Source of the DNA: an uncultured Candidatus Saccharibacteria bacterium
GTDB taxonomy: Bacteria > Patescibacteriota > Minisyncoccia > UBA6257 > GWB1-50-10
DNA length: 49,665 bases
Direction of reading: 5' to 3'
NCBI GenBank assembly: GCA_964489845.1
Contig: CAZAZV010000004.1
Coordinates: 1 to 49,665 of the forward strand
Numbering within the stretch: position 1 is the first letter of the stretch; each line of letters begins with the position of its first letter. Position numbers and translations under genes: made by a program. The notes beneath the pieces are model-generated. The model searched no databases and was not told where the DNA came from. It saw nothing but the letters and a program-made list of their open reading frames with translations. Of this stretch, positions 1-49,665 are shown piece after piece.

Positions 1-14
1 CCCCCAGTGCAATA

Positions 15-48
15 TATCGGTATCGGATACCCATAAAGTTATCCACAG
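15..48. repeat. REP-like palindrome copy (core hairpin plus right DnaA-box arm)
   Basis: TATCGGTATC-G-GATACCCATA-AAGTTATCCACAG; identical over 34 bp to 664-697. Confidence 0.9.
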
Positions 49-636
49 TTATGATTTCGGCTTCACGACGAGCGTCCCCTCAAGCCCGCCGCTCGGGCAG
101 TAGTCCTGGCAGGCCATCTTGAATGTCCCGCTCTGCGGCACGCGGAAACTGGTATGCTTGTCCACGCCGTCAGGGCTCGTGATATACACCCCCATCGCGG
201 GAATGGATAAATCGTACTGTCCGCCTTGCGACGTAAAGGTAAGCTGCACGATGTTCCCCTGCACGACGACGAGCTGGCTCGGGTTATAGCCGTTCCGCGA
301 GGCGATGACATGGTAGATACCGAGCGATTCATCCTTCGTCGGGTCGGTCACGACTTGCACGGTTGTCTGCGCGGGCGTCTCCACCGCGTTCTGCGGCACG
401 CTCGGCGTGTACCCCGTATTCTGCAACTCCTCCTGCGGTGTCATGGTGCTGGTCGCATTCATTCCCGTCTCATTCGTGCCGGAAGGACCGCCTCTCGTCC
501 CGCCGCCCGACACGATGCCGACGACAATAACGGCGACAAGCAACACGGCTCCTCCGATGAGTATGTACAGTTCCTCCTTGCGTGTCTTCTCTGGCACGCC
601 CGTCCGACTCTCCGTCCCCTTCGCCATTCCTTCCAT
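49..636 (-). CDS. membrane-anchored cupredoxin-domain protein
   Basis: N-terminal TM helix, Thr/Pro-rich linker, C-terminal cupredoxin-like motif (F..ACQDYC...G.LVV); start may be 627. Confidence 0.7.
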   Translation of the reverse strand: MEGMAKGTESRTGVPEKTRKEELYILIGGAVLLVAVIVVGIVSGGGTRGGPSGTNETGMNATSTMTPQEELQNTGYTPSVPQNAVETPAQTTVQVVTDPTKDESLGIYHVIASRNGYNPSQLVVVQGNIVQLTFTSQGGQYDLSIPAMGVYITSPDGVDKHTSFRVPQSGTFKMACQDYCPSGGLEGTLVVKPKS

Positions 637-650
637 TATATCATACCCAC

Positions 651-697
651 CTGTGTATAACTTTATCGGTATCGGATACCCATAAAGTTATCCACAG
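651..697. repeat. full-length 47-bp REP-like palindrome (2 mismatches)
   Basis: CTGTGTATAACTTTATCGGTATC-G-GATACCCATAAAGTTATCCACAG, directly abutting the transposase stop codon. Confidence 0.9.
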
Positions 698-1402
698 CTA
701 TTCAAGCCCCATCAATGAATCTCGATTGGTTTCGAAGTCGCTTAACCAATTCATAAACCGGTTCCGATACTCCCTCGGATTGCCAGTCAGCAGATCTCGA
801 AGATATTCTCGCTGTATCACCGATGGAAAATTTTTCCAACCGGCGTAGTCCGGGAAGCTGCTCCACCGGTACGTCTCCAGATATTCAAGAACCTCAGCAG
901 CGTTTTGTAATTTCCCTTCTCGCCATTCGGGATAGACAAGATCGAGCGCGTTCGCGTGCACATAATACAAGACGTACTCGAAATACTCTGGCGTATCAAC
1001 GTGTTTGCACCGATACTTCCCTCGGAAAAGCGCTCCTGAACGCTCGTACCTCTTATTGAAATATCTTGCGTAGCCACCATTAAATTTTCTAATAAACAGC
1101 GGAATTCCGCTGTCAACGCACGGACGGAGCAATAAATGATAGTGATTAGGCATCAGCACAAATGCCAACACCTCGACAAGTAACGTTCTCTTCTTCTCAA
1201 TCTCAATATATGGGTATCCGATACCCATAAAGTTATCCACAGATTTTTTGAAAGAATAAGCGGTATTCGAGACAATGTCTTGATTGTTAAATTCAAAAAG
1301 ATCATGAACGCCGCGCAAGTAGTCACCGTCATTAAGAAAAATCTCGCGCCCATCAACGCCTCTGTTACAGATATGATATATTTCCCCAACGGCCTGTCTC
1401 AT
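698..1402 (-). CDS. Y1/HUH transposase, IS200-like / REP-associated tyrosine transposase (RAYT)
   Basis: YHICNRG, LMPNHYHLL (HUH), YFNKRYERSGALF, YVHAN (catalytic Tyr region) and YRWSS motifs; flanked by palindromes. Confidence 0.9.
   Translation of the reverse strand: MRQAVGEIYHICNRGVDGREIFLNDGDYLRGVHDLFEFNNQDIVSNTAYSFKKSVDNFMGIGYPYIEIEKKRTLLVEVLAFVLMPNHYHLLLRPCVDSGIPLFIRKFNGGYARYFNKRYERSGALFRGKYRCKHVDTPEYFEYVLYYVHANALDLVYPEWREGKLQNAAEVLEYLETYRWSSFPDYAGWKNFPSVIQREYLRDLLTGNPREYRNRFMNWLSDFETNRDSLMGLE
1209..1242. repeat. REP-like palindrome copy inside the transposase CDS
   Basis: TATGGGTATC-C-GATACCCATA-AAGTTATCCACAG; translated as SVDNFMGIGYPY. Confidence 0.9.
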
Positions 1403-1407
1403 GGATT

Positions 1408-2934
1408 TTACTCGTCACAAAATTTCTGTCGAAACTGGAGAGCTTCGGCGAGATGTTCGCGCTCGACACACTCACTCCCTGCCAAATCCGCAATCGTTCG
1501 TGCGACCTTGATAAGCTTGAAGTGCCCTCGTGCGGAAAGGTGGTGCTTCGCGCTCGCAAGCAGCAATAACTCCTCACTGGCGCCCGAGAGCCGAGCGAAT
1601 TCCTTGAGATGCGAGTTTTTCATTTCCGCATTCGTGGCAATGCCCGCGTTGGCAAAGCGCTTGAGTTGAATCGCCCGCGCCTGTTCCACATCGTCGCGAA
1701 GCGCGTGTGTTGTCTGACGCAGTTCGCGGTTCACGCTCTCCTGTAATTTCTCCGGCGCAACCGGCTCCATCCGCACATGCAAATCAATACGGTCAAGTAT
1801 CGGCCCGGACACGCGCTTGCGGTACCGCTCGATTTCCCGCGGCGAGCAGGTACACGCTCGGTGCGGATGGCCGAGATATCCGCATGGGCACGGATTCGCC
1901 GCGGCGATGAGCATAAATTCCGCCGGATACGTAATATGCTCCTTGCTCCGAGAGATGGTGATAGAGCCGTCCTCCATCGGCTGGCGGAGCGCCTCAAGCA
2001 CCGAGCGCGGAAATTCGTTGAACTCGTCCATAAAAAGCACGCCGCGGTGCGCCAAGCTGATCTCCCCCGGCTGCGGCACTGCCCCGCCGCCAATAAGACC
2101 GACGGATGAGATGGTGTGGTGCGGCGCACGGAACTGCCGCTCGCGAATGATGCCGCCATGCGGCGGAATCCGTCCCGATACGGAATAGAGTTTCGTCACC
2201 TCAAGCGCCTCGCGGTCGGTGAGTGGGGGTAAAATGCCCGCACAAGCTCGCGCGAGCATCGTTTTCCCGACACCAGGACTCCCACTCATGATCATATTGT
2301 GTCCGCCAGACGCTGCGATAAGGCACGCTCGTTTTGCCTGCTCCTGACCGGCGATTTCCGACATATCGAATTCAATTTCGAGTTCCTCTCGTGGCTCATC
2401 AATATGCGTCACTGGCTGCACTGTTTCCGAACCCGCGAGGTGTGCAAGGAGCTCCGTCAAGCTCCGTACGCCGTATATATCGATGCCGCTGACAGCTGAT
2501 GCTTCATTCGCCGAAGCCATCGGAACAAAAACTTTTTTGAAGCCCTTCTCTTTCGCGAAAAGTGCGAGAAGCAACGCGCCTCTCCCGTGCCGCAATCCAC
2601 CGTCAAGCGACAGTTCGCCGAAGAAAAGTGCGTCCTGCGGTACGGCATACTTAAAGACCAAGGAGAGGATGCCGATCGCGATGGGCAAATCATACAACGA
2701 GCCCTCCTTCGGCACATCGGCAGGTGCGAGATTCACGGTGATGCGCCGCTGGGGAAATTCGATACCAGAATTCACAATCGCCGTCCGCACGCGATCCTTG
2801 CTTTCCTGGATTGCTTTATCACCGAGTCCGACAATATCAAGACCCGGCAATCCACGCGAAGCTGTGTTGACTTCAACCTCGACGCCAACCGAGTGCAGCC
2901 CCGAAAGTGTTGCCGACAATACATTAACCAACAT
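1408..2934 (-). CDS. comM: YifB/ComM Mg-chelatase-like AAA+ ATPase
   Basis: ITVNLAPAD, GSPGVGKT, FRAPHHT, GEISLAHRGVLFMDE and NPCPCG motifs. Confidence 0.95.
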   Translation of the reverse strand: MLVNVLSATLSGLHSVGVEVEVNTASRGLPGLDIVGLGDKAIQESKDRVRTAIVNSGIEFPQRRITVNLAPADVPKEGSLYDLPIAIGILSLVFKYAVPQDALFFGELSLDGGLRHGRGALLLALFAKEKGFKKVFVPMASANEASAVSGIDIYGVRSLTELLAHLAGSETVQPVTHIDEPREELEIEFDMSEIAGQEQAKRACLIAASGGHNMIMSGSPGVGKTMLARACAGILPPLTDREALEVTKLYSVSGRIPPHGGIIRERQFRAPHHTISSVGLIGGGAVPQPGEISLAHRGVLFMDEFNEFPRSVLEALRQPMEDGSITISRSKEHITYPAEFMLIAAANPCPCGYLGHPHRACTCSPREIERYRKRVSGPILDRIDLHVRMEPVAPEKLQESVNRELRQTTHALRDDVEQARAIQLKRFANAGIATNAEMKNSHLKEFARLSGASEELLLLASAKHHLSARGHFKLIKVARTIADLAGSECVEREHLAEALQFRQKFCDE

Positions 2935-3814
2935 GGTACTTGCCTAACTTTTCAATCACCGCACCCTGCAGCTCCATAAGAGAAAGCAGGGCTCCGACCT
3001 CATCGCTCGATGCGCCGAGCTTGCGACTCAGCTCGTTCACCGTGAGCGCCTCACGTTGCAAAAGCGAGAGGATACTCGCCTCATCGCACACCACTGCTCC
3101 GCTTTCCGCAACGTCATCCTCAAGCACGGTTGCATTGGTATCGGTCCCCGCTTCATCAATGTCAATGCGATAATATTTCAGCACATCTGCCGCGACGGTT
3201 ACCATCTCCGCCTGCTTTGATTTGAGCAGTGCGAGCGTCCCTTCTGCAACGGAGCTTGTAATCTGTCCCGGCACGGCAAAAAGTTTCCGCCCGTATTCGA
3301 GCGCAAGGCGAGCGGTGATAAGCGAGCCGCTCCGCGCACCACCCTCAATAACGAGCACTGCCTGCGAAAGCCCCGCGACAATGCGGTTGCGCGCCGGGTA
3401 CGTCCACACTTCCGCGGGAAACGTTCCCTCATATTCTGACACGACGAGGCCGCCTCGGTTCAGGATCTCGCGATACAAATCTTCCTGGTACGCGGGGTGG
3501 ATCACGTCGATGCCGCACGGCATCACCGCAATCGTCCGTCCGCCGACTTCGACCGCCGCGCGATGCGCCGTCGCATCGATGCCGTACATGAAGCCGGAAA
3601 CGATCGTAATGCCCGCACCAGCGATCTCCCGCACGAGGTCGCGCGCCACCCGTTCCCCGTAGCTCGTCATCCGCCGCGTCCCCACCACACCAAGGCACTG
3701 TAGGAAAAGCTGCTTCCGCCATGCGCCCTTGTAATACAGCGGCGACGGCGGGTCCGGGATGCTCCGCAGGCGCCCCGGATAGCTATCGTCTTCTATATAG
3801 ATACACTTGTCCAT
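2924..3814 (-). CDS. dprA: DNA-protecting protein DprA
   Basis: VVGTR, IVSGFMYGIDATAH, YPARNRIVAGLS and SGSLITA motifs; C-terminal winged helix. Confidence 0.95.
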   Translation of the reverse strand: MDKCIYIEDDSYPGRLRSIPDPPSPLYYKGAWRKQLFLQCLGVVGTRRMTSYGERVARDLVREIAGAGITIVSGFMYGIDATAHRAAVEVGGRTIAVMPCGIDVIHPAYQEDLYREILNRGGLVVSEYEGTFPAEVWTYPARNRIVAGLSQAVLVIEGGARSGSLITARLALEYGRKLFAVPGQITSSVAEGTLALLKSKQAEMVTVAADVLKYYRIDIDEAGTDTNATVLEDDVAESGAVVCDEASILSLLQREALTVNELSRKLGASSDEVGALLSLMELQGAVIEKLGKYHVG

Positions 3815-3844
3815 ATTTCTTTCCTGTCAACAATCGAGTTTGAC

Positions 3845-3949
3845 TCACGGCGCAAACTGGAAATCTATTTTCCACCCCGAATCATTCGCGCCGCGGTATA
3901 AGTTATTTCCATCTATATACGCATCATTATTTCCTCTTTTGCGCTCCAT
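3845..3949 (-). pseudogene. NYN/LabA (PIN-fold) domain N-terminal remnant
   Basis: MERKRGNNDAYIDGNNLYRG...GWKIDF followed by an early stop after 34 aa. Confidence 0.6.
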
Positions 3950-3960
3950 GCTCGAAAAAA

Positions 3961-4707
3961 TTATACCGCCCTCGTCAGGGTGAATCCCCAGATTTCCTCC
4001 GCGCCGCCGCGCGGCGCAGCTCCGTAGCCTTGCGCGAAGGGCTGGCGCGCCGCCCGCGCGCATGCCTGCATGGTCGCACCGGTCGTCCACACATCATCGA
4101 TGATGATAAGTTTCTGCGGCGGCGGCGCCTTCAGTGCAAACGCGCCACGCACATTCCGCGCCCGAGCCTCCGTGTCCTCAAGCGTCGTCTGCGAGGGGAT
4201 GTTCTGTACTTTGCGGAAAAGGTTGCTCACTGGTTTCCCGAATCGCCGCGCAATATGCTCCGCGATGAGCCGTGCCTGATTGAACCCTCGCTCATGCTCC
4301 GCGCGCGCCCGCATCGGAACATACGCAATCGCACCGGCGGTTTTCGCGAAATCGAAAAACCGCTCGTACCGGAACCAGTCCTCTTCGAGTACGCTCGCCG
4401 CCCGCGCCATGAGCTCGGGAATGGCGTCGTAGATATGGTGGTATTTTATCCCCTGAATAGCGTTCCGCATCGCGCCGTCATATCTCCAGACGGAGGTGAG
4501 GCCATCGAGACCGTGCCGCGCCTTGCCGCACGTGAGATGCCGCTCACCCGTGAAACTCTGCCCGCCGCAGACGGGGCAGACGAGTGGACTCACCTCAAGC
4601 GTAGCGGCGCAGGCACCGCAAAGATACGCATCGTACGCTCCGCAGCCGAAGCATCGCGGAGGGAAGAACATATCAAGCACGAACCGTTTCAGTTCCGAGA
4701 GCGTCAT
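3961..4707 (-). CDS. comF: ComF family amidophosphoribosyltransferase-like competence protein
   Basis: N-terminal CxxC Zn motifs, RGFNQA, IIDDVWTTGAT; ATG overlaps the upstream stop. Confidence 0.93.
   Translation of the reverse strand: MTLSELKRFVLDMFFPPRCFGCGAYDAYLCGACAATLEVSPLVCPVCGGQSFTGERHLTCGKARHGLDGLTSVWRYDGAMRNAIQGIKYHHIYDAIPELMARAASVLEEDWFRYERFFDFAKTAGAIAYVPMRARAEHERGFNQARLIAEHIARRFGKPVSNLFRKVQNIPSQTTLEDTEARARNVRGAFALKAPPPQKLIIIDDVWTTGATMQACARAARQPFAQGYGAAPRGGAEEIWGFTLTRAV
4017..4044. repeat. small hairpin element inserted in frame in comF
   Basis: CAGCTCCGTAGC-CTTGC-GCGAAGGGCTG; adds about 11 aa (QPFAQGYGAAP) to a normally compact C-terminal segment. Confidence 0.55.
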
Positions 4708-7700
4708 TGAAGTCCGAGTGAAAAATACCAGTCCGACGCACCGGTGTCGTAATAATCCCCGTCGAATGAGCAGAACGTTCCGCATGAACTCAAATTGCCT
4801 CGCATAAGTCCCCTACCCGCATTCCCACCAACATACGCGGTGCCGCCCGTCATAATCGCGTTGTACCACTTGTTGTAGAAATAGGGTTGCCCAGAGCCGC
4901 CTGCAATGTCGAGTACAAACCAGTATGTCTCCCCCGCAGAAAGCGACACGGCGCCCGGAAACGTGAAGGCAATCTCCTGGATTCCCGCAACAGGCAAAAC
5001 TCCGTTCACTTGCGTTTCGTGGGCGGGCGCCGAGAAATCCGGTTTCCCCGCGCCATTATCCGGATACACCGACAACCTGATGCTCTCCGCATTCCCGTAC
5101 GCGCCGTTCGATTTCACCTTCACGTTCATAAAATTGAATGAGAGGTCCTGAGTGGGCATGATATTCTGGAAACTTGCCTCGTCCGGCTCAGTCAAAGCGT
5201 TTGACGTGACAAATCCCCACGCACTGCTCCATCCATTCTCGGCATCCTGGGCAATGTGCACCGTCGCTGACGGGTACGACCACGATGTGTACACGGACTC
5301 GGATATATTCCCGAAATCATCAACCGCACGCATGCCGATGATGAAACTGTCACCACTTCCCACTTGCCTATCGTACGCGAGCCGCGCCGCATCGGTACCG
5401 CTGACGCGCTGCCACAGCGTTTCGTCAAAGCCCGCAGGAGGCGAGAAATTGATGTCATACGAAATGACACCGTCAAGTGTGTCGGGGTCAATGGCGCGCT
5501 GCCAGTATACGGTGAGCTTTGAGAGCGCGTGGTCAAGCGTCGTCGATGCCATGCCCATCACTGGCGCAAACTTGTTCGCGCCGCTCATTTGGAAATGATG
5601 TTTCGTCTTGTCGACAGCAACGAGCTTAAGTTTCTGCTCTCCGCCGCCAGAACCATAAAATGAGTAGAATGACGCAGTGAGATAATCCGACGGTGAGAGT
5701 GTGAGTTCGCTCGTCGAACTCGCGCTCTCGATAAGAACGTGTTTGTCTTCCAATTGCGCAAAAGAAATACCCTGCTGTACGAGTCCTCCCCCCATCACGT
5801 CGCACAAACTCGCGGCATCGGGGAAGATGACGGCACGGAGCGGAGTATCGGAACCACTACACTGCTTGTAACGAAGGTTGAGGACACCGTTTGTGTCCGC
5901 TGGCTCGAATTTGCCCGATGTCGTGAGCAGGTTGTCCTCCACCGGCTCGCGGTCAAGCGAGAAAATAACGCCTTTCCACGTCGCGTTCGCTCCACCTTGA
6001 TACACGTCGGGAATAAAGGGATATGCACCATAATACGCTTCGACGAGATACTTCGTCCCGCCTGCGCGGTTATCCGGGTAGAGATACACTTCGTCCAAGA
6101 AACTCGGCGCGGCGATCGTAGAACTTGCTATGGCCGAGCCAAGACCGTCCTTATCAAATGCCTGGAATTTGAGTTGATAATTTCTCCCAACCTCGAGCAG
6201 TTTTTGAGAGAAAGCGAGCGAACTGGAGCTGTAAAACACATCGCCGTTCACCGCATCGGTCACCGTATAGATAAGGCCGTTCTTGTCCCCCATTGCGTCG
6301 ACATATGGGCTCCAACTCCCAGAGAGTGTCACCGACGAGGGGGTGTAACTGAATGTTGCGGAACTCCCTGATGGCCTCGGCACGTCCCGCGGCTCGAGCA
6401 TGCTGCTCCGGTTCTGCGCTCGCGGCGCGACGTTTTCATAAAATAATGCATCGGCGCAGCCGTTCCCGTGAAAATTCCACATGCCCGTTGGCTCATGACA
6501 CAATGAGCCGTCGTACGCGTATCGCTCCAAACTGTTCCCCCGCGCGACCGATGCGTATGATACCGCATCGACAATCTCGAGATTCGCATTGACGAGAAGA
6601 AGTGCGTCGTCGGCATAGGAAAGATGCGCGGAGCCGGAGTACGCCGCGTCAGCGCTCACTGTACTCGACGCGGCGTACTCGGGGCTGCCGACAAGATAGA
6701 ATCCGAGCGACGGAATCGTGCTCGTCGGAAACGCTTGAAGCAAAACCTCACTTGACGTTGCGCTCATCCCGCGTCGGAGCGACCAGCCGGCAAGATTCAC
6801 CGCGTCGGCAGTCGGGTTGTACAACTTCACCCATTCGACATCCGACGCTCCCGTCCCCGCCCCAGGGAAAATCTCACCAATGAGCGCGGAGGTTGAGGTG
6901 CTGTAGGTAAAGTTACCATTGCTCGCGTCGTCGTTCCCGCCAGAATCAGTGCCCGTTGTCGTGCTGGTATCGCTATCGGTTTGTGGAGCAGCGCCTCCGC
7001 CTCCACCCCATCCGCCACCGCCTCCGCTCGACGGCTTCACGTATCCTTGCGAGTTCGCCGCGCGAGGCGTCCCGAGCGGGGCATAGCTTGTCTGCCACTG
7101 CAAGCTCGCCGTGCGTTCCATCGTGCGTTTCGTGTCGTTATCCCCCGCGGGCCACGCGGGGTTTGCAATCACTGCATCAAGGAACACGCATACGTTCGTG
7201 AAGAGGTGCAATCCTTCATTGCTATTCCCGATTGCGCCGGTGTACACGACATCGGCCGCAATACCCGGCACACTCTCATCATCGGTGCGTTCGAGAAGCA
7301 CGTACCCGCCCGCGGGAACGGTAATCTTCCCGAGCGTTACGTGGATCTTCCCACCCCCATCAATAAGCTGGTACCCTTCCAGATTCAGCGGAACGTTCCT
7401 GACGTTTTTCAGTTCCACCCACTCGTTCTGCGAACCCGCAAGTGTCCCCATCCACGCAACCTCGTTAATAACGAGCGGCTCGTATGTTGGGTTCCCGCTT
7501 TGCCCATACGAGCATGTTTTGACAATCGGAGCGGAAGCGGTACTACTGGTTGATGTCTGCTGCTTCGCTTTTGTTGCAGTCGCCACCGAAGAAACCGGTG
7601 ACTGTTTTGTGGTGTCAGTAGTGCTGGTTGTATTCACCACACCTCCTGGCGCAGTTATTGTGGCAATATCCGTGACAAGATATTCGACGCCAGCGCTTTG

Positions 7701-9152
7701 CTCTGCTGTTGTTTCGTCAGTAGCGTAATACACATAATTGCCAAGTTGAGCATTCGTCGGCATCGTATATAGTTTTGCGAACGAGCCCGTTTTATCAGCT
7801 TCCATCTGAGCTGTCGCCTCGCCGCCACCGGGAAGTACGAAATGAAGTGCGACAAAACCGTTTGGCGTGAACCCCCTGCCACTTTCGGAAATCGTGTCGC
7901 CGCGCTTCACGTCCGTGCTACTAAGAGAAACTATAGGAGTTGTGGTATCTCGCTCGGCCAATTCGACAATGACGCTGGTATCTGTGTCCGTATCGCTCGT
8001 GATGGCAACGCCCGTTTCATTGAGTAAATCAACCGTTCCATTTTGAATCGTCGTGCCCGCAAGATTCAGTATCTGCTGTATCTCCTTTACAAATGTCACG
8101 AATTTGCCGATGGCAGAGCGGCCACTCGTCTCCGGGTCCTGTCCGAGCGGCTTATTCGCATCTGCAGCAACCTCTTGGAAAAATAAATCAATCACGCCCG
8201 CGCTGTACTGCACCGCTTTCGTGGAAAGAATGCGCCAGTAGTCGGAGGAGATGATGTCACCATCGACGGTGAAACCACTGTTTGGTTTGTAAAGATCGGA
8301 GGAGACGACCTCCGGCTCCTTGACTAAATGATACACGCCAAACTCCGGATCCATTGCCAAGCGGAAAATGACGCCATTCTCGTCCCTCCTCGTGTATGAA
8401 ACGGGCTGGGCGTATACACCAATACTGTCCTTGCTATAGAAACGCGTGTTTGAATACGTGGCAAATTGGTCAAAATAATCGCCGAGCGCGGGGTATGTGA
8501 CCATGCTTCTCCCCGCAAGACGCGATGAGAGTTCATAATCAGGAGAGACGAGCGTGTATTGCCGCGCGTACCACACGTACGGGTCCTCATCAAAAATGCT
8601 CACAAAATCGTTTCGTGTATACGCGGGAACCGATGCGTCTTGGATAAGATGCAGAATATGTCCGAGGACATAAAACGCCTTCTTCGTATCCCCCGCGCGA
8701 TAAAAATATTTCGCGCGATTCCACGTGAAATCGCTTTCCAAGTTCAGCTTCCCGAGATCTTTCTGATACGCCGCCGAGAGTCCGGAAGTGATCGCCGCGG
8801 TTGCTTTCCACTTCGGGTCATTCTGCGCCGCATCACTAACCGCCCATTCTTTTGATGAATACGAGTCGTACGTATCGGTGCGCAATCCATGATTATGGAT
8901 TGGGTCATAGTAATGATTGGTTTGCCGCGGTGGACTATCCTCGTGTCCTGAACCGTCAATTAAAAATCCCCGCAACGTTTCGGGGATCTTCTGGCCTGCC
9001 GTACGCTGATTATAAAAATCAAACGCCGAACTCGTGAGAAGTGCGTGTGTTGAGATGCCGTATGCGGACACACGATGGAACGAGATACCCCAAAATCCGA
9101 TAACACCGAAAAGAACAAGTATGTAGATTAGAAAACGTTGTCTAGCTTCCAT
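4704..9152 (-). CDS. large secreted/surface protein: phospholipase C/P1-nuclease-like N-domain, two lamin-tail domains, Ig/FN3-like domains
   Basis: Signal peptide; THALLT..ED..NHYYDP..LGHILHLIQD; LVINEVAWMG..EWVELKN and LIGEI..EWVKLYNPT; Thr/Ser/Gly linkers. Confidence 0.75.
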   Translation of the reverse strand: MEARQRFLIYILVLFGVIGFWGISFHRVSAYGISTHALLTSSAFDFYNQRTAGQKIPETLRGFLIDGSGHEDSPPRQTNHYYDPIHNHGLRTDTYDSYSSKEWAVSDAAQNDPKWKATAAITSGLSAAYQKDLGKLNLESDFTWNRAKYFYRAGDTKKAFYVLGHILHLIQDASVPAYTRNDFVSIFDEDPYVWYARQYTLVSPDYELSSRLAGRSMVTYPALGDYFDQFATYSNTRFYSKDSIGVYAQPVSYTRRDENGVIFRLAMDPEFGVYHLVKEPEVVSSDLYKPNSGFTVDGDIISSDYWRILSTKAVQYSAGVIDLFFQEVAADANKPLGQDPETSGRSAIGKFVTFVKEIQQILNLAGTTIQNGTVDLLNETGVAITSDTDTDTSVIVELAERDTTTPIVSLSSTDVKRGDTISESGRGFTPNGFVALHFVLPGGGEATAQMEADKTGSFAKLYTMPTNAQLGNYVYYATDETTAEQSAGVEYLVTDIATITAPGGVVNTTSTTDTTKQSPVSSVATATKAKQQTSTSSTASAPIVKTCSYGQSGNPTYEPLVINEVAWMGTLAGSQNEWVELKNVRNVPLNLEGYQLIDGGGKIHVTLGKITVPAGGYVLLERTDDESVPGIAADVVYTGAIGNSNEGLHLFTNVCVFLDAVIANPAWPAGDNDTKRTMERTASLQWQTSYAPLGTPRAANSQGYVKPSSGGGGGWGGGGGAAPQTDSDTSTTTGTDSGGNDDASNGNFTYSTSTSALIGEIFPGAGTGASDVEWVKLYNPTADAVNLAGWSLRRGMSATSSEVLLQAFPTSTIPSLGFYLVGSPEYAASSTVSADAAYSGSAHLSYADDALLLVNANLEIVDAVSYASVARGNSLERYAYDGSLCHEPTGMWNFHGNGCADALFYENVAPRAQNRSSMLEPRDVPRPSGSSATFSYTPSSVTLSGSWSPYVDAMGDKNGLIYTVTDAVNGDVFYSSSSLAFSQKLLEVGRNYQLKFQAFDKDGLGSAIASSTIAAPSFLDEVYLYPDNRAGGTKYLVEAYYGAYPFIPDVYQGGANATWKGVIFSLDREPVEDNLLTTSGKFEPADTNGVLNLRYKQCSGSDTPLRAVIFPDAASLCDVMGGGLVQQGISFAQLEDKHVLIESASSTSELTLSPSDYLTASFYSFYGSGGGEQKLKLVAVDKTKHHFQMSGANKFAPVMGMASTTLDHALSKLTVYWQRAIDPDTLDGVISYDINFSPPAGFDETLWQRVSGTDAARLAYDRQVGSGDSFIIGMRAVDDFGNISESVYTSWSYPSATVHIAQDAENGWSSAWGFVTSNALTEPDEASFQNIMPTQDLSFNFMNVKVKSNGAYGNAESIRLSVYPDNGAGKPDFSAPAHETQVNGVLPVAGIQEIAFTFPGAVSLSAGETYWFVLDIAGGSGQPYFYNKWYNAIMTGGTAYVGGNAGRGLMRGNLSSCGTFCSFDGDYYDTGASDWYFSLGLQ

Positions 9153-9646
9153 ATATCCGCGTAAGTGTTCGAAACCATACGGATCTCACTAATGGTCTTG
9201 CCATTGCTATTTTTGGAAGCCAGCCAGGCGCTTAGCCCAGAATTCTCAGAGACTTGATTGTATTTCAATATTTCATCTGCGAATTCATTCAGTCTTCCAT
9301 CTTTCTCGATCTTTTCTAATCCCTTCTCAAATTTCGCCCAGCTCAAGTGCGGAGATACGAAGGGGTCCGCTTCGGGCATAAAGAATTTCGCCGCTTTCGC
9401 AGTGTCGCCCTCCCGCAGGGCGGCGACGAAAAGCTGAAGCGTTTCCTCCGGCGTCCTGCCGCCGTAAATGTCCGTGGCGAGCTCCTGCTCAAGTGATTGC
9501 ACATTCTCCGCGTATCGCTGCATCTGCTCCACGCCGGCGCGGGACTTCACCGCGGTTGGGTAGAAATAGAAAAATGAGAAAACGCCGCCGATAATCACCG
9601 CAACAACAACAAAAACGAAAAGGAGTTTTCTCTTGAACGAGAGCAC
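9128..9646 (-). CDS. hypothetical single-TM protein
   Basis: N-terminal TM, YGGRTPEETLQLF motif; overlaps the start of the giant gene. Confidence 0.75.
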   Translation of the reverse strand: MLSFKRKLLFVFVVVAVIIGGVFSFFYFYPTAVKSRAGVEQMQRYAENVQSLEQELATDIYGGRTPEETLQLFVAALREGDTAKAAKFFMPEADPFVSPHLSWAKFEKGLEKIEKDGRLNEFADEILKYNQVSENSGLSAWLASKNSNGKTISEIRMVSNTYADIWKLDNVF

Positions 9647-9727
9647 TGTCTCCTGACCCCCAGGTGAACTATTCCAGAATCAGATCGATTCTCACAATCA
9701 CCATAACACATTCACGCATCAAGGAAT

Positions 9728-9774
9728 CTGTGGATAACTTTATCGGTATCGGATACCGATAAAGTTATCCACAG
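9728..9774. repeat. perfect 47-bp REP-like palindrome with two inverted DnaA boxes
   Basis: CTGTGGATAACTTTATCGGTATC-G-GATACCGATAAAGTTATCCACAG; 23-bp perfect arms. Confidence 0.95.
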
Positions 9775-9778
9775 GGAC

Positions 9779-9814
9779 AAAAAGCCCGCAGGGAAAAGAA
9801 AATTCCCTGCGGGC
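9779..9814 (-). terminator. intrinsic terminator
   Basis: GCCCGCAGGGAA/TTCCCTGCGGGC stem followed by a T-run on the minus strand. Confidence 0.8.
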
Positions 9815-9879
9815 GTAGGTCTGTAAGACCGGACTCGGTCCACGAGGTCAAACTCGGCCTATGAGACCCAACCCACCGG

Positions 9880-10413
9880 TCAGCGGCGATGCGCCGTGCG
9901 CGTGAGCTCGCCCACGAAGGCGAAGACGCGGTCACCAAGCGACCACCGCTTGGTGTTGAGCGGCGCGGCACCCACGTGCCATTGCGAGAGGGGCTGGTGC
10001 CGCCACGCGAAAACCACAAACATCTCTCCTCCCCTCGCTTCGACATAGAACACGTTGTAGGCAGGCATCGCGAGGCGGTGCTTTCTTCCCCACTCGGTGA
10101 GGAAGAGGTGGTAGAGGTAGGCGGAGAATGCGAGCGGCTCGGGAAACACATAACCGTCCGGCAGCTCGGCGAGCACGTCATTGTCGCACAGGCGCTGCCC
10201 ACCCACATGGAATGAGCGCATCACGACGTCGGGGAAATTGCCGTCCCTTGGCGGCATACGCCACTGCGGCACGAACGCCGCAACATCGTCCGTCACAACC
10301 GCGCAGTTACCCTGGTACGGAATGGCATTGGAAACCCACTCCCCTTCAACTTCAAAATCGGCAAGTGTCCAGAGACGCTTCTCGGTACCCAATTTCCTAT
10401 CGCTCAAGCTCAT
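9880..10413 (-). CDS. hypothetical protein (solo accessory gene)
   Basis: 177-aa ORF with AAGGAGG SD, its own -35 and a terminator. Confidence 0.7.
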   Translation of the reverse strand: MSLSDRKLGTEKRLWTLADFEVEGEWVSNAIPYQGNCAVVTDDVAAFVPQWRMPPRDGNFPDVVMRSFHVGGQRLCDNDVLAELPDGYVFPEPLAFSAYLYHLFLTEWGRKHRLAMPAYNVFYVEARGGEMFVVFAWRHQPLSQWHVGAAPLNTKRWSLGDRVFAFVGELTRTAHRR

Positions 10414-10497
10414 GCCTCCTTCGCATTGGATTGGGCTCTGTTATCAAAGAGCATCGGCGTCGAACGTCTTCATACTGCACCACGAACCAGAACTACG

Positions 10498-10863
10498 TCA
10501 AGTAAACAGGTCGTCGTAGCGCGTAATGCGGAGCGCGTCCCATCCGTTCGGTGCGAACACGACGCAGACCGCATTGATGTGGTAGAGGCCGGTGTAGTGC
10601 ACATGCACCGCATACGCTGCGGCAGCGCGCGCAAGGCGGCGGCGCTTGTCGGCGGTAAGCGCCTCTTCCGGGATGCCGACATCATCGACACCCCGGCTCT
10701 TCACCTCGACAAAGACGAGTTCTTTCCGTTTGTTCCGACATACGATATCGAGCTCGCTCCACTTCGTGCGGAGATTGCGCTCGAGCACCCGAAAACCCTC
10801 CCGTTTCAGAAATGCGCACGCCACGTCCTCTCCCCGCTTCCCGATAACGTTATGGAACGCCAT
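10498..10863 (-). CDS. yraN: YraN family endonuclease-like protein
   Basis: GKRGED.A, ERN, ELDIV and LVFVEVKSR motifs. Confidence 0.9.
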   Translation of the reverse strand: MAFHNVIGKRGEDVACAFLKREGFRVLERNLRTKWSELDIVCRNKRKELVFVEVKSRGVDDVGIPEEALTADKRRRLARAAAAYAVHVHYTGLYHINAVCVVFAPNGWDALRITRYDDLFT

Positions 10864-10909
10864 ACGTTGACATCACTCAAAGCATACCGTAAAGTACTTC
10901 CTATTAGGT

Positions 10910-11182
10910 ATGGCACACATAAAACAGAAAGGGGGGTATAAGGGTTCGTCGGACTCCGAGTCCAAGCGCCTCGGCGTGAAGCTGTACGGCGGGCAGATTG
11001 CCCACGCCGGGAACGTCATCATCCGCCAGCGCGGCACGAAGTTCTTGCCGGGAGAAAACGTAAAGCGGGGCAAGGACGACACGCTCTATGCCGCGAAGGA
11101 CGGGACGGTAACGTTCAAGAACAAGCGGAAGCTTTCATTCGACGGAACGGTAAGAATCGCGAAGCAGGTAAGTGTGAAATAG
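10910..11182 (+). CDS. rpmA: 50S ribosomal protein L27
   Basis: [30 protein letters not shown]. Confidence 0.97.
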
Positions 11183-11191
11183 AAAGAGGAG

Positions 11192-11638
11192 CTAGCGCTC
11201 CTCTTTTACGTTCACCATAACGGTCCCCTTCACGCCATCGCCGAAATCGACGACAACCTCGTGTTTTCCGAACGACTTTAAGGGTTCGGTTTTCACGACG
11301 GCGTCCGCCATGCCGCGCTCCGCGAGCGCGGTCTCCACGTCGTGCGCCGAGACTGAACCGTAGAGCGTCTCGCCCTCCCCTTTGCGCGAGAACATGAGTG
11401 TCGTATCTCTGAGTTTCGCCGTCGCCGCTTCGTGCGCCGCGACACGGGCTTTGTGTTCCGCCTCGTGCGCCACGTGAAGGGTTTCAACCCGCTTCAGGGC
11501 ATCGGGGGTCGCGAGCACAGCAAGCTTGTTCGGCAAGAGCTGGTTTCTGAAATAGCCGCGCGTCACGTGCACGGTATCGTACGCATCGCCCAGTCCCCGC
11601 ACCTGTTTCGTGAGTATGACGGTTATTTTCTGCTTCAT
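11192..11638 (-). CDS. rplI: 50S ribosomal protein L9
   Basis: VILTKQVRGLG, GYFRNQLLP, LYGSVS. Confidence 0.95.
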   Translation of the reverse strand: MKQKITVILTKQVRGLGDAYDTVHVTRGYFRNQLLPNKLAVLATPDALKRVETLHVAHEAEHKARVAAHEAATAKLRDTTLMFSRKGEGETLYGSVSAHDVETALAERGMADAVVKTEPLKSFGKHEVVVDFGDGVKGTVMVNVKEER

Positions 11639-11642
11639 GGCA

Positions 11643-12917
11643 TTACGGCAATAAAACGGTTTGAATGACTTTTATGTTCTTCGACTGTTCCTGCACGATT
11701 TGAAGTGCTCGGGCGAGCTGCGGGTCGGTGCTCGTCGCCGTTCCGCCGGTGGGCGAGGTCGATGTCGCTTCGACGACGACGTCCGGCGCGATCCCCTTCC
11801 CGTTGATACGGTGGCCGTCCGGCGTCACCCACTCCGCCACCGACACCTTGATCTTTGAGCCATCCGGGAGTGTCTGCACCTCCTGCACGGTCCCCTTGCC
11901 GAATGAGGTCGTCCCGACCACCGTCGCGCCTCGGACATCGCGCAGAGCGCCCGTCAAAATCTCCGATGCGGAAGCCGAACCCCCGTCAACCAGGACGACG
12001 ACCGGCACCGAGCGCCACGCGCCGGTTCCATTCGCGTAGTACGGCTGCGTCTTCCCGCCCGGAAAATCTTCCGTCACGATGAGGTCGCCGCGGTTCAGGA
12101 ACCAGCCGGCGACGTTCGTCGCGACGTCGAGGTAGCCGCCGGGGTCGCCGCGCACGTCCATAATCACGCCGCGCGCGCCCTGTAAGAGCGCTTTCACCGA
12201 ATCGTTGTAAAAGTCGGCGGGTGCGTTCGCGTTGAAGCTGTAGAGATGGAAGTACGCGATGTTGCCGGGAAGCATCTGATAGTCCAGGGTCGGCTCGATG
12301 ATATTCCCGCGCCGCACGGTGAATTCCTTCGGCGCATCCCACCCCGTGCGGTCAATGAGAAGCTGCACGTCGGTCCCCACCGCGCCGCGAATGAGCTTCA
12401 CCGCGTCATCGAGCGAGATACCGGCGGTTTCCGTATCGTCGATTTTCAGAATCTCGTCTCCCGCCTTGAGCCCCGCGAGTGCCGCGGGGTTGTCTTTCAA
12501 GGGAGCGATGATGACAAGCTGCTTGTCCTTCGCGCGCAAGCCGATTTCCGCACCGATGCCGCCGAAATTCCCCTGAACGTCCTCCTGGAACGTCTGGGCG
12601 TCATCGGGAGCGAAAAATTCGGTGTACGGGTCGCCAAGCGAATTCACTGCGCCGCTGATAGCGCCGTACAGAAGCTTGCTGTCGGTAATGTCCGCCGGCT
12701 TAAAGTAGTTGTCTTTGACAAAATTGACGGAGTCGTAGAAAAGCTGCATATCCAGAGTCGAGCTCCCCGCCTGCGGCGAATCCGTCGCGGCGCGAACCGC
12801 ACTCTCTCCGGCAAGCCCCCCGTGCTCCCAATCGGTAAACCACACGCCGCCGTAAAAAGCCGCGGCGACGAGCGCCGTACCTCCCAAAATCATGACAATG
12901 CGCGTTTTCCGCTTCAT
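11643..12917 (-). CDS. S41 family C-terminal processing peptidase (PDZ)
   Basis: LGDPYT, FGGIGAEIG, DVRGDPGG, SASASEI, FGKGTVQ. Confidence 0.93.
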   Translation of the reverse strand: MKRKTRIVMILGGTALVAAAFYGGVWFTDWEHGGLAGESAVRAATDSPQAGSSTLDMQLFYDSVNFVKDNYFKPADITDSKLLYGAISGAVNSLGDPYTEFFAPDDAQTFQEDVQGNFGGIGAEIGLRAKDKQLVIIAPLKDNPAALAGLKAGDEILKIDDTETAGISLDDAVKLIRGAVGTDVQLLIDRTGWDAPKEFTVRRGNIIEPTLDYQMLPGNIAYFHLYSFNANAPADFYNDSVKALLQGARGVIMDVRGDPGGYLDVATNVAGWFLNRGDLIVTEDFPGGKTQPYYANGTGAWRSVPVVVLVDGGSASASEILTGALRDVRGATVVGTTSFGKGTVQEVQTLPDGSKIKVSVAEWVTPDGHRINGKGIAPDVVVEATSTSPTGGTATSTDPQLARALQIVQEQSKNIKVIQTVLLP

Positions 12918-12978
12918 AGGGGATGATAACTCCCTTACTATACGGTACCCTTGCCCCGCCCGCAACTCTCAAGATAAG

Positions 12979-13257
12979 ATGAAACAAGTGGAACTGAAGA
13001 AATACCTTGACCAGCTGAAAGAAAAACGCCGCACGCGGCGCGTGACACAAGAATATCAGCTCGCGGGGCTCGCCGTGGCGGAAACCCTCCATGACGAGAA
13101 ACACAAGGCGCTCTACATCAAACTCGCCAAGCAGTACGGCAGCGACAAGCTCGTTGCGCTGGCGAAGGACGTGGCGGAGCGCGGGAATGTCAAAAAGAAA
13201 GGCGCGTATTTTATGAAAATCGTCCATGAAACTCTACACCGTAAGCTTAAGCCGTGA
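12979..13257 (+). CDS. conserved hypothetical protein
   Basis: Basic ~92-aa ORF (ALYIKLAK...GAYFM) overlapping the def start. Confidence 0.75.
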   Translation: MKQVELKKYLDQLKEKRRTRRVTQEYQLAGLAVAETLHDEKHKALYIKLAKQYGSDKLVALAKDVAERGNVKKKGAYFMKIVHETLHRKLKP

Positions 13258-13738
13258 GAAGAAGTTCCTCGGGACACCCACGAAACCGGTCAACTTCAAG
13301 CATGTCGTCCCGAAAGAGCTCCGCGCGCTCGTGAAGCTCATGCGCGAGGAAATGACTCGCGCGCAGGGCATCGGCCTTTCGGCGAACCAGATCGGCATCG
13401 AGCACCGCATCTTTGTCGCCGACGTGCCAACACCGGATGGCAAGAAAAAGTTCTATGCCATCGTGAACCCCCGCATCACGAGACGTTCCAAGGAAACGGA
13501 GGAGCTCGAAGAAGCGTGCCTGAGCGTCCCGCACACGTACGGCATGATTGCGCGGGCAAAATCTGTCACGCTCGAGGGGTACACGCCCGCCGGGAAGAAA
13601 GTGAAGGTCAAGGCGTGGGGGCTCCTTGCGCAGGTATTCCAGCACGAAGTTGACCACCTCGACGGCCACCTCTTCATAGAAAAAGCCCGTACCTTGTACC
13701 GCGTGGACAAGGATACGGGCAGAGCGACGAAGATATAG
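13226..13738 (+). CDS. def: peptide deformylase
   Basis: GIGLSANQIG, EACLS, QHEVDHLDG. Confidence 0.96.
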   Translation: MKLYTVSLSREKKFLGTPTKPVNFKHVVPKELRALVKLMREEMTRAQGIGLSANQIGIEHRIFVADVPTPDGKKKFYAIVNPRITRRSKETEELEEACLSVPHTYGMIARAKSVTLEGYTPAGKKVKVKAWGLLAQVFQHEVDHLDGHLFIEKARTLYRVDKDTGRATKI

Positions 13739-13744
13739 CACTCG

Positions 13745-14533
13745 TTATCGAATCTCGTACGTGAGCGTGATGTCGACGGTAACGTCCTGCGAACCCGGCT
13801 CGATGGCCGGAGCGGGAACTGTCTCCGCGCCACCCAATCCGAGCGGAGCGGCCGCCCCGACGCTCCTCATCGCGTACGTGTCATAGTAGCGGTTGGTGTA
13901 TACGGAGATGAGCCGCCCAACCGAGAAGTGACCGGCTTGCGCGATCTGCTGCGCCTGCGCTTCGGCTTTCTGTATCGCCTGTGCGCGCGCCTCCGCTTCA
14001 ACCTGCGTCGGGTCGTCAATGGTGAAGGACAAGCTCGACACCGAATTCGCGCCGTTCTTCACCACACCACTCATGACATCGCCGATGGTAGAAAAGTCGC
14101 GAATCTTCACGTCAACTGTCTGACTCACGGTGTAGCCGACGATATCAGCCGGCGGACACGGTGTGCCGCTCGTCCCCTGCGTCGGGCAGGAGTAAGTTTG
14201 GTAGCGCGGTGTGATGGTGTAACCCGACGTCTGGATGTCTTTGTCCGCGACGCCTTTCCCCTTCACGAACGCAATCGCCGCGTTCGCGTCTTTGGTATTC
14301 TCCGTCTGGAGCGCGCCGAGGTTCGTGCCACCCTGTGTCACAACCGAGAAAGACATTTTCGCCACGTCTGGAACGGCCGTCACCTTGCCTTCCGTGGTGA
14401 CGGAGAAGCTGCGGTACGCGCCCGGCTGTATTGACCTGCTGTACGTTCCCGCGAAGCTCACGACGCCGTATGCCGCCGCGATGAGCACGGCGACGATGGT
14501 GAGACCGAGGAGATTCTTGATGCGTTGGTTCAT
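13745..14533 (-). CDS. SIMPL (DUF541) domain protein
   Basis: GKVTAVPDVA, DIQTSGY, GANSVSSLSF, IEPG. Confidence 0.9.
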   Translation of the reverse strand: MNQRIKNLLGLTIVAVLIAAAYGVVSFAGTYSRSIQPGAYRSFSVTTEGKVTAVPDVAKMSFSVVTQGGTNLGALQTENTKDANAAIAFVKGKGVADKDIQTSGYTITPRYQTYSCPTQGTSGTPCPPADIVGYTVSQTVDVKIRDFSTIGDVMSGVVKNGANSVSSLSFTIDDPTQVEAEARAQAIQKAEAQAQQIAQAGHFSVGRLISVYTNRYYDTYAMRSVGAAAPLGLGGAETVPAPAIEPGSQDVTVDITLTYEIR

Positions 14534-15393
14534 AGTACCTCCAGTATAGCACGCGGGTGCTTCCCTGCAATCACCACATCCCGCAATATGGCGAGGAGCG
14601 GCAGTTCATCCACGCAAGAACCGAGGAGCGTCAAGAGATGCGGCAGCGACATCTTGCCTTCGGTCATGAAATCTGGCTTCTCTCCCTTCGCGAGCGCGCG
14701 GCCGAACGCGCAGTTCCGCGAATCCTGCGAGAACCCGGTCGCGACGAGATCGCCGAGTCCCGGGAGCCCGTAGGCACTCCGTTCGTCCCCGCCGAGGCGC
14801 TCCACGATATACGCCATCTCTCGCACGGCGCGCGAGACGAGTTCGCCGAGCGTATTGCGCCCGAGTCCGAGTTCCTGCGCGCAGCCGAGCTCGATGGCGT
14901 ACACGTTCTTCAAAACGCCCGCGAGCATGACGCCGCGCACGTCGTCGGACGTTTCGACGCGGAGCGCGGTCCGCGCGAAAAGATTTCGCACGACATCAGC
15001 CGATTCCCGGCTCGCCGAAGCGGCAACCGCCGCACCGCCCTGGTCACGCATGAGTTCATCGGCAAGCATCGGCCCCATGAGGGCGACGAACCGCCTCGGC
15101 TCGATGCATGTTTCGAACATCGCCTCGGGCGTCTCCGCGCCTGTGAGCCCCTTCGAAACGGTCACCACGACGCTTCCCCATCCCAAGACGGGGGTAATGG
15201 TCGGCAATGCGGACGGAAGCGCATGCGACGGGATGCAGAAAAACACGACGCGCGCATACTGCAAAACATCTTTGAGTGTTCCGCTCCGTTTCCCTTCGTC
15301 GGTATCCCAGAACGAGACGGACGTATCCGCTTTTTCAAGGACATGCGCAATCGCTTTCCCGATGCCTCCCGCACCGATTATCGCAATGTTCAT
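14530..15393 (-). CDS. gpsA: NAD(P)H-dependent glycerol-3-phosphate dehydrogenase
   Basis: GAGGIG, SKG, GVLKNVYAI, GLGDLVAT, SRN. Confidence 0.88.
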   Translation of the reverse strand: MNIAIIGAGGIGKAIAHVLEKADTSVSFWDTDEGKRSGTLKDVLQYARVVFFCIPSHALPSALPTITPVLGWGSVVVTVSKGLTGAETPEAMFETCIEPRRFVALMGPMLADELMRDQGGAAVAASASRESADVVRNLFARTALRVETSDDVRGVMLAGVLKNVYAIELGCAQELGLGRNTLGELVSRAVREMAYIVERLGGDERSAYGLPGLGDLVATGFSQDSRNCAFGRALAKGEKPDFMTEGKMSLPHLLTLLGSCVDELPLLAILRDVVIAGKHPRAILEVL

Positions 15394-15412
15394 ATCCTCA
15401 TTATATCACCCC

Positions 15413-15450
15413 TATTCGTATCGGAGCGCTTCGATGGGGCTTTTCTCGGC
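15413..15450. repeat. orphan copy of the ABC permease 3' end (att-like direct repeat)
   Basis: 36/38 identical to 16704-16741; encodes AEKSPIEALRYE* on the minus strand. Confidence 0.9.
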
Positions 15451-15457
15451 AATACGC

Positions 15458-15495
15458 TTGACGGGGAAAATAAGGGGTGTACACTTAGGGTACAC
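15458..15495 (+). promoter_or_regulatory. TA promoter with Phd/YefM-type operator
   Basis: TTGACG-16-TACACT overlapped by GTGTACAC (15477-84) and GGGTACAC (15488-95). Confidence 0.7.
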
Positions 15496-15496
15496 T

Positions 15497-15745
15497 ATGA
15501 CTACCAGATTCGTCGGCACGAAAGAATTGCGGCAGCGGATGGCGCGCATTGCGCGTGACGCGGAGGAAAAAAACGAGCGTATCATTGTCCTGCGCAAGAA
15601 TCGCCCCGTGTTCGAATTGCGCCCCCTTTCTTCCGAACGCGCGCTTGTTGAATCGCTGCGGAGAGAAATCGAGAAAGCGCGGGAAGACAAGAGGGCGGGT
15701 AGGATAAAAACGCAGGCCGACGTCGAGCGACTCTTCGGTCTCTGA
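15497..15745 (+). CDS. Phd/YefM family antitoxin
   Basis: MTTRFVGTKELR...IIVLRKNRPVFEL; directly upstream of the toxin. Confidence 0.85.
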   Translation: MTTRFVGTKELRQRMARIARDAEEKNERIIVLRKNRPVFELRPLSSERALVESLRREIEKAREDKRAGRIKTQADVERLFGL

Positions 15746-15748
15746 ATT

Positions 15749-16021
15749 ATGAAAACAGAGGTCGTCTATACGGCACATGCCGTAAAAGACCTGACCCGAC
15801 TCGATAAACTTGTTGCGCGAATAATCGTCGCGAAAATTGCGCAGTATGCGCAAGAGAAAAATCCGCTTAAACACGCGAAGAAACTGAATCCCCCGTTTGA
15901 TGATTTGTTTAGATTCCGCATCGGCGACTACCGTGCCGTTTTCGAAATAGACCGTAACGGAACTGTCATTATCTTAACCATTCTCACCGTCAAACACCGC
16001 AAGGACGTTTACAGATTATAG
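15749..16021 (+). CDS. RelE/ParE family toxin
   Basis: A.KDL.RL, FRFRIGDYRAVF, V.HRKDVY. Confidence 0.92.
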   Translation: MKTEVVYTAHAVKDLTRLDKLVARIIVAKIAQYAQEKNPLKHAKKLNPPFDDLFRFRIGDYRAVFEIDRNGTVIILTILTVKHRKDVYRL

Positions 16022-16184
16022 GCATTTATCATATGCCGAGTGTCTGATATTTTTTCAAAAATTTGATAAATCACAAATATAAAGTTATTTTAAGAACAAT
16101 TCCTGTTCGGATGGACAGGTCGTTCCGCAAGGAATAAGGAGACAGGTTCTGTCTTATTGAAGCTCTTTCACAAGGAGGTACCGT

Positions 16185-16598
16185 ATGGTACCACATAAGT
16201 TCGAGCGTTTCGAAATCACAGACGGTCCGTCAAAGATGGATCTTATGCTAGCCCTCTTCGATGGTGGGCCAGGGGATCGGAGAGAGGTCCTCTTTACCCT
16301 AGAGTGCGACATCGGTCATCTCTCAGAAACCATCTTGCACCCACCGTGCCACGCGAAACTCATTATCAATCGGATGAGTAGGAAAGACGGTTACGTCGAA
16401 AGATGGTTTTTTAGAGGGCGTCTCAATGGCCTTGAGGGGGAAATAGGAAGAAAGAACAGTGGTGTATTGAGCGACGTTGATGTGTCTTGCCGAGCTTCCG
16501 GATATTTTTCAACCGAAATCCGAAAAGGATGGGTGGATATTGAGTCCCCTCCTCAATGGCTGAGGCCGCAAAAGAAGCAGCCGCAATCGCAGGCGTGA
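16185..16598 (+). CDS. hypothetical protein (solo accessory gene)
   Basis: AAGGAGG SD, TTGATA-17-TATTTT promoter, downstream terminator. Confidence 0.75.
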   Translation: MVPHKFERFEITDGPSKMDLMLALFDGGPGDRREVLFTLECDIGHLSETILHPPCHAKLIINRMSRKDGYVERWFFRGRLNGLEGEIGRKNSGVLSDVDVSCRASGYFSTEIRKGWVDIESPPQWLRPQKKQPQSQA

Positions 16599-16607
16599 TT
16601 TCAGAAA

Positions 16608-16644
16608 GCCCGGCGAGAATTTATTCCGCCGGGCTGTTATTTTT
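16608..16644 (+). terminator. intrinsic terminator
   Basis: GCCCGGCG/CGCCGGGC stem plus T-rich tail. Confidence 0.7.
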
Positions 16645-16702
16645 ATAACCTATTCCCCCTCTCTCCTATCCTCTCTGTTCCTTCCATAACCCATTGCCTC
16701 TG

Positions 16703-17944
16703 TTATTCGTATCGGAGCGCTTCGATGGGGCTCTTCTCCGCGGCTTTCTTCGCCGGATACAGGCCGAAGACGAGCCCCACACCCGCTGAAACCGTGAGTC
16801 CGAGAAACACAGCGGGAACCGAGAAGACGAACTTCCAGCCCGGCGACACGAAGTGCTGGAGCACGAGCGAGACGAGGAACGAGAGCGCGAAGCCAAGCGC
16901 GATGCCGACGGCGCCGCCGATGCCCGTGAGAAACACCGATTCCAGGAGATACTGGCGCGAGATATCCTGCGCCGTCGCGCCGACCGCTTTGTGCAGCCCG
17001 ATTTCCCGCGTCCGCTCCGCGACCGACACGAGCATGATATTCATAATCCCCACGCCACCGACGATGAGTGAAATCGACGCCATGGCGACGAGGAACCAAG
17101 TGAGTGCGGAGGTAATCGTCGAGAGGCGGTTCGCCAAATCGGCCTGCGTCTGCACGAAGAAATCGTCCTTCGACGGGTCGGTGATGTTATGCGATTCGCG
17201 CAACGTCAGTTTCACGTCATCCGCCACGATGGACACGTCCGCGCCGTCCTTCGCCTCGACGATGATGCGGTTGAAGTATTTGATGCCGAGCAAATAATCC
17301 TGCGCCGTCGTGTACGGCATGAGCGTCATGTCGTCGAAATTGAAAAGCGTCCCGCCGCCGGATGCGGGCAGGACCGCGACGACGCGGAAACTTTTCCCCT
17401 TGATGCGAATCGTTTGTCCGACGGGGTCTTCACCATCGGTAAACAAGTGACTGGCGACTTTCGAACCGATGACGACAACGTTCGCGCGAGAGAGCACGTC
17501 ATTCGCGCCGAAGAATTCCCCCTCTTTCGGCGCGAGGTCGAACATGCTCGCGAGAAGTTCGGTCCCGCCGAAAATCGAAACCTGGTACGTGTTGGGACCG
17601 TACACCGCGGTCTCGGCGCCGAAAACGACCGGCATCACGTCCTTCAAACCGGGGACGTTCGCGGGATTCTCGAGCGCCGTGATATCCCGCTGCTTCAGCG
17701 AATCGCTGTAGAGCGAGGTGACGTCGGACGGTCCGGTCGGCTCCCTGCCCGGCACGACGGCGATGGTTTGCGTCCCGATACCCTGCACCTCGCCCAAAAT
17801 GAGCGCCTGCGCGCCCGCGCCCAGGGACATCACGAGAATGATTGCTGTGATGCCGATGATAATGCCGAGTATGGTGAGCGCCGAGCGCGACTTGTTCGCC
17901 CGCAAGCTTCCCAACGCCGTTTTAATGCTGTGCCTGATGTGCAT
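16703..17944 (-). CDS. MacB/FtsX-like ABC transporter permease
   Basis: RSALTILGIIIG, GGVGIMNIMLVSV.ERTREIG, PIEALRYE. Confidence 0.95.
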   Translation of the reverse strand: MHIRHSIKTALGSLRANKSRSALTILGIIIGITAIILVMSLGAGAQALILGEVQGIGTQTIAVVPGREPTGPSDVTSLYSDSLKQRDITALENPANVPGLKDVMPVVFGAETAVYGPNTYQVSIFGGTELLASMFDLAPKEGEFFGANDVLSRANVVVIGSKVASHLFTDGEDPVGQTIRIKGKSFRVVAVLPASGGGTLFNFDDMTLMPYTTAQDYLLGIKYFNRIIVEAKDGADVSIVADDVKLTLRESHNITDPSKDDFFVQTQADLANRLSTITSALTWFLVAMASISLIVGGVGIMNIMLVSVAERTREIGLHKAVGATAQDISRQYLLESVFLTGIGGAVGIALGFALSFLVSLVLQHFVSPGWKFVFSVPAVFLGLTVSAGVGLVFGLYPAKKAAEKSPIEALRYE

Positions 17945-17945
17945 G

Positions 17946-18665
17946 CTATTTCTTGAAATCGTCCCGCGCGAGGCGGCGCGCGCCGACTCGGCGGTCGCTG
18001 TCTATGGTGCCGTCCAAAACGTGGATAATCCGCTCCGCGTGCTCCGCCGTGTACGTCTCGTGCGTCACGAGTATCACGGTGTGCCCCTGTTTTTCGTTCA
18101 GGTCCTGCAAAATCTCCATGACGGTCCGTCCGGCGGCGGTGTCGAGGTTCCCCGTCGGCTCGTCCGCGAAAATGATTTCCGGGTGATTCACGAGGGCCCG
18201 CGCGATGGCGACGCGCTGCCGCTCTCCGCCGGAGAGCTGCGCCGGCGTGTGGTCGAGGCGGTGTGAGAGACCAACGGCGTGTATCGCCTCGCGGGCGCGG
18301 TGCTCCCACTGCCGCTCCGGTACGTCCGAATACACGAGGGGAAGCATCACGTTTTCCAACACATCGCGGCGCGGGAGCAAATTAAACGCCTGGAACACAA
18401 ACCCCATCTTCTGGTTGCGGACATGGGCGATTTCCTCGTCGGTGTAGTCATCGAAGCTTTTCCCCTCAAAACGGTATGTCCCGCTCGTCGGCCGGTCGAG
18501 GAGCCCGAGGATGTGGAGGAGCGTCGACTTCCCGGAGCCGGACGGACCCGTGATGGCGACAAACTCACTTTTCTCGACGGCAAACGAAATGCCGCGCAGG
18601 GCGCGCGTCGCCACGTCATCGTCTTCGTATTCCTTCACGAGATGCTGTACCTCGATGAGCGCCAT
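17946..18665 (-). CDS. ABC transporter ATP-binding protein (LolD/MacB-like)
   Basis: [26 protein letters not shown]. Confidence 0.96.
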   Translation of the reverse strand: MALIEVQHLVKEYEDDDVATRALRGISFAVEKSEFVAITGPSGSGKSTLLHILGLLDRPTSGTYRFEGKSFDDYTDEEIAHVRNQKMGFVFQAFNLLPRRDVLENVMLPLVYSDVPERQWEHRAREAIHAVGLSHRLDHTPAQLSGGERQRVAIARALVNHPEIIFADEPTGNLDTAAGRTVMEILQDLNEKQGHTVILVTHETYTAEHAERIIHVLDGTIDSDRRVGARRLARDDFKK

Positions 18666-18669
18666 GGCG

Positions 18670-20223
18670 TCAGGGAGTGAGGATGGTTGCCACCTTGTCT
18701 CCCTCGTTCAGGCCCGATGTAATTTCCACGCTCCCGTCCGAACCGCGCAAACCGGTTACGACGGGGACCGTGGTGAGCGTCCCGTCGGGTCGGACGACCT
18801 GCACGGTACTTGATGTCGCCGTGCGGGTAACAGCGCGGTACGGCACTTCAATCACCTGGTCGTGCTCGGCGGTCAGGATGTACACGTTCGCCGTCATACC
18901 CGAGCGGATGCGCTCGTCCGGCTTCGTGAAATACAAGGTCGTCTCGTACGTCGGCACGCCCTCGATGACGGTTTCCGATGTGTCGACGCTTGCGACGGTC
19001 GCGGCGAAATCGACGCTGTCGCCGTACGCATCAAGCGTCACGCGCGCTGTCTCGCCCGCCTTCACGTTCGCGATGTCGACTTCCGCGATGTTCGCCTTGA
19101 TTTCGAATCCCTTGGTGCCCACGATGGTGATGAGCGGCGCATATGCGGCCACAACGTCTCCCCGTTTCACATCGACGCGCGTCACTGTTCCCGCGAAGGG
19201 GGCGGTGAGGATGGTGTTCTCGATTGCCGCATTCGCCGCATCGACGCCCGCCGCTGCCTTCTGCACCGCCGCTTCCTGCGCCTGCACCGCCGCGTCGGTC
19301 GGTCCCGCCTCCGTATTTTCAAGTTCGCGCTGCGCCTCCGTTACCGCAGCCGCTTTCAGCGCGATTTCCTGCCGCAACGCGTCGACGGACGAGAGCGCGG
19401 TCGACACATTCGTCCGCGCGGCGTCGATGGCAGTCCGGTACGTCGAGATTTCCGTATTCGACAGGTCACACCCGACGAGGAGCGTGTTGCTCACGTTGTT
19501 GAGAAACCCGCTTACCACGACGAGGTTATTCCACGACAGCGTGAGCGCCGCCGAAAGCTCGCTGTTCGTGCTCGACGCACTGAGCGCATTGACGCTCATG
19601 CCCCACTGGTACAGCGTGCTTTCGAGATTCTGCCGCGTCTGCTCCACGGTATTTTCAAGCGACGCATTGCAGGCGTTGTAGGTCAGACGGTACGAAGCGT
19701 CGAACATACCAACCGTCTCGGTCCGCACCGCATTGTCGCCCTGGGCGTACGCGTCGTGCACGGCCTGGACGACGCTCCCGTACGCGTTGTCGAGGTCCTG
19801 CTCCGCCTGAGCGAGCGCCGCTTGCTTCACCGCAATCGCCTGCGGCGTCGAGCCCTGCTCCACGTTCGCGAGATTCGCCTGCTCCACCGCGAGTGCCGCC
19901 TTCGCCTCGTCGAGCTTCGCGTACAAATCGCCGGGGTCGAGGCGCGCAAGTTCCTGTCCTCTAGAAACTGCATCGCCGACGGAAACCAACACCGAGCTCA
20001 CGGTCCCGCCTTCTTCAAACGCGGCGTCCGCGCCGGTGATCGGCGATATGGTTCCCGTCACGCTCACTTCCTGGATAATGTTACCCCGTTTCGCAACGCT
20101 CACCTCATAGCCGGGCTTCCCCTTCGGATGAAAAATGATGAGCGCGCCGACGACGAGCAGCACGACCGCGAGCATAATGAATCTCGGGCGCTTCCAAAAT
20201 GATTTCTTTTTATCGTTTTTCAT
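18670..20223 (-). CDS. efflux RND/MacA-like periplasmic adaptor subunit
   Basis: TM anchor, lipoyl-like VSVGD.V, long coiled coil, APFAGTV, GMTANV. Confidence 0.9.
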   Translation of the reverse strand: MKNDKKKSFWKRPRFIMLAVVLLVVGALIIFHPKGKPGYEVSVAKRGNIIQEVSVTGTISPITGADAAFEEGGTVSSVLVSVGDAVSRGQELARLDPGDLYAKLDEAKAALAVEQANLANVEQGSTPQAIAVKQAALAQAEQDLDNAYGSVVQAVHDAYAQGDNAVRTETVGMFDASYRLTYNACNASLENTVEQTRQNLESTLYQWGMSVNALSASSTNSELSAALTLSWNNLVVVSGFLNNVSNTLLVGCDLSNTEISTYRTAIDAARTNVSTALSSVDALRQEIALKAAAVTEAQRELENTEAGPTDAAVQAQEAAVQKAAAGVDAANAAIENTILTAPFAGTVTRVDVKRGDVVAAYAPLITIVGTKGFEIKANIAEVDIANVKAGETARVTLDAYGDSVDFAATVASVDTSETVIEGVPTYETTLYFTKPDERIRSGMTANVYILTAEHDQVIEVPYRAVTRTATSSTVQVVRPDGTLTTVPVVTGLRGSDGSVEITSGLNEGDKVATILTP

Positions 20224-21868
20224 GTCGTTCGATGCTTGTTTTGATAAATTCCGCGAAGAGCGGATGAGGCACGAGAGGGCGCGACGTGAACTCGGGGTGG
20301 AACTGTGTACCGAGGAAAAACGGGTGTTCCTGCTCCGGGAGTTCGGCGATTTCCATCAATCTCCCGTCGGGTGAAACGCCCGAGAAGACGAGTCCGTGTT
20401 CCTCGAATGTTCCGATGTACGCCGGATTGACTTCATATCGATGGCGATGGCGTTCGGAAACCGTTCCCGTCCCGTACGCGCGCGCGGCGCGCGTTCCCCG
20501 TTTCAGATTCGCCGGATATGCGCCGAGACGCATCGTCGCGCCGTACCGTCCGGCATGCATCGCCGCCTGCTGGTCGGGCATCAAATCTACAACAGGATAC
20601 TTCGTTTTCGCATCAACCTCAACCGTATTCGCTCCCGCGAGTCCGCATATGTCCCGCGCGAACTCGACGAGCATGAGCTGCATCCCGTAACACAAACCGA
20701 AATACGGGATACGATGCTCCCGCGCGTAGCGGATAGCCGCGATTTTCCCTTCGATACCGCGCGAGCCGAAGCCGCCCGGAACGATGACGCCGTCGTATGC
20801 ATCGAGCGTCAAGAGCGCGGCTTCATCCGTCTCGAAATCGTCCGCATTGATCCAGCGGATGTCAGGAACGCTCCCCGCGTGGTACGCGGCGCACCGGAGC
20901 GCCTCGATGACCGATACGTACGAATCGGCGAGCATGAATCCGCCGCTCTTAAAATACTTGCCGACGATGCCGATTGACACGCGCTGCGTGAGCGTGTGCG
21001 GTTTTGCCGCGAAGGTGCGCCACTCCGAGAGGTCTTGCAGGGTGGGGGTGAGATGCAATTTCGCAAGCAGCCGCTCGGTCAGTCCATCGTGTTCGAAATT
21101 GACCGGCACGTCGTAGATGCTTCCTGTGTCAGGCGCGGAGATCACGTCCCGTACATCGACGCCGCAGTTAAACGAGAGTTTCTGCTTCCGTTTCTCGTCA
21201 ATGAGAACGCTCGCACGGGCGACGATGATGTCGGGATGCAGCCCGGTGTAGTGCATGTCGCGGACCGCGTGCTGCGTCGGTTTCGTCTTCGGCTCGCTGT
21301 TGTCCGCGCTCGCGCTCGGGAGCAAACTCACCAAAACGACGATAACCCGCTCGGGAAGTTCCTGCCGCAGCATGCGGATTGCCTCGAGGAAGAGCACGTT
21401 CTGATACTCGCCGAGCGTCCCGCCGATTTCGGTAATCATCACGTCCGCGTGGTCCTGCTCCGCGGCGCGCTTGATGCGGGCGAGCACCTCGAAGGGGATG
21501 TCGGGCACGACTTCCACGCACTTGCCCCCGTACTCGAGTGCGCGCTCCTTGTTGATGACGGAAAGATACACGCTCCCCGTCGTCATATAGTTGCCCCCGC
21601 CGAGCGAGCGGCCGAGAAACCGCTCGTAGTTCCCCATGTCCATGTCGCACTCCGTCCCGTCGTCCAAAACGAAAACCTCACCGTGTTCGGTGGGGTTCAT
21701 GGTCCCCGCGTCGACATTGACGTAGGGGTCGATTTTCACGGCGGAAACGTTGAGGCCGCGGGAAGCGAGGATGCGGCCGATGGATGACGCGGCGATGCCC
21801 TTGCCGACTCCCGACATCACGCCGCCGACCACGAAAATGTATCTCGTTTCTCGCTTTGTCCCATTCAC
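20210..21868 (-). CDS. pyrG: CTP synthase
   Basis: GGVMSGVGKG, DPYVNVDAGTM, GLCYGMQ, RHRHRYE, QFHPEF; GTG start lies 7 nt after TATAAT. Confidence 0.97.
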   Translation of the reverse strand: MNGTKRETRYIFVVGGVMSGVGKGIAASSIGRILASRGLNVSAVKIDPYVNVDAGTMNPTEHGEVFVLDDGTECDMDMGNYERFLGRSLGGGNYMTTGSVYLSVINKERALEYGGKCVEVVPDIPFEVLARIKRAAEQDHADVMITEIGGTLGEYQNVLFLEAIRMLRQELPERVIVVLVSLLPSASADNSEPKTKPTQHAVRDMHYTGLHPDIIVARASVLIDEKRKQKLSFNCGVDVRDVISAPDTGSIYDVPVNFEHDGLTERLLAKLHLTPTLQDLSEWRTFAAKPHTLTQRVSIGIVGKYFKSGGFMLADSYVSVIEALRCAAYHAGSVPDIRWINADDFETDEAALLTLDAYDGVIVPGGFGSRGIEGKIAAIRYAREHRIPYFGLCYGMQLMLVEFARDICGLAGANTVEVDAKTKYPVVDLMPDQQAAMHAGRYGATMRLGAYPANLKRGTRAARAYGTGTVSERHRHRYEVNPAYIGTFEEHGLVFSGVSPDGRLMEIAELPEQEHPFFLGTQFHPEFTSRPLVPHPLFAEFIKTSIERHEKR

Positions 21869-21906
21869 GGAAGTGATTATACACCCGCTCGTGTTATGAT
21901 GAAAAC

Positions 21907-22818
21907 ATGCGGACGCCGGAACGTGACAAGCAGCTGACGCCCCTCTCAACCTTCGGCATCGGCGGCACCGCAGAGTACTTCCTGACGGTGGATAACGAGG
22001 CGGAATTGCTCCAGGCGCTCTCGTGGGCGGGGGAAAATTCCGTTCCCTATCGCGTCATCGGCAAAGCCACGAATATCGTCTTTCCCGCCCGTCTGCCGGG
22101 GCTCCTTATCCGGATGGAAGGGAGCGATGTGCAGGAAACGGGCAAGCGGACGCTCTTCGCGAGCGCGGGGACACTGCTCCAAACACTCGTCAACGCCGCA
22201 AACGAGCGCGGCTTCGCGGGACTCCACACGCTCGCAGGCATACCGGGGACCGTCGGCGGCGCGATTGTCGGCAACGCCGGCGCCTACGGCAAGGAGGTGA
22301 GTGACCACCTTGAAGCAGTGGCCGTCCTTGACGGGGTGGAGCGCCGGACGCTCAAAAAAAGCGAGTGCGGATTTTCGTACCGCGAGAGCCGGTTCAAACG
22401 CGAGCCATTCATCGTCGTCGGCGCGTATTTCAGGTTCGACAAGGGCAAGATGGAAGACCTCACCGCGGAAGGCGAGGGTATCAAACAGGAACGCGCGAAA
22501 AAGTACCCTGCCGGACTCAAGTGCCCGGGAAGCTTCTTTAAAAACATTCCCGTGCAGAACGTCCCGAAAGAACTTTTGAAAAACATCGACCAAACGAGAA
22601 TTAAGGGAGACAAAATCCCCGCCGGCTATCTCATCGAGGCGGTGGGCGCGAAGGGATTCTCGCTCGGAGATGTGTATGTTTCTGACTGGCACGGCAACCT
22701 CATCGTGAACAAGGGATTCGGCACCGCGGAGCACGTGCGGGAACTCGCGGACGAGATACGGAAGAGGGTACGCGATGCCTTCGGCATCGTGCTTGAAGAA
22801 GAGGTTCGCTACCTCTGA
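21907..22818 (+). CDS. murB: UDP-N-acetylenolpyruvoylglucosamine reductase
   Basis: STFGIGG, GIPGTVGGAIVGNAGAYG, YRES, GSFFKN, LEEEV. Confidence 0.95.
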   Translation: MRTPERDKQLTPLSTFGIGGTAEYFLTVDNEAELLQALSWAGENSVPYRVIGKATNIVFPARLPGLLIRMEGSDVQETGKRTLFASAGTLLQTLVNAANERGFAGLHTLAGIPGTVGGAIVGNAGAYGKEVSDHLEAVAVLDGVERRTLKKSECGFSYRESRFKREPFIVVGAYFRFDKGKMEDLTAEGEGIKQERAKKYPAGLKCPGSFFKNIPVQNVPKELLKNIDQTRIKGDKIPAGYLIEAVGAKGFSLGDVYVSDWHGNLIVNKGFGTAEHVRELADEIRKRVRDAFGIVLEEEVRYL

Positions 22819-22821
22819 ATG

Positions 22822-22848
22822 AAATATGGAAGCCAAGCTTCCATATTT
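22822..22848. terminator. hairpin between convergent genes (terminator or second REP type)
   Basis: AAATATGGAAGC-CAA-GCTTCCATATTT, perfect 12-bp arms. Confidence 0.6.
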
Positions 22849-22856
22849 ATTACTAT

Positions 22857-23249
22857 CTACTCGGTCGTCTTTCCGTCGAACTCTTCTTCGAAGACGTCCG
22901 CTTTCATCGCTTCCACGATGCCGTCCTTATGGTCCGGCGGCGAATAGACGGTGTAGAGCTTGAGCGCCTCCGTGCCGGTATTCACGACGTTGTGCCACGT
23001 CCCGGCGGGGACAACGACCGCCGAACCGTCCGCGAGCGCGTACTCCGTCTCTCCGTTGTTCAGAATCGCTTTCGCCGTTCCCGCTTCGATGCGGATGAAC
23101 TGGTCGAGGTGGTGCACTTCGTTCCCGATGTCTTCTCCCGGCGGGATACTCATCAGCACAAGCTGGCTCCACCGCGCCGTATAGAGCACGCGGCGAAAGT
23201 CGGTGTTCGCGAGCGTCGCCGCTTCGAGGTTGACGGAAAATCCCTTCAT
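22857..23249 (-). CDS. cupin domain protein
   Basis: QLVLMSI..GEDIG.EVH..DQF, VVPAGTWHN, LYTVYSPP.H. Confidence 0.9.
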   Translation of the reverse strand: MKGFSVNLEAATLANTDFRRVLYTARWSQLVLMSIPPGEDIGNEVHHLDQFIRIEAGTAKAILNNGETEYALADGSAVVVPAGTWHNVVNTGTEALKLYTVYSPPDHKDGIVEAMKADVFEEEFDGKTTE

Positions 23250-23267
23250 GCCTCCATGATACCACAG

Positions 23268-23669
23268 TTACCGAGTTCCGGTGTTTTGCGTGAGCTGGAT
23301 CGACTCGGCGGCAATGCTCCCGTCGCTCTGCGCCATTCCGACGACCGCGATCGAGTCGCCGACTTGCAGGTCGCTCGGGCTGCCGCTCACGGATTTGGTG
23401 ACCGGCGTGCTCGACGAGTAGAAAACGATTTTCGAACCGCCGCTCCGGAGCGAGACCGTCATAGTCGTCCCGTTCTCCGCGATGATGCTGCCCGCCGTGA
23501 TGCTCGAGCCGCTCACATTATTGCGGAATACGCCGCCCGCTCCCGCGCCGCTGCCAAAAAACTGACGGGAACTTCGGGCACTCCCCTTGCCAACGAGCAT
23601 GCCGCCGTAAAACGCGCCGACGACGACAACAAGAGCGATGATGATAAGCACGATGTGTTTCGCTTTCAT
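23268..23669 (-). CDS. single-TM protein with DUF5666-like OB domain
   Basis: AFYGGM, DLQVGD.I.V.G...DGSI.A..I. Confidence 0.8.
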   Translation of the reverse strand: MKAKHIVLIIIALVVVVGAFYGGMLVGKGSARSSRQFFGSGAGAGGVFRNNVSGSSITAGSIIAENGTTMTVSLRSGGSKIVFYSSSTPVTKSVSGSPSDLQVGDSIAVVGMAQSDGSIAAESIQLTQNTGTR

Positions 23670-23708
23670 GGCGATGATTGTGTTATGGGTAAACCGACCT
23701 TCTCTGCA

Positions 23709-24935
23709 TCATTCGTATCGCAATGCTTCAATGGGGTTCAGCGCCGCCGCGCGGCGGGCGGGATAGTATCCGAACACGATACCGATTAAGGCCGACACGC
23801 CAAACGCGAGGAGCACGGAAGAGGGGGAAATGGAGGTCGTGATGCCGCCGAATTTCGCGATAAGGAGCGAGAGCAGCCACCCAAGTGCGACGCCGACCAC
23901 GCCTCCGATGAACGTGAGCGCGGTTGCTTCCGAAAGGAACTGCATGCTGATGTCTTTGTTCTTGGCGCCGATCGCCTTGCGGAGACCGATTTCCCGCGTC
24001 CGCTCGGTCACCGTCGTGAGCATCATGTTCATGATGCCGATGCCGCCGACAAGGAGCGAAATGCTCGCGATTGCCGCGAGGAGCACGGTGAATGTATTGG
24101 TGACCGAGGACGCCGTCTGCACGATGTCCGCCTGGTTCAAGACCGAAAAGTCGGCCTTCGTCGGGTCGGAGATATTATGCCTCGTGAGGAGAAGGTTCGT
24201 CACGCTATTCTGCACTGCCGTCATGTGCGCCGCGCTGTCCGCTTCGATGCTGATGTCGCTCACGTACGTGCTACCCGAGAGATACCGCTGTGCGGTCAAG
24301 AGCGGCACGAAAATTATGTCGTCCTGACTCTGAAACCCGCTCCCGCCCTTCGCAACCGTGACGCCGATGACAGTGAACGCCATGCGGTTGATGCGTATCT
24401 CCTGCCCGATCGGGTCCGTACTCGAACCGAAGAGGTCGCCGGCCGTCGTGGGGCCGAGCACGGCGACGCGCGATGCGGCTTGCACGTCGCGGTCGGAGAT
24501 GAAAGAACCCTCCGCTATCGATTCGTTCCGCACTTGCGCGTACGATGCCGTTGTTCCGATGACCGACGTGTTGGTGTTCGTACCCTTCGCCGTCACCTGG
24601 TATCTGCCCGAGACGTCCGGCGCAACTGCCTGCACGTACTGAACCTGCGACGCGATCGCGTCAGCGTCGGCTTGCGTCAGCGTCTCCGCCGAGCCGCGCC
24701 CCAAGCGGACGCCTCCGCCTCCCACGTTCTGCTGGAAGCCGGGCATCACGATGATGAGATTCGAACCGATGCTCTCAATTGAGGATTGCACGCTCTGCTG
24801 CGCGCCCTGCCCGATGGATATCATGGCGACGACGGACCCGATGCCGATGACGATGCCGAGCATCGTGAGGCCCGACCGCACCTTGTTCATCGAGAGCGCC
24901 GAGTACGTTTCCTGCAATAAATCGGAAAATATCAT
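23709..24935 (-). CDS. MacB/FtsX-like ABC transporter permease
   Basis: RSGLTMLGIVIG, GGIGIMNMM, ERTREIGLRKAIGA, PIEALRYE. Confidence 0.95.
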   Translation of the reverse strand: MIFSDLLQETYSALSMNKVRSGLTMLGIVIGIGSVVAMISIGQGAQQSVQSSIESIGSNLIIVMPGFQQNVGGGGVRLGRGSAETLTQADADAIASQVQYVQAVAPDVSGRYQVTAKGTNTNTSVIGTTASYAQVRNESIAEGSFISDRDVQAASRVAVLGPTTAGDLFGSSTDPIGQEIRINRMAFTVIGVTVAKGGSGFQSQDDIIFVPLLTAQRYLSGSTYVSDISIEADSAAHMTAVQNSVTNLLLTRHNISDPTKADFSVLNQADIVQTASSVTNTFTVLLAAIASISLLVGGIGIMNMMLTTVTERTREIGLRKAIGAKNKDISMQFLSEATALTFIGGVVGVALGWLLSLLIAKFGGITTSISPSSVLLAFGVSALIGIVFGYYPARRAAALNPIEALRYE

Positions 24936-25645
24936 GAAGGAGTGTGTTTCACCATGCGCTGGGTATGATTGCGACCGTCGCTCACGATTTCTCCGTCCTT
25001 CAGGTGAATGATGCGTGCGGCGTGCTCGGCGACGTACGGCTCGTGCGTGATAAGCACGATGGTCCGGTGCCGCTCGAAATTGAGTTCTTGAAATGTCGCG
25101 AGCACGATTTCGCCCGTTTTCGTGTCAAGATTCCCCGTTGGCTCGTCGGCAAGGATGAGCGATGGGTTATTCACCAAGGCGCGCGCGATGGCAACTCGCT
25201 GCATCTGCCCGCCGGAAAGTTGGTTTGAAAGATGATAAAAGTGCGATTCGTCGAGCCCCGCCTCGCGCAGCGCTTCTCGTGCCTGGCGCTCCCGCTTTTC
25301 CTGCGGCACGCCGGCATAGACGAGCGGCAGGACGACGTTGCGCAGCACGGTTGTCCGCGGCAGAAGATTGAACGACTGGAACACGAACCCTATCTTGCTC
25401 TTCCGCACGTCGGCGAGCGTGTCGTCGGAAAGTTTCGACACGTCCTTGCCGTCGAGGAGGTACTTGCCATGTGTCGGCGTATCGAGGCACCCGAGGATGT
25501 GCATCAGGGTCGACTTCCCGGAGCCGGATGGCCCCATAATAGCGACAAACTCGCCATCCTTCACGGAGAACGAAACGTCCTGCAATGCCCTTGTTTCTAC
25601 GTCTCCGCTTCGATATATCTTGCTGACATGTTCTATGTCGATCAT
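24932..25645 (-). CDS. ABC transporter ATP-binding protein
   Basis: [26 protein letters not shown]; start taken at MIDIEHV. Confidence 0.96.
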
Positions 25646-25652
25646 AACGTCC

Positions 25653-27392
25653 TTACCGCAGTATCCGGTATACCCCGCCTCCGCCGAAACCGCCCAGTCC
25701 TCCCGCGGTCCGCGCCGTCGTGCCGGCCGTACCCGAGTTCGTCGAGGTGATAACTTTGTCGCCTTCCTGCACACCGCTTGTAAGCTCCGTCATCGTGTCA
25801 TTCGACAGCCCGACTTGTACGGGCACCGTCTGCGGCGTACCCGCACTCGAGAGCGTTTCGACATACCAGCTATTCCCCTCCTCGTGCACCGCGGCATTCG
25901 GCACGAGAAGTACGTCTTGCGCCGAATTCGTGATGATGTCAGCCGACAAGCTCATGCTGGGCTTCACGCGCGGGTCCTGCGTGTCGAGCGCGATTTGCAC
26001 GCCGTACGTCACGACGCCCTGCGAAACGGTCCCGATGGGGTCGATCTCGCTCACGCGCCCCGTGAGCGGCACGTCGGGAAGCGCATCGAGCGTCACCGTC
26101 GCTTCCTGTCCCAGCTTCACGCTCGCAACGTCGACTTCATTGAGCGATATGTCGGCGAGGTTCCCGGTCGTCACGAGCGTCGCGATCGCGCCGCTCCCGA
26201 CGGTATCTCCCACCTTCACCGTCACGTTCGAGACGATGCCGTCGAACGGCGCGCGGATGTAGTGCTCGTCAAGCGCGGTCACGGCGTCCGTGAGCGCGTT
26301 CTTGTCTTGTTCCACCGCGAGCTGTTTCTGTTTCACGGAGAGTTCATTGGGCGATTGCAGGTTCTCAAGTGAGAGTTGCGCTTCCGCAGCGGAGCGCGCG
26401 TCGGCGGTCACCGCCTGTGCGTTGTCCACGAGCGTCTGCTCTGCGCCCGAGATGGTCGAAATTTCGCTGCTCAGCTGGGACGCGTATGTATTGAGAGACG
26501 TTTGGTATCCGCTTACGGTCGTGGGAATCGACGAACCGACTCCGGAACGGTAATCGATCCAGTAATTGATCATCGCGCTCTCGCTCTTCACGGCCTCCGA
26601 CATCTTTTGCGCCACCGCGAGCGTTTCCGCGAGGAGCGACTCGATCGTCGAGTGGTCTGAATCGGGGCCCGCCGCCTGGTATGCCGCGGCGCCGGTCGTG
26701 TATTCCGCGCGCGCCGCGGCATACGCCGCCTCCGCGGTGGAGACGAGCGTGCTGAACTCGAATGGATTGGTGAAGCCACCCATCGCCGCGAGCGCGGTCA
26801 CGTTCCAGTTCTTCGAGTCGAGCACGTAACCGTAGAGGATGTCGTGCAAATTGGTGATGAGGGTCGGGAACGTCGCGTACGCGCTCGCGATATCGCTCCA
26901 CGCATCGCCGTATCCCTGCGTGACGTTGGCTGCAGCGGTTTGCTGTGCCTCCTGCGCCTGCGCAAGGGCATTCTGCGCCTGGAGCAGCGTGAGCGCGGGC
27001 GGGTTCAAGAGTTGCTGCAGGTCAAGTTCCGCCGTCTCCAAAGTTGCGGAGGCGTTGCGGACGGCACGCTGCGCATCGGTGTCATCGAGCTTCACGAGGA
27101 GTGTTCCCGCCTTCACCGCATCGCCGTTCTTCGCGCCGACGTACACCACATCGCCCGAAACTTTCGGCGTGATACTCACCTGGTTCACTGCATCGATTTG
27201 TCCGCTCCCCGAGACGGAAACGGTAATGGTCCCCCGCTGTACCGTCGCCGTCGCATAAGACGGCGCATCGCTCTTCGCCGTGAGCGCTTTGATAAGTTCA
27301 TACCCGCCGATGACGACGGCGATAAGCACGAGCCCGATAACAAGCTTCTTCCGAAATAGTTTCTTCAGCGCCCGGACCGTTTTACCCAGCAT
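25653..27392 (-). CDS. efflux RND/MacA-like periplasmic adaptor subunit
   Basis: TM anchor, coiled coil, APFDG, VPNAAV, VGLSND. Confidence 0.9.
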   Translation of the reverse strand: MLGKTVRALKKLFRKKLVIGLVLIAVVIGGYELIKALTAKSDAPSYATATVQRGTITVSVSGSGQIDAVNQVSITPKVSGDVVYVGAKNGDAVKAGTLLVKLDDTDAQRAVRNASATLETAELDLQQLLNPPALTLLQAQNALAQAQEAQQTAAANVTQGYGDAWSDIASAYATFPTLITNLHDILYGYVLDSKNWNVTALAAMGGFTNPFEFSTLVSTAEAAYAAARAEYTTGAAAYQAAGPDSDHSTIESLLAETLAVAQKMSEAVKSESAMINYWIDYRSGVGSSIPTTVSGYQTSLNTYASQLSSEISTISGAEQTLVDNAQAVTADARSAAEAQLSLENLQSPNELSVKQKQLAVEQDKNALTDAVTALDEHYIRAPFDGIVSNVTVKVGDTVGSGAIATLVTTGNLADISLNEVDVASVKLGQEATVTLDALPDVPLTGRVSEIDPIGTVSQGVVTYGVQIALDTQDPRVKPSMSLSADIITNSAQDVLLVPNAAVHEEGNSWYVETLSSAGTPQTVPVQVGLSNDTMTELTSGVQEGDKVITSTNSGTAGTTARTAGGLGGFGGGGVYRILR

Positions 27393-27525
27393 GAGAAAGG
27401 TATGCTTCTAATACGGCAGCGCTATGTCCTTTCTTTCATGAGTTGGCGGTACCGGACGTAGGAGTAGACGATAACGTATAGCTACAATATAAAGAAAAGG
27501 ATAAGGTATCGCCTCGACATATCAT

Positions 27526-27537
27526 TTATTATAATAA
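27526..27537. promoter_or_regulatory. bidirectional -10 element
   Basis: TTATTATAATAA palindrome; TATAAT on each strand lies 7 nt from a start codon (27543 on +, 27520 on -). Confidence 0.6.
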
Positions 27538-27542
27538 CAAAG

Positions 27543-28805
27543 GTGGTAAATCTGTGGGAGAAAGTGAGGAAGTTCACGAAGAACATGGGACCGGGTCTCA
27601 TCACCGGCGCGTCCGACGACGACCCGTCGGGCATCCTCACGTATCTCCAGTCCGGATTTGTCTTCGGCTTCCGGATGCTCTGGCTCACGCTCATCGCGCT
27701 CCCGATGATGTACGCGGTGCAAGAGATGGCGGCGCGCATCGGCTTCGTGACGGACAAAGGACTCGTCAAAATTATCAAGGAGCACTACCCGAAATGGATA
27801 CTCTACGCCGTCGGTACGGTATCGACCATCGTGATTACGATTAATATCGGCGCCGACTTGCTCGCCATCGGCGTTGTCTTGGAAAAGTTTTCCGCGATTT
27901 CGCGATTCTTCTGGCTCCCGACCACTGCCATGTTTATCCTCGTCTTCACGATTTTCCTCTCGTATCCGAAGTTCGCAGGACTTCTCAAGTGGTTCACGCT
28001 CGCCCTGTTCGCCTATGTCCTCACGGCGTTTTTCGTCCACGTCGACTGGCTCACCGCGTTCCGAGAAACGCTCATTCCCTCCATAAGCTTCAACAAGGAC
28101 TATGTTCTCCTCGCCACCGCCTTCGTCGGCACCACCATCTCCCCGTACCTCTGTTTCTGGCAGGCGGATGAAGAAGTGGAAGAGCGCGACGAGGAGAAAA
28201 AGGAACGGCACCTCAAGCGGTTTCTCGTGACGAAAAGTGAGCTGAGGCACCTGCGGCGGGAAACGTTCGTAGGCATGCTCTTCTCCGAAATCATTGCGTG
28301 GTTTATGATCGCGGCAGCGGGACAAATCGCATCACTCCACGGGCTGGGAGCGGTGACGAATTTCGATGAGGCGAGTGCGGTACTGCAGCCGCTCCTCGGA
28401 CACTTCGCGTTCCTTATCTTCGGACTCGGCATCATCGGCACCGGACTCCTCGCCATCCCCGTCCTCGCGGGGAGCGTCGGGTACATCCTCTCGGAGGTTT
28501 TCAACTGGGAGGAGGGCATCAACAAGACATTCCGCGAAGCGAAGGGCTTCTATCTTGTCATCATCAGCGCGACTCTCGTCGGCATGGCGCTCAATTTCCT
28601 CCACCTCGACCCGATTCAGCTCCTGATTTACACCGCCGTCCTTTATACACTCATCACACCCCCGCTCATACTCCTTATTATCCACATGTCAAACAACCGG
28701 AACATCGTAAAAGACCGAGTAACTTCACCCTTAGTGAACGTACTTGGCTGGTTAACTTTCGCCTTCACCCTCCTCGCCGTCATCGCCTACTTCGTCTTCC
28801 TCTGA
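27543..28805 (+). CDS. NRAMP family divalent metal transporter
   Basis: GPGLITGASDDDPSGI, GTTISPY, multiple TM segments. Confidence 0.92.
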   Translation: MVNLWEKVRKFTKNMGPGLITGASDDDPSGILTYLQSGFVFGFRMLWLTLIALPMMYAVQEMAARIGFVTDKGLVKIIKEHYPKWILYAVGTVSTIVITINIGADLLAIGVVLEKFSAISRFFWLPTTAMFILVFTIFLSYPKFAGLLKWFTLALFAYVLTAFFVHVDWLTAFRETLIPSISFNKDYVLLATAFVGTTISPYLCFWQADEEVEERDEEKKERHLKRFLVTKSELRHLRRETFVGMLFSEIIAWFMIAAAGQIASLHGLGAVTNFDEASAVLQPLLGHFAFLIFGLGIIGTGLLAIPVLAGSVGYILSEVFNWEEGINKTFREAKGFYLVIISATLVGMALNFLHLDPIQLLIYTAVLYTLITPPLILLIIHMSNNRNIVKDRVTSPLVNVLGWLTFAFTLLAVIAYFVFL

Positions 28806-28806
28806 A

Positions 28807-28841
28807 TTATGGGTGTCGGATACCCATAAAGTTATCCACAG
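28807..28841. repeat. REP-like palindrome copy between convergent genes
   Basis: TTATGGGTGTC-G-GATACCCATAAAGTTATCCACAG. Confidence 0.9.
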
Positions 28842-28842
28842 C

Positions 28843-29751
28843 TCACGGCTGGAAGAGCGTGTCCGGCCGGAATCGGACGGCGGTAACGCCCGAGAACTGT
28901 TTCGCGGTTGCTTCTATTTGAAACCAAAGAATGCCGGCGCGGCAGGAACCGCCGCTCGTTTTGTTGTTCGGGTCCTGAAATGCGAGTGTGAGCGTCCCGC
29001 TCGCGAGCGATGCGCCGGTGAGCGAGAGTCCCGCGAGCGGAAATTCAGTCGTGATGCCCCGCGCCCGTTCCGCGTCGGTGAGCCCGCCTTTGAGCAAAAG
29101 ATATATCGTGTCTTGTATGGGCGTCTCTGTCACGGAAATATTCCGCGTCACGGCGACGAGTCCCGCGCGGCTGCATTGGATATTTCCCTCCGCGTCCGTA
29201 TCGAGCGCGGGACGGTAATAGTAAAGTTTCACCTGCTCCGTCGCGCCGCTCGAAGTTGCGAAGACGATCGGGATGCGCACCTCACGCGCTTTCGCCTGGT
29301 CGCCGGACGGATTATCGTTCTGGAGCACGAGCATGCCGCCCGCCGTCCGGGGCGCGTCGAACGAAAGCGCCGCCGTGAACGGGACAAAGTTCTGGGTCAT
29401 CCAGTCACTCTGTGCCCGCGCGGGAACCTGTGCGAGGAGATTTCCCGCCCCATCATAGAGCTTCACGGGAAAGCTCGCTTCGAAATACCACGTGCCGCGC
29501 GCTTCGCCCGTCACGGTGAGCGGATTCGCCACCGTTTCGTTCGCCACCGGCGACGTCACGTGAATCAAGTCGCTCGTTGCGCTCCCGCCGCATGGACTCG
29601 TCGGTTTCGGTGCGCTCGGAGCGCCGTGCGCGACCCACTCGCCGTGCACGCACAACCACGCATCCTCCGGACCGCCGAGGAAAAATCGAAGAGCGAGGAG
29701 AATACCGATACCGACGATAACGACTGCGAGCATGACGAACAGTTTCTTCAC
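28843..29751 (-). CDS. Gmad2 Ig-like plus GerMN domain protein
   Basis: GEARGTWYFEASFPV, DNPSG, GGSCR...QIEATAKQF; GTG start assumed. Confidence 0.85.
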   Translation of the reverse strand: MKKLFVMLAVVIVGIGILLALRFFLGGPEDAWLCVHGEWVAHGAPSAPKPTSPCGGSATSDLIHVTSPVANETVANPLTVTGEARGTWYFEASFPVKLYDGAGNLLAQVPARAQSDWMTQNFVPFTAALSFDAPRTAGGMLVLQNDNPSGDQAKAREVRIPIVFATSSGATEQVKLYYYRPALDTDAEGNIQCSRAGLVAVTRNISVTETPIQDTIYLLLKGGLTDAERARGITTEFPLAGLSLTGASLASGTLTLAFQDPNNKTSGGSCRAGILWFQIEATAKQFSGVTAVRFRPDTLFQP

Positions 29752-29756
29752 GAACG

Positions 29757-30449
29757 TTACTTCAAGGTAAAACTGTCGGCGATGTCGTAGAACGCGGCTC
29801 GGTACCCGCCCCACGCGTCCTGCGTCGTGGTGAACGAAGTGGTCCACACGTCATGCTGCTTCCCCGGCACCATCACGATGAGCACCTCGAAGTCCATGCC
29901 CGCCTGCGAATATGCCGCCTCCACGGCGCGGGCGGGAACACCCTGTATGGTCACGTTATTCTCGTTCGCGAATGTGATGTTCGGCGCGGCTTGCCGCAAG
30001 AGTCCCTCGATGGTCTGCAGGTATGCGCTCACGCTCTCCCCGCCGAGCAGATTATGATTGACGGCGAGAAACGTCCTGAAACCGGCTTGCTCGCCCGTGA
30101 CCGCAGCCATCGCCACGGCTCCCATAGCCGGGCTGACGCTTTCCCACCCCGCAGGGAGCGCGAGAGAGAACACATTCGTATCAAGGAGCGTCCGCGTTCC
30201 CAAGGGCGTCACGCTCACCCCCTTACCCGCCTGCAGGCCGGCACTCACCTCGGGGGAATTGACCACGCCCGCCTGCGGCGTCGTGCTTGCCGGAACGGTC
30301 TCCGCGAGCGGTGTACTGGTCGAGGTGTATCCTTGAGGCACGCCGGCAACCGGTCCGCTCCGCATAAAAAAGAAGAAAGCGGCAGCAAGCCCCGCGAGGA
30401 CAACAACGCTGATAACCGCGGCGGAAATGATATTCTTGGTGTTCTGCAT
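29757..30449 (-). CDS. single-TM protein with PsbP/DcrB-like domain
   Basis: FSLALPAGW ... IADSFTLK pattern. Confidence 0.7.
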   Translation of the reverse strand: MQNTKNIISAAVISVVVLAGLAAAFFFFMRSGPVAGVPQGYTSTSTPLAETVPASTTPQAGVVNSPEVSAGLQAGKGVSVTPLGTRTLLDTNVFSLALPAGWESVSPAMGAVAMAAVTGEQAGFRTFLAVNHNLLGGESVSAYLQTIEGLLRQAAPNITFANENNVTIQGVPARAVEAAYSQAGMDFEVLIVMVPGKQHDVWTTSFTTTQDAWGGYRAAFYDIADSFTLK

Positions 30450-30484
30450 AAACCGCAGTATAGCACCACATCCGCGAACACGCT

Positions 30485-31378
30485 ATGATGAAAATGATGC
30501 GCAAAAATCTGAAAATTTCCGTCGGTATTGCGGTAGGGATTGCCGTCATCGGGCTCCTCTACGTCTTCTGCTTTAGCGCGCCGGGGGGAAACGGCGAGCT
30601 CCAGCGTTTTGTCGTCCCGCTCGATGCGCAGCAAAGTGCCGCCGTGCAAAGTCTAAAAACCGGAGGGTTCATCCGGAACGCATTCGCGTTCGAACTCATC
30701 CATCGTGGGGATATCGCGCCGGGCGGATACCACCTCGCGGATGACATGAATGTGTTCCAGATATCGCGCATCCTCTCCGAACCGCCGTATATGGAGTGGG
30801 TTGTAATTCCCGAGGGCTTGACGAAAGCGCGCATCGCGACGCTCCTCGCGCAAGCGCTCGATTGGACGAGCGCGCAAAAGAGCGAATTCTTGGTATACAA
30901 CGTCGCGGCCGCCGCGCCGCTCACGGAAGGCATTTTCTTCCCCGACACGTATCTCATCCCGCTTGGCGAGACAGTCGCTTCGACGACGGAGCGCCTCTAT
31001 GACAAATTCAACGAAAAGTTCGCGCCGTACGCGGCGGAGGCGTTGAAGCAAAACGTGAAGTGGACGACGGTCGTGAAGTTCGCCTCGCTTATCCAGGCGG
31101 AAGCCGCGGGTCCGCAGGACATGCAACTCATCTCCGGTATCCTCTGGAACCGACTCTTGAGCGGCATGCGCCTCCAAGTGGACGCTGCCTCAAGTACGTA
31201 CCGGGAGGCGGGCCTGCCCGCGCAGCCAATCGACAACCCGGGACTCGAGGCGATAAGCGCGGTTCTTGATCCTACGAAAACGAATTGTCTCTACTATCTC
31301 CACGACCAGGCAGGCGTCATCCACTGCGCCGCGACGTACGCGGAGCACGAAGCGAATATCAAGAAGTATTTGCAGTAG
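30485..31378 (+). CDS. mltG: endolytic transglycosylase MltG
   Basis: IPEG, EGIFFPDTY, ASLIQAEA, LQVDA, GLP..PI.NPG, YYLHD. Confidence 0.9.
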   Translation: MMKMMRKNLKISVGIAVGIAVIGLLYVFCFSAPGGNGELQRFVVPLDAQQSAAVQSLKTGGFIRNAFAFELIHRGDIAPGGYHLADDMNVFQISRILSEPPYMEWVVIPEGLTKARIATLLAQALDWTSAQKSEFLVYNVAAAAPLTEGIFFPDTYLIPLGETVASTTERLYDKFNEKFAPYAAEALKQNVKWTTVVKFASLIQAEAAGPQDMQLISGILWNRLLSGMRLQVDAASSTYREAGLPAQPIDNPGLEAISAVLDPTKTNCLYYLHDQAGVIHCAATYAEHEANIKKYLQ

Positions 31379-31996
31379 CTAGAACCCGAGCTTTTCGTTC
31401 ACGAAGATGACGCGGAACGTGCGCTTCGCGTACGCGGGCTCGCGCTCGATGATGAGGAGTTTCGAAATGGCGCTCCCGCCCATGCCGACGCTCTTCATCC
31501 GCTGGTCTTCGAGCGGGAATACGTACTCATGCAAACGCGCGAGTGCCGACGTGAGATCCGGCGTGATTTTCTGCGTGCCGACGACGAAGATGAGGTTCGG
31601 CGACGTGTAGGCGATGTGCGGCAGCTGGCTGCCGGAATTCGATGCGATGACGAGTTGTCCCGTTTCGGCAACGGCATGCACGCTCCCGAGGTACCAATCT
31701 GAGAGCACCGCCTGCTTCCGGAGCGCCGCCTGCTTCACGGGATCCGTCTCCGCGAGAATGCCCGCGTGGAGGTTCTTCCAGCCGTGGGTCCCTGACTGCA
31801 GGTATTCGACGAATCCGATTCCCTCGAGCGTGCGGGACGAACCGTTCATCACCGACGCCCCCGCCGGGATGAGCGACCGAATGTGCTCGAGCGCCTCCGC
31901 CCCCGTTTCGACAAACACGCCCTCAATGCCCCGCTCGGCGAGCGCGGCGATGGTTTTCTGAACCGTTTCTATGGGTGCTAACGTATCGTATGTCAT
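31379..31996 (-). CDS. LUD-domain (lactate utilization C-like) protein
   Basis: GSSRTL, LGSVHAVAETG, SNSGSQL, VVGTQKI. Confidence 0.85.
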   Translation of the reverse strand: MTYDTLAPIETVQKTIAALAERGIEGVFVETGAEALEHIRSLIPAGASVMNGSSRTLEGIGFVEYLQSGTHGWKNLHAGILAETDPVKQAALRKQAVLSDWYLGSVHAVAETGQLVIASNSGSQLPHIAYTSPNLIFVVGTQKITPDLTSALARLHEYVFPLEDQRMKSVGMGGSAISKLLIIEREPAYAKRTFRVIFVNEKLGF

Positions 31997-32013
31997 GCAC
32001 CCATCGTATCATA

Positions 32014-32289
32014 CTAGAGGCAGATGCCGAAGAGGCAGGGTGGCAAGTCGCCATCGAGGTACCATTTGTTCTCGTACTTCACGAGCTTCAGAATCTGGCC
32101 GTTCGCGGTCCGGCACGTCCCGTACGTGTCCGTTTTTTGGATGAGTTCGACGCACCCTCGGAACCGGTAGTAGTCGTCGAACGAACTGTGCGCCTGGTGC
32201 AGGATAATGAATTGGTTGATGGTTTCACCGACGCCGACACCGATGATGGCAATCGCCAGAAATCCGAAAATCGCAAAGCCGGTTTTCAT
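32014..32289 (-). CDS. hypothetical membrane/exported protein
   Basis: TM segment, AHSSFDDYYRFRGC, WYLDGDLP. Confidence 0.75.
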   Translation of the reverse strand: MKTGFAIFGFLAIAIIGVGVGETINQFIILHQAHSSFDDYYRFRGCVELIQKTDTYGTCRTANGQILKLVKYENKWYLDGDLPPCLFGICL

Positions 32290-32339
32290 ACGCTTTAAAG
32301 TATATCACAAGGAAAATGCCGCCGAGTCGGACTCGGCGG

Positions 32340-33275
32340 CTAAAACACGATACGGCGAACTTTCCAGGGTCGCAGAAGCACGACAGAACCGAGAGAAATC
32401 GAATCGGCCCCCGCTTCGAACATCTGCTCGGCGTCGCGCCTGGAAAGAATTCCTCCGCAACCGTTCAGGGGTTTCGTGAGTCCCGCGTGGCGAGCGCGGC
32501 GAACCCAGTCAGTGACGATGTGGAGGAGCGGCCTGCCCGAGAGCCCGCCTCCGCCGAACTCCTCGAGCGGCGAAACGCCGGTGCCGAACAGTTCCTTCCA
32601 GTTGATGGACTCGGGAAGTTCCCGCCACGGAATAGCGTTCGACACGCAGAGCGCGTCGCATGACACATGCTCGGCAATCCGGAGCGCTGCCTCGACGGGA
32701 AACGTCACGGCGAGTTTCGGGACGAGCGGGATGCGGAGCGCCGAAGCGATTTCCAATCCTTCGTGAATTTCGGTGATGAGTTCCTCAACATCACGGCGGG
32801 AACCCGCATTGGGGCAGGAATAGTTCAGTTGGAGCCCGACCGGCGCTTTGAAGTGCGACAGGTGCCATCCGAAGAGACCGACAAAATTCAGAAGCTCCCG
32901 CATGCGTTCTCCGAAGGTCTTCGCAGCCGGCGCGAACGAGATGAAAAACGGCTGCGTCCGCCGTTGCCACCGACCGTCATCGAAAAGCGCTTCGGCGCCC
33001 GGATTGGAAAGCCCGACCGCGTTCAGGACAACTCCCGCAAGCGGTTTCACGATGATACACTTCGGAAATTTTTCCTGCGGCGTGAAATCGTGCCGGAGCG
33101 GGAGATTCCCTCGCCGTGGCATGAGTGTCGCGCTTTTTGCGACGAACGTTATATGTTCAAACGTCAGACCGAGCCGTTGCAATAGCGGATGAAACCAGTA
33201 TCCTTCGCCGAAAAATCCCTGCACGCCCGACGCGGCCCAGACGCGTCCGAATTCAATTCCTCTCAATTCCATCAT
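32340..33275 (-). CDS. dihydroorotate dehydrogenase-like FMN enzyme
   Basis: NAVGLSNPG, LNYSCPN, GGGGLSG, GCGGI, AGAD. Confidence 0.85.
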   Translation of the reverse strand: MMELRGIEFGRVWAASGVQGFFGEGYWFHPLLQRLGLTFEHITFVAKSATLMPRRGNLPLRHDFTPQEKFPKCIIVKPLAGVVLNAVGLSNPGAEALFDDGRWQRRTQPFFISFAPAAKTFGERMRELLNFVGLFGWHLSHFKAPVGLQLNYSCPNAGSRRDVEELITEIHEGLEIASALRIPLVPKLAVTFPVEAALRIAEHVSCDALCVSNAIPWRELPESINWKELFGTGVSPLEEFGGGGLSGRPLLHIVTDWVRRARHAGLTKPLNGCGGILSRRDAEQMFEAGADSISLGSVVLLRPWKVRRIVF

Positions 33276-33337
33276 CCTTTCCTCCTGTCAAAGAATCTAC
33301 CCTCACTCAATCGCATATCAGTAACCCCGTCAAGGAG

Positions 33338-33353
33338 CTGTGGATAACTTTAT
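33338..33353. repeat. isolated left arm of the REP-like palindrome
   Basis: CTGTGGATAACTTTAT, identical to the first 16 nt of the 9728 copy. Confidence 0.75.
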
Positions 33354-33548
33354 ATGTTTCTCGGGTGGATCGCCGCATTCGGCTGGGGAACGAATATCGT
33401 GAAGGCATTTTCTTCTCTTTACATCGGCTACGGCCCGAGTTTCGTGGGCGGACTCATCGGCGGCGCCTGGGGGTTCGCCGACGGAGCCACCGGCGCACTT
33501 GTCTTCGTCCTGGCCTACAACGCGTTTCTCAAGAAACCGGAGAAGTAG
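33354..33548 (+). CDS. small membrane protein of holin-like family, probably 5'-truncated
   Basis: SSLYIGYGPSFVGGLIGGAWGFADG...YN; in-frame TAA within the repeat just upstream. Confidence 0.6.
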   Translation: MFLGWIAAFGWGTNIVKAFSSLYIGYGPSFVGGLIGGAWGFADGATGALVFVLAYNAFLKKPEK

Positions 33549-33611
33549 TAGCGGCATCCGCACAATCCCCGTTCCGCCAACTAGCAAACGGGGCTTTCTC
33601 ATTTAATAAAA

Positions 33612-33635
33612 GAGGGACAACGTATGTTGTCCCTC
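33612..33635. terminator. intrinsic terminator
   Basis: GAGGGACAAC-GTAT-GTTGTCCCTC with a T-run on the minus strand. Confidence 0.7.
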
Positions 33636-33650
33636 AATACCGGAGAAGAG

Positions 33651-34031
33651 TCACGAGGACTCGATAATTCGCTCGAGGAATCGCGGCTCGAACCATCGCT
33701 TATCGATGAAAACAACTTCCCCCTCCGGCACGAGACCGGTAAAGAGTATGACGTGCATACGTGGGTATGCAGAGGCCAACGCTTTCGCCGCGCGAACCAT
33801 GCCGCGCGAAATGAATATGGCGACACCATCTCCTCCAAGCCACGAACGGGCTTCGTCCACACTCGCGACGACTTTCACGTCCGCAGCCGGCGAGGTGGTA
33901 CTGCCTTCCCATCTCCTGGCGCCACCGGCTGCTCGCTCGAGATGCTTCACGAAATCGCTGTAGTCGCCGTTTGCATGACGCAAACTTCCCCATTCACCAG
34001 CATCGATAATCGCAACCTTTGTGGGTCCCAT
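33651..34031 (-). CDS. hypothetical protein, degenerate receiver (CheY)-like fold
   Basis: KVAIID...VILFTG...FIDK spacing; GGAGGTG SD; TTGACA-17-TACGAT promoter. Confidence 0.6.
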   Translation of the reverse strand: MGPTKVAIIDAGEWGSLRHANGDYSDFVKHLERAAGGARRWEGSTTSPAADVKVVASVDEARSWLGGDGVAIFISRGMVRAAKALASAYPRMHVILFTGLVPEGEVVFIDKRWFEPRFLERIIESS

Positions 34032-34194
34032 ACGCTTCACCTCCTCTCAAGGTACGATAGAGTATAACCACTGCACTCGTATCGAGAACAATCGTAGTAT
34101 TGAAGGAAGAGAGTGTCAAAATAAAAAGTTGACAAACTCCGGATTTTGAGTTTTACTCAACCGCAGCAAACCCTTGGAGGAGAGAGGTGAATAA

Positions 34195-34374
34195 ATGGTA
34201 ACGGTCTACGTCATCGCCGGTCTTATCATCCTCATCACCATCTTTATGAGCGGGAGGAGGAGAGGAAGAAGAAACCGCTATGTCTGCAAAAATTGCGGCT
34301 ACGTGTGGGAAAGGCATCACGGGTACGAAGTGCGATGCCCCAAGTGTCACTCCACAGACGCTTACCTTAAATAA
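34195..34374 (+). CDS. 59-aa TM-anchored zinc-ribbon protein (absent from ORF track)
   Basis: MVTVYVIAGLIILITIFMSGRRRGRRNRYVCKNCGYVW...RCPKCHS; GAGGTGA SD; TTGACA-17-TTTACT promoter. Confidence 0.75.
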   Translation: MVTVYVIAGLIILITIFMSGRRRGRRNRYVCKNCGYVWERHHGYEVRCPKCHSTDAYLK

Positions 34375-34402
34375 CTCTCACCGGTCGCCGTTTCTCAAAT
34401 GC

Positions 34403-34430
34403 AAAGCCCCGCACGCAAACGGGGCTTTTT
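34403..34430. terminator. bidirectional terminator
   Basis: AAAGCCCCG...CGGGGCTTTTT between convergent genes. Confidence 0.75.
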
Positions 34431-34653
34431 ATTTGTCTGCGATTTCGACTACCTTCCTTCTGGACGCGTGCCCCGAGACGACGGCGATGCGGGACAGTGA
34501 AACCTGGAAATAGTCGGCGAGGAGTTTCACGACCGCACGATTCGCTTTCCCGCCCTCCGGCGCCGCGCTCACGCTTACTTTATATTCACGCTCCCCGATT
34601 TTCTCGACGCTTTCTTTACTACTCTTCGGCTTCACGGTGACAAAAATTCTCAT
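34429..34653 (-). CDS. DUF167 (YggU) family protein
   Basis: VKP.S, AAPEGGKAN, SG..SRRK. Confidence 0.9.
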   Translation of the reverse strand: MRIFVTVKPKSSKESVEKIGEREYKVSVSAAPEGGKANRAVVKLLADYFQVSLSRIAVVSGHASRRKVVEIADK

Positions 34654-34696
34654 TTGATTGACTGTGGCCGACTTCGGGAATCGAATATGAGCGACT

Positions 34697-35251
34697 CTAA
34701 AATACGTTGGTTTGGTATTCCGAAAGGAAGAGGGTTTCTAAGCCCGGCTCTATGCCGGCAAGCTTATCTGTATAGTCCTCGGTATAGTGGCAGATGAGTT
34801 TGACAGGAACCAGCCCGAATCCCCGCATCACTTCATTAGCCCGGTGGCTGTAGAAAACGGACGCGAGGACGTTCGCTCCGGCGGAATCACCCGCGACGAC
34901 TTTCCCCTCGAAAAGTTCTTTCAGGTTCGGATACCGTTTTAGCTCTTCGAGTAGCTTTGCCGAAAACCCGCCGTGAAGATAGACGATATCGGCACTCCTC
35001 ACCTGCTCCGGAAATTCCGCTTCGGTCGCCGTCTCAAACATAAGCGTCTTGTTGCCTTTGTTCCTCTCAAACTGCTCAATATCCTCCGCCTGGTTCTTGG
35101 CGATGCGGTCCGGCTCTTTGGCGAAATAGACGAGGAGCACCCGCGCATCCTGCGGAGCGCGACTCAAAATCTCCCCGAAGAACGCGTCGTCCTCGTTCTT
35201 TGTGCCACCGGGCGTAAACCCTCCGTGAAGTATGTAGGTGGTTTTCATCAA
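34697..35251 (-). CDS. peptidase S51 (PepE-like) class I glutamine amidotransferase-like protein
   Basis: VYLHGG, AGDSAGANV, ICHY. Confidence 0.75.
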   Translation of the reverse strand: MMKTTYILHGGFTPGGTKNEDDAFFGEILSRAPQDARVLLVYFAKEPDRIAKNQAEDIEQFERNKGNKTLMFETATEAEFPEQVRSADIVYLHGGFSAKLLEELKRYPNLKELFEGKVVAGDSAGANVLASVFYSHRANEVMRGFGLVPVKLICHYTEDYTDKLAGIEPGLETLFLSEYQTNVF

Positions 35252-35745
35252 ATAAAAGTTTTTATCGCATCGTCCATCGAGGGAATGTATTTGTCCGGAT
35301 GCTCCGCCATGTCCCGGGCGAGTTCATCTGCCGGTATCCAGGCGATTTGCTCTACTTCCGCTTCCTGAATCTTGAAATCCTCCAGCTCCCAGTCAAGCGT
35401 TACGGTAAACCACTGGCAGAAATAGTTCCACGGCACATGCCGCCGCTTCTTCGGGCCGAGAGAAAACTCCACGTCCTTGATGCCCAGTTCCTCCTCAGCC
35501 TCTTTGCGCATATTCTCTTCATACGTCTCGCCCTCATCCACCGTCCCGGCAACGGCGGGGCCCCATTTCCCCGGGTCGTGGCTTTTGGTGAACTTCCGCT
35601 GCGCAATCAAAACTTCCCCCTTGCTATTCGTCACCCAGAGACCGGTAATGCGATAAATGTCCCGCACGGCGTCAACGTCATGTCGCTCCTTGCTCCCGAT
35701 AACAGTATCATTTTCATCTACGATTTGGATTCTGTCCGTGGTCAT
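35248..35745 (-). CDS. NUDIX hydrolase (IDI-like)
   Basis: IVDEND, AGTVDEGETYEENMRKEAEEELGI Nudix box. Confidence 0.9.
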   Translation of the reverse strand: MTTDRIQIVDENDTVIGSKERHDVDAVRDIYRITGLWVTNSKGEVLIAQRKFTKSHDPGKWGPAVAGTVDEGETYEENMRKEAEEELGIKDVEFSLGPKKRRHVPWNYFCQWFTVTLDWELEDFKIQEAEVEQIAWIPADELARDMAEHPDKYIPSMDDAIKTFI

Positions 35746-35775
35746 GAAATCTATCGGTGTCCAACACCAACAACA

Positions 35776-36147
35776 CTACTGCCAGTAGGCCCTAAAGTTC
35801 TTAATTTCGTCAAAAAGCTCATCAGCCGTCTCACCGCGGTAACACACAGTCCGGTCGTCGATATAAACGTATGCAACCGGCTTGGCGCCCTTATTGTCGA
35901 ACTCGGGATTCTCGTTGAAATAATCAACCGGAATATCATAACGCTCGCAGTACGCTTTCAGGAATTCGCTCCCGCGCGTGCTGAATACGATGACTTTGCT
36001 TCCCTCTTCCTTTAATCTCCGTATAACTTCGACGACTTCTTTCACGGGTTCGTTTGAATGTTCGGCCCCTTTAAAGCCGTCATACTGTGCTATGACCCCG
36101 TCGAAATCAAAAGCGTAGGCGCGTGTTTTCTTCTTCTCCTCCGGCAT
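35776..36147 (-). CDS. HAD-superfamily phosphatase-like protein
   Basis: FDFDGVI, FSTR, KP.A.VYIDDR. Confidence 0.85.
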   Translation of the reverse strand: MPEEKKKTRAYAFDFDGVIAQYDGFKGAEHSNEPVKEVVEVIRRLKEEGSKVIVFSTRGSEFLKAYCERYDIPVDYFNENPEFDNKGAKPVAYVYIDDRTVCYRGETADELFDEIKNFRAYWQ

Positions 36148-36196
36148 ATTTATGGTTTTCTCGCCTTACTCTGTATGGGACTGAAGCGGTAGAAAC

Positions 36197-36400
36197 TCAT
36201 TGGGTCGCTCTCAACTCATTTTGATAAATCCTTTTCAGCACAAGATACGCTCTCTTTTCCATCTTTCCTAAAAGAATCTGCAGACCGAACAAAATTTCTC
36301 TTGCCATCAAATCCTTCGCGACTCTCTTCTTATGCGTCTCGGTAGTAACGAACCCCCATTCATCATCAAAATTAAAGATCTTCATAGATTTATTTTCCAC
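36197..36400 (-). CDS. small hypothetical protein
   Basis: 67-aa ORF in series with the island genes. Confidence 0.5.
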   Translation of the reverse strand: MENKSMKIFNFDDEWGFVTTETHKKRVAKDLMAREILFGLQILLGKMEKRAYLVLKRIYQNELRATQ

Positions 36401-36418
36401 TGCCAGTTGTGAAAGCCA

Positions 36419-36934
36419 TCAATCATCTCCCCAACTTTTCCTTAAAATACATTCAATGTCTTCCGTCTCCGAACACTCCTGCTCCAGCGTTCCTCTCTGC
36501 TCATGTATCTCGTATAAAAGCTTCAGATACTTCCCCCACGGGATGCGCGGGATTTTGTATTTCCAGTCCTTGTCAGCACCGTAAATCTCCTTAAACCATA
36601 CATACAAGCATTTATCACTTTTCGATATATTGCACGCTCTACATGCGAGCACCTGATTATCAATCGTATCCGGCCCACCCAGCGAACGCGGAATGATATG
36701 CTCCCACTCCAAGCCTTCGACTCCGCCACAGTACGCACATTCATTCGGACCTTCCACAAGGTGCCTGTTCTCGCGCAGGATAGCCGACGGGTGCATCTGC
36801 CCGCTCCGCAACTTAACAAACTCGCTCATTACAAAACCGTAATTCTTGCGGTCATGCAACGCACTCCCGGAAATCAATTTCGCGTACTCCCAATAAATCA
36901 GATCTCGAATTGTTTTTACTATAGGAGGAGGCAT
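36419..36934 (-). CDS. HNH endonuclease
   Basis: CAYCG...EHIIPRSLGG...N...ACRACNISK. Confidence 0.9.
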   Translation of the reverse strand: MPPPIVKTIRDLIYWEYAKLISGSALHDRKNYGFVMSEFVKLRSGQMHPSAILRENRHLVEGPNECAYCGGVEGLEWEHIIPRSLGGPDTIDNQVLACRACNISKSDKCLYVWFKEIYGADKDWKYKIPRIPWGKYLKLLYEIHEQRGTLEQECSETEDIECILRKSWGDD

Positions 36935-36955
36935 ACGTCAAATCTACCCTTGCTA

Positions 36956-37558
36956 CTAATCCATTACTACTAAAAACAGTCTCAGGTAAACCGAACCATA
37001 TTCTGGAAGGAACTCTCGCAAAAACGTCTCTTTATTCAGAAGATTCTTCCCATTGTATTCAATAAGGGGCTTCGTTCTTCTCTTTCTCCCCTTGCCCCTT
37101 CTCACTATTACCTTCTTGTCTAAAAACCAATTATGCCCGCAACTATTCCTTATTTCTCTCAACTTGTCTAACTTTTTAAATTCTTTGTTATTGATAATCA
37201 CTAAACTCTCGGCAATTTCAAGCTTGTATCGAAAATCTGTCTTTTTGATATTCTTAAGTATTTTCTTAAACGTTTCAGTTTTAATAAGACTTCTGGGCAC
37301 TCTACGCCTTCTTGCTTTCATTCTAGAAAGATATAGTCTCGCTGTGATTATCTCACTGAGCATATCCTCAATAGCTAATTGGAGTTCAACAACGCAGGCT
37401 CTTATCATCCCGTTCCTCGCAGACTTGAAATTATCGCGACGAAGCTCGGCGTCCTCTTCGTCTAGGTTATATATCGCGCTTTCCAGTTCATCGATATCTC
37501 GTTTTAAGCTCACCGTCTCAGAAATAAGCCTCCGTTCTTTTGCTAATTTCCTAGTCAT
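36956..37558 (-). CDS. putative HEPN/MtlR-like protein
   Basis: Helical; IE.ML...F..KL...IRNSCGH (RxxxxH). Confidence 0.55.
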   Translation of the reverse strand: MTRKLAKERRLISETVSLKRDIDELESAIYNLDEEDAELRRDNFKSARNGMIRACVVELQLAIEDMLSEIITARLYLSRMKARRRRVPRSLIKTETFKKILKNIKKTDFRYKLEIAESLVIINNKEFKKLDKLREIRNSCGHNWFLDKKVIVRRGKGRKRRTKPLIEYNGKNLLNKETFLREFLPEYGSVYLRLFLVVMD

Positions 37559-37596
37559 AGATTTTCCCCTAATTACAATTGGCGTAACCTATTTCG

Positions 37597-38961
37597 TTAA
37601 TTTTGATTTTTATTAACACAACTATCCTCAATCATCTCCTCGACCTTGCATTTCACCTCCTCTAAAAGTTCTTTTGCTTTCTTACGGGATTCGTGGGACT
37701 TGCGGACAAGGTCAGCGATTTTCTGCTGGGTGGATTTGGGAAGAATTGGCACCAGTACTTGGTCAATATTTCCTTTCGGTACAGCAGTTAAAATAGTACC
37801 AGTACATATCCTTTCAAGTTGCATCTGGAATACAATGCTTCCCGCTAGAACCAGCAAAACTTCCGGCAGGATTTCCTTGCTACGGAGTTGGAAAAATCCC
37901 GTTGATGCCAGATATTTTTCCTGCTCTTTTTCCGCTAGTGCTACCTTTTCAAGCGATCCTTCAACACTGGAAACAACAACATCACCACTCCTTAAAACTC
38001 TCTTGGCACGACTTGGCGCTTCTTTGCCCAAAACTTCAGAAAATCCGTCAATCAGTCCGATCGATACATTAATATCCGCCAATTCGACATACTTGTAGGT
38101 TTCATCTTGTTTTGGAATAAACCGCGCCGGCACATTTTCTATAACCTCTGACAACAATCTTACATCTTTTGCTTCCAGTGCAAATACCAACTTCTCATAC
38201 TTCGGCTGGAAATATTCCGCATCCATACGACCAGCGGATTTCACATCGGACAAATTAACGACATTGAATAAATCGTCTTCACTCTTGAAATCTTTCAATC
38301 CCAATTCCTCCAAAAGCAGATTCTCGGCTTGGGAGTAGAGAGACGTTGAATTCTCTACGGCCCTAATCGCCTCTCTGACTACAAAAACTATCTCGTCCTG
38401 CCACTTCGGTATAGGGATAAAAACATTATTCTTTAGCTTATCTAAAGAAATGTGAGTCTGTATCTGCCCCGTTATTTGTCTTAACAGCTGGAACTGACCA
38501 TATTTTGAATTTAGAAATGCCACCAAAAAGTACGGGTTTAGGCTCTTTCGGTCTAATACATGAATTCTTGCAACGTCTTGGTCAATATTCGCTGGCAAGA
38601 TAGCATTGGTAACTAAGCCAATTTCCCCCGTCGTACCAGCAGTAGATATTAAAAGATCGCCCTCTTCAAGAATAGAACGCTTGTTCCTATCGTTGGTTAA
38701 TTTAGATAACTTTTCCGCATCATTATCATTTACAAGCCAAGAAACAACATTCTTCGCCGTGATATGTCGTATGTTGCTCTCAGGATCAATAACATGATAA
38801 CCATGTTGCCCATCGGTTATAAAAGCTATTTCACCAAGTAGTATTTCACCCACATTGACTAATTTTTTTGAAAACTCTAAATATTCCGGCTGATAATATT
38901 CCGCATCAAGCCGGTGCGCGCCTTCAAGTTGAGATTTCTGGATTATGGAATAGGAAATCAT
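37597..38961 (-). CDS. hsdS: restriction-modification specificity (S) subunit, two TRDs
   Basis: Repeated RLDAEYYQP / RMDAEYFQP; FLVAFLNS.YG..Q; IPIP/VPILP followed by coiled coils. Confidence 0.85.
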   Translation of the reverse strand: MISYSIIQKSQLEGAHRLDAEYYQPEYLEFSKKLVNVGEILLGEIAFITDGQHGYHVIDPESNIRHITAKNVVSWLVNDNDAEKLSKLTNDRNKRSILEEGDLLISTAGTTGEIGLVTNAILPANIDQDVARIHVLDRKSLNPYFLVAFLNSKYGQFQLLRQITGQIQTHISLDKLKNNVFIPIPKWQDEIVFVVREAIRAVENSTSLYSQAENLLLEELGLKDFKSEDDLFNVVNLSDVKSAGRMDAEYFQPKYEKLVFALEAKDVRLLSEVIENVPARFIPKQDETYKYVELADINVSIGLIDGFSEVLGKEAPSRAKRVLRSGDVVVSSVEGSLEKVALAEKEQEKYLASTGFFQLRSKEILPEVLLVLAGSIVFQMQLERICTGTILTAVPKGNIDQVLVPILPKSTQQKIADLVRKSHESRKKAKELLEEVKCKVEEMIEDSCVNKNQN

Positions 38962-39377
38962 ATATAAGGGGTGTTCAAATTCGCTCTAATAATTTTTGCA
39001 TCATTGTCGTTTTCCAGAGCAATTCTAGGTTCGCGCTCATATAAACTATTCGACAAACGGATAAGCCTTGCCGCAGAATCTGAGATTGCTCGTCGAGGTC
39101 TCACTAGATCTCTTATGAGGGGTGGGATTTGTTTATAAGCACTTTCTAGTTCACAAGAGAGATCTCTAAGTGCTTTTGAACACTCAAAAATCTCCTCCTT
39201 CGGAGGAAAACCAGGATTCGCAATTATATTCGCATAAAATTTGAGCTTATTGTCGATTTTCCCTCTCGTCGCTCTATAGTTTTGCAATGTCTCGAGGAAG
39301 AACCGTTGGATGATTTGACCAAAAACGAAGGCTAAAGCACCAGAAATAACCGTTTGAAAAACGATATCTTTACCCAT
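38958..39377 (-). CDS. hypothetical protein with N-terminal TM
   Basis: 139 aa; stop overlaps the hsdS start (ATGA). Confidence 0.7.
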   Translation of the reverse strand: MGKDIVFQTVISGALAFVFGQIIQRFFLETLQNYRATRGKIDNKLKFYANIIANPGFPPKEEIFECSKALRDLSCELESAYKQIPPLIRDLVRPRRAISDSAARLIRLSNSLYEREPRIALENDNDAKIIRANLNTPYI

Positions 39378-39381
39378 TTTG

Positions 39382-39930
39382 TTATTGTGTTTCCTGTTGG
39401 ATTCGCGCCTTTAAAGTTAGCCAAATGGTTGTAATACCCTTAGTTATGGAATTGTAATTATTTAAAATTTCCTCTGCCAGGTCACGTAGGTTAGAGAATT
39501 GCTTATCGACCTTCCCTTGATCCATCTCTCCTTTTGATAAAGTCAAAAGACGATGGAAAATCCAATTCCTGGTTTCACTAAACCTCTGTAGTAAATCCAA
39601 AAACGAAAAGCTGTCTGGAAACTCATAATCACTCAACATACCACGTAGGTGTCCCAATGTTTTCGGTGCTCCCACCTTCGCGGTGCCTTTAGATTTCACA
39701 AAAACCACAGCATTGAGATAACGGTAAGAAAGCAAGAAAATCATCTGTTGCAAGTTCTCTAATAAATTGTTCGTAAGATACTCGACAAGGTTAGTATAAA
39801 TGACTATTGAAGACATTATTCCCTCAAGCGTACCACCCTCTCTTTGTTGACGAGCTAAATTGAGAGAACTATTAATATAACCGACATTGTCGTGCTCAAA
39901 AGGAATATATTCTTCGATAAGGTTTTTCAT
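39382..39930 (-). CDS. putative HEPN-like protein
   Basis: TLG.L...RNWIFH (RxxxxH); helical. Confidence 0.55.
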   Translation of the reverse strand: MKNLIEEYIPFEHDNVGYINSSLNLARQQREGGTLEGIMSSIVIYTNLVEYLTNNLLENLQQMIFLLSYRYLNAVVFVKSKGTAKVGAPKTLGHLRGMLSDYEFPDSFSFLDLLQRFSETRNWIFHRLLTLSKGEMDQGKVDKQFSNLRDLAEEILNNYNSITKGITTIWLTLKARIQQETQ

Positions 39931-39983
39931 AATTATCTCGAGTGCGTTTTATCTTATTTCTACCCCATTTCTCAGACTTTTAG

Positions 39984-39992
39984 TTATCCACA
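39984..39992 (+). promoter_or_regulatory. DnaA box / REP arm fragment
   Basis: TTATCCACA within AGTTATCCACAG. Confidence 0.6.
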
Positions 39993-40032
39993 GGAAACTT
40001 GCTTGACATCGTCCTGGCTGTTACAATGATTA

Positions 40033-40080
40033 AGCGAGTATCGAGAAAGGGCGTCGACCGTTCGGACGATGGCCCTTTTT
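40033..40080 (+). ncRNA. candidate small RNA convergent with the DUF3800 gene
   Basis: TTGCTT-17-TACAAT promoter with extended TG (39999-40027); hairpin AAAGGGC-GTCG...CGAT-GGCCCTTTTT; no + strand ORF. Confidence 0.5.
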
Positions 40081-40087
40081 CATTTGT

Positions 40088-40873
40088 TTAGATAAGCCTC
40101 TGTCTCGCATCTTTATCTATAAAAATATTAAACATATAGTTTCTAAATCCTCCGTCTACTTCCAAAAGATTCTTACCTTTCATTCCGATATTTTCCTTAA
40201 AGCGCTCCAAAAATCTCCTCTTGTATTTATCGCCAGACAATATAACGTCCGAAGCTAACTTCAAATCGTAGTTAATCGCACCGACTATAAGGTCAGCGAG
40301 TTGTAGTAGATCATTTGATTTTGAATCGAAACGCGCAACACCAGTCACCGCCAGTCTGTCAAATTTCTCATTAATTTTGCGCTTCACATCAACTTCAAAC
40401 CTCACGTTACTGGGGACGGTTATATAATCTGCTATAACAATAATTATTTCATTTTTTGAAATGTTTGATTCTAAAACCCTTATCGAGATATCTTCATACG
40501 CTTTCCATGGATTACCACTAAATTCCCGATTGAAATAGTCTCCCTGCTTATCAAGTGAATACGAGGAGAATGAAACACTTCGGGTAGAAAAGAGGGAATC
40601 GAGAGCAAATTCAGCAAATCCGAAATTGTTTTTTGAAAGCTTGTTGAATTTCATTTCATCATGAAAATTCCTCTTATTCCTTTCATAACCAATCCTGCTC
40701 TGAAGATAATAAGGTTGAGAACATTTAATGAAACCGACTGTAAAGAATGGGTCTTTGGGATTGCTCAAACTCCCGCTCTCATCAAGGAAATAAAACTTCG
40801 TCCAGATATTCTTATAATCAGCTAGACTTAATAATGATGTTTCGTCTTCCTTCATGGGAATTCTTCCAAACAT
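40088..40873 (-). CDS. DUF3800 domain protein (RNase H-like fold)
   Basis: FLDESG, E.KF, DSK...LLQLADLIVGAI. Confidence 0.85.
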   Translation of the reverse strand: MFGRIPMKEDETSLLSLADYKNIWTKFYFLDESGSLSNPKDPFFTVGFIKCSQPYYLQSRIGYERNKRNFHDEMKFNKLSKNNFGFAEFALDSLFSTRSVSFSSYSLDKQGDYFNREFSGNPWKAYEDISIRVLESNISKNEIIIVIADYITVPSNVRFEVDVKRKINEKFDRLAVTGVARFDSKSNDLLQLADLIVGAINYDLKLASDVILSGDKYKRRFLERFKENIGMKGKNLLEVDGGFRNYMFNIFIDKDARQRLI

Positions 40874-40892
40874 ATTGTGTATGCCTCTAAAT

Positions 40893-42845
40893 CTAAAATT
40901 TTAATCCTTGTTCTTCTGTAAATTTCACAAACTCATCCGCGATTTCATCCAAATCGTGATCCAGCACTCGCCGGCCTTTCATATCGTGAACATAGTTTCC
41001 ATCTTTGTCTTTCTTATAAATATAATCCCCCGACGTATCCTTACCCGATTTCTTGGAAGTAGCCATAAAGATGGGGTAATCCTCCTGCGGTTCGCCCGCT
41101 GCGCCGCCCCACTTCTCAAGGAAAAGCACACTCGTTTTCGTCCCGGTGTGCGGTTTAAATGTGTTCCCGTGCAAGCCGACAACTGCAAGTATACGTGCTT
41201 TGCTAAAAAGATATTTGCGGACATATTCCATGTTCGTGTTGTTGAGAACCCCCTGCGGGAGCACGATGGCAAGCCGTCCGCCCGGCTTGAGCATGTCGAG
41301 CGTGCGCTCGATGAAGAGAATGTGGCGCTCGATGTTATTCCGGAGCTTCCCTCCATCCTTCCGCGCGAGCTCGTACTGGCGCAAGAGGCCCTGCTCCGGA
41401 TTCTCCCCGGCAAAGGGTGGATTGGTAAATAGTAAATCGAAATCTAGGTGTCGATATGTAAGCCTGTTGTCCTTCTCGCTCTCGGTATTCTCAAAACGGT
41501 GCAGTAAACCTTTGAGCGCAACGCGCGCGTCTTCCGCCTCGTCTCCCGTCCATTCGCGCGCATCAAGGGAATCTCTCTTGAAAATGTGATGCTTGCCATC
41601 CCCGGCTATGAGCATCAATGCCTGCGATATGCGGCGCATATTGTAGTCAAAATCAATGCCGTAGAGAAATTTCGACGCGTAGTCCTTCCGCGCGGCCTCG
41701 GTCTTGAGAAGCTTATCCCAGACGTGATACATCGTGTGGAGGAGGAAACCGCCAGAGCCGCACGCGGGATCAATGATGTGTTCTATCTCCTTGGGATTCA
41801 ACATCCTCACGCACATCTTGATGACATGGCGTGGCGTGAAATACTGACCCTTCTTGCCCTTAGAAACCTCGGCGATTAAGTACTCAAATGCCTGATCAAC
41901 AAGCTCGTACTCTCCCTGACCAAGCTCGAAGAGTCGGATATTCTCCATGAGCGGCGCGCAGATGTTGAGACGCGCCGGCGTCAATTTGATTCTGTCGGAC
42001 GGCTCGAACGTATCCGGCCACTCTTTCACTGCTTCCCGGAAGAGATCATTCACGACATCGTAGGTCCGTTGAGAATCTTTATAACCCCTGAAAAGCACTT
42101 CCTGCCCGGGGCGCCGCTCCCGCGCCAGTTTCTCATCGTAAAGTTTCGCATAGATAAGTTTGAACGCTTCCTCGAAAACATTAGCGCCGGACCCTGCGAG
42201 CGCGAGTTCCTCAATACGTTTCACGATTTTCACGAAGTCGAACTTCGGCGCTAGGTCATTCCATGTTCTCTTTATCTCGAACAAATCGTCGATGGTTTGG
42301 TCGACGGTCGGGATTGCCGCCAACGCTTCATACTCGCGGGGGTATGGGCGATAGAGAGTAACCTTATCGATACCATTTGACCACACACCTATCTCCGAAC
42401 CTTCCGCAGAAAGATAACTCTTCAACTGTTCAATTCCTTTCTTCTCGGTCGGGCTTTTCACTTCGATAATGATGTACGGCGTTATCTTGTCTTTCTTGTA
42501 CACTACAACATCCGCTGCCTTCGCGTGAATCTCCCTGCCAAAGTGAATACTTTTCTCCGTTTCGATGCGCTCGAACGGATACTTATAATCCGTGTGTAAC
42601 TTGTTGAGCCACAGCTGGCGTATGATTTCTTCCGGCTTCCCTTTCTGCTTCGCCTCGTCAAACACAACGCGGTAGCTACCGGATTTGAGATCTTTGATAT
42701 AAAACTTGCCGCGTTCTTTCTCAATAATTTCGAGCACGCTTTCAAAATCCACGCTCTCAAACTCCTTGAGGCCGTAAGCCATTTCGGTATCGCGAAACAC
42801 TTTCCCGATTACCTCGCCTGTTACATTTGGTTTCTTCGTTGGCAT
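40893..42845 (-). CDS. fused restriction endonuclease (HsdR_N-like) / N6-adenine methyltransferase
   Basis: PEEIIRQ, AD.VVY...IIIEVK nuclease motif; GQYFTPR, DPACGSGGFL, NPPF. Confidence 0.9.
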   Translation of the reverse strand: MPTKKPNVTGEVIGKVFRDTEMAYGLKEFESVDFESVLEIIEKERGKFYIKDLKSGSYRVVFDEAKQKGKPEEIIRQLWLNKLHTDYKYPFERIETEKSIHFGREIHAKAADVVVYKKDKITPYIIIEVKSPTEKKGIEQLKSYLSAEGSEIGVWSNGIDKVTLYRPYPREYEALAAIPTVDQTIDDLFEIKRTWNDLAPKFDFVKIVKRIEELALAGSGANVFEEAFKLIYAKLYDEKLARERRPGQEVLFRGYKDSQRTYDVVNDLFREAVKEWPDTFEPSDRIKLTPARLNICAPLMENIRLFELGQGEYELVDQAFEYLIAEVSKGKKGQYFTPRHVIKMCVRMLNPKEIEHIIDPACGSGGFLLHTMYHVWDKLLKTEAARKDYASKFLYGIDFDYNMRRISQALMLIAGDGKHHIFKRDSLDAREWTGDEAEDARVALKGLLHRFENTESEKDNRLTYRHLDFDLLFTNPPFAGENPEQGLLRQYELARKDGGKLRNNIERHILFIERTLDMLKPGGRLAIVLPQGVLNNTNMEYVRKYLFSKARILAVVGLHGNTFKPHTGTKTSVLFLEKWGGAAGEPQEDYPIFMATSKKSGKDTSGDYIYKKDKDGNYVHDMKGRRVLDHDLDEIADEFVKFTEEQGLKF

Positions 42846-42846
42846 A

Positions 42847-43485
42847 TTATTTCACCGGCCGCCACTGCTCATTATTCAACACCGCGACAACCTTACCGGC
42901 TAAACGTGTCTCTTCTGTAAAGAGAATATTTTCATAGTTGGGATTTTCCGGTTTGAGATAAACGTACGGTGGTTTATCTTCCGACATAAAACGTTTCACG
43001 GTCGCGTTCCCCTCACAATGCGCGAGAACAATGTCACCCGAAATAAATTCTTTCTCATCTTTCACGAGCACCACATCACCGTCGGCAATACCGGCATTAA
43101 TCATCGAGTCACCCGAAATTTTGAGGAGGAAAACATTGTCCCTGAACCTCGCAACCTCATGAGAAACTTGCTGCCACATTCCCGCTTGCTCAATCGCTTC
43201 AATCGGACTACCGGCGCTCGTCACGCCAAGAAACGGCGCGAGCGGCCGCTTATCAAGCAATTTATATCCAAGCGGCAGTATCTGGATTCCCCGCGCTTGA
43301 GCCTCTTGTCTCCTAATCGCTCCAACTTTTTCGAGCTTCTCCAGAAGCTCCAATACTGATTGATTGGATACCACATCAAGCTCACCCCTCATCTCCTGAA
43401 GTGTCGGAGGAAAACCAGTACTGCTCACGTGCCGATAAATAAGTGTCAAAAGCTCCGCTTGTCGCTCAGTTACCACACTTTCCAT
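42847..43485 (-). CDS. lexA: LexA family repressor
   Basis: TERQ...PPTLQE HTH; SAG cleavage site; GDSM (Ser) and TVKR (Lys) dyad. Confidence 0.9.
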   Translation of the reverse strand: MESVVTERQAELLTLIYRHVSSTGFPPTLQEMRGELDVVSNQSVLELLEKLEKVGAIRRQEAQARGIQILPLGYKLLDKRPLAPFLGVTSAGSPIEAIEQAGMWQQVSHEVARFRDNVFLLKISGDSMINAGIADGDVVLVKDEKEFISGDIVLAHCEGNATVKRFMSEDKPPYVYLKPENPNYENILFTEETRLAGKVVAVLNNEQWRPVK

Positions 43486-43492
43486 ACAACTA

Positions 43493-43521
43493 ATAATACC
43501 CGACCAAATGGTCAGGTACAA
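43493..43521 (-). promoter_or_regulatory. lexA promoter with candidate operator in the spacer
   Basis: TTGTAC-17-TATTAT-7-ATG; GACCA-AA-TGGTC palindrome at 43502-43513. Confidence 0.65.
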
Positions 43522-43529
43522 TACCACAG

Positions 43530-43539
43530 CTGTGGATAA
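43530..43539 (-). promoter_or_regulatory. DnaA box / REP arm fragment
   Basis: CTGTGGATAA between the rarA stop and the lexA promoter. Confidence 0.6.
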
Positions 43540-43542
43540 TTT

Positions 43543-44724
43543 CTATTTATCCTCCAGGTACTTCCGTCCTCGGAGCTCGTCCGGGAGGAGGTCGTCCCGG
43601 GTGTAGCGCTCATAGCCCTCGCCGTAGCGGAGCTCGCGCATCAGTTTCGTGACGGCATTCCGGATTTTGAGAGGTATGGGCAGGTTTCCGTGCTTTTTCA
43701 CGTCGTCTACGGCCGCGAAGTACGCGTTATACGACGCCCGGCTCTTGGGAGCCAAAGCGAGATAATTCGCTCCGTGTGCGAGGTTGATTGCGCACTCCGG
43801 GTAACCGATGATTTCCACAGCGCGGAACACGTCGTCTGCGACCAAGAGGGCCTTCGGGTCGGCGAGTCCCACATCCTCGGAAGCAAAAATGACCATACGG
43901 CGCGCGATAAACTTCGGGTCCTCCCCCGCCTCCACCATCCGCGCGAGGTAGTAGAGGGCGGCGTCGGGCTGACTCGCCCGCATTGATTTGATAAACGCGG
44001 AGATGGTGTTGTAGTGCTCCTCCGCCTTCTTGTCGTAGCGGAGAAACTTGGACTGGAGCGTGTTCTTCAAGGACTCGACGGTAATCTCGCCGTAGAATTC
44101 GTGCGCGTTCTCAAGGAGCGTAATCGCCTGACGTGCGTCGCCGTTCGCCATCCCGATAAGCCAGTCCTCCGCGTCGGAAGACATCTTGAGCTTCGTCCGG
44201 CGGACAATTGCGCGCATCTCGTCTTCGGAGAGCTCGTTCAAAACGAAAACGCGGCAGCGCGAGAGAAGCGGCGCAATCACTTCAAACGACGGGTTTTCCG
44301 TCGTTGCGCCGATTAAGGTCAAGGCCCCGCTCTCGACGTACGGCAGGAGGAAATCCTGCTGGGCCTTGTTGAACCGGTGAATCTCGTCCAAGAAGAGAAT
44401 CTTTGGCTTCACGCTCCCCTGCTTCACGAACAGATTGTTCCCCACAGGGCCCGCGCCGAGAATACGCTTGACATCATCCTTCCCCGCCGAGACGGCGGAG
44501 AGCTCTGAAAGAGCGGCGTCAAGATTCTTCGCGTAGATTTTCGCCAAAGTCGTCTTGCCGCACCCGGGCGGACCCCAGAGGATGAAGGAAAAGAGATGCC
44601 GCTTTTCAATCGCGATGCGGAGTGGCTTCCCCGCGCCCACGAGGTGCTCCTGGCCCACGAATTCGTCGAGGGTTTTCGGTCGTATCCGGGAAGCGAGCGG
44701 CTCCGTATCCTTAAGGGAACTCAT
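43543..44724 (-). CDS. rarA: replication-associated recombination protein A
   Basis: [46 protein letters not shown]. Confidence 0.96.
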
Positions 44725-44760
44725 CTAAAAATCGTACCCCCGAGAGGAGGTGAACGCAAA

Positions 44761-44791
44761 AGAAAGCCGCCCTTGGAGAGAGCGGCTTTCT
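44761..44791. terminator. intrinsic terminator
   Basis: AGAAAGCCGC...GCGGCTTTCT. Confidence 0.7.
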
Positions 44792-44812
44792 TATGTCACG
44801 CAGAATCGCGCA

Positions 44813-45595
44813 TTAGAATCCGAAGAGGTGTTGGAAGAACCCGAAAATCGTTCCGAAGATGCCGCGCCGCTTGGGCTCACCGGGAAGCGGCTTCGCCGTT
44901 TGGTCGTGTACCGATGAGGCGACGACGGACGTTCCCGTCACCGTCCCCTGCACGAGGACCTGGTCTCCCACCTTCACGCTCGAGAGCGTCGAGGTCGCGT
45001 TGCCGCTTGTCACCGTCGCGCCCGAAGCGTCAACCGTGTACGTCGCGTTGCTCGCGTTCGTGAGCGTGATGGTTGAGCCGCTCACCGCTTTCACCGTACC
45101 GCCTACGACTGGCTGCCCGTTCCCCTGGAACGCGGGGTTCGCCTGCCACCCCTGCCACGTCGAGGTTGCCCGGCCCCGGTCGCCCATGGGCCGCTGCGGC
45201 ATGCCGTCGCGAATCGTCGTCGCCGAAACCGCCGTGCCGCTCACCGTTCCCTGCACCGCGACCGTGTCGCCCACCGCAACCGCGGCAAGCGTCGAGGTTG
45301 CGTTGTTCTTCAAAACGGTCGCCTTCGAGGCGTCAACCGTATACGTCGTCGCCGTCGCATTCGGACCGAAGCCCCTACTCGCGAGCGTGAGCGTCGTGCC
45401 GCTTATGGCTGACACCGTCCCGAACACCCCATGCATGCCCCCGCGACCGAACGCCCAATGAGTGCCCTTGCCGCCCACATTCGTCGGTCCCGCCGCGCTC
45501 GCCACGGCGCTGAAGACGAGGAATCCCACGATAGCAACGCTCCCCACGGCGAACACCACCGTATGCTTTATCTCTTGCTTCATAAGAACGCGCAT
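44813..45595 (-). CDS. secreted protein with two DUF5666-like repeats
   Basis: Duplicated GTV.A.SG.T.TL...TYTVDAS.ATV...VGD.V.VQGTV.GT. Confidence 0.8.
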   Translation of the reverse strand: MRVLMKQEIKHTVVFAVGSVAIVGFLVFSAVASAAGPTNVGGKGTHWAFGRGGMHGVFGTVSAISGTTLTLASRGFGPNATATTYTVDASKATVLKNNATSTLAAVAVGDTVAVQGTVSGTAVSATTIRDGMPQRPMGDRGRATSTWQGWQANPAFQGNGQPVVGGTVKAVSGSTITLTNASNATYTVDASGATVTSGNATSTLSSVKVGDQVLVQGTVTGTSVVASSVHDQTAKPLPGEPKRRGIFGTIFGFFQHLFGF

Positions 45596-45653
45596 AAAAG
45601 TTTGTGTCTTTGACCTTTGACACTTCTAATACATCGGGCAGGCGGAAATTATT

Positions 45654-46148
45654 TCACGCCGCGGAGCGGTACCGTTTGAAGATGAAACGGTCGAGACCAA
45701 GGCGTCCGGCGCCGTGCCCCGCGACGAGGAGAAGCACCTGGAGGACGAGGAGAATGGGATTCACACTCACGGTCCCGGCGAAAAGGTAGTTCAGGTTCAT
45801 AAACGCGCCAAAGAATGCCGCGATGCTCGTGAAAAGCCCGAGGACGAGTGCGACGCCAACCGCGAGCTCGCCGAACGTAACGAGGTATGAAATCGCGACC
45901 GGATGCACGAGCGCGACGTGCTGTATGAAGTACGCGTACCAGCCCGACACGTCTGGATGAGCCCCCGCCGCTTTCGTGAGCGCACTCGTAAGAAATCCGT
46001 GGATGGCCGTCCCGGCGCTGCTTCCCACCCACGCGGGGCTATGCAGCTTCTCCCATCCCGCCGCGAGCCACTCATAAGCGACGTAGAGGCGGACGGCGAG
46101 CCACACCCACGCGAAACGCGCACTCACGAATATTTCCATACCATTCAT
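45654..46148 (-). CDS. DoxX family membrane protein
   Basis: RLY.AYEWL.AGWEK, GELAVG.AL.LG, MNLNYLFAG; start may be 46139. Confidence 0.88.
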   Translation of the reverse strand: MNGMEIFVSARFAWVWLAVRLYVAYEWLAAGWEKLHSPAWVGSSAGTAIHGFLTSALTKAAGAHPDVSGWYAYFIQHVALVHPVAISYLVTFGELAVGVALVLGLFTSIAAFFGAFMNLNYLFAGTVSVNPILLVLQVLLLVAGHGAGRLGLDRFIFKRYRSAA

Positions 46149-46169
46149 TGTAGCTATAATGAAACTATC

Positions 46170-46646
46170 ATGAAAGGAAGAAGATTGCTCATCACGATTC
46201 CGTTCCTCGCGGTCATCGCGCTCGCCATATGGTTCTGGACGCGCGCCCAGGACGCGACGGGGTACTTCGGTCTCCCCGTCGTCTCATGTGTCGATTCGAC
46301 CGAGTCGATAGCGCAAACCTTCGCGTTCCGCCTGCAACTCACGGTAAACGGCGTAAACGTCCCGCTCGGCGCTTCCATCGGCCACGACCCGGGGAAATGC
46401 ATCCGCGAAATCCATACGGATGACGGGAGCGGCACGGTGAACGTGCGGAGCAACAGCGCGACGGAACAGTTCACGCTCGGAGAATTCTTCGACGTCTGGC
46501 ACAAGCAATTCACCGCGACTGATTTCATGGGGCACCCTATCGGCAACGGGCACGGCGTGAGCGTGTCAGTAAACGGCACGGCAGTCACGACGGGCGCACA
46601 GACATTTCTCCACCCGAACGACGTCGTCACCGTCTCCTACGACTGA
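46170..46646 (+). CDS. hypothetical single-TM protein
   Basis: MKGRRLL.. TM; IHTDDGSG, FTLGEFFDVW. Confidence 0.75.
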   Translation: MKGRRLLITIPFLAVIALAIWFWTRAQDATGYFGLPVVSCVDSTESIAQTFAFRLQLTVNGVNVPLGASIGHDPGKCIREIHTDDGSGTVNVRSNSATEQFTLGEFFDVWHKQFTATDFMGHPIGNGHGVSVSVNGTAVTTGAQTFLHPNDVVTVSYD

Positions 46647-47671
46647 CGGCGAAAGAGCCCCTTGAGCCACGGCACGATGCGCGCGTCGAGCGTGTAGTGG
46701 TCTTTGGCGTTCAAGAGAAGTGAGAACGAAATGCCGTAGAGCATGAAGTGCGGCCACAAGAGCTCGCGGAAATACAGAATCGAGAGCGTGATGAAGGCGA
46801 GCGAGATGAGAATCGTCCACCGCATGCAGAACCCGATGAGGATGAAAAGCCCGATGAGAATCTCGGAGACACCCGCTCCCGCCGCGATAAAGCCGGCGGT
46901 GGTATGGAAGAAATCCTGGAGATGGTACTGGTTGTACACCGCGATGGTGAGTGATTGGTGCAGGAACTTGATGGTGTAGCCGGCGTAGATAAGCGCGACA
47001 CCGTAGAGGATGCGGACGATCGGCGTCTCGAGAAATCGTTTCCCCTCCGCCCCCCTCCACCACCGCCGCTCGCCGAAAAAGAGTTTGTCGAACGAAAGGA
47101 ACCGCGAGCCGAAAAGGAAGAGGACGATAAGCTCGCCGAGATAGTTCGTATACGTGAGCATATACACGCCGAAATGGGCGCTTGCATAGAAATACAGGAT
47201 AATGCCGACAGCGGCAGCGGCCTCGGTGAGCGTCCCCGTGAGCACCATGAGCGCGATGACGAAAAGCAGGAGTTGTATCACCGGACCGAAGGGCAGCTGC
47301 GAGAGCGGAAGCTCGGGACCGAGAATCACGTTACCGAGCGCGGCGTAGAAAAAGGAGGCGCTTATGGCGAGGCGGATGATGAGCGGCCCGACGACGGCGA
47401 TGCGCCGTATAAACGCATCCACAATCTCCGCGAGCGGCGTCGTCGCCCAAAGGAAAACGAGTACGAACGAGAGCGCGACAAGGCCGCCGATGAGGAGAAA
47501 GGTATTGAGGTGCGCGGGGTCGACGAGCGGCGCGAAGGGGTGCGGCGAGTACGTCTGCAACCCTTGCTGGAACTCCTGCGCGGGGAGCACGTACGCTTCG
47601 TGCGCGGAGACGGGCAGCGCGAATGCGCCGCACGCGGCGACGAGCGCGAGGAAAATAAAAATACGTTTCAC
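46637..47671 (-). CDS. DoxX-related multi-TM protein
   Basis: Signal plus AHEAYV, many TMs, EILIGLF...ELLWPH. Confidence 0.75.
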   Translation of the reverse strand: MKRIFIFLALVAACGAFALPVSAHEAYVLPAQEFQQGLQTYSPHPFAPLVDPAHLNTFLLIGGLVALSFVLVFLWATTPLAEIVDAFIRRIAVVGPLIIRLAISASFFYAALGNVILGPELPLSQLPFGPVIQLLLFVIALMVLTGTLTEAAAAVGIILYFYASAHFGVYMLTYTNYLGELIVLFLFGSRFLSFDKLFFGERRWWRGAEGKRFLETPIVRILYGVALIYAGYTIKFLHQSLTIAVYNQYHLQDFFHTTAGFIAAGAGVSEILIGLFILIGFCMRWTILISLAFITLSILYFRELLWPHFMLYGISFSLLLNAKDHYTLDARIVPWLKGLFRRQS

Positions 47672-47769
47672 AGAAATTATTATAACGCGGAGATAGGACG
47701 TGACGAAAATAAAACAGGGCTGGCAACGCCAGGCCCTGCTTCTCCCAAGACGTCAACGGATTGTAGGCA

Positions 47770-48204
47770 TCAGTAATGATACCGCGAGTAACTCTCATCG
47801 AAATCAGCCGGGAGATACTCCTTGTAGTCCTCGAAACTTACGTCATCGAATCCGCCCGTTCCAAGGTTGGTCCGATAATGAGGAAAGAGGTCTACGGGTA
47901 TCCATCCCTGCCCCTCGCACTCGGGGCAGGTTATGCCACTGATTGAGCCGGTTCCGTCGCATTTACTGCAATCCTGTCTATCCTTGCCGCTGCGTTCGAA
48001 AACTCTTTGAGCTGCTGCCCTTGCCTTCTCTATCGCCCGCGCGCGATACTTCCTGCAATCATCGCAAAAGCCGGGTGCTGTAGCGACTGGATCAGCGTGA
48101 AAAAGACCCATAGAAAAGTCGTAGCCAAACATGCCGACATCTCTACTGGTTGTAAATCTTATCCCGCATCTCCTGCAGGTACACACCATATAGTCATACG
48201 CCAT
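47770..48204 (-). CDS. Cys-rich zinc-finger protein (zinc ribbon plus DnaJ-type CxxCxGxG)
   Basis: CRRC, CDDC, CSKCDGTG, CPECEGQG; GGGAG SD; TTGACC-17-TATTAT promoter. Confidence 0.7.
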   Translation of the reverse strand: MAYDYMVCTCRRCGIRFTTSRDVGMFGYDFSMGLFHADPVATAPGFCDDCRKYRARAIEKARAAAQRVFERSGKDRQDCSKCDGTGSISGITCPECEGQGWIPVDLFPHYRTNLGTGGFDDVSFEDYKEYLPADFDESYSRYHY

Positions 48205-48327
48205 GAGACACTCCCTTTCTTGTGTTCTCGCACAAGAAACCCGCATATCCGCCCGTCTTGAGGAATACATTTTCAATCAACTAAGTCGATAATAACACAA
48301 AAAAAATGATAGGTCAATAAAAAATAA

Positions 48328-48356
48328 AGCGCCGCTACCGCATGGGTAGGGCGCTT
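48328..48356 (-). terminator. intrinsic terminator
   Basis: AAGCGCC...GGCGCTT imperfect stem plus a T-run on the minus strand. Confidence 0.6.
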
Positions 48357-48361
48357 ATGTG

Positions 48362-49540
48362 TCAGGTTGTCGCGAGGACCGGCGGAAGCGACAGGGTGTT
48401 CACGACTTTCTCCATCGCCTCTCCGTCGCGCTCAAGCCGCGCGAAGAGCCGCCGCTTCAACGCCTCGCGCGCAGCGTACAGGCGGAGCGGCTCGGGCGAT
48501 TCGCCGAGCAAGCCCTCCTCGAAGAGCGCGCGAACGATGAAGGGCATGTAGGACGAATAGTCACCCTGCATGCTCGTCGTCTGCGTCGCGTACGTCTCGG
48601 GATTGATCTTGCCCCACGAAACCGCTTCCGACGGAAAACACGACGACAAACTGCCATCGGTAACCGGCGCCGAAACGATTTGCGCATCGTAGTCATATCC
48701 CCGGATGTGCTTCATGAAGAGGATTTGCGAGAGCGTCGGCTCCGGCTGGAGCGAGTAGTTCTTCGGCACGCCGCCGCCGAGGATGAGAATCGCGAACGAT
48801 TTCGCTTCCGAATCGAAAAGTCCCCAGTAGTGGTACGCGCACGATTCGAATACGTCCTCGTGCAGGTCATACTCGAACCGGTGCGTCAGAAACCCGAGCC
48901 GAGCGAGTACCCAGAGCTTCATCGAATTGATGAAGACGCTGCCGTCGGCGGGAGCGCCAACGAAAACCGGTATCTGCAGCTCGGCGCATGTGCTCAAAAG
49001 TCCGGGAGCGACGCCGCGCGCGCGTTCCCGCTCGGCATAACAGCAGCCGAGGAGAAAATTGCGCTCGGTCGTCGTCATTCGCCGCTGGAACTCCTTCCGC
49101 CGGAGTATCTCCGTGAGCACGATGTCCTGGTCGAAGAGTACCTGCTCCTCGAATCCGGTGTCGGTCACTCGGATAATGCCTTCTTCGCGAAGCTTGGCGT
49201 CGTCGCCGAAAAGCGGAACTTCGCGAATGGGGCGCTTGTCCGTCGCGCGGAGCGCGTCATGCCCATCGTGATAGCAGATTGCGTCGGTAACCGTGAGATA
49301 CGCCGTCTGTGCCGCTCTGATGAGCGGGATGAGCCACGCGCGGTGCTGGTCCGAAACGGTGATGGGTCCGGCGCAGGCGATGACGAGCGGAATGCGCTTC
49401 CGCAAAACCTGCCTCAGTATTTCATAGATGTGCCGCAGGTACGCCCCGCCGAATGCGGGGAGCGACTCGAGAAACACTTCACTTAAATTCAGGCATTCAG
49501 TAACCGATTTCCCCGTCACGGGTTTGCCCATAATTCCCAT
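48362..49540 (-). CDS. deoxyhypusine synthase-like (polyamine/homospermidine synthesis) protein
   Basis: ADGS, GGGVPKN..LQ, DGSLS....EAVSWGK; AGGAGG SD. Confidence 0.85.
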   Translation of the reverse strand: MGIMGKPVTGKSVTECLNLSEVFLESLPAFGGAYLRHIYEILRQVLRKRIPLVIACAGPITVSDQHRAWLIPLIRAAQTAYLTVTDAICYHDGHDALRATDKRPIREVPLFGDDAKLREEGIIRVTDTGFEEQVLFDQDIVLTEILRRKEFQRRMTTTERNFLLGCCYAERERARGVAPGLLSTCAELQIPVFVGAPADGSVFINSMKLWVLARLGFLTHRFEYDLHEDVFESCAYHYWGLFDSEAKSFAILILGGGVPKNYSLQPEPTLSQILFMKHIRGYDYDAQIVSAPVTDGSLSSCFPSEAVSWGKINPETYATQTTSMQGDYSSYMPFIVRALFEEGLLGESPEPLRLYAAREALKRRLFARLERDGEAMEKVVNTLSLPPVLATT

Positions 49541-49625
49541 AGACAACCTCCTGTAAGAGAACTGGGGTAGATACAACCACAAGAACGTCACGGTGTCAAT
49601 GATGCCATTCCTCAAGCAATGAGGA

Positions 49626-49665
49626 AAGACAAAAGCGTCCCTGCATGCAGGGACGCTTTTGTCTT
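49626..49665. terminator. perfect 40-bp palindrome (bidirectional terminator-like)
   Basis: AAGACAAAAGCGTCCCTGCA|TGCAGGGACGCTTTTGTCTT. Confidence 0.6.

Follow-up and report, generated by a model that had tools for sequence, protein, structure and literature searches.

A candidate REP/RAYT-type system, with a repeat copy in the enzyme's own reading frame, in a 0.58-Mb Patescibacteria genome

The pairing of a dispersed hairpin repeat with an enzyme that cuts it is known from E. coli and Pseudomonas. Such REP/RAYT systems have been described as a feature of large proteobacterial, cyanobacterial and Bacteroidetes genomes. The tiny genomes of the Patescibacteria type are regarded as nearly free of repeats.

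Most of the comparison with described systems draws on one account of these genes (Quentin et al. 2018, PMC6006769). According to it, tnpA-REP genes are found mainly in large genomes, each has its own REP family, and several can coexist in one genome. TnpA-REP and the TnpA of IS200/IS605 bind the hairpin on single-stranded DNA (ssDNA), cut beside it and transfer it. Some REPs are bounded by GT[AG]G on one side and C[TC]AC on the opposite side and are termed 'double-foot'; in subclass 2.4, REPs can sit in frame within the tnpA-REP gene itself. The proteins of subclass 2.1, or TIRYT, have a DnaA_C-like C-terminal domain (PMC6006769).

The window analysed here, 49,665 nucleotides long, is an entire contig (C4) of a genome (G000) of 578,579 bp in 21 contigs, 97.7% complete and with 56% G+C, whose proteins have their nearest named relatives in MAGs of Patescibacteria/Parcubacteria. 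At its left end, the gene at 698-1402 on the minus strand and a dispersed palindrome, here called family A, probably make up a REP/RAYT-type system, with the family-A unit as the likely substrate of the enzyme. The enzyme belongs to an undescribed group; in-frame REPs in RAYT genes have already been published, for another subclass and at another site. In the literature within reach, which leaves out most subscription journals, no REP/RAYT system is described for Patescibacteria or the candidate phyla radiation.

The enzyme gene and the repeat family

The gene at 698-1402(-) encodes a protein of 234 aa that matches the Pfam profile Y1_Tnp (PF01797) with 34.6 bits against a cut-off of 23, and all 44 aligned members of its clade match the same profile. 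The HUH motif is H87-Y-H89 (nt 1136-1144), while Tyr146 and Tyr147 (nt 962-967) lie within YYVHANAL; H87, H89, Y147 and N151 are invariant across the 44 aligned homologs. The Y motif reads Y147-V-H-A-N151-A, that is, Y-x-x-x-N-A and not N-P as in the Y---NP motif of class 2 (Quentin et al. 2018), since the proline found at position 152 in at least 90% of the clade is replaced here by alanine. Clade proteins are about 230 aa long and retain a YRWSS extension with conserved serines. The best solved match of the clade profile is 4ER8, the E. coli TnpA-REP (E 5.9e-5), followed by the TnpA of ISDra2, and hhalign aligns the clade to long non-Patescibacterial relatives with 100% probability over the core and the W-S-S extension, the alignment ending at residue 210. 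The NCBIfam equivalog REP_Tyr_transpos (NF047646), with a cut-off of 80 bits, is not reached by the window protein (30.3 bits) or by its two paralogs (31.7 and 39.2 bits). A DnaA_C-like domain was also looked for, and Bac_DnaA_C is matched by 0 of the 44 members (E up to 1). From its sequence, the gene product is predicted to be an ssDNA nuclease/transferase of the Y1 HUH class, with His87-x-His89 as the metal site and Tyr147 as the nucleophile.

Family A had been picked out by a sequence-only reading of the window as a palindrome family present both at the gene and far from it, and its occurrence on the contig is well beyond chance. The 30-mer GGTATCSGATACCCATAAAGTTATCCACAG, with up to 3 mismatches, has 7 matches (19-48, 651-680(-), 668-697, 1213-1242, 9728-9757(-), 9745-9774 and 28812-28841) against 0.00 expected in 100 shuffles, and the 13-nt arm, with up to 1 mismatch, has 10 matches in all against 0.01 expected. 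Genome-wide there are 18 core matches, which correspond to 17 distinct units on 10 contigs: the starts of contigs C4 and C11 overlap by 47 nt, so that the unit at 15-48 is one copy counted twice. Among 12-mer families, the two with the strongest over-representation in the genome are family A and a second palindrome, GAAGTC-S-GACTTC (family B; 30 matches at up to 1 mismatch, in part as REPIN-like doublets).

Alignment of the 13 single-tail units defines a unit of 38 nt, AAAT / TATGGGTATC-S-GATACCCATA / AAGTTATCCACAG, with sharp borders, as information content is at background level beyond positions -4 to +33. Its stem, an A/T-rich palindrome that is perfect around a single central base, forms a hairpin of 10-11 bp, and the 17 units are nearly identical, with few substitutions apart from the S positions. 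Most of them (13/17) are asymmetric, consisting of the hairpin and one 13-nt tail, a feature that the earlier reading had not noticed; the other 4/17 are symmetrical and, with one tail at each side, measure 47 nt. The central base is always C or G, never A or T; read relative to the tail, 8 units have G there and 5 have C. Derivation of single-tail units from the symmetrical form by loss of either tail would predict this pattern. When folded as ssDNA, the symmetrical unit at 9728-9774 reaches -23.1 kcal/mol (z -11.2, with 0/200 shuffles equal), and single units reach -6.3 to -6.8 kcal/mol. It had also been proposed that the core of the palindrome covaries. The base-pair states then listed are all present, but they do not exceed chance: over the 17 units the core pair is G-C in 11, C-G in 2 and mixed in 4, and when the arms are re-paired at random 100,000 times, 17.8% of the trials give no more than 4 mixed units (P=0.18).

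Three of the units of the contig lie at the enzyme gene. A single-tail unit at the contig end (15-48, plus strand; hairpin 15-35, tail 36-48) begins the window, 0 nt past the stop of an ORF at 49-636(-) that encodes a cupredoxin-like membrane protein of 195 aa with a weak Pfam Cupredoxin_1 match (E 6.6e-4, under the cut-off). A symmetrical, 'double-foot' unit of the form tail-hairpin-tail occupies 651-697 and starts 0 nt past the stop of the RAYT-like gene. Its left tail is CTGTGTATAACTT, with one change relative to the consensus tail, and as ssDNA the unit folds at -17.2 kcal/mol (z -7.9); both same-genus relatives retain its left 13-mer ahead of the cupredoxin gene. Together, the units at 15-48 and 651-697 bracket the cupredoxin-like gene, which is a neighbour and no part of the enzyme. 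The third unit (1209-1242, minus strand; tail 1230-1242, hairpin 1209-1229), identified by an exact 30-mer match and by translation, is inside the enzyme gene and in frame.

Further along the contig, a symmetrical unit with two perfect tails and a C-G stem variant (9728-9774) is flanked by a terminator-like hairpin and the following gene, and a single-tail unit with a G-T wobble in its stem (28806-28841, plus strand) sits between two convergent genes. The arm fragments that the earlier reading had reported are solo 13-mers: a 13/13 tail at 33338-33350(-) that only the ATA of a hairpin adjoins, a 12/13 tail-like sequence at 39981-39993(+) with TTGACA 9 nt further on, and another of 12/13 at 43530-43542(-). 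As also observed there, three copies abut minus-strand stop codons; their tails end at 48, 697 and 28841, and the stops begin at 49, 698 and 28843.

The claim that copies cluster at the transposase holds as well, since three units inside 15-1242 have a Poisson P of about 8e-6 when 17 units are placed randomly in 578,579 bp. Contig C4 as a whole holds 5/17 units (P=0.012), and after removal of the three at the gene it has no enrichment (2/14, P=0.34).

Comparison across the clade and the genus

The link between enzyme and repeat can be followed well beyond this genome. A set of 85 loci was assembled, 3 from G000, 11 from 40 relatives and 71 from the public collection genome_contigs; five had no recognisable HUH motif and one had two genes, leaving 81 genes. 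Counted from the HUH motif, palindromes of at least 9 matched bp peak in these genes just before the start (-420 to -270 nt), inside the gene (-90 to -31 nt) and just after the stop (+420 to +510 nt), against 0-3 palindromes in a background bin of 30 nt. The 5′ and 3′ flank palindromes have a 9-mer in common in 33 of the 34 genes with both. An internal palindrome is found before the HUH motif, at one fixed site, in 27/81 genes, where it has a 9-mer in common with its own flank in 24/27; its centre falls in codon phase 0, 1 and 2 in 18, 6 and 3 cases, respectively. A second internal site, after the Y motif at +223 to +262 nt, is used in 5 genes. The palindrome sequence itself is wholly different from genome to genome across the clade. 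Thus, sequences change while palindromy and position are kept, which represents a strong, cross-genome form of the covariation that could not be separated from chance within family A. The gene at 698-1402(-) has the 3′ flank copy (651-697) and the internal copy; the end of comM lies 5 nt ahead of its start, which accounts for the missing copy on the 5′ flank.

Family A is restricted to its own genome. The count that the earlier reading had called for gives 17 units in G000 and none in 40 relatives, and at the level of half-sites 20 in G000 and 0 in each of the 40. Exact matches to family A number 0 in the public collections genome_contigs and metagenome_contigs. Within the genus, the comM-RAYT-cupredoxin locus of G002 is syntenic, with proteins 82.5%, 60% and 68% identical to those of G000; the comM-RAYT linkage is present also in G012, which belongs to another genus. 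The repeat of G002 is GATTGGTTTCGGGAATC, with 76 half-sites, mostly paired, and 0 matches in G000. In the third species, G001, the cupredoxin gene comes directly after comM, the enzyme gene being absent from this position, and a palindrome ACAAGGTTTCGTAAACCTTGT occurs in 14 copies, including one on each side of the cupredoxin gene. The only homolog of the enzyme in G001 is elsewhere in the genome and carries yet another palindrome. The three species of the genus have three different repeat families at the comM-cupredoxin locus.

The repeat of G001, without a gene at this locus, fits a recent loss of the gene. It also implies that the presence of a repeat does not strictly depend on an orthologous enzyme. 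The earlier reading had held that equal abundance of the repeat in relatives lacking the transposase would speak against the pairing; family A is absent from such relatives, but the different, 14-copy family that G001 keeps without an ortholog comes near to that case.

Orthologous spacers make the borders of the unit visible. The spacer 3′ of frr is 4 nt long in G002 and 2 nt in G001, and in G000 it contains a family-A unit. The mreB-holB spacer is 1 nt in G002, whereas in G000 it consists of AAAT, the hairpin and the tail; thus AAAT is part of the unit. Since two unit-bearing spacers are empty in same-genus relatives, their units represent lineage-specific insertions. In the convergent-gene spacer occupied in G000 by the unit at 28806-28841, the G002 ortholog holds a doublet of its own repeat, an arrangement that fits insertion hot spots and, equally, replacement in situ by some other route.

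The clade rule, the restriction to G000 and the empty spacers support the proposal that gene and repeat are a cognate REP/RAYT pair, and it is mainly the comparison across the clade that backs the link. How the pair would work can be borrowed from the TnpA of IS200/IS605 and from the E. coli TnpA-REP. By that analogy, the hairpin of the family-A unit would form when DNA becomes single-stranded, for instance at a replication fork, and the enzyme would bind it, cut beside it and rejoin the piece elsewhere. Units would then build up in the few places that a very compact genome tolerates: positions that directly follow stop codons or separate convergent genes, the flank of the enzyme gene, and a permissive loop of the enzyme. 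The enzyme encoded at 698-1402 as the mover of the units, the sites of cutting and the single-strand mechanism are all part of this analogy and should be read as such.

Several observations count against a REP/RAYT system. The protein scores 30.3 of the 80 bits of the NCBIfam model, its Y motif is of the N-A type, and the 5′ flank copy is missing; in addition, units are not enriched elsewhere on the contig, the covariation is not significant and the repeat of G001 has no orthologous enzyme. The explanation that best survives alongside is that the repeats are relics, of an enzyme that has been domesticated or is inactive in transposition, and that units persist as harmless or co-opted sequences. 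The retention of the comM-RAYT linkage in G002 and G012, the low number of copies (17) and a repeat family that outlasts its gene in G001 would all agree with this, as would the single-copy, vertically inherited state that published abstracts give as typical of RAYT genes. By contrast, the units are almost identical, family A is missing from two genomes of the same genus and two of its insertion sites are empty there, all of which indicates that the spread was recent when measured against species divergence. The enzyme has also kept its catalytic residues intact. We therefore consider relics an improbable account.

The tail, the paralogs and the in-frame copy

The 13-nt tail contains TTATCCACA, a perfect DnaA box, which occurs 34 times in G000 against 2.8 expected, 19 of the 34 in a tail context. 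All three species of the genus keep a 13-mer that fits TTATNCACA ahead of the cupredoxin gene. G012 contains the same 13-mer 35 times, turned round relative to the hairpin of that genome, and in 26/35 of these tails the sequence is TTATCCCCA, a departure from the DnaA consensus. A search of G000 for DnaA boxes grouped as at an oriC found no such cluster, the best region having 3 sites (up to 1 mismatch) in 150 bp on contig C5; three weak sites surround dnaA on C10. It is doubtful, but conceivable from these counts, that the tail works as a DnaA box of high affinity, multiplied by the repeat family. If it did, the repeat might recruit DnaA, which would assist in opening the duplex and so let the hairpin form for the HUH enzyme; alternatively, its spread might alter the extent of DnaA titration in a genome of 0.58 Mb. 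In either case, a selfish repeat would be tied to replication control, as a DNA-side counterpart to the DnaA_C-like domains of related Y1 proteins.

The same tail is the starting point for a quite improbable alternative, in which the units are host regulatory sites spread by selection, the tail serving as an operator or DnaA box and the hairpin stabilising mRNA or ending transcription, and the proximity of units to the gene is incidental. Beyond the excess of perfect boxes and the 13-mer conserved upstream of the cupredoxin gene, the inverted tails of G012 are what a double-strand binding site would allow, and most units sit 3′ of genes, tail first, with an A/T-rich run past the hairpin. Nevertheless, selection for a binding site accounts neither for the sharp borders of the 38-nt unit nor for a copy within coding sequence; it also leaves unexplained the rule found across the clade (33/34 and 24/27) with wholly different palindromes, the absence from same-genus genomes and the insertion into spacers of 1-4 nt. 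The majority of G012 tails depart from the DnaA consensus, as noted above, no oriC-like cluster of boxes is present, and a simple terminator scan of positions 1-1500 of the window left the family-A units unflagged.

The genome has three further matches to Y1 homologs, two genes on contigs C6 and C15 and a fragment at positions 9-95 of C5. The C15 gene has the palindrome TATGTTAAACATT-S-AATGTTTAACATA upstream, downstream and within its ORF, and the C6 gene has GATTGAGGC...GCCTCA upstream and within the ORF only; both palindromes are confined to their own loci in G000. The C5 remnant is truncated at its 5′ end, ends exactly at the equivalent internal position and abuts family B. Although these homologs might suggest that the units are miniature elements moved by another enzyme, be it a different Y1 paralog or an unrelated transposase, this is scarcely credible, as each paralog has its own, different palindrome, and only the gene at 698-1402 has family A both beside it and inside it.

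A REP/RAYT-type pairing, which thus remains the preferred reading, includes a target copy within the gene of the enzyme, whose in-frame position at 1209-1242 had escaped the earlier reading. The unit encodes roughly S-V-D-N-F-M-G-I-G-Y-P-Y, at residues about 54-66, and is located 66 nt upstream of the HUH motif. It falls within a stretch of ~33 aa (residues about 40-72) that, according to hhalign, is absent from the long non-Patescibacterial relatives. By that sequence alignment, the stretch is specific to the clade and lies between the first helix and the HUH strand, which explains how the gene tolerates the copy. On a quick tree of 44 proteins, the presence of an internal palindrome, scored at a threshold of at least 9 matched bp under which decayed copies (e.g., that of locus L015) count as absent, requires 13 changes against 14.8 for shuffled labels, no better than random. 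With such a scattered distribution, an ancient origin and repeated re-insertion are indistinguishable. Among other ORFs of the genome, the only candidate for an in-frame family-A copy is a methyltransferase-like ORF on C8, with the unit near its 3′ end.

Comparison with described systems

In a Patescibacteria genome of 0.58 Mb, then, there are three full-length enzyme paralogs and a remnant, together with two dispersed hairpin families. From one species of the genus to the next, the locus keeps its place and the repeats are fully replaced. This makes the genus a compact natural series for joint change in the specificity of enzyme and repeat, with gene plus repeat A, gene plus repeat B, and lost gene plus orphan repeat C (the letters here being those of the series). 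The locus also bears on the reason for which a target copy is kept within the enzyme's own reading frame. For the annotation of CPR genomes, such units account for breaks between contigs, for gene ends that look odd and for 'extra' peptides.

With the TnpA of IS200/IS605 (ISDra2, 2XM3; IS608), the enzyme shares the catalytic fold class and, presumably, the recognition of a hairpin on ssDNA. Unlike those elements, the gene lacks IS ends and is not present in multiple copies, and the item that is repeated is the 38-nt unit.

The comparison with subclass 2.1, or TIRYT, concerns the nearest non-Patescibacterial relatives that were fetched, one of which has the Pfam domain Bac_DnaA_C. These proteins differ from the clade in length (285-408 aa against ~230 aa) and in flanking palindromes, which the scan found in the clade and not in them. 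The clade has no Bac_DnaA_C domain, yet its family-A repeat has a DnaA-box-like tail.

Subclass 2.4 (PMC6006769) offers the nearest parallel for the internal copy: as there, a gene carries its own REP within the reading frame, unbroken and in a variable peripheral region. The sites are different, since the main one here precedes the HUH motif (27/81 genes) and a second follows the Y motif (5 genes), and the clade retains the serine-containing YRWSS extension of the core, which is missing from subclass 2.4. With its internal copy 66 nt upstream of HUH and the YRWSS extension present, the gene falls outside subclass 2.4 as defined there.

The REPtrons of class 2 (E. coli YafM/4ER8, Pseudomonas, Stenotrophomonas) are also among the closest systems, and the present one departs from them in some respects. 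The stem is perfect and A/T-rich, with a one-base centre, and there are only 17 copies. The protein scores under the NCBIfam RAYT cut-off, and in the clade ~33 extra aa precede the HUH strand. The host has 0.58 Mb, and genomes of the clade are about ten times smaller than those in which tnpA-REP genes are enriched (PMC6006769). REPs have a GT[AG]G or CGTC tetranucleotide at the 5′ foot of the hairpin; in the 13 single-tail units, GTGG and the foot of the 10-bp hairpin are 7 nt apart. The likenesses, on the other hand, extend from the enzyme to its mode of inheritance: a Y1 HUH enzyme with 4ER8 as best solved match, a gene that adjoins a short hairpin repeat dispersed in intergenic DNA, one repeat family per gene with several gene/repeat pairs per genome, and repeats that are species-specific at a vertically inherited locus. 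In the symmetrical units, the GTGG of the tail CTGTGGATAACTT is 2 nt from the end of a 22-bp hairpin, and with GTGG at the 5′ end and CCAC at the 3′ end these units resemble the double-foot REPs (PMC6006769).

DnaA boxes inside and outside the repeat tails

The source genome as a whole contains 34 perfect DnaA boxes (TTATCCACA) where 2.8 are expected, an over-representation of about 12-fold. This excess extends beyond the tails of family A, the repeat that pairs a hairpin with a box-containing tail, as the 14-15 boxes that lie outside these tails are still about 5-fold above expectation, and several of them are embedded in an extended GTTATCCACAG context. The assembled contigs of this genome showed no grouping of DnaA boxes resembling oriC. 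In a relative from another genus, G012, one tail 13-mer is followed by two more TTATCCACA boxes within 45 nt (locus L114, G012:C212:81840-82000), a group that forms an oriC-like cluster of boxes.

The 13-mer CTGTG(T/C)ATAACTT is also kept upstream of a cupredoxin-like gene in each of the genus's three species, at window 651-663, at about 721-735 of locus L121 (G001), and at about 1401-1415 of locus L013 (G002). At these sites it lies upstream of TGATATAAT, an extended -10 promoter-like element of that gene. Its conservation in the three species indicates that the 13-mer is older than the present family-A hairpin. In G002, TTTATCG is retained beside the 13-mer as well, resembling what is left of one half of a family-A unit.

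RAYT-like and methyltransferase-like genes

A promoter-like site, TCGACA-16 nt-TAAAAT (window 1405-1432, minus strand), is located within the last comM codons and directly upstream of the start codon of the RAYT-like gene, and may serve as that gene's own promoter. A further RAYT-like gene is represented by a 5′-truncated remnant at the end of another contig (C5:9-95, minus strand), with 76% identity over residues 70-98. The break coincides precisely with the site of the internal palindrome, and the remnant adjoins family B; this has the appearance of a deletion between copies of the repeat, but the contig also ends there. On contig C8, a methyltransferase-like ORF (6004-6705, minus strand), which matches Pfam MTS with E 9.5e-14, runs across a family-A unit (6059-6092) about 25 codons ahead of its stop; the native 3′ end of this gene may have been replaced by the unit.

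Contig ends and the second palindrome family

The left end of the window (1-47) shares a 47-nt overlap, spanning a family-A unit, with the left end of C11, while its right end (49611-49665) shares 55 nt, spanning a terminator-like hairpin, with the left end of C1. Thus, the assembly breaks at both ends at hairpins.

The second dispersed palindrome of the genome, family B (GAAGTC-S-GACTTC), has 30 matches at ≤1 mismatch in the contigs. It adjoins the RAYT-like remnant (C5:96-170) and is also located at C6:6290-6330, C9:2011-2162 and 6747, C12:7780-7820, C14:16886, C16:7096-7241 and 10764-10804, and C19:2886-2934 and 3464-3504. There are two subtypes, one of which forms REPIN-like doublets with the layout GGAAGTCSGACTTCC-13 nt-GGAAGTCSGACTTCC.

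Follow-up and report, generated by a model that had tools for sequence, protein, structure and literature searches.

Y1 enzymes such as those of IS608 and TnpAREP act on a hairpin that is recognised by the protein together with short adjoining bases in the substrate, and stem-loops are said to repress IS200 tnpA. The HUH initiators encoded by phiX174 gene A and pT181 repC have the nick site in their own gene, and the Rickettsia RPEs are palindromic repeats translated in frame within proteins. In the parts consulted of the REPtron literature (Nunvar 2010; Ton-Hoang 2012; Messing 2012; Corneloup 2021), a gene for an HUH/Y1-fold protein is bordered by its own dispersed palindromes and each paralog has its own repeat family, as is the case for the transposase described here, which differs in a linker ~30 aa longer, in a repeat copy inside the gene and in a REP_Tyr_transpos score below the cut-off. 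In-frame REP insertions in tnpAREP genes are described for subclass 2.4 and some members of subclass 2.8 in the consulted passages of Quentin et al. (2018, BMC Genomics 19:475, PMC6006769), and intragenic in-frame REPs in other genes in those of Di Nocera et al. (2013, PMC3733652); we found no mention of an intragenic REP in a RAYT gene in the consulted passages of PMC5581495, PMC8266576, PMC3333891, PMC2817692 and PMC3337134. These reports lend no support to the first-pass annotation of the present locus where it names the in-gene palindrome as its best candidate for an undescribed system.

Compared with subclasses 2.4 and 2.8, as the passages of PMC6006769 present them, the present locus likewise has a cognate REP in a Y1 gene, a preserved frame, a peripheral variable region and additional flanking REPs. 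It differs in a fixed slot before the HUH motif, a near-constant length and a second slot after the Y helix, and the hosts are mostly CPR for the present family as against Cyanobacteria and Bacteroidetes in that work. The gene falls outside subclass 2.4 as defined in those passages: an in-frame REP is present but lies before the HUH (residues 54-65 versus H87). By eye, and without the models of that study, the family motifs NH[YF]H, LFQG, YYIHxNP and WSS are nearer the signature given there for subclass 2.1, in which no REPs were found. Covariation, compensatory changes and modules confined to three repeat copies are not reported in these passages. The in-gene cognate repeat is thus of a known kind, and the fixed pre-HUH slot, the covariation and the CPR-wide spread extend what Quentin et al. 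described there.

A palindrome translated in frame in a RAYT-like transposase gene

In the window (the whole 49,665-nt stretch of DNA that was analysed), the transposase gene adjoins one copy of a repeat that we call REP-A and contains another (Table 1). The protein matches Pfam PF01797 (Y1_Tnp) at 34.6 bits (cut-off 23, E 2.4e-8), as do 27/27 aligned homologues. Its AF2 model (mean pLDDT 86.6) has as top PDB match in Foldseek the E. coli REP-associated tyrosine transposase 4er8_A (E 2.7e-5, TM(target) 0.62), followed by the ISDra2 and IS608 TnpA chains, which places it in the Y1 fold, while with the NCBIfam equivalog model REP_Tyr_transpos it reaches 30.3 bits, short of the RAYT cut-off of 80. 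The HUH motif is H87-Y-H89 at 1136-1144, inside the LMPNHYH strand, and the codon of the conserved Tyr147 lies at 962-964; all 27 aligned sequences have H87, H89 and Y147. Y147, within helix 138-155 of the model, is presumably the catalytic residue. Further motifs are NHYH, LF(R/Q)G and YYVHAN, and only ~55 aa follow the WSS motif at the C-terminus. The upstream ORF is 5 nt away, and there is no 5' flanking REP-A copy.

Table 1. Positions of the transposase gene, REP-A copies and tail motifs in the window
Feature	Position	Strand	Description
RAYT-like HUH/Y1 transposase gene	698..1402	-	234 aa ORF; stop codon 698-700
Intragenic REP-A copy	1209..1242		34 nt; hairpin 1209-1229 + tail 1230-1242; in frame as residues 54-65
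TTATCCACA in tail	1233..1241	+	DnaA-box consensus 9-mer per PMC6006769; coding strand TGTGGATAA, includes GTGG 'foot'
Palindromic double-tailed REP-A copy, 47 nt	651..697		adjoins transposase stop codon (3' flank); arms 651-673/675-697 91% complementary
REP-A copy, hairpin + tail	15..48		adjoins stop codon of ORF 49..636(-)
Perfect palindromic REP-A copy, 47 nt	9728..9774		23-nt arms, 100% complementary
REP-A copy, hairpin + tail	28808..28841		sequence match
Solo tail motif without hairpin	33338..33351	-	motif match

The first-pass annotation had described a 34-bp palindromic copy inside this coding sequence that leaves the frame unbroken, and this is what we see. The hairpin is a 21-nt palindrome of two 10-nt arms flanking one central base (plus strand), and the copy is translated as S54-Y65 (SVDNFMGIGYPY; codon 54 at 1241-1243, codon 65 at 1208-1210), the ORF staying open across it, 21 residues before the LMPNHYH strand. 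As single-stranded DNA it folds into a 9-bp stem with a 3-nt loop at -6.8 kcal/mol (fold z-score -3.0 for the coding strand, -3.7 for the plus strand). Residues 53-59 and 61-68 have pLDDT <50 in the AF2 model, and the loop holding the copy is predicted to be disordered. No U-run follows the hairpin on its 3' side, and Rfam gave no match in window positions 1-3000 at E<=1.

In three public DNA runs of one study (X1-X3), every Logan contig breaks off at the repeat, and 1209-1242 is spanned by none of them: pieces stop at ~1233-1238 or start at 1213, other stops fall at ~668-692, and loose contig ends run into other repeat loci. These contigs showed no joints and no variants, an outcome that bears neither on excision or expression nor on a true absence of variants. 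The junction therefore rests on the window's own assembly, and is backed by the unbroken frame, the confident fold and synteny with a congeneric ortholog. The missing span in X1-X3 is what would be seen if halves of different loci had been fused at a common repeat, but we regard such an artefact as scarcely credible: the join is in frame, the protein it yields is full-length, with a linker of normal length and a confidently predicted fold, the congeneric genome G002 has the transposase in the same order between an ATPase-like ORF upstream and another ORF downstream, and unitig breaks are expected at a 34-nt repeat. Intragenic repeats of this type fragment short-read graphs exactly within the transposase gene.

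REP-A is a dispersed family with one gene of its type

The REP-A hairpin occurs at 18 loci in the 578-kb genome (G000), which has one gene of this type, a combination of dispersed cognate palindrome and low gene copy number that is characteristic of RAYTs. Searching the window with the 21-mer at up to 3 mismatches gave five sites (15, 664, 1209, 9741 and 28808) against 0.00 expected from 100 shuffles, and a pattern of arm plus tail gave 20 genome matches against 0 for the reversed control. Up to 47 nt are common to the copies. The copy at the 3' flank of the gene folds as DNA at -17.2 kcal/mol (z -7.9), and the copy at 15-48 has an extra CAATATAT flank in common with the intragenic one, which itself is the commonest genomic variant of the hairpin. 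Read relative to the tail, the central loop base of the 14 single-tail copies in the genome is G (8 copies) or C (6 copies); a base that varies so freely among copies is not a specificity determinant.

The REP-A tail carries CTGTGGATAA and starts with CTGTGG (GTGG) 8 nt outside the 10-bp core stem; only the 47-nt palindromic form makes it a foot. This form, CTGTGG...CCACAG, resembles the 'double foot' REPs GT[AG]G...C[TC]AC in the consulted passages of PMC6006769. The TTATCCACA 9-mer occurs 34 times genome-wide and its reversed control once; most of the 34 lie within repeat copies. The first-pass annotation was thus right that a DnaA-box 9-mer lies in the gene, but the 9-mer is an integral part of the repeat tail and nothing special to this gene. 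A DnaA-domain-IV-like domain that might explain these tails was sought and set aside, Pfam at E<=1 giving Y1_Tnp alone in 27/27 members.

Elsewhere in the genome REP-A copies overlap the 3' ends of ORFs too, so that the transposase gene is not alone in having one enter its coding sequence. Raw ORF maps put two further copies inside candidate genes: one (C5:30471) lies within an ORF with a sub-threshold Polbeta match and another (C8:6072) within the C-terminal tail of a methyltransferase ORF.

The same genome holds two paralogs of the transposase, 40% and 33% identical, and a fragment with 76% identity over 29 aa, each with a different palindrome. A Y1 transposase between two similar hairpins is a likeness to IS200/IS605 elements, where these are the subterminal LE/RE. 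The present family differs from them in lacking near-identical gene copies, the paralogs in G000 all being divergent (33-40% identical), in having a third hairpin inside the gene and in hairpins that are near-perfect palindromes.

The in-gene copy occupies a fixed slot in most homologues

We examined 106 homologous loci, drawn from the 27 aligned genes and the best 80 of at least 408 relatives, by scanning each ORF for 11-mers that recur in its own flanks (up to 600 nt, either strand), a scan unbiased over gene positions. In the 27 genes and in the 80 further loci the sole peak lies at aa -35 to -20 before the HUH Asn. When runs of at least 3 codons were scored, a copy of the own flanking repeat was found in the linker (the pre-HUH slot) of 66/106 homologues, at a second site, the loop after the catalytic-Tyr helix, in 13/106, and elsewhere in the gene in 4/106, with none detectable in 30/106, compared with 2/535 (linker), 4/535 (second site) and 6/535 (elsewhere) in a control using the flanks of a random other locus; the homologues are mutually related, so these counts overstate their independence. 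Two loci, L073 and L074, share long duplicated stretches, and the linker score of L074 is possibly wrong. The copy is not indispensable, since 30 homologues are without it. The slot sequence is common to both flanks in 37/106 loci, to the 5' flank only in 18 and to the 3' flank only in 11; the gene in the window itself has the 3' copy alone. Several loci have their 5' copy within the likely leader, 10-40 nt ahead of the start, and the orientation of the loop in internal relative to flanking copies is inconsistent between loci.

A survey of palindromes in 108 genes (2 being duplicates) found perfect palindromes of stem >=7 bp in the linker of 49 genes and at the second site of 16, and only rarely elsewhere. 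Perfect stems average 10.0 bp in internal copies, 10.5 bp in the 5' flank and 11.0 bp in the 3' flank (62 genes). Linkers with a copy average 75.1 aa (n=60) and those without 72.8 aa (n=38), a difference of 2.3 aa, and the region of the second site is shorter in genes with a copy there. The position of the slot is the same across genes 30-60% identical. Between the anchors that 77 residues separate in the transposase, a canonical RAYT-type relative in G048 has 45, and the slot is modelled as a family-specific, disordered expansion of ~30 residues between the first helix and the HUH strand that could be translated without harm. Of the 51 linker palindromes, 33 have their centre base in codon phase 0, 15 have it in phase 1 and 3 in phase 2, a bias that is suggestive, not decisive, of inheritance. 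At E<=1e-30 the relatives number more than 1,200, most of them from CPR bacteria with tiny genomes, the closest among 5.8 billion clustered proteins being 58% identical. From these comparisons the slot, in which the flanking palindrome recurs, appears to be conserved in a large family whose hosts are mostly CPR/Patescibacteria.

Three candidates for truncation of the gene at the slot were considered. A match in G048 that starts at residue 67 is actually a full-length canonical RAYT with a short linker, and the gene in G022 is split by a frameshift that falls in a run of A upstream of the hairpin. The sole remaining case is a contig-end fragment on C5 of G000, cut at the slot behind tandem hairpins, and one of three candidates is too few to serve as evidence of cleavage.

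Slot and flanking copies change together

The syntenic ortholog in the congeneric species (G002), whose flanking genes are 82.5% and 68% identical, has in its slot a different, genome-specific repeat with 76 matches in G002 and 0 in G000, and the REP-A hairpin has 0 matches in G001 and G002. The slot repeat of G002 is a single arm, able to pair only with a flanking copy. The check proposed by the first-pass annotation, whether homologues have an internal palindrome that matches and covaries with their own flanking repeat, thus came out in its favour, and the one-off insertion that it had named as the refuting case is itself refuted.

Orthologs at 71-80% protein identity, compared in pairs by inspection, have compensatory stem changes. 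The inner stems read GAGGTT/AACCTC in L033, GAAGTT/AACTTC in L079 and GAGGCT/AGCCTC in L077, and between L023 and L052 the palindrome changes from CATTSAATG in 3/3 G000 copies to CACTSAGTG in 12/13 G002 copies. These substitutions are common to the internal and flanking copies. Furthermore, the palindromes of two genes (C15 of G000 and C10 of G020) occur just three times in their whole genomes, in the 5' flank, in the gene and in the 3' flank; on one strand, the three hairpins of the G020 trio agree in their loop base. Such trio-only modules look more like insertion sequences than like dispersed REPs.

Discussion

In the sequences compared, the slot keeps its position, and the copy in it covaries both with the flanks and with the repeat family of the whole genome. 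Every copy takes part in the compensatory stem changes, internal stems are no less intact than flanking ones, and there is almost no net gain in length. In our view the 34-nt element is probably an additional copy, the third and lying inside the gene, of the REP-type palindrome cognate to a RAYT-like HUH/Y1 nuclease gene, a cis site kept like the flanks by exchange. The copies would be kept alike by ongoing exchange, either through gene conversion between neighbouring copies or through the encoded nuclease, which could cleave and rejoin, in cis, all hairpins near its own gene. With ongoing exchange, the in-gene copy would be a cis site for the protein or for recombination and not a specificity guide. 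Negative autoregulation, through binding of the protein to the hairpin or through mRNA structure, is a likely side effect that may have been selected, and the in-gene copy may be a hotspot for truncation of the gene. Counting against this explanation, the existence of two slots, both in variable loops, would also fit a pure filter for harmless insertions; moreover, 30/106 homologues show no internal copy, REP-A reaches into other ORFs as well, the gene in the window has no 5' copy and the loop orientation is inconsistent between loci.

Such a filter underlies a reading that we hold somewhat unlikely, in which the nuclease drops REPs near or in its own gene and only in-frame, stop-free copies in a floppy loop survive, functionless and unmaintained. 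The predicted disorder of the loop, the two alternative slots, the 30/106 genes without an internal copy and the overlap of REP-A with the ends of other ORFs agree with it, and it is the reading given to intragenic REPs in the consulted passages of Quentin et al. 2018 (PMC6006769) and Di Nocera et al. 2013 (PMC3733652). Insertion without maintenance is, however, hard to reconcile with the near absence of a net gain in length, with internal stems as perfect as the flanking ones despite their coding sequence, with compensatory changes common to slot and flanks, with genomes whose slot holds one of just three copies, and with a slot unchanged across genes 30-60% identical. Maintenance of the stems could instead reflect regulation at the RNA level, by analogy with IS200 tnpA: the hairpin, alone or paired with a flanking arm, would block or slow translation or invite an RNase, and so keep the nuclease low. 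The 5' copies shortly upstream of the start in several loci and the single arm in the G002 slot, which can pair only with the flanking copy, would suit such a regulator, but the missing U-run, the empty Rfam search of window 1-3000 (E<=1) and the missing 5' copy of the gene in the window speak against it, and we think it quite improbable.

The first-pass annotation had suggested, beside an autoregulatory site or a tolerated self-insertion, a master template or guide, in which the in-gene copy would be a specificity reference or a source of re-templating, so that editing its loop would retarget the system. The covariation of the slot with the genome-wide repeat family, the identity of the internal REP-A copy with the commonest genomic hairpin variant and the existence of trio-only modules are in line with this proposal, but the same covariation is equally expected from simple homogenisation. 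The Y1 enzymes described so far are not known to use a remote template. The loop base is G in some copies and C in others, many genes have no copy, and dispersed repeats are present where the slot has one arm only; the guide is accordingly very improbable. It is unlikely, if less so, that the in-gene copy is a selected, heritable 'self' site, a reference hairpin for autoregulation and/or a donor renewing the other copies, with the three-hairpin module (5' flank, slot, 3' flank) as the ancestral unit of a CPR-wide family; if this were true, protein specificity and repeat sequence would be inherited and change together. The likeliest interpretation is a tolerated third cis copy held uniform with the flanks and possibly autoregulatory.

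A tolerated cis copy has counterparts outside the RAYTs. As in phiX174 gene A and pT181 repC, the DNA site of an HUH nuclease, a putative one for the transposase, lies in frame in its own coding sequence; the sites in those genes are replication origins of shown function, in contrast to the putative site in the slot. As with the Rickettsia RPEs and the intragenic REPs in the consulted passages of PMC3733652, a short palindrome is translated in a tolerated region of an intact protein; those repeats enter unrelated genes at varied sites, in contrast to the slot copy, which sits in the gene of its own presumed enzyme, at a conserved site, and covaries with the flanks.

An in-gene palindrome has been a rarely noted oddity of such transposase genes, and its recurrence across a family extends that observation. 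The RAYT/REPIN field still asks how REP repeats and their tyrosine nucleases remain matched and how the repeats spread, and here a fixed, translated slot tracks the repeat even between congeneric species with swapped repeat families and in modules of three copies. The slot is a simple handle for bench tests such as synonymous recoding and swapping. The 'DnaA boxes' scattered over the CPR genomes concerned are largely repeat tails. The family is a natural experiment in which the concerted evolution of an enzyme gene and its substrate is directly measurable.

Features of the transposase gene and its in-frame repeat copy

The source genome (G000), of which the window is contig C4, spans 578,579 bp in 21 contigs, with an estimated completeness of 97.7%. 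The 234-aa transposase encoded in the window matches Pfam Y1_Tnp (PF01797) at 34.6 bits (cut-off 23), with the HUH motif within LMPNHYH and a conserved Tyr147. Its fold, predicted with a 27-sequence alignment as input (mean pLDDT 86.6), finds its best solved-structure match in 4er8_A (E 2.7e-5), the E. coli REP-associated tyrosine transposase in complex with a REP hairpin, followed by ISDra2 TnpA and IS608 TnpA. As the protein scores 30.3 bits with the NCBI equivalog model for REP-associated tyrosine transposases, below the cut-off of 80, we refer to it as RAYT-like. G000 also contains two full paralogs (40% and 33% identity) and one fragment.

The first-pass annotation had proposed that the transposase gene holds its own target hairpin in frame, and this proved correct: the in-gene palindrome belongs to a repeat family (REP-A, a hairpin and tail) and leaves the frame open, being translated as S54-Y65 (SVDNFMGIGYPY), 21 residues ahead of the HUH strand. 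As single-stranded DNA, the copy folds at -6.8 kcal/mol (z about -3 to -3.7) into a 9-bp stem closed by a 3-nt loop. REP-A occupies five places in the window compared to 0.00 expected, with up to 47 nt common to the copies; stem variants GGG/CCC and CGG/CCG occur, plus mismatched hybrids. Only 5 nt lie between the transposase start codon and the stop of the upstream ORF (window 1403-1410), which encodes a putative ComM/YifB-type ATPase. As neither a promoter nor a 5′ repeat would fit into this gap, co-transcription of the two genes is likely, and the transposase gene has no 5′ repeat copy.

Several ORFs of G000, with C8:14988-16070(-), C13:1100-1876(-) and C5:18587-18913(-) as examples, carry a REP-A copy at the 3′ end that supplies their last residues (…MGIGYP) and stop codon, and a putative ORF in the window ends likewise. 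Contig depth summed over three public runs is several-fold up in the 100-nt bins with repeat copies (600-700 and 1200-1300), where public-run contigs also break; short-read graphs fragment the transposase gene at its own repeat. Elsewhere, two stretches ~7 kb apart show 71-76% identity in register over 91-130 nt segments and are probably paralogous genes.

Coordinates of the transposase gene, repeat copies and other features in the window
Feature	Position	Strand	Description
TTATCCACA/tail	35-48		
ORF	49..636	-	overlapped by ORF 407..685
Putative ORF	407..685	+	ends in REP-A copy
Full REP-A form	651-697		47 nt, 91% complementary; adjoins transposase stop codon
TTATCCACA/tail	690-697 region		
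Transposase ORF	698..1402	-	234 aa
In-gene REP-A copy	1209-1242	+	21-nt palindrome (10-nt arms, one central base), then 13-nt tail including TTATCCACA
TTATCCACA/tail	1233-1241		
Upstream ORF	1408..2934	-	508 aa
Full REP-A form	9728-9774		47-nt palindrome, perfect; also TTATCCACA/tail
Probable paralogous gene	16977-18239		
Probable paralogous gene	23965-25222		
TTATCCACA/tail	28828-28841		
TTATCCACA/tail	33338-33351		
TTATCCACA/tail	39980-39993		
TTATCCACA/tail	43530-43543		

Recurrence of the flanking repeat inside homologous genes

Two homologue sets were compared, one of 27 genes out of 60 related genomes and one of the best 80 of 408 confirmed relatives in a species-level genome collection, mostly Patescibacteria/CPR by record title. 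We scanned each ORF without bias for 11-mers that recur, in either orientation, in the flanks of the same gene. Both sets showed one sharp peak, 20-35 residues ahead of the HUH Asn, and a lesser second peak 67-77 residues past it. We then counted shared runs of at least 3 codons within flanks of up to 600 nt, dropping two duplicate genes to leave 106. By this measure, whose k-mer thresholds and flank window are our own choice and whose counts are not independent events because the homologues are related to each other, a shared run lies in the linker (the loop ahead of the HUH strand, predicted to be disordered) in 66/106 genes (both flanks 37, 5′ only 18, 3′ only 11), at the second site in 13/106, at either of these in 76/106 and elsewhere in the gene in 4/106, and is absent from 30/106. 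When each gene was given the flanks of another, randomly chosen locus, the linker, second-site and elsewhere counts were 2, 4 and 6 of 535; therefore, the internal sequence is specific to each gene's own flanks, as had been predicted of a copy that covaries with its flanking palindrome. Perfect palindromes with a stem of at least 7 bp were present in the linker of 49 and at the second site of 16 of 108 genes. L073 and L074 have long duplications in common with their flanks; for L074, the assignment to the linker may be an error.

The second in-frame site follows the catalytic-Tyr helix, 60-82 residues past the HUH Asn. Genes with a copy there include L088, L091 (=L036), L104, L110, L121, L123, L090, L093 and L114, the last three of which carry copies at both sites.

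Possible repeat replacement and compensatory change at orthologous loci

In the congeneric genome G002, the ortholog of the window transposase lies between the same two neighbour genes, at 82.5% and 68% identity to their window counterparts, and its slot and both flanks hold another repeat than the window gene. This G002-type repeat has 76 matches in G002, none in G000 and one poor match in G001, and the REP-A hairpin of the window has no match in G001 or G002. Beside the G002-type repeat, the 3′ flank of the ortholog (L025, G002 C27) still contains CTGTGCATAACTTTATCG, left over from a tail of the window type, which suggests that one repeat family overwrote the other at this locus, slot included.

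Stems also change in pairs. The C15 paralog of G000 and its own G002 ortholog (80% protein identity) differ by a compensatory stem pair, CATT..AATG versus CACT..AGTG, the former in 3/3 copies of G000 and the latter exact in 12/13 copies of G002, with one further mismatch in the remaining copy. L033, L079 and L077 provide further series of compensatory stem changes, and between the slots of L124 and L125 (98% identical genes) the loop base is flipped and the stem differs.

A probable maintained slot compared to insertion, guide and DnaA-box readings

A one-off insertion does not fit copies found at the same place in most homologues and in the C15 paralog, where a different palindrome with a 13-bp stem lies at the equivalent protein position, just before the start and just after the stop. 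Repeated simple insertions would be expected to lengthen the linker by the 7-13 residues that one hairpin encodes, and the gain is far smaller: the first strand and HUH are separated by 75.1 aa in genes with a copy (n=60) and by 72.8 aa in those without (n=38), and the second-site region is shorter in genes with a copy. Mean perfect stems in 62 genes are 10.0 bp internally, 10.5 in the 5′ flank and 11.0 in the 3′ flank; thus, the coding copy is not decaying faster than the flank copies. At G000 C15:3947-4709 (L023) and G020 C10:7358-8138 (L033), the palindrome has three copies only, genome-wide, in the 5′ flank, slot and 3′ flank, and one of these two genomes is rated 100% complete. These loci are self-contained three-hairpin modules, not dispersed repeat families; moderately dispersed cases have 10-13 palindrome loci in G053, G037 and G002, and REP-A has 18 hairpin loci genome-wide. 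Linker length, stem integrity and the three-copy modules argue for an old, maintained slot rewritten along with its flanks, and against repeated simple insertions.

The same anchors are 45 residues apart in a canonical RAYT-type relative (G048) and 77 in the window protein; thus, the slot sits in an expansion of ~30 residues that is specific to the family. The model shows residues 38-75 as coil, with 53-59 and 61-68 at pLDDT <50. A fourth transposase copy in G000 (C5:1-160, L024) is truncated at the contig end and lacks its first ~60 codons. It breaks off precisely at the slot, and ahead of the break stand two and a half tandem units of a different hairpin, GGAAGTCSGACTTC, which recurs elsewhere in G000 in BIME-like arrays whose loop base alternates (C9:2010-2162; C16:7095-7218; C19:2885-3504).

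The idea that the copy is a guide whose loop retargets the system found no support: the central base of single-tail REP-A copies is G in 8/14 and C in 6/14 relative to the tail, the hairpin core flip-flopping independently of the tail. Nor is the DnaA box a special feature of the gene: TTATCCACA, the DnaA-box consensus 9-mer, is part of the repeat tail, with 34 occurrences in G000, where the reversed control has 1. Across the homologous loci (482 kb) it occurs 44 times (control 2), at 25/106 loci (L071, L073, L080, L081, L084, L085 and L114 among them), often as the outer arms of hairpins with differing cores. Its complement strand holds GTGG, a GT[AG]G-type foot, and the transposase protein showed no DnaA-like domain. 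In several genomes, transposase-associated palindromes with differing cores have TTATCCACA as their tail or outer stem; solo copies also exist, some just upstream of TTGACA-like hexamers.

Relation to known systems and proposed mechanism

The suggestion of an undescribed system has to be withdrawn, as in-frame REPs lie inside tnpAREP genes of subclass 2.4, and some subclass 2.8 members bear a REP insertion, according to the text of Quentin et al. 2018 (PMC6006769) and intragenic REPs are listed for many genes in that of Di Nocera et al. 2013 (PMC3733652), so the general kind is already known. A term search of the main texts of selected other RAYT/REP papers found no mention of intragenic copies. 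Unlike the cases as described by Quentin et al., the copy here lies before HUH, a second site follows the Y helix, the slot is constant, covariation is demonstrated and three-copy-only modules exist; the slot is also prevalent in a large family, with CPR members in the majority (1,229 proteins at E<=1e-30). Judged by eye, the family motifs NH[YF]H, FQ, Y[IV]HxNP and SS are closest to subclass 2.1, in which, by the same text, REPs were not found.

Copies near a transposase gene are most likely homogenised, either by gene conversion among neighbouring copies or through cleavage and rejoining of every hairpin near the gene by the encoded nuclease; the in-gene copy would then be simply one more cis substrate. 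Selection on the in-gene copy is about an even call. Autoregulation via protein binding or mRNA structure is a candidate role, and counted against a need for the copy are the genes without one, the two alternative slots and the running of REP-A into other ORF ends. The transposase family has a conserved in-frame slot, in a tolerant disordered loop, that is identical to the gene's own flanks and undergoes concerted and compensatory change with them, and a transposase gene containing its own repeat is a real, general feature.
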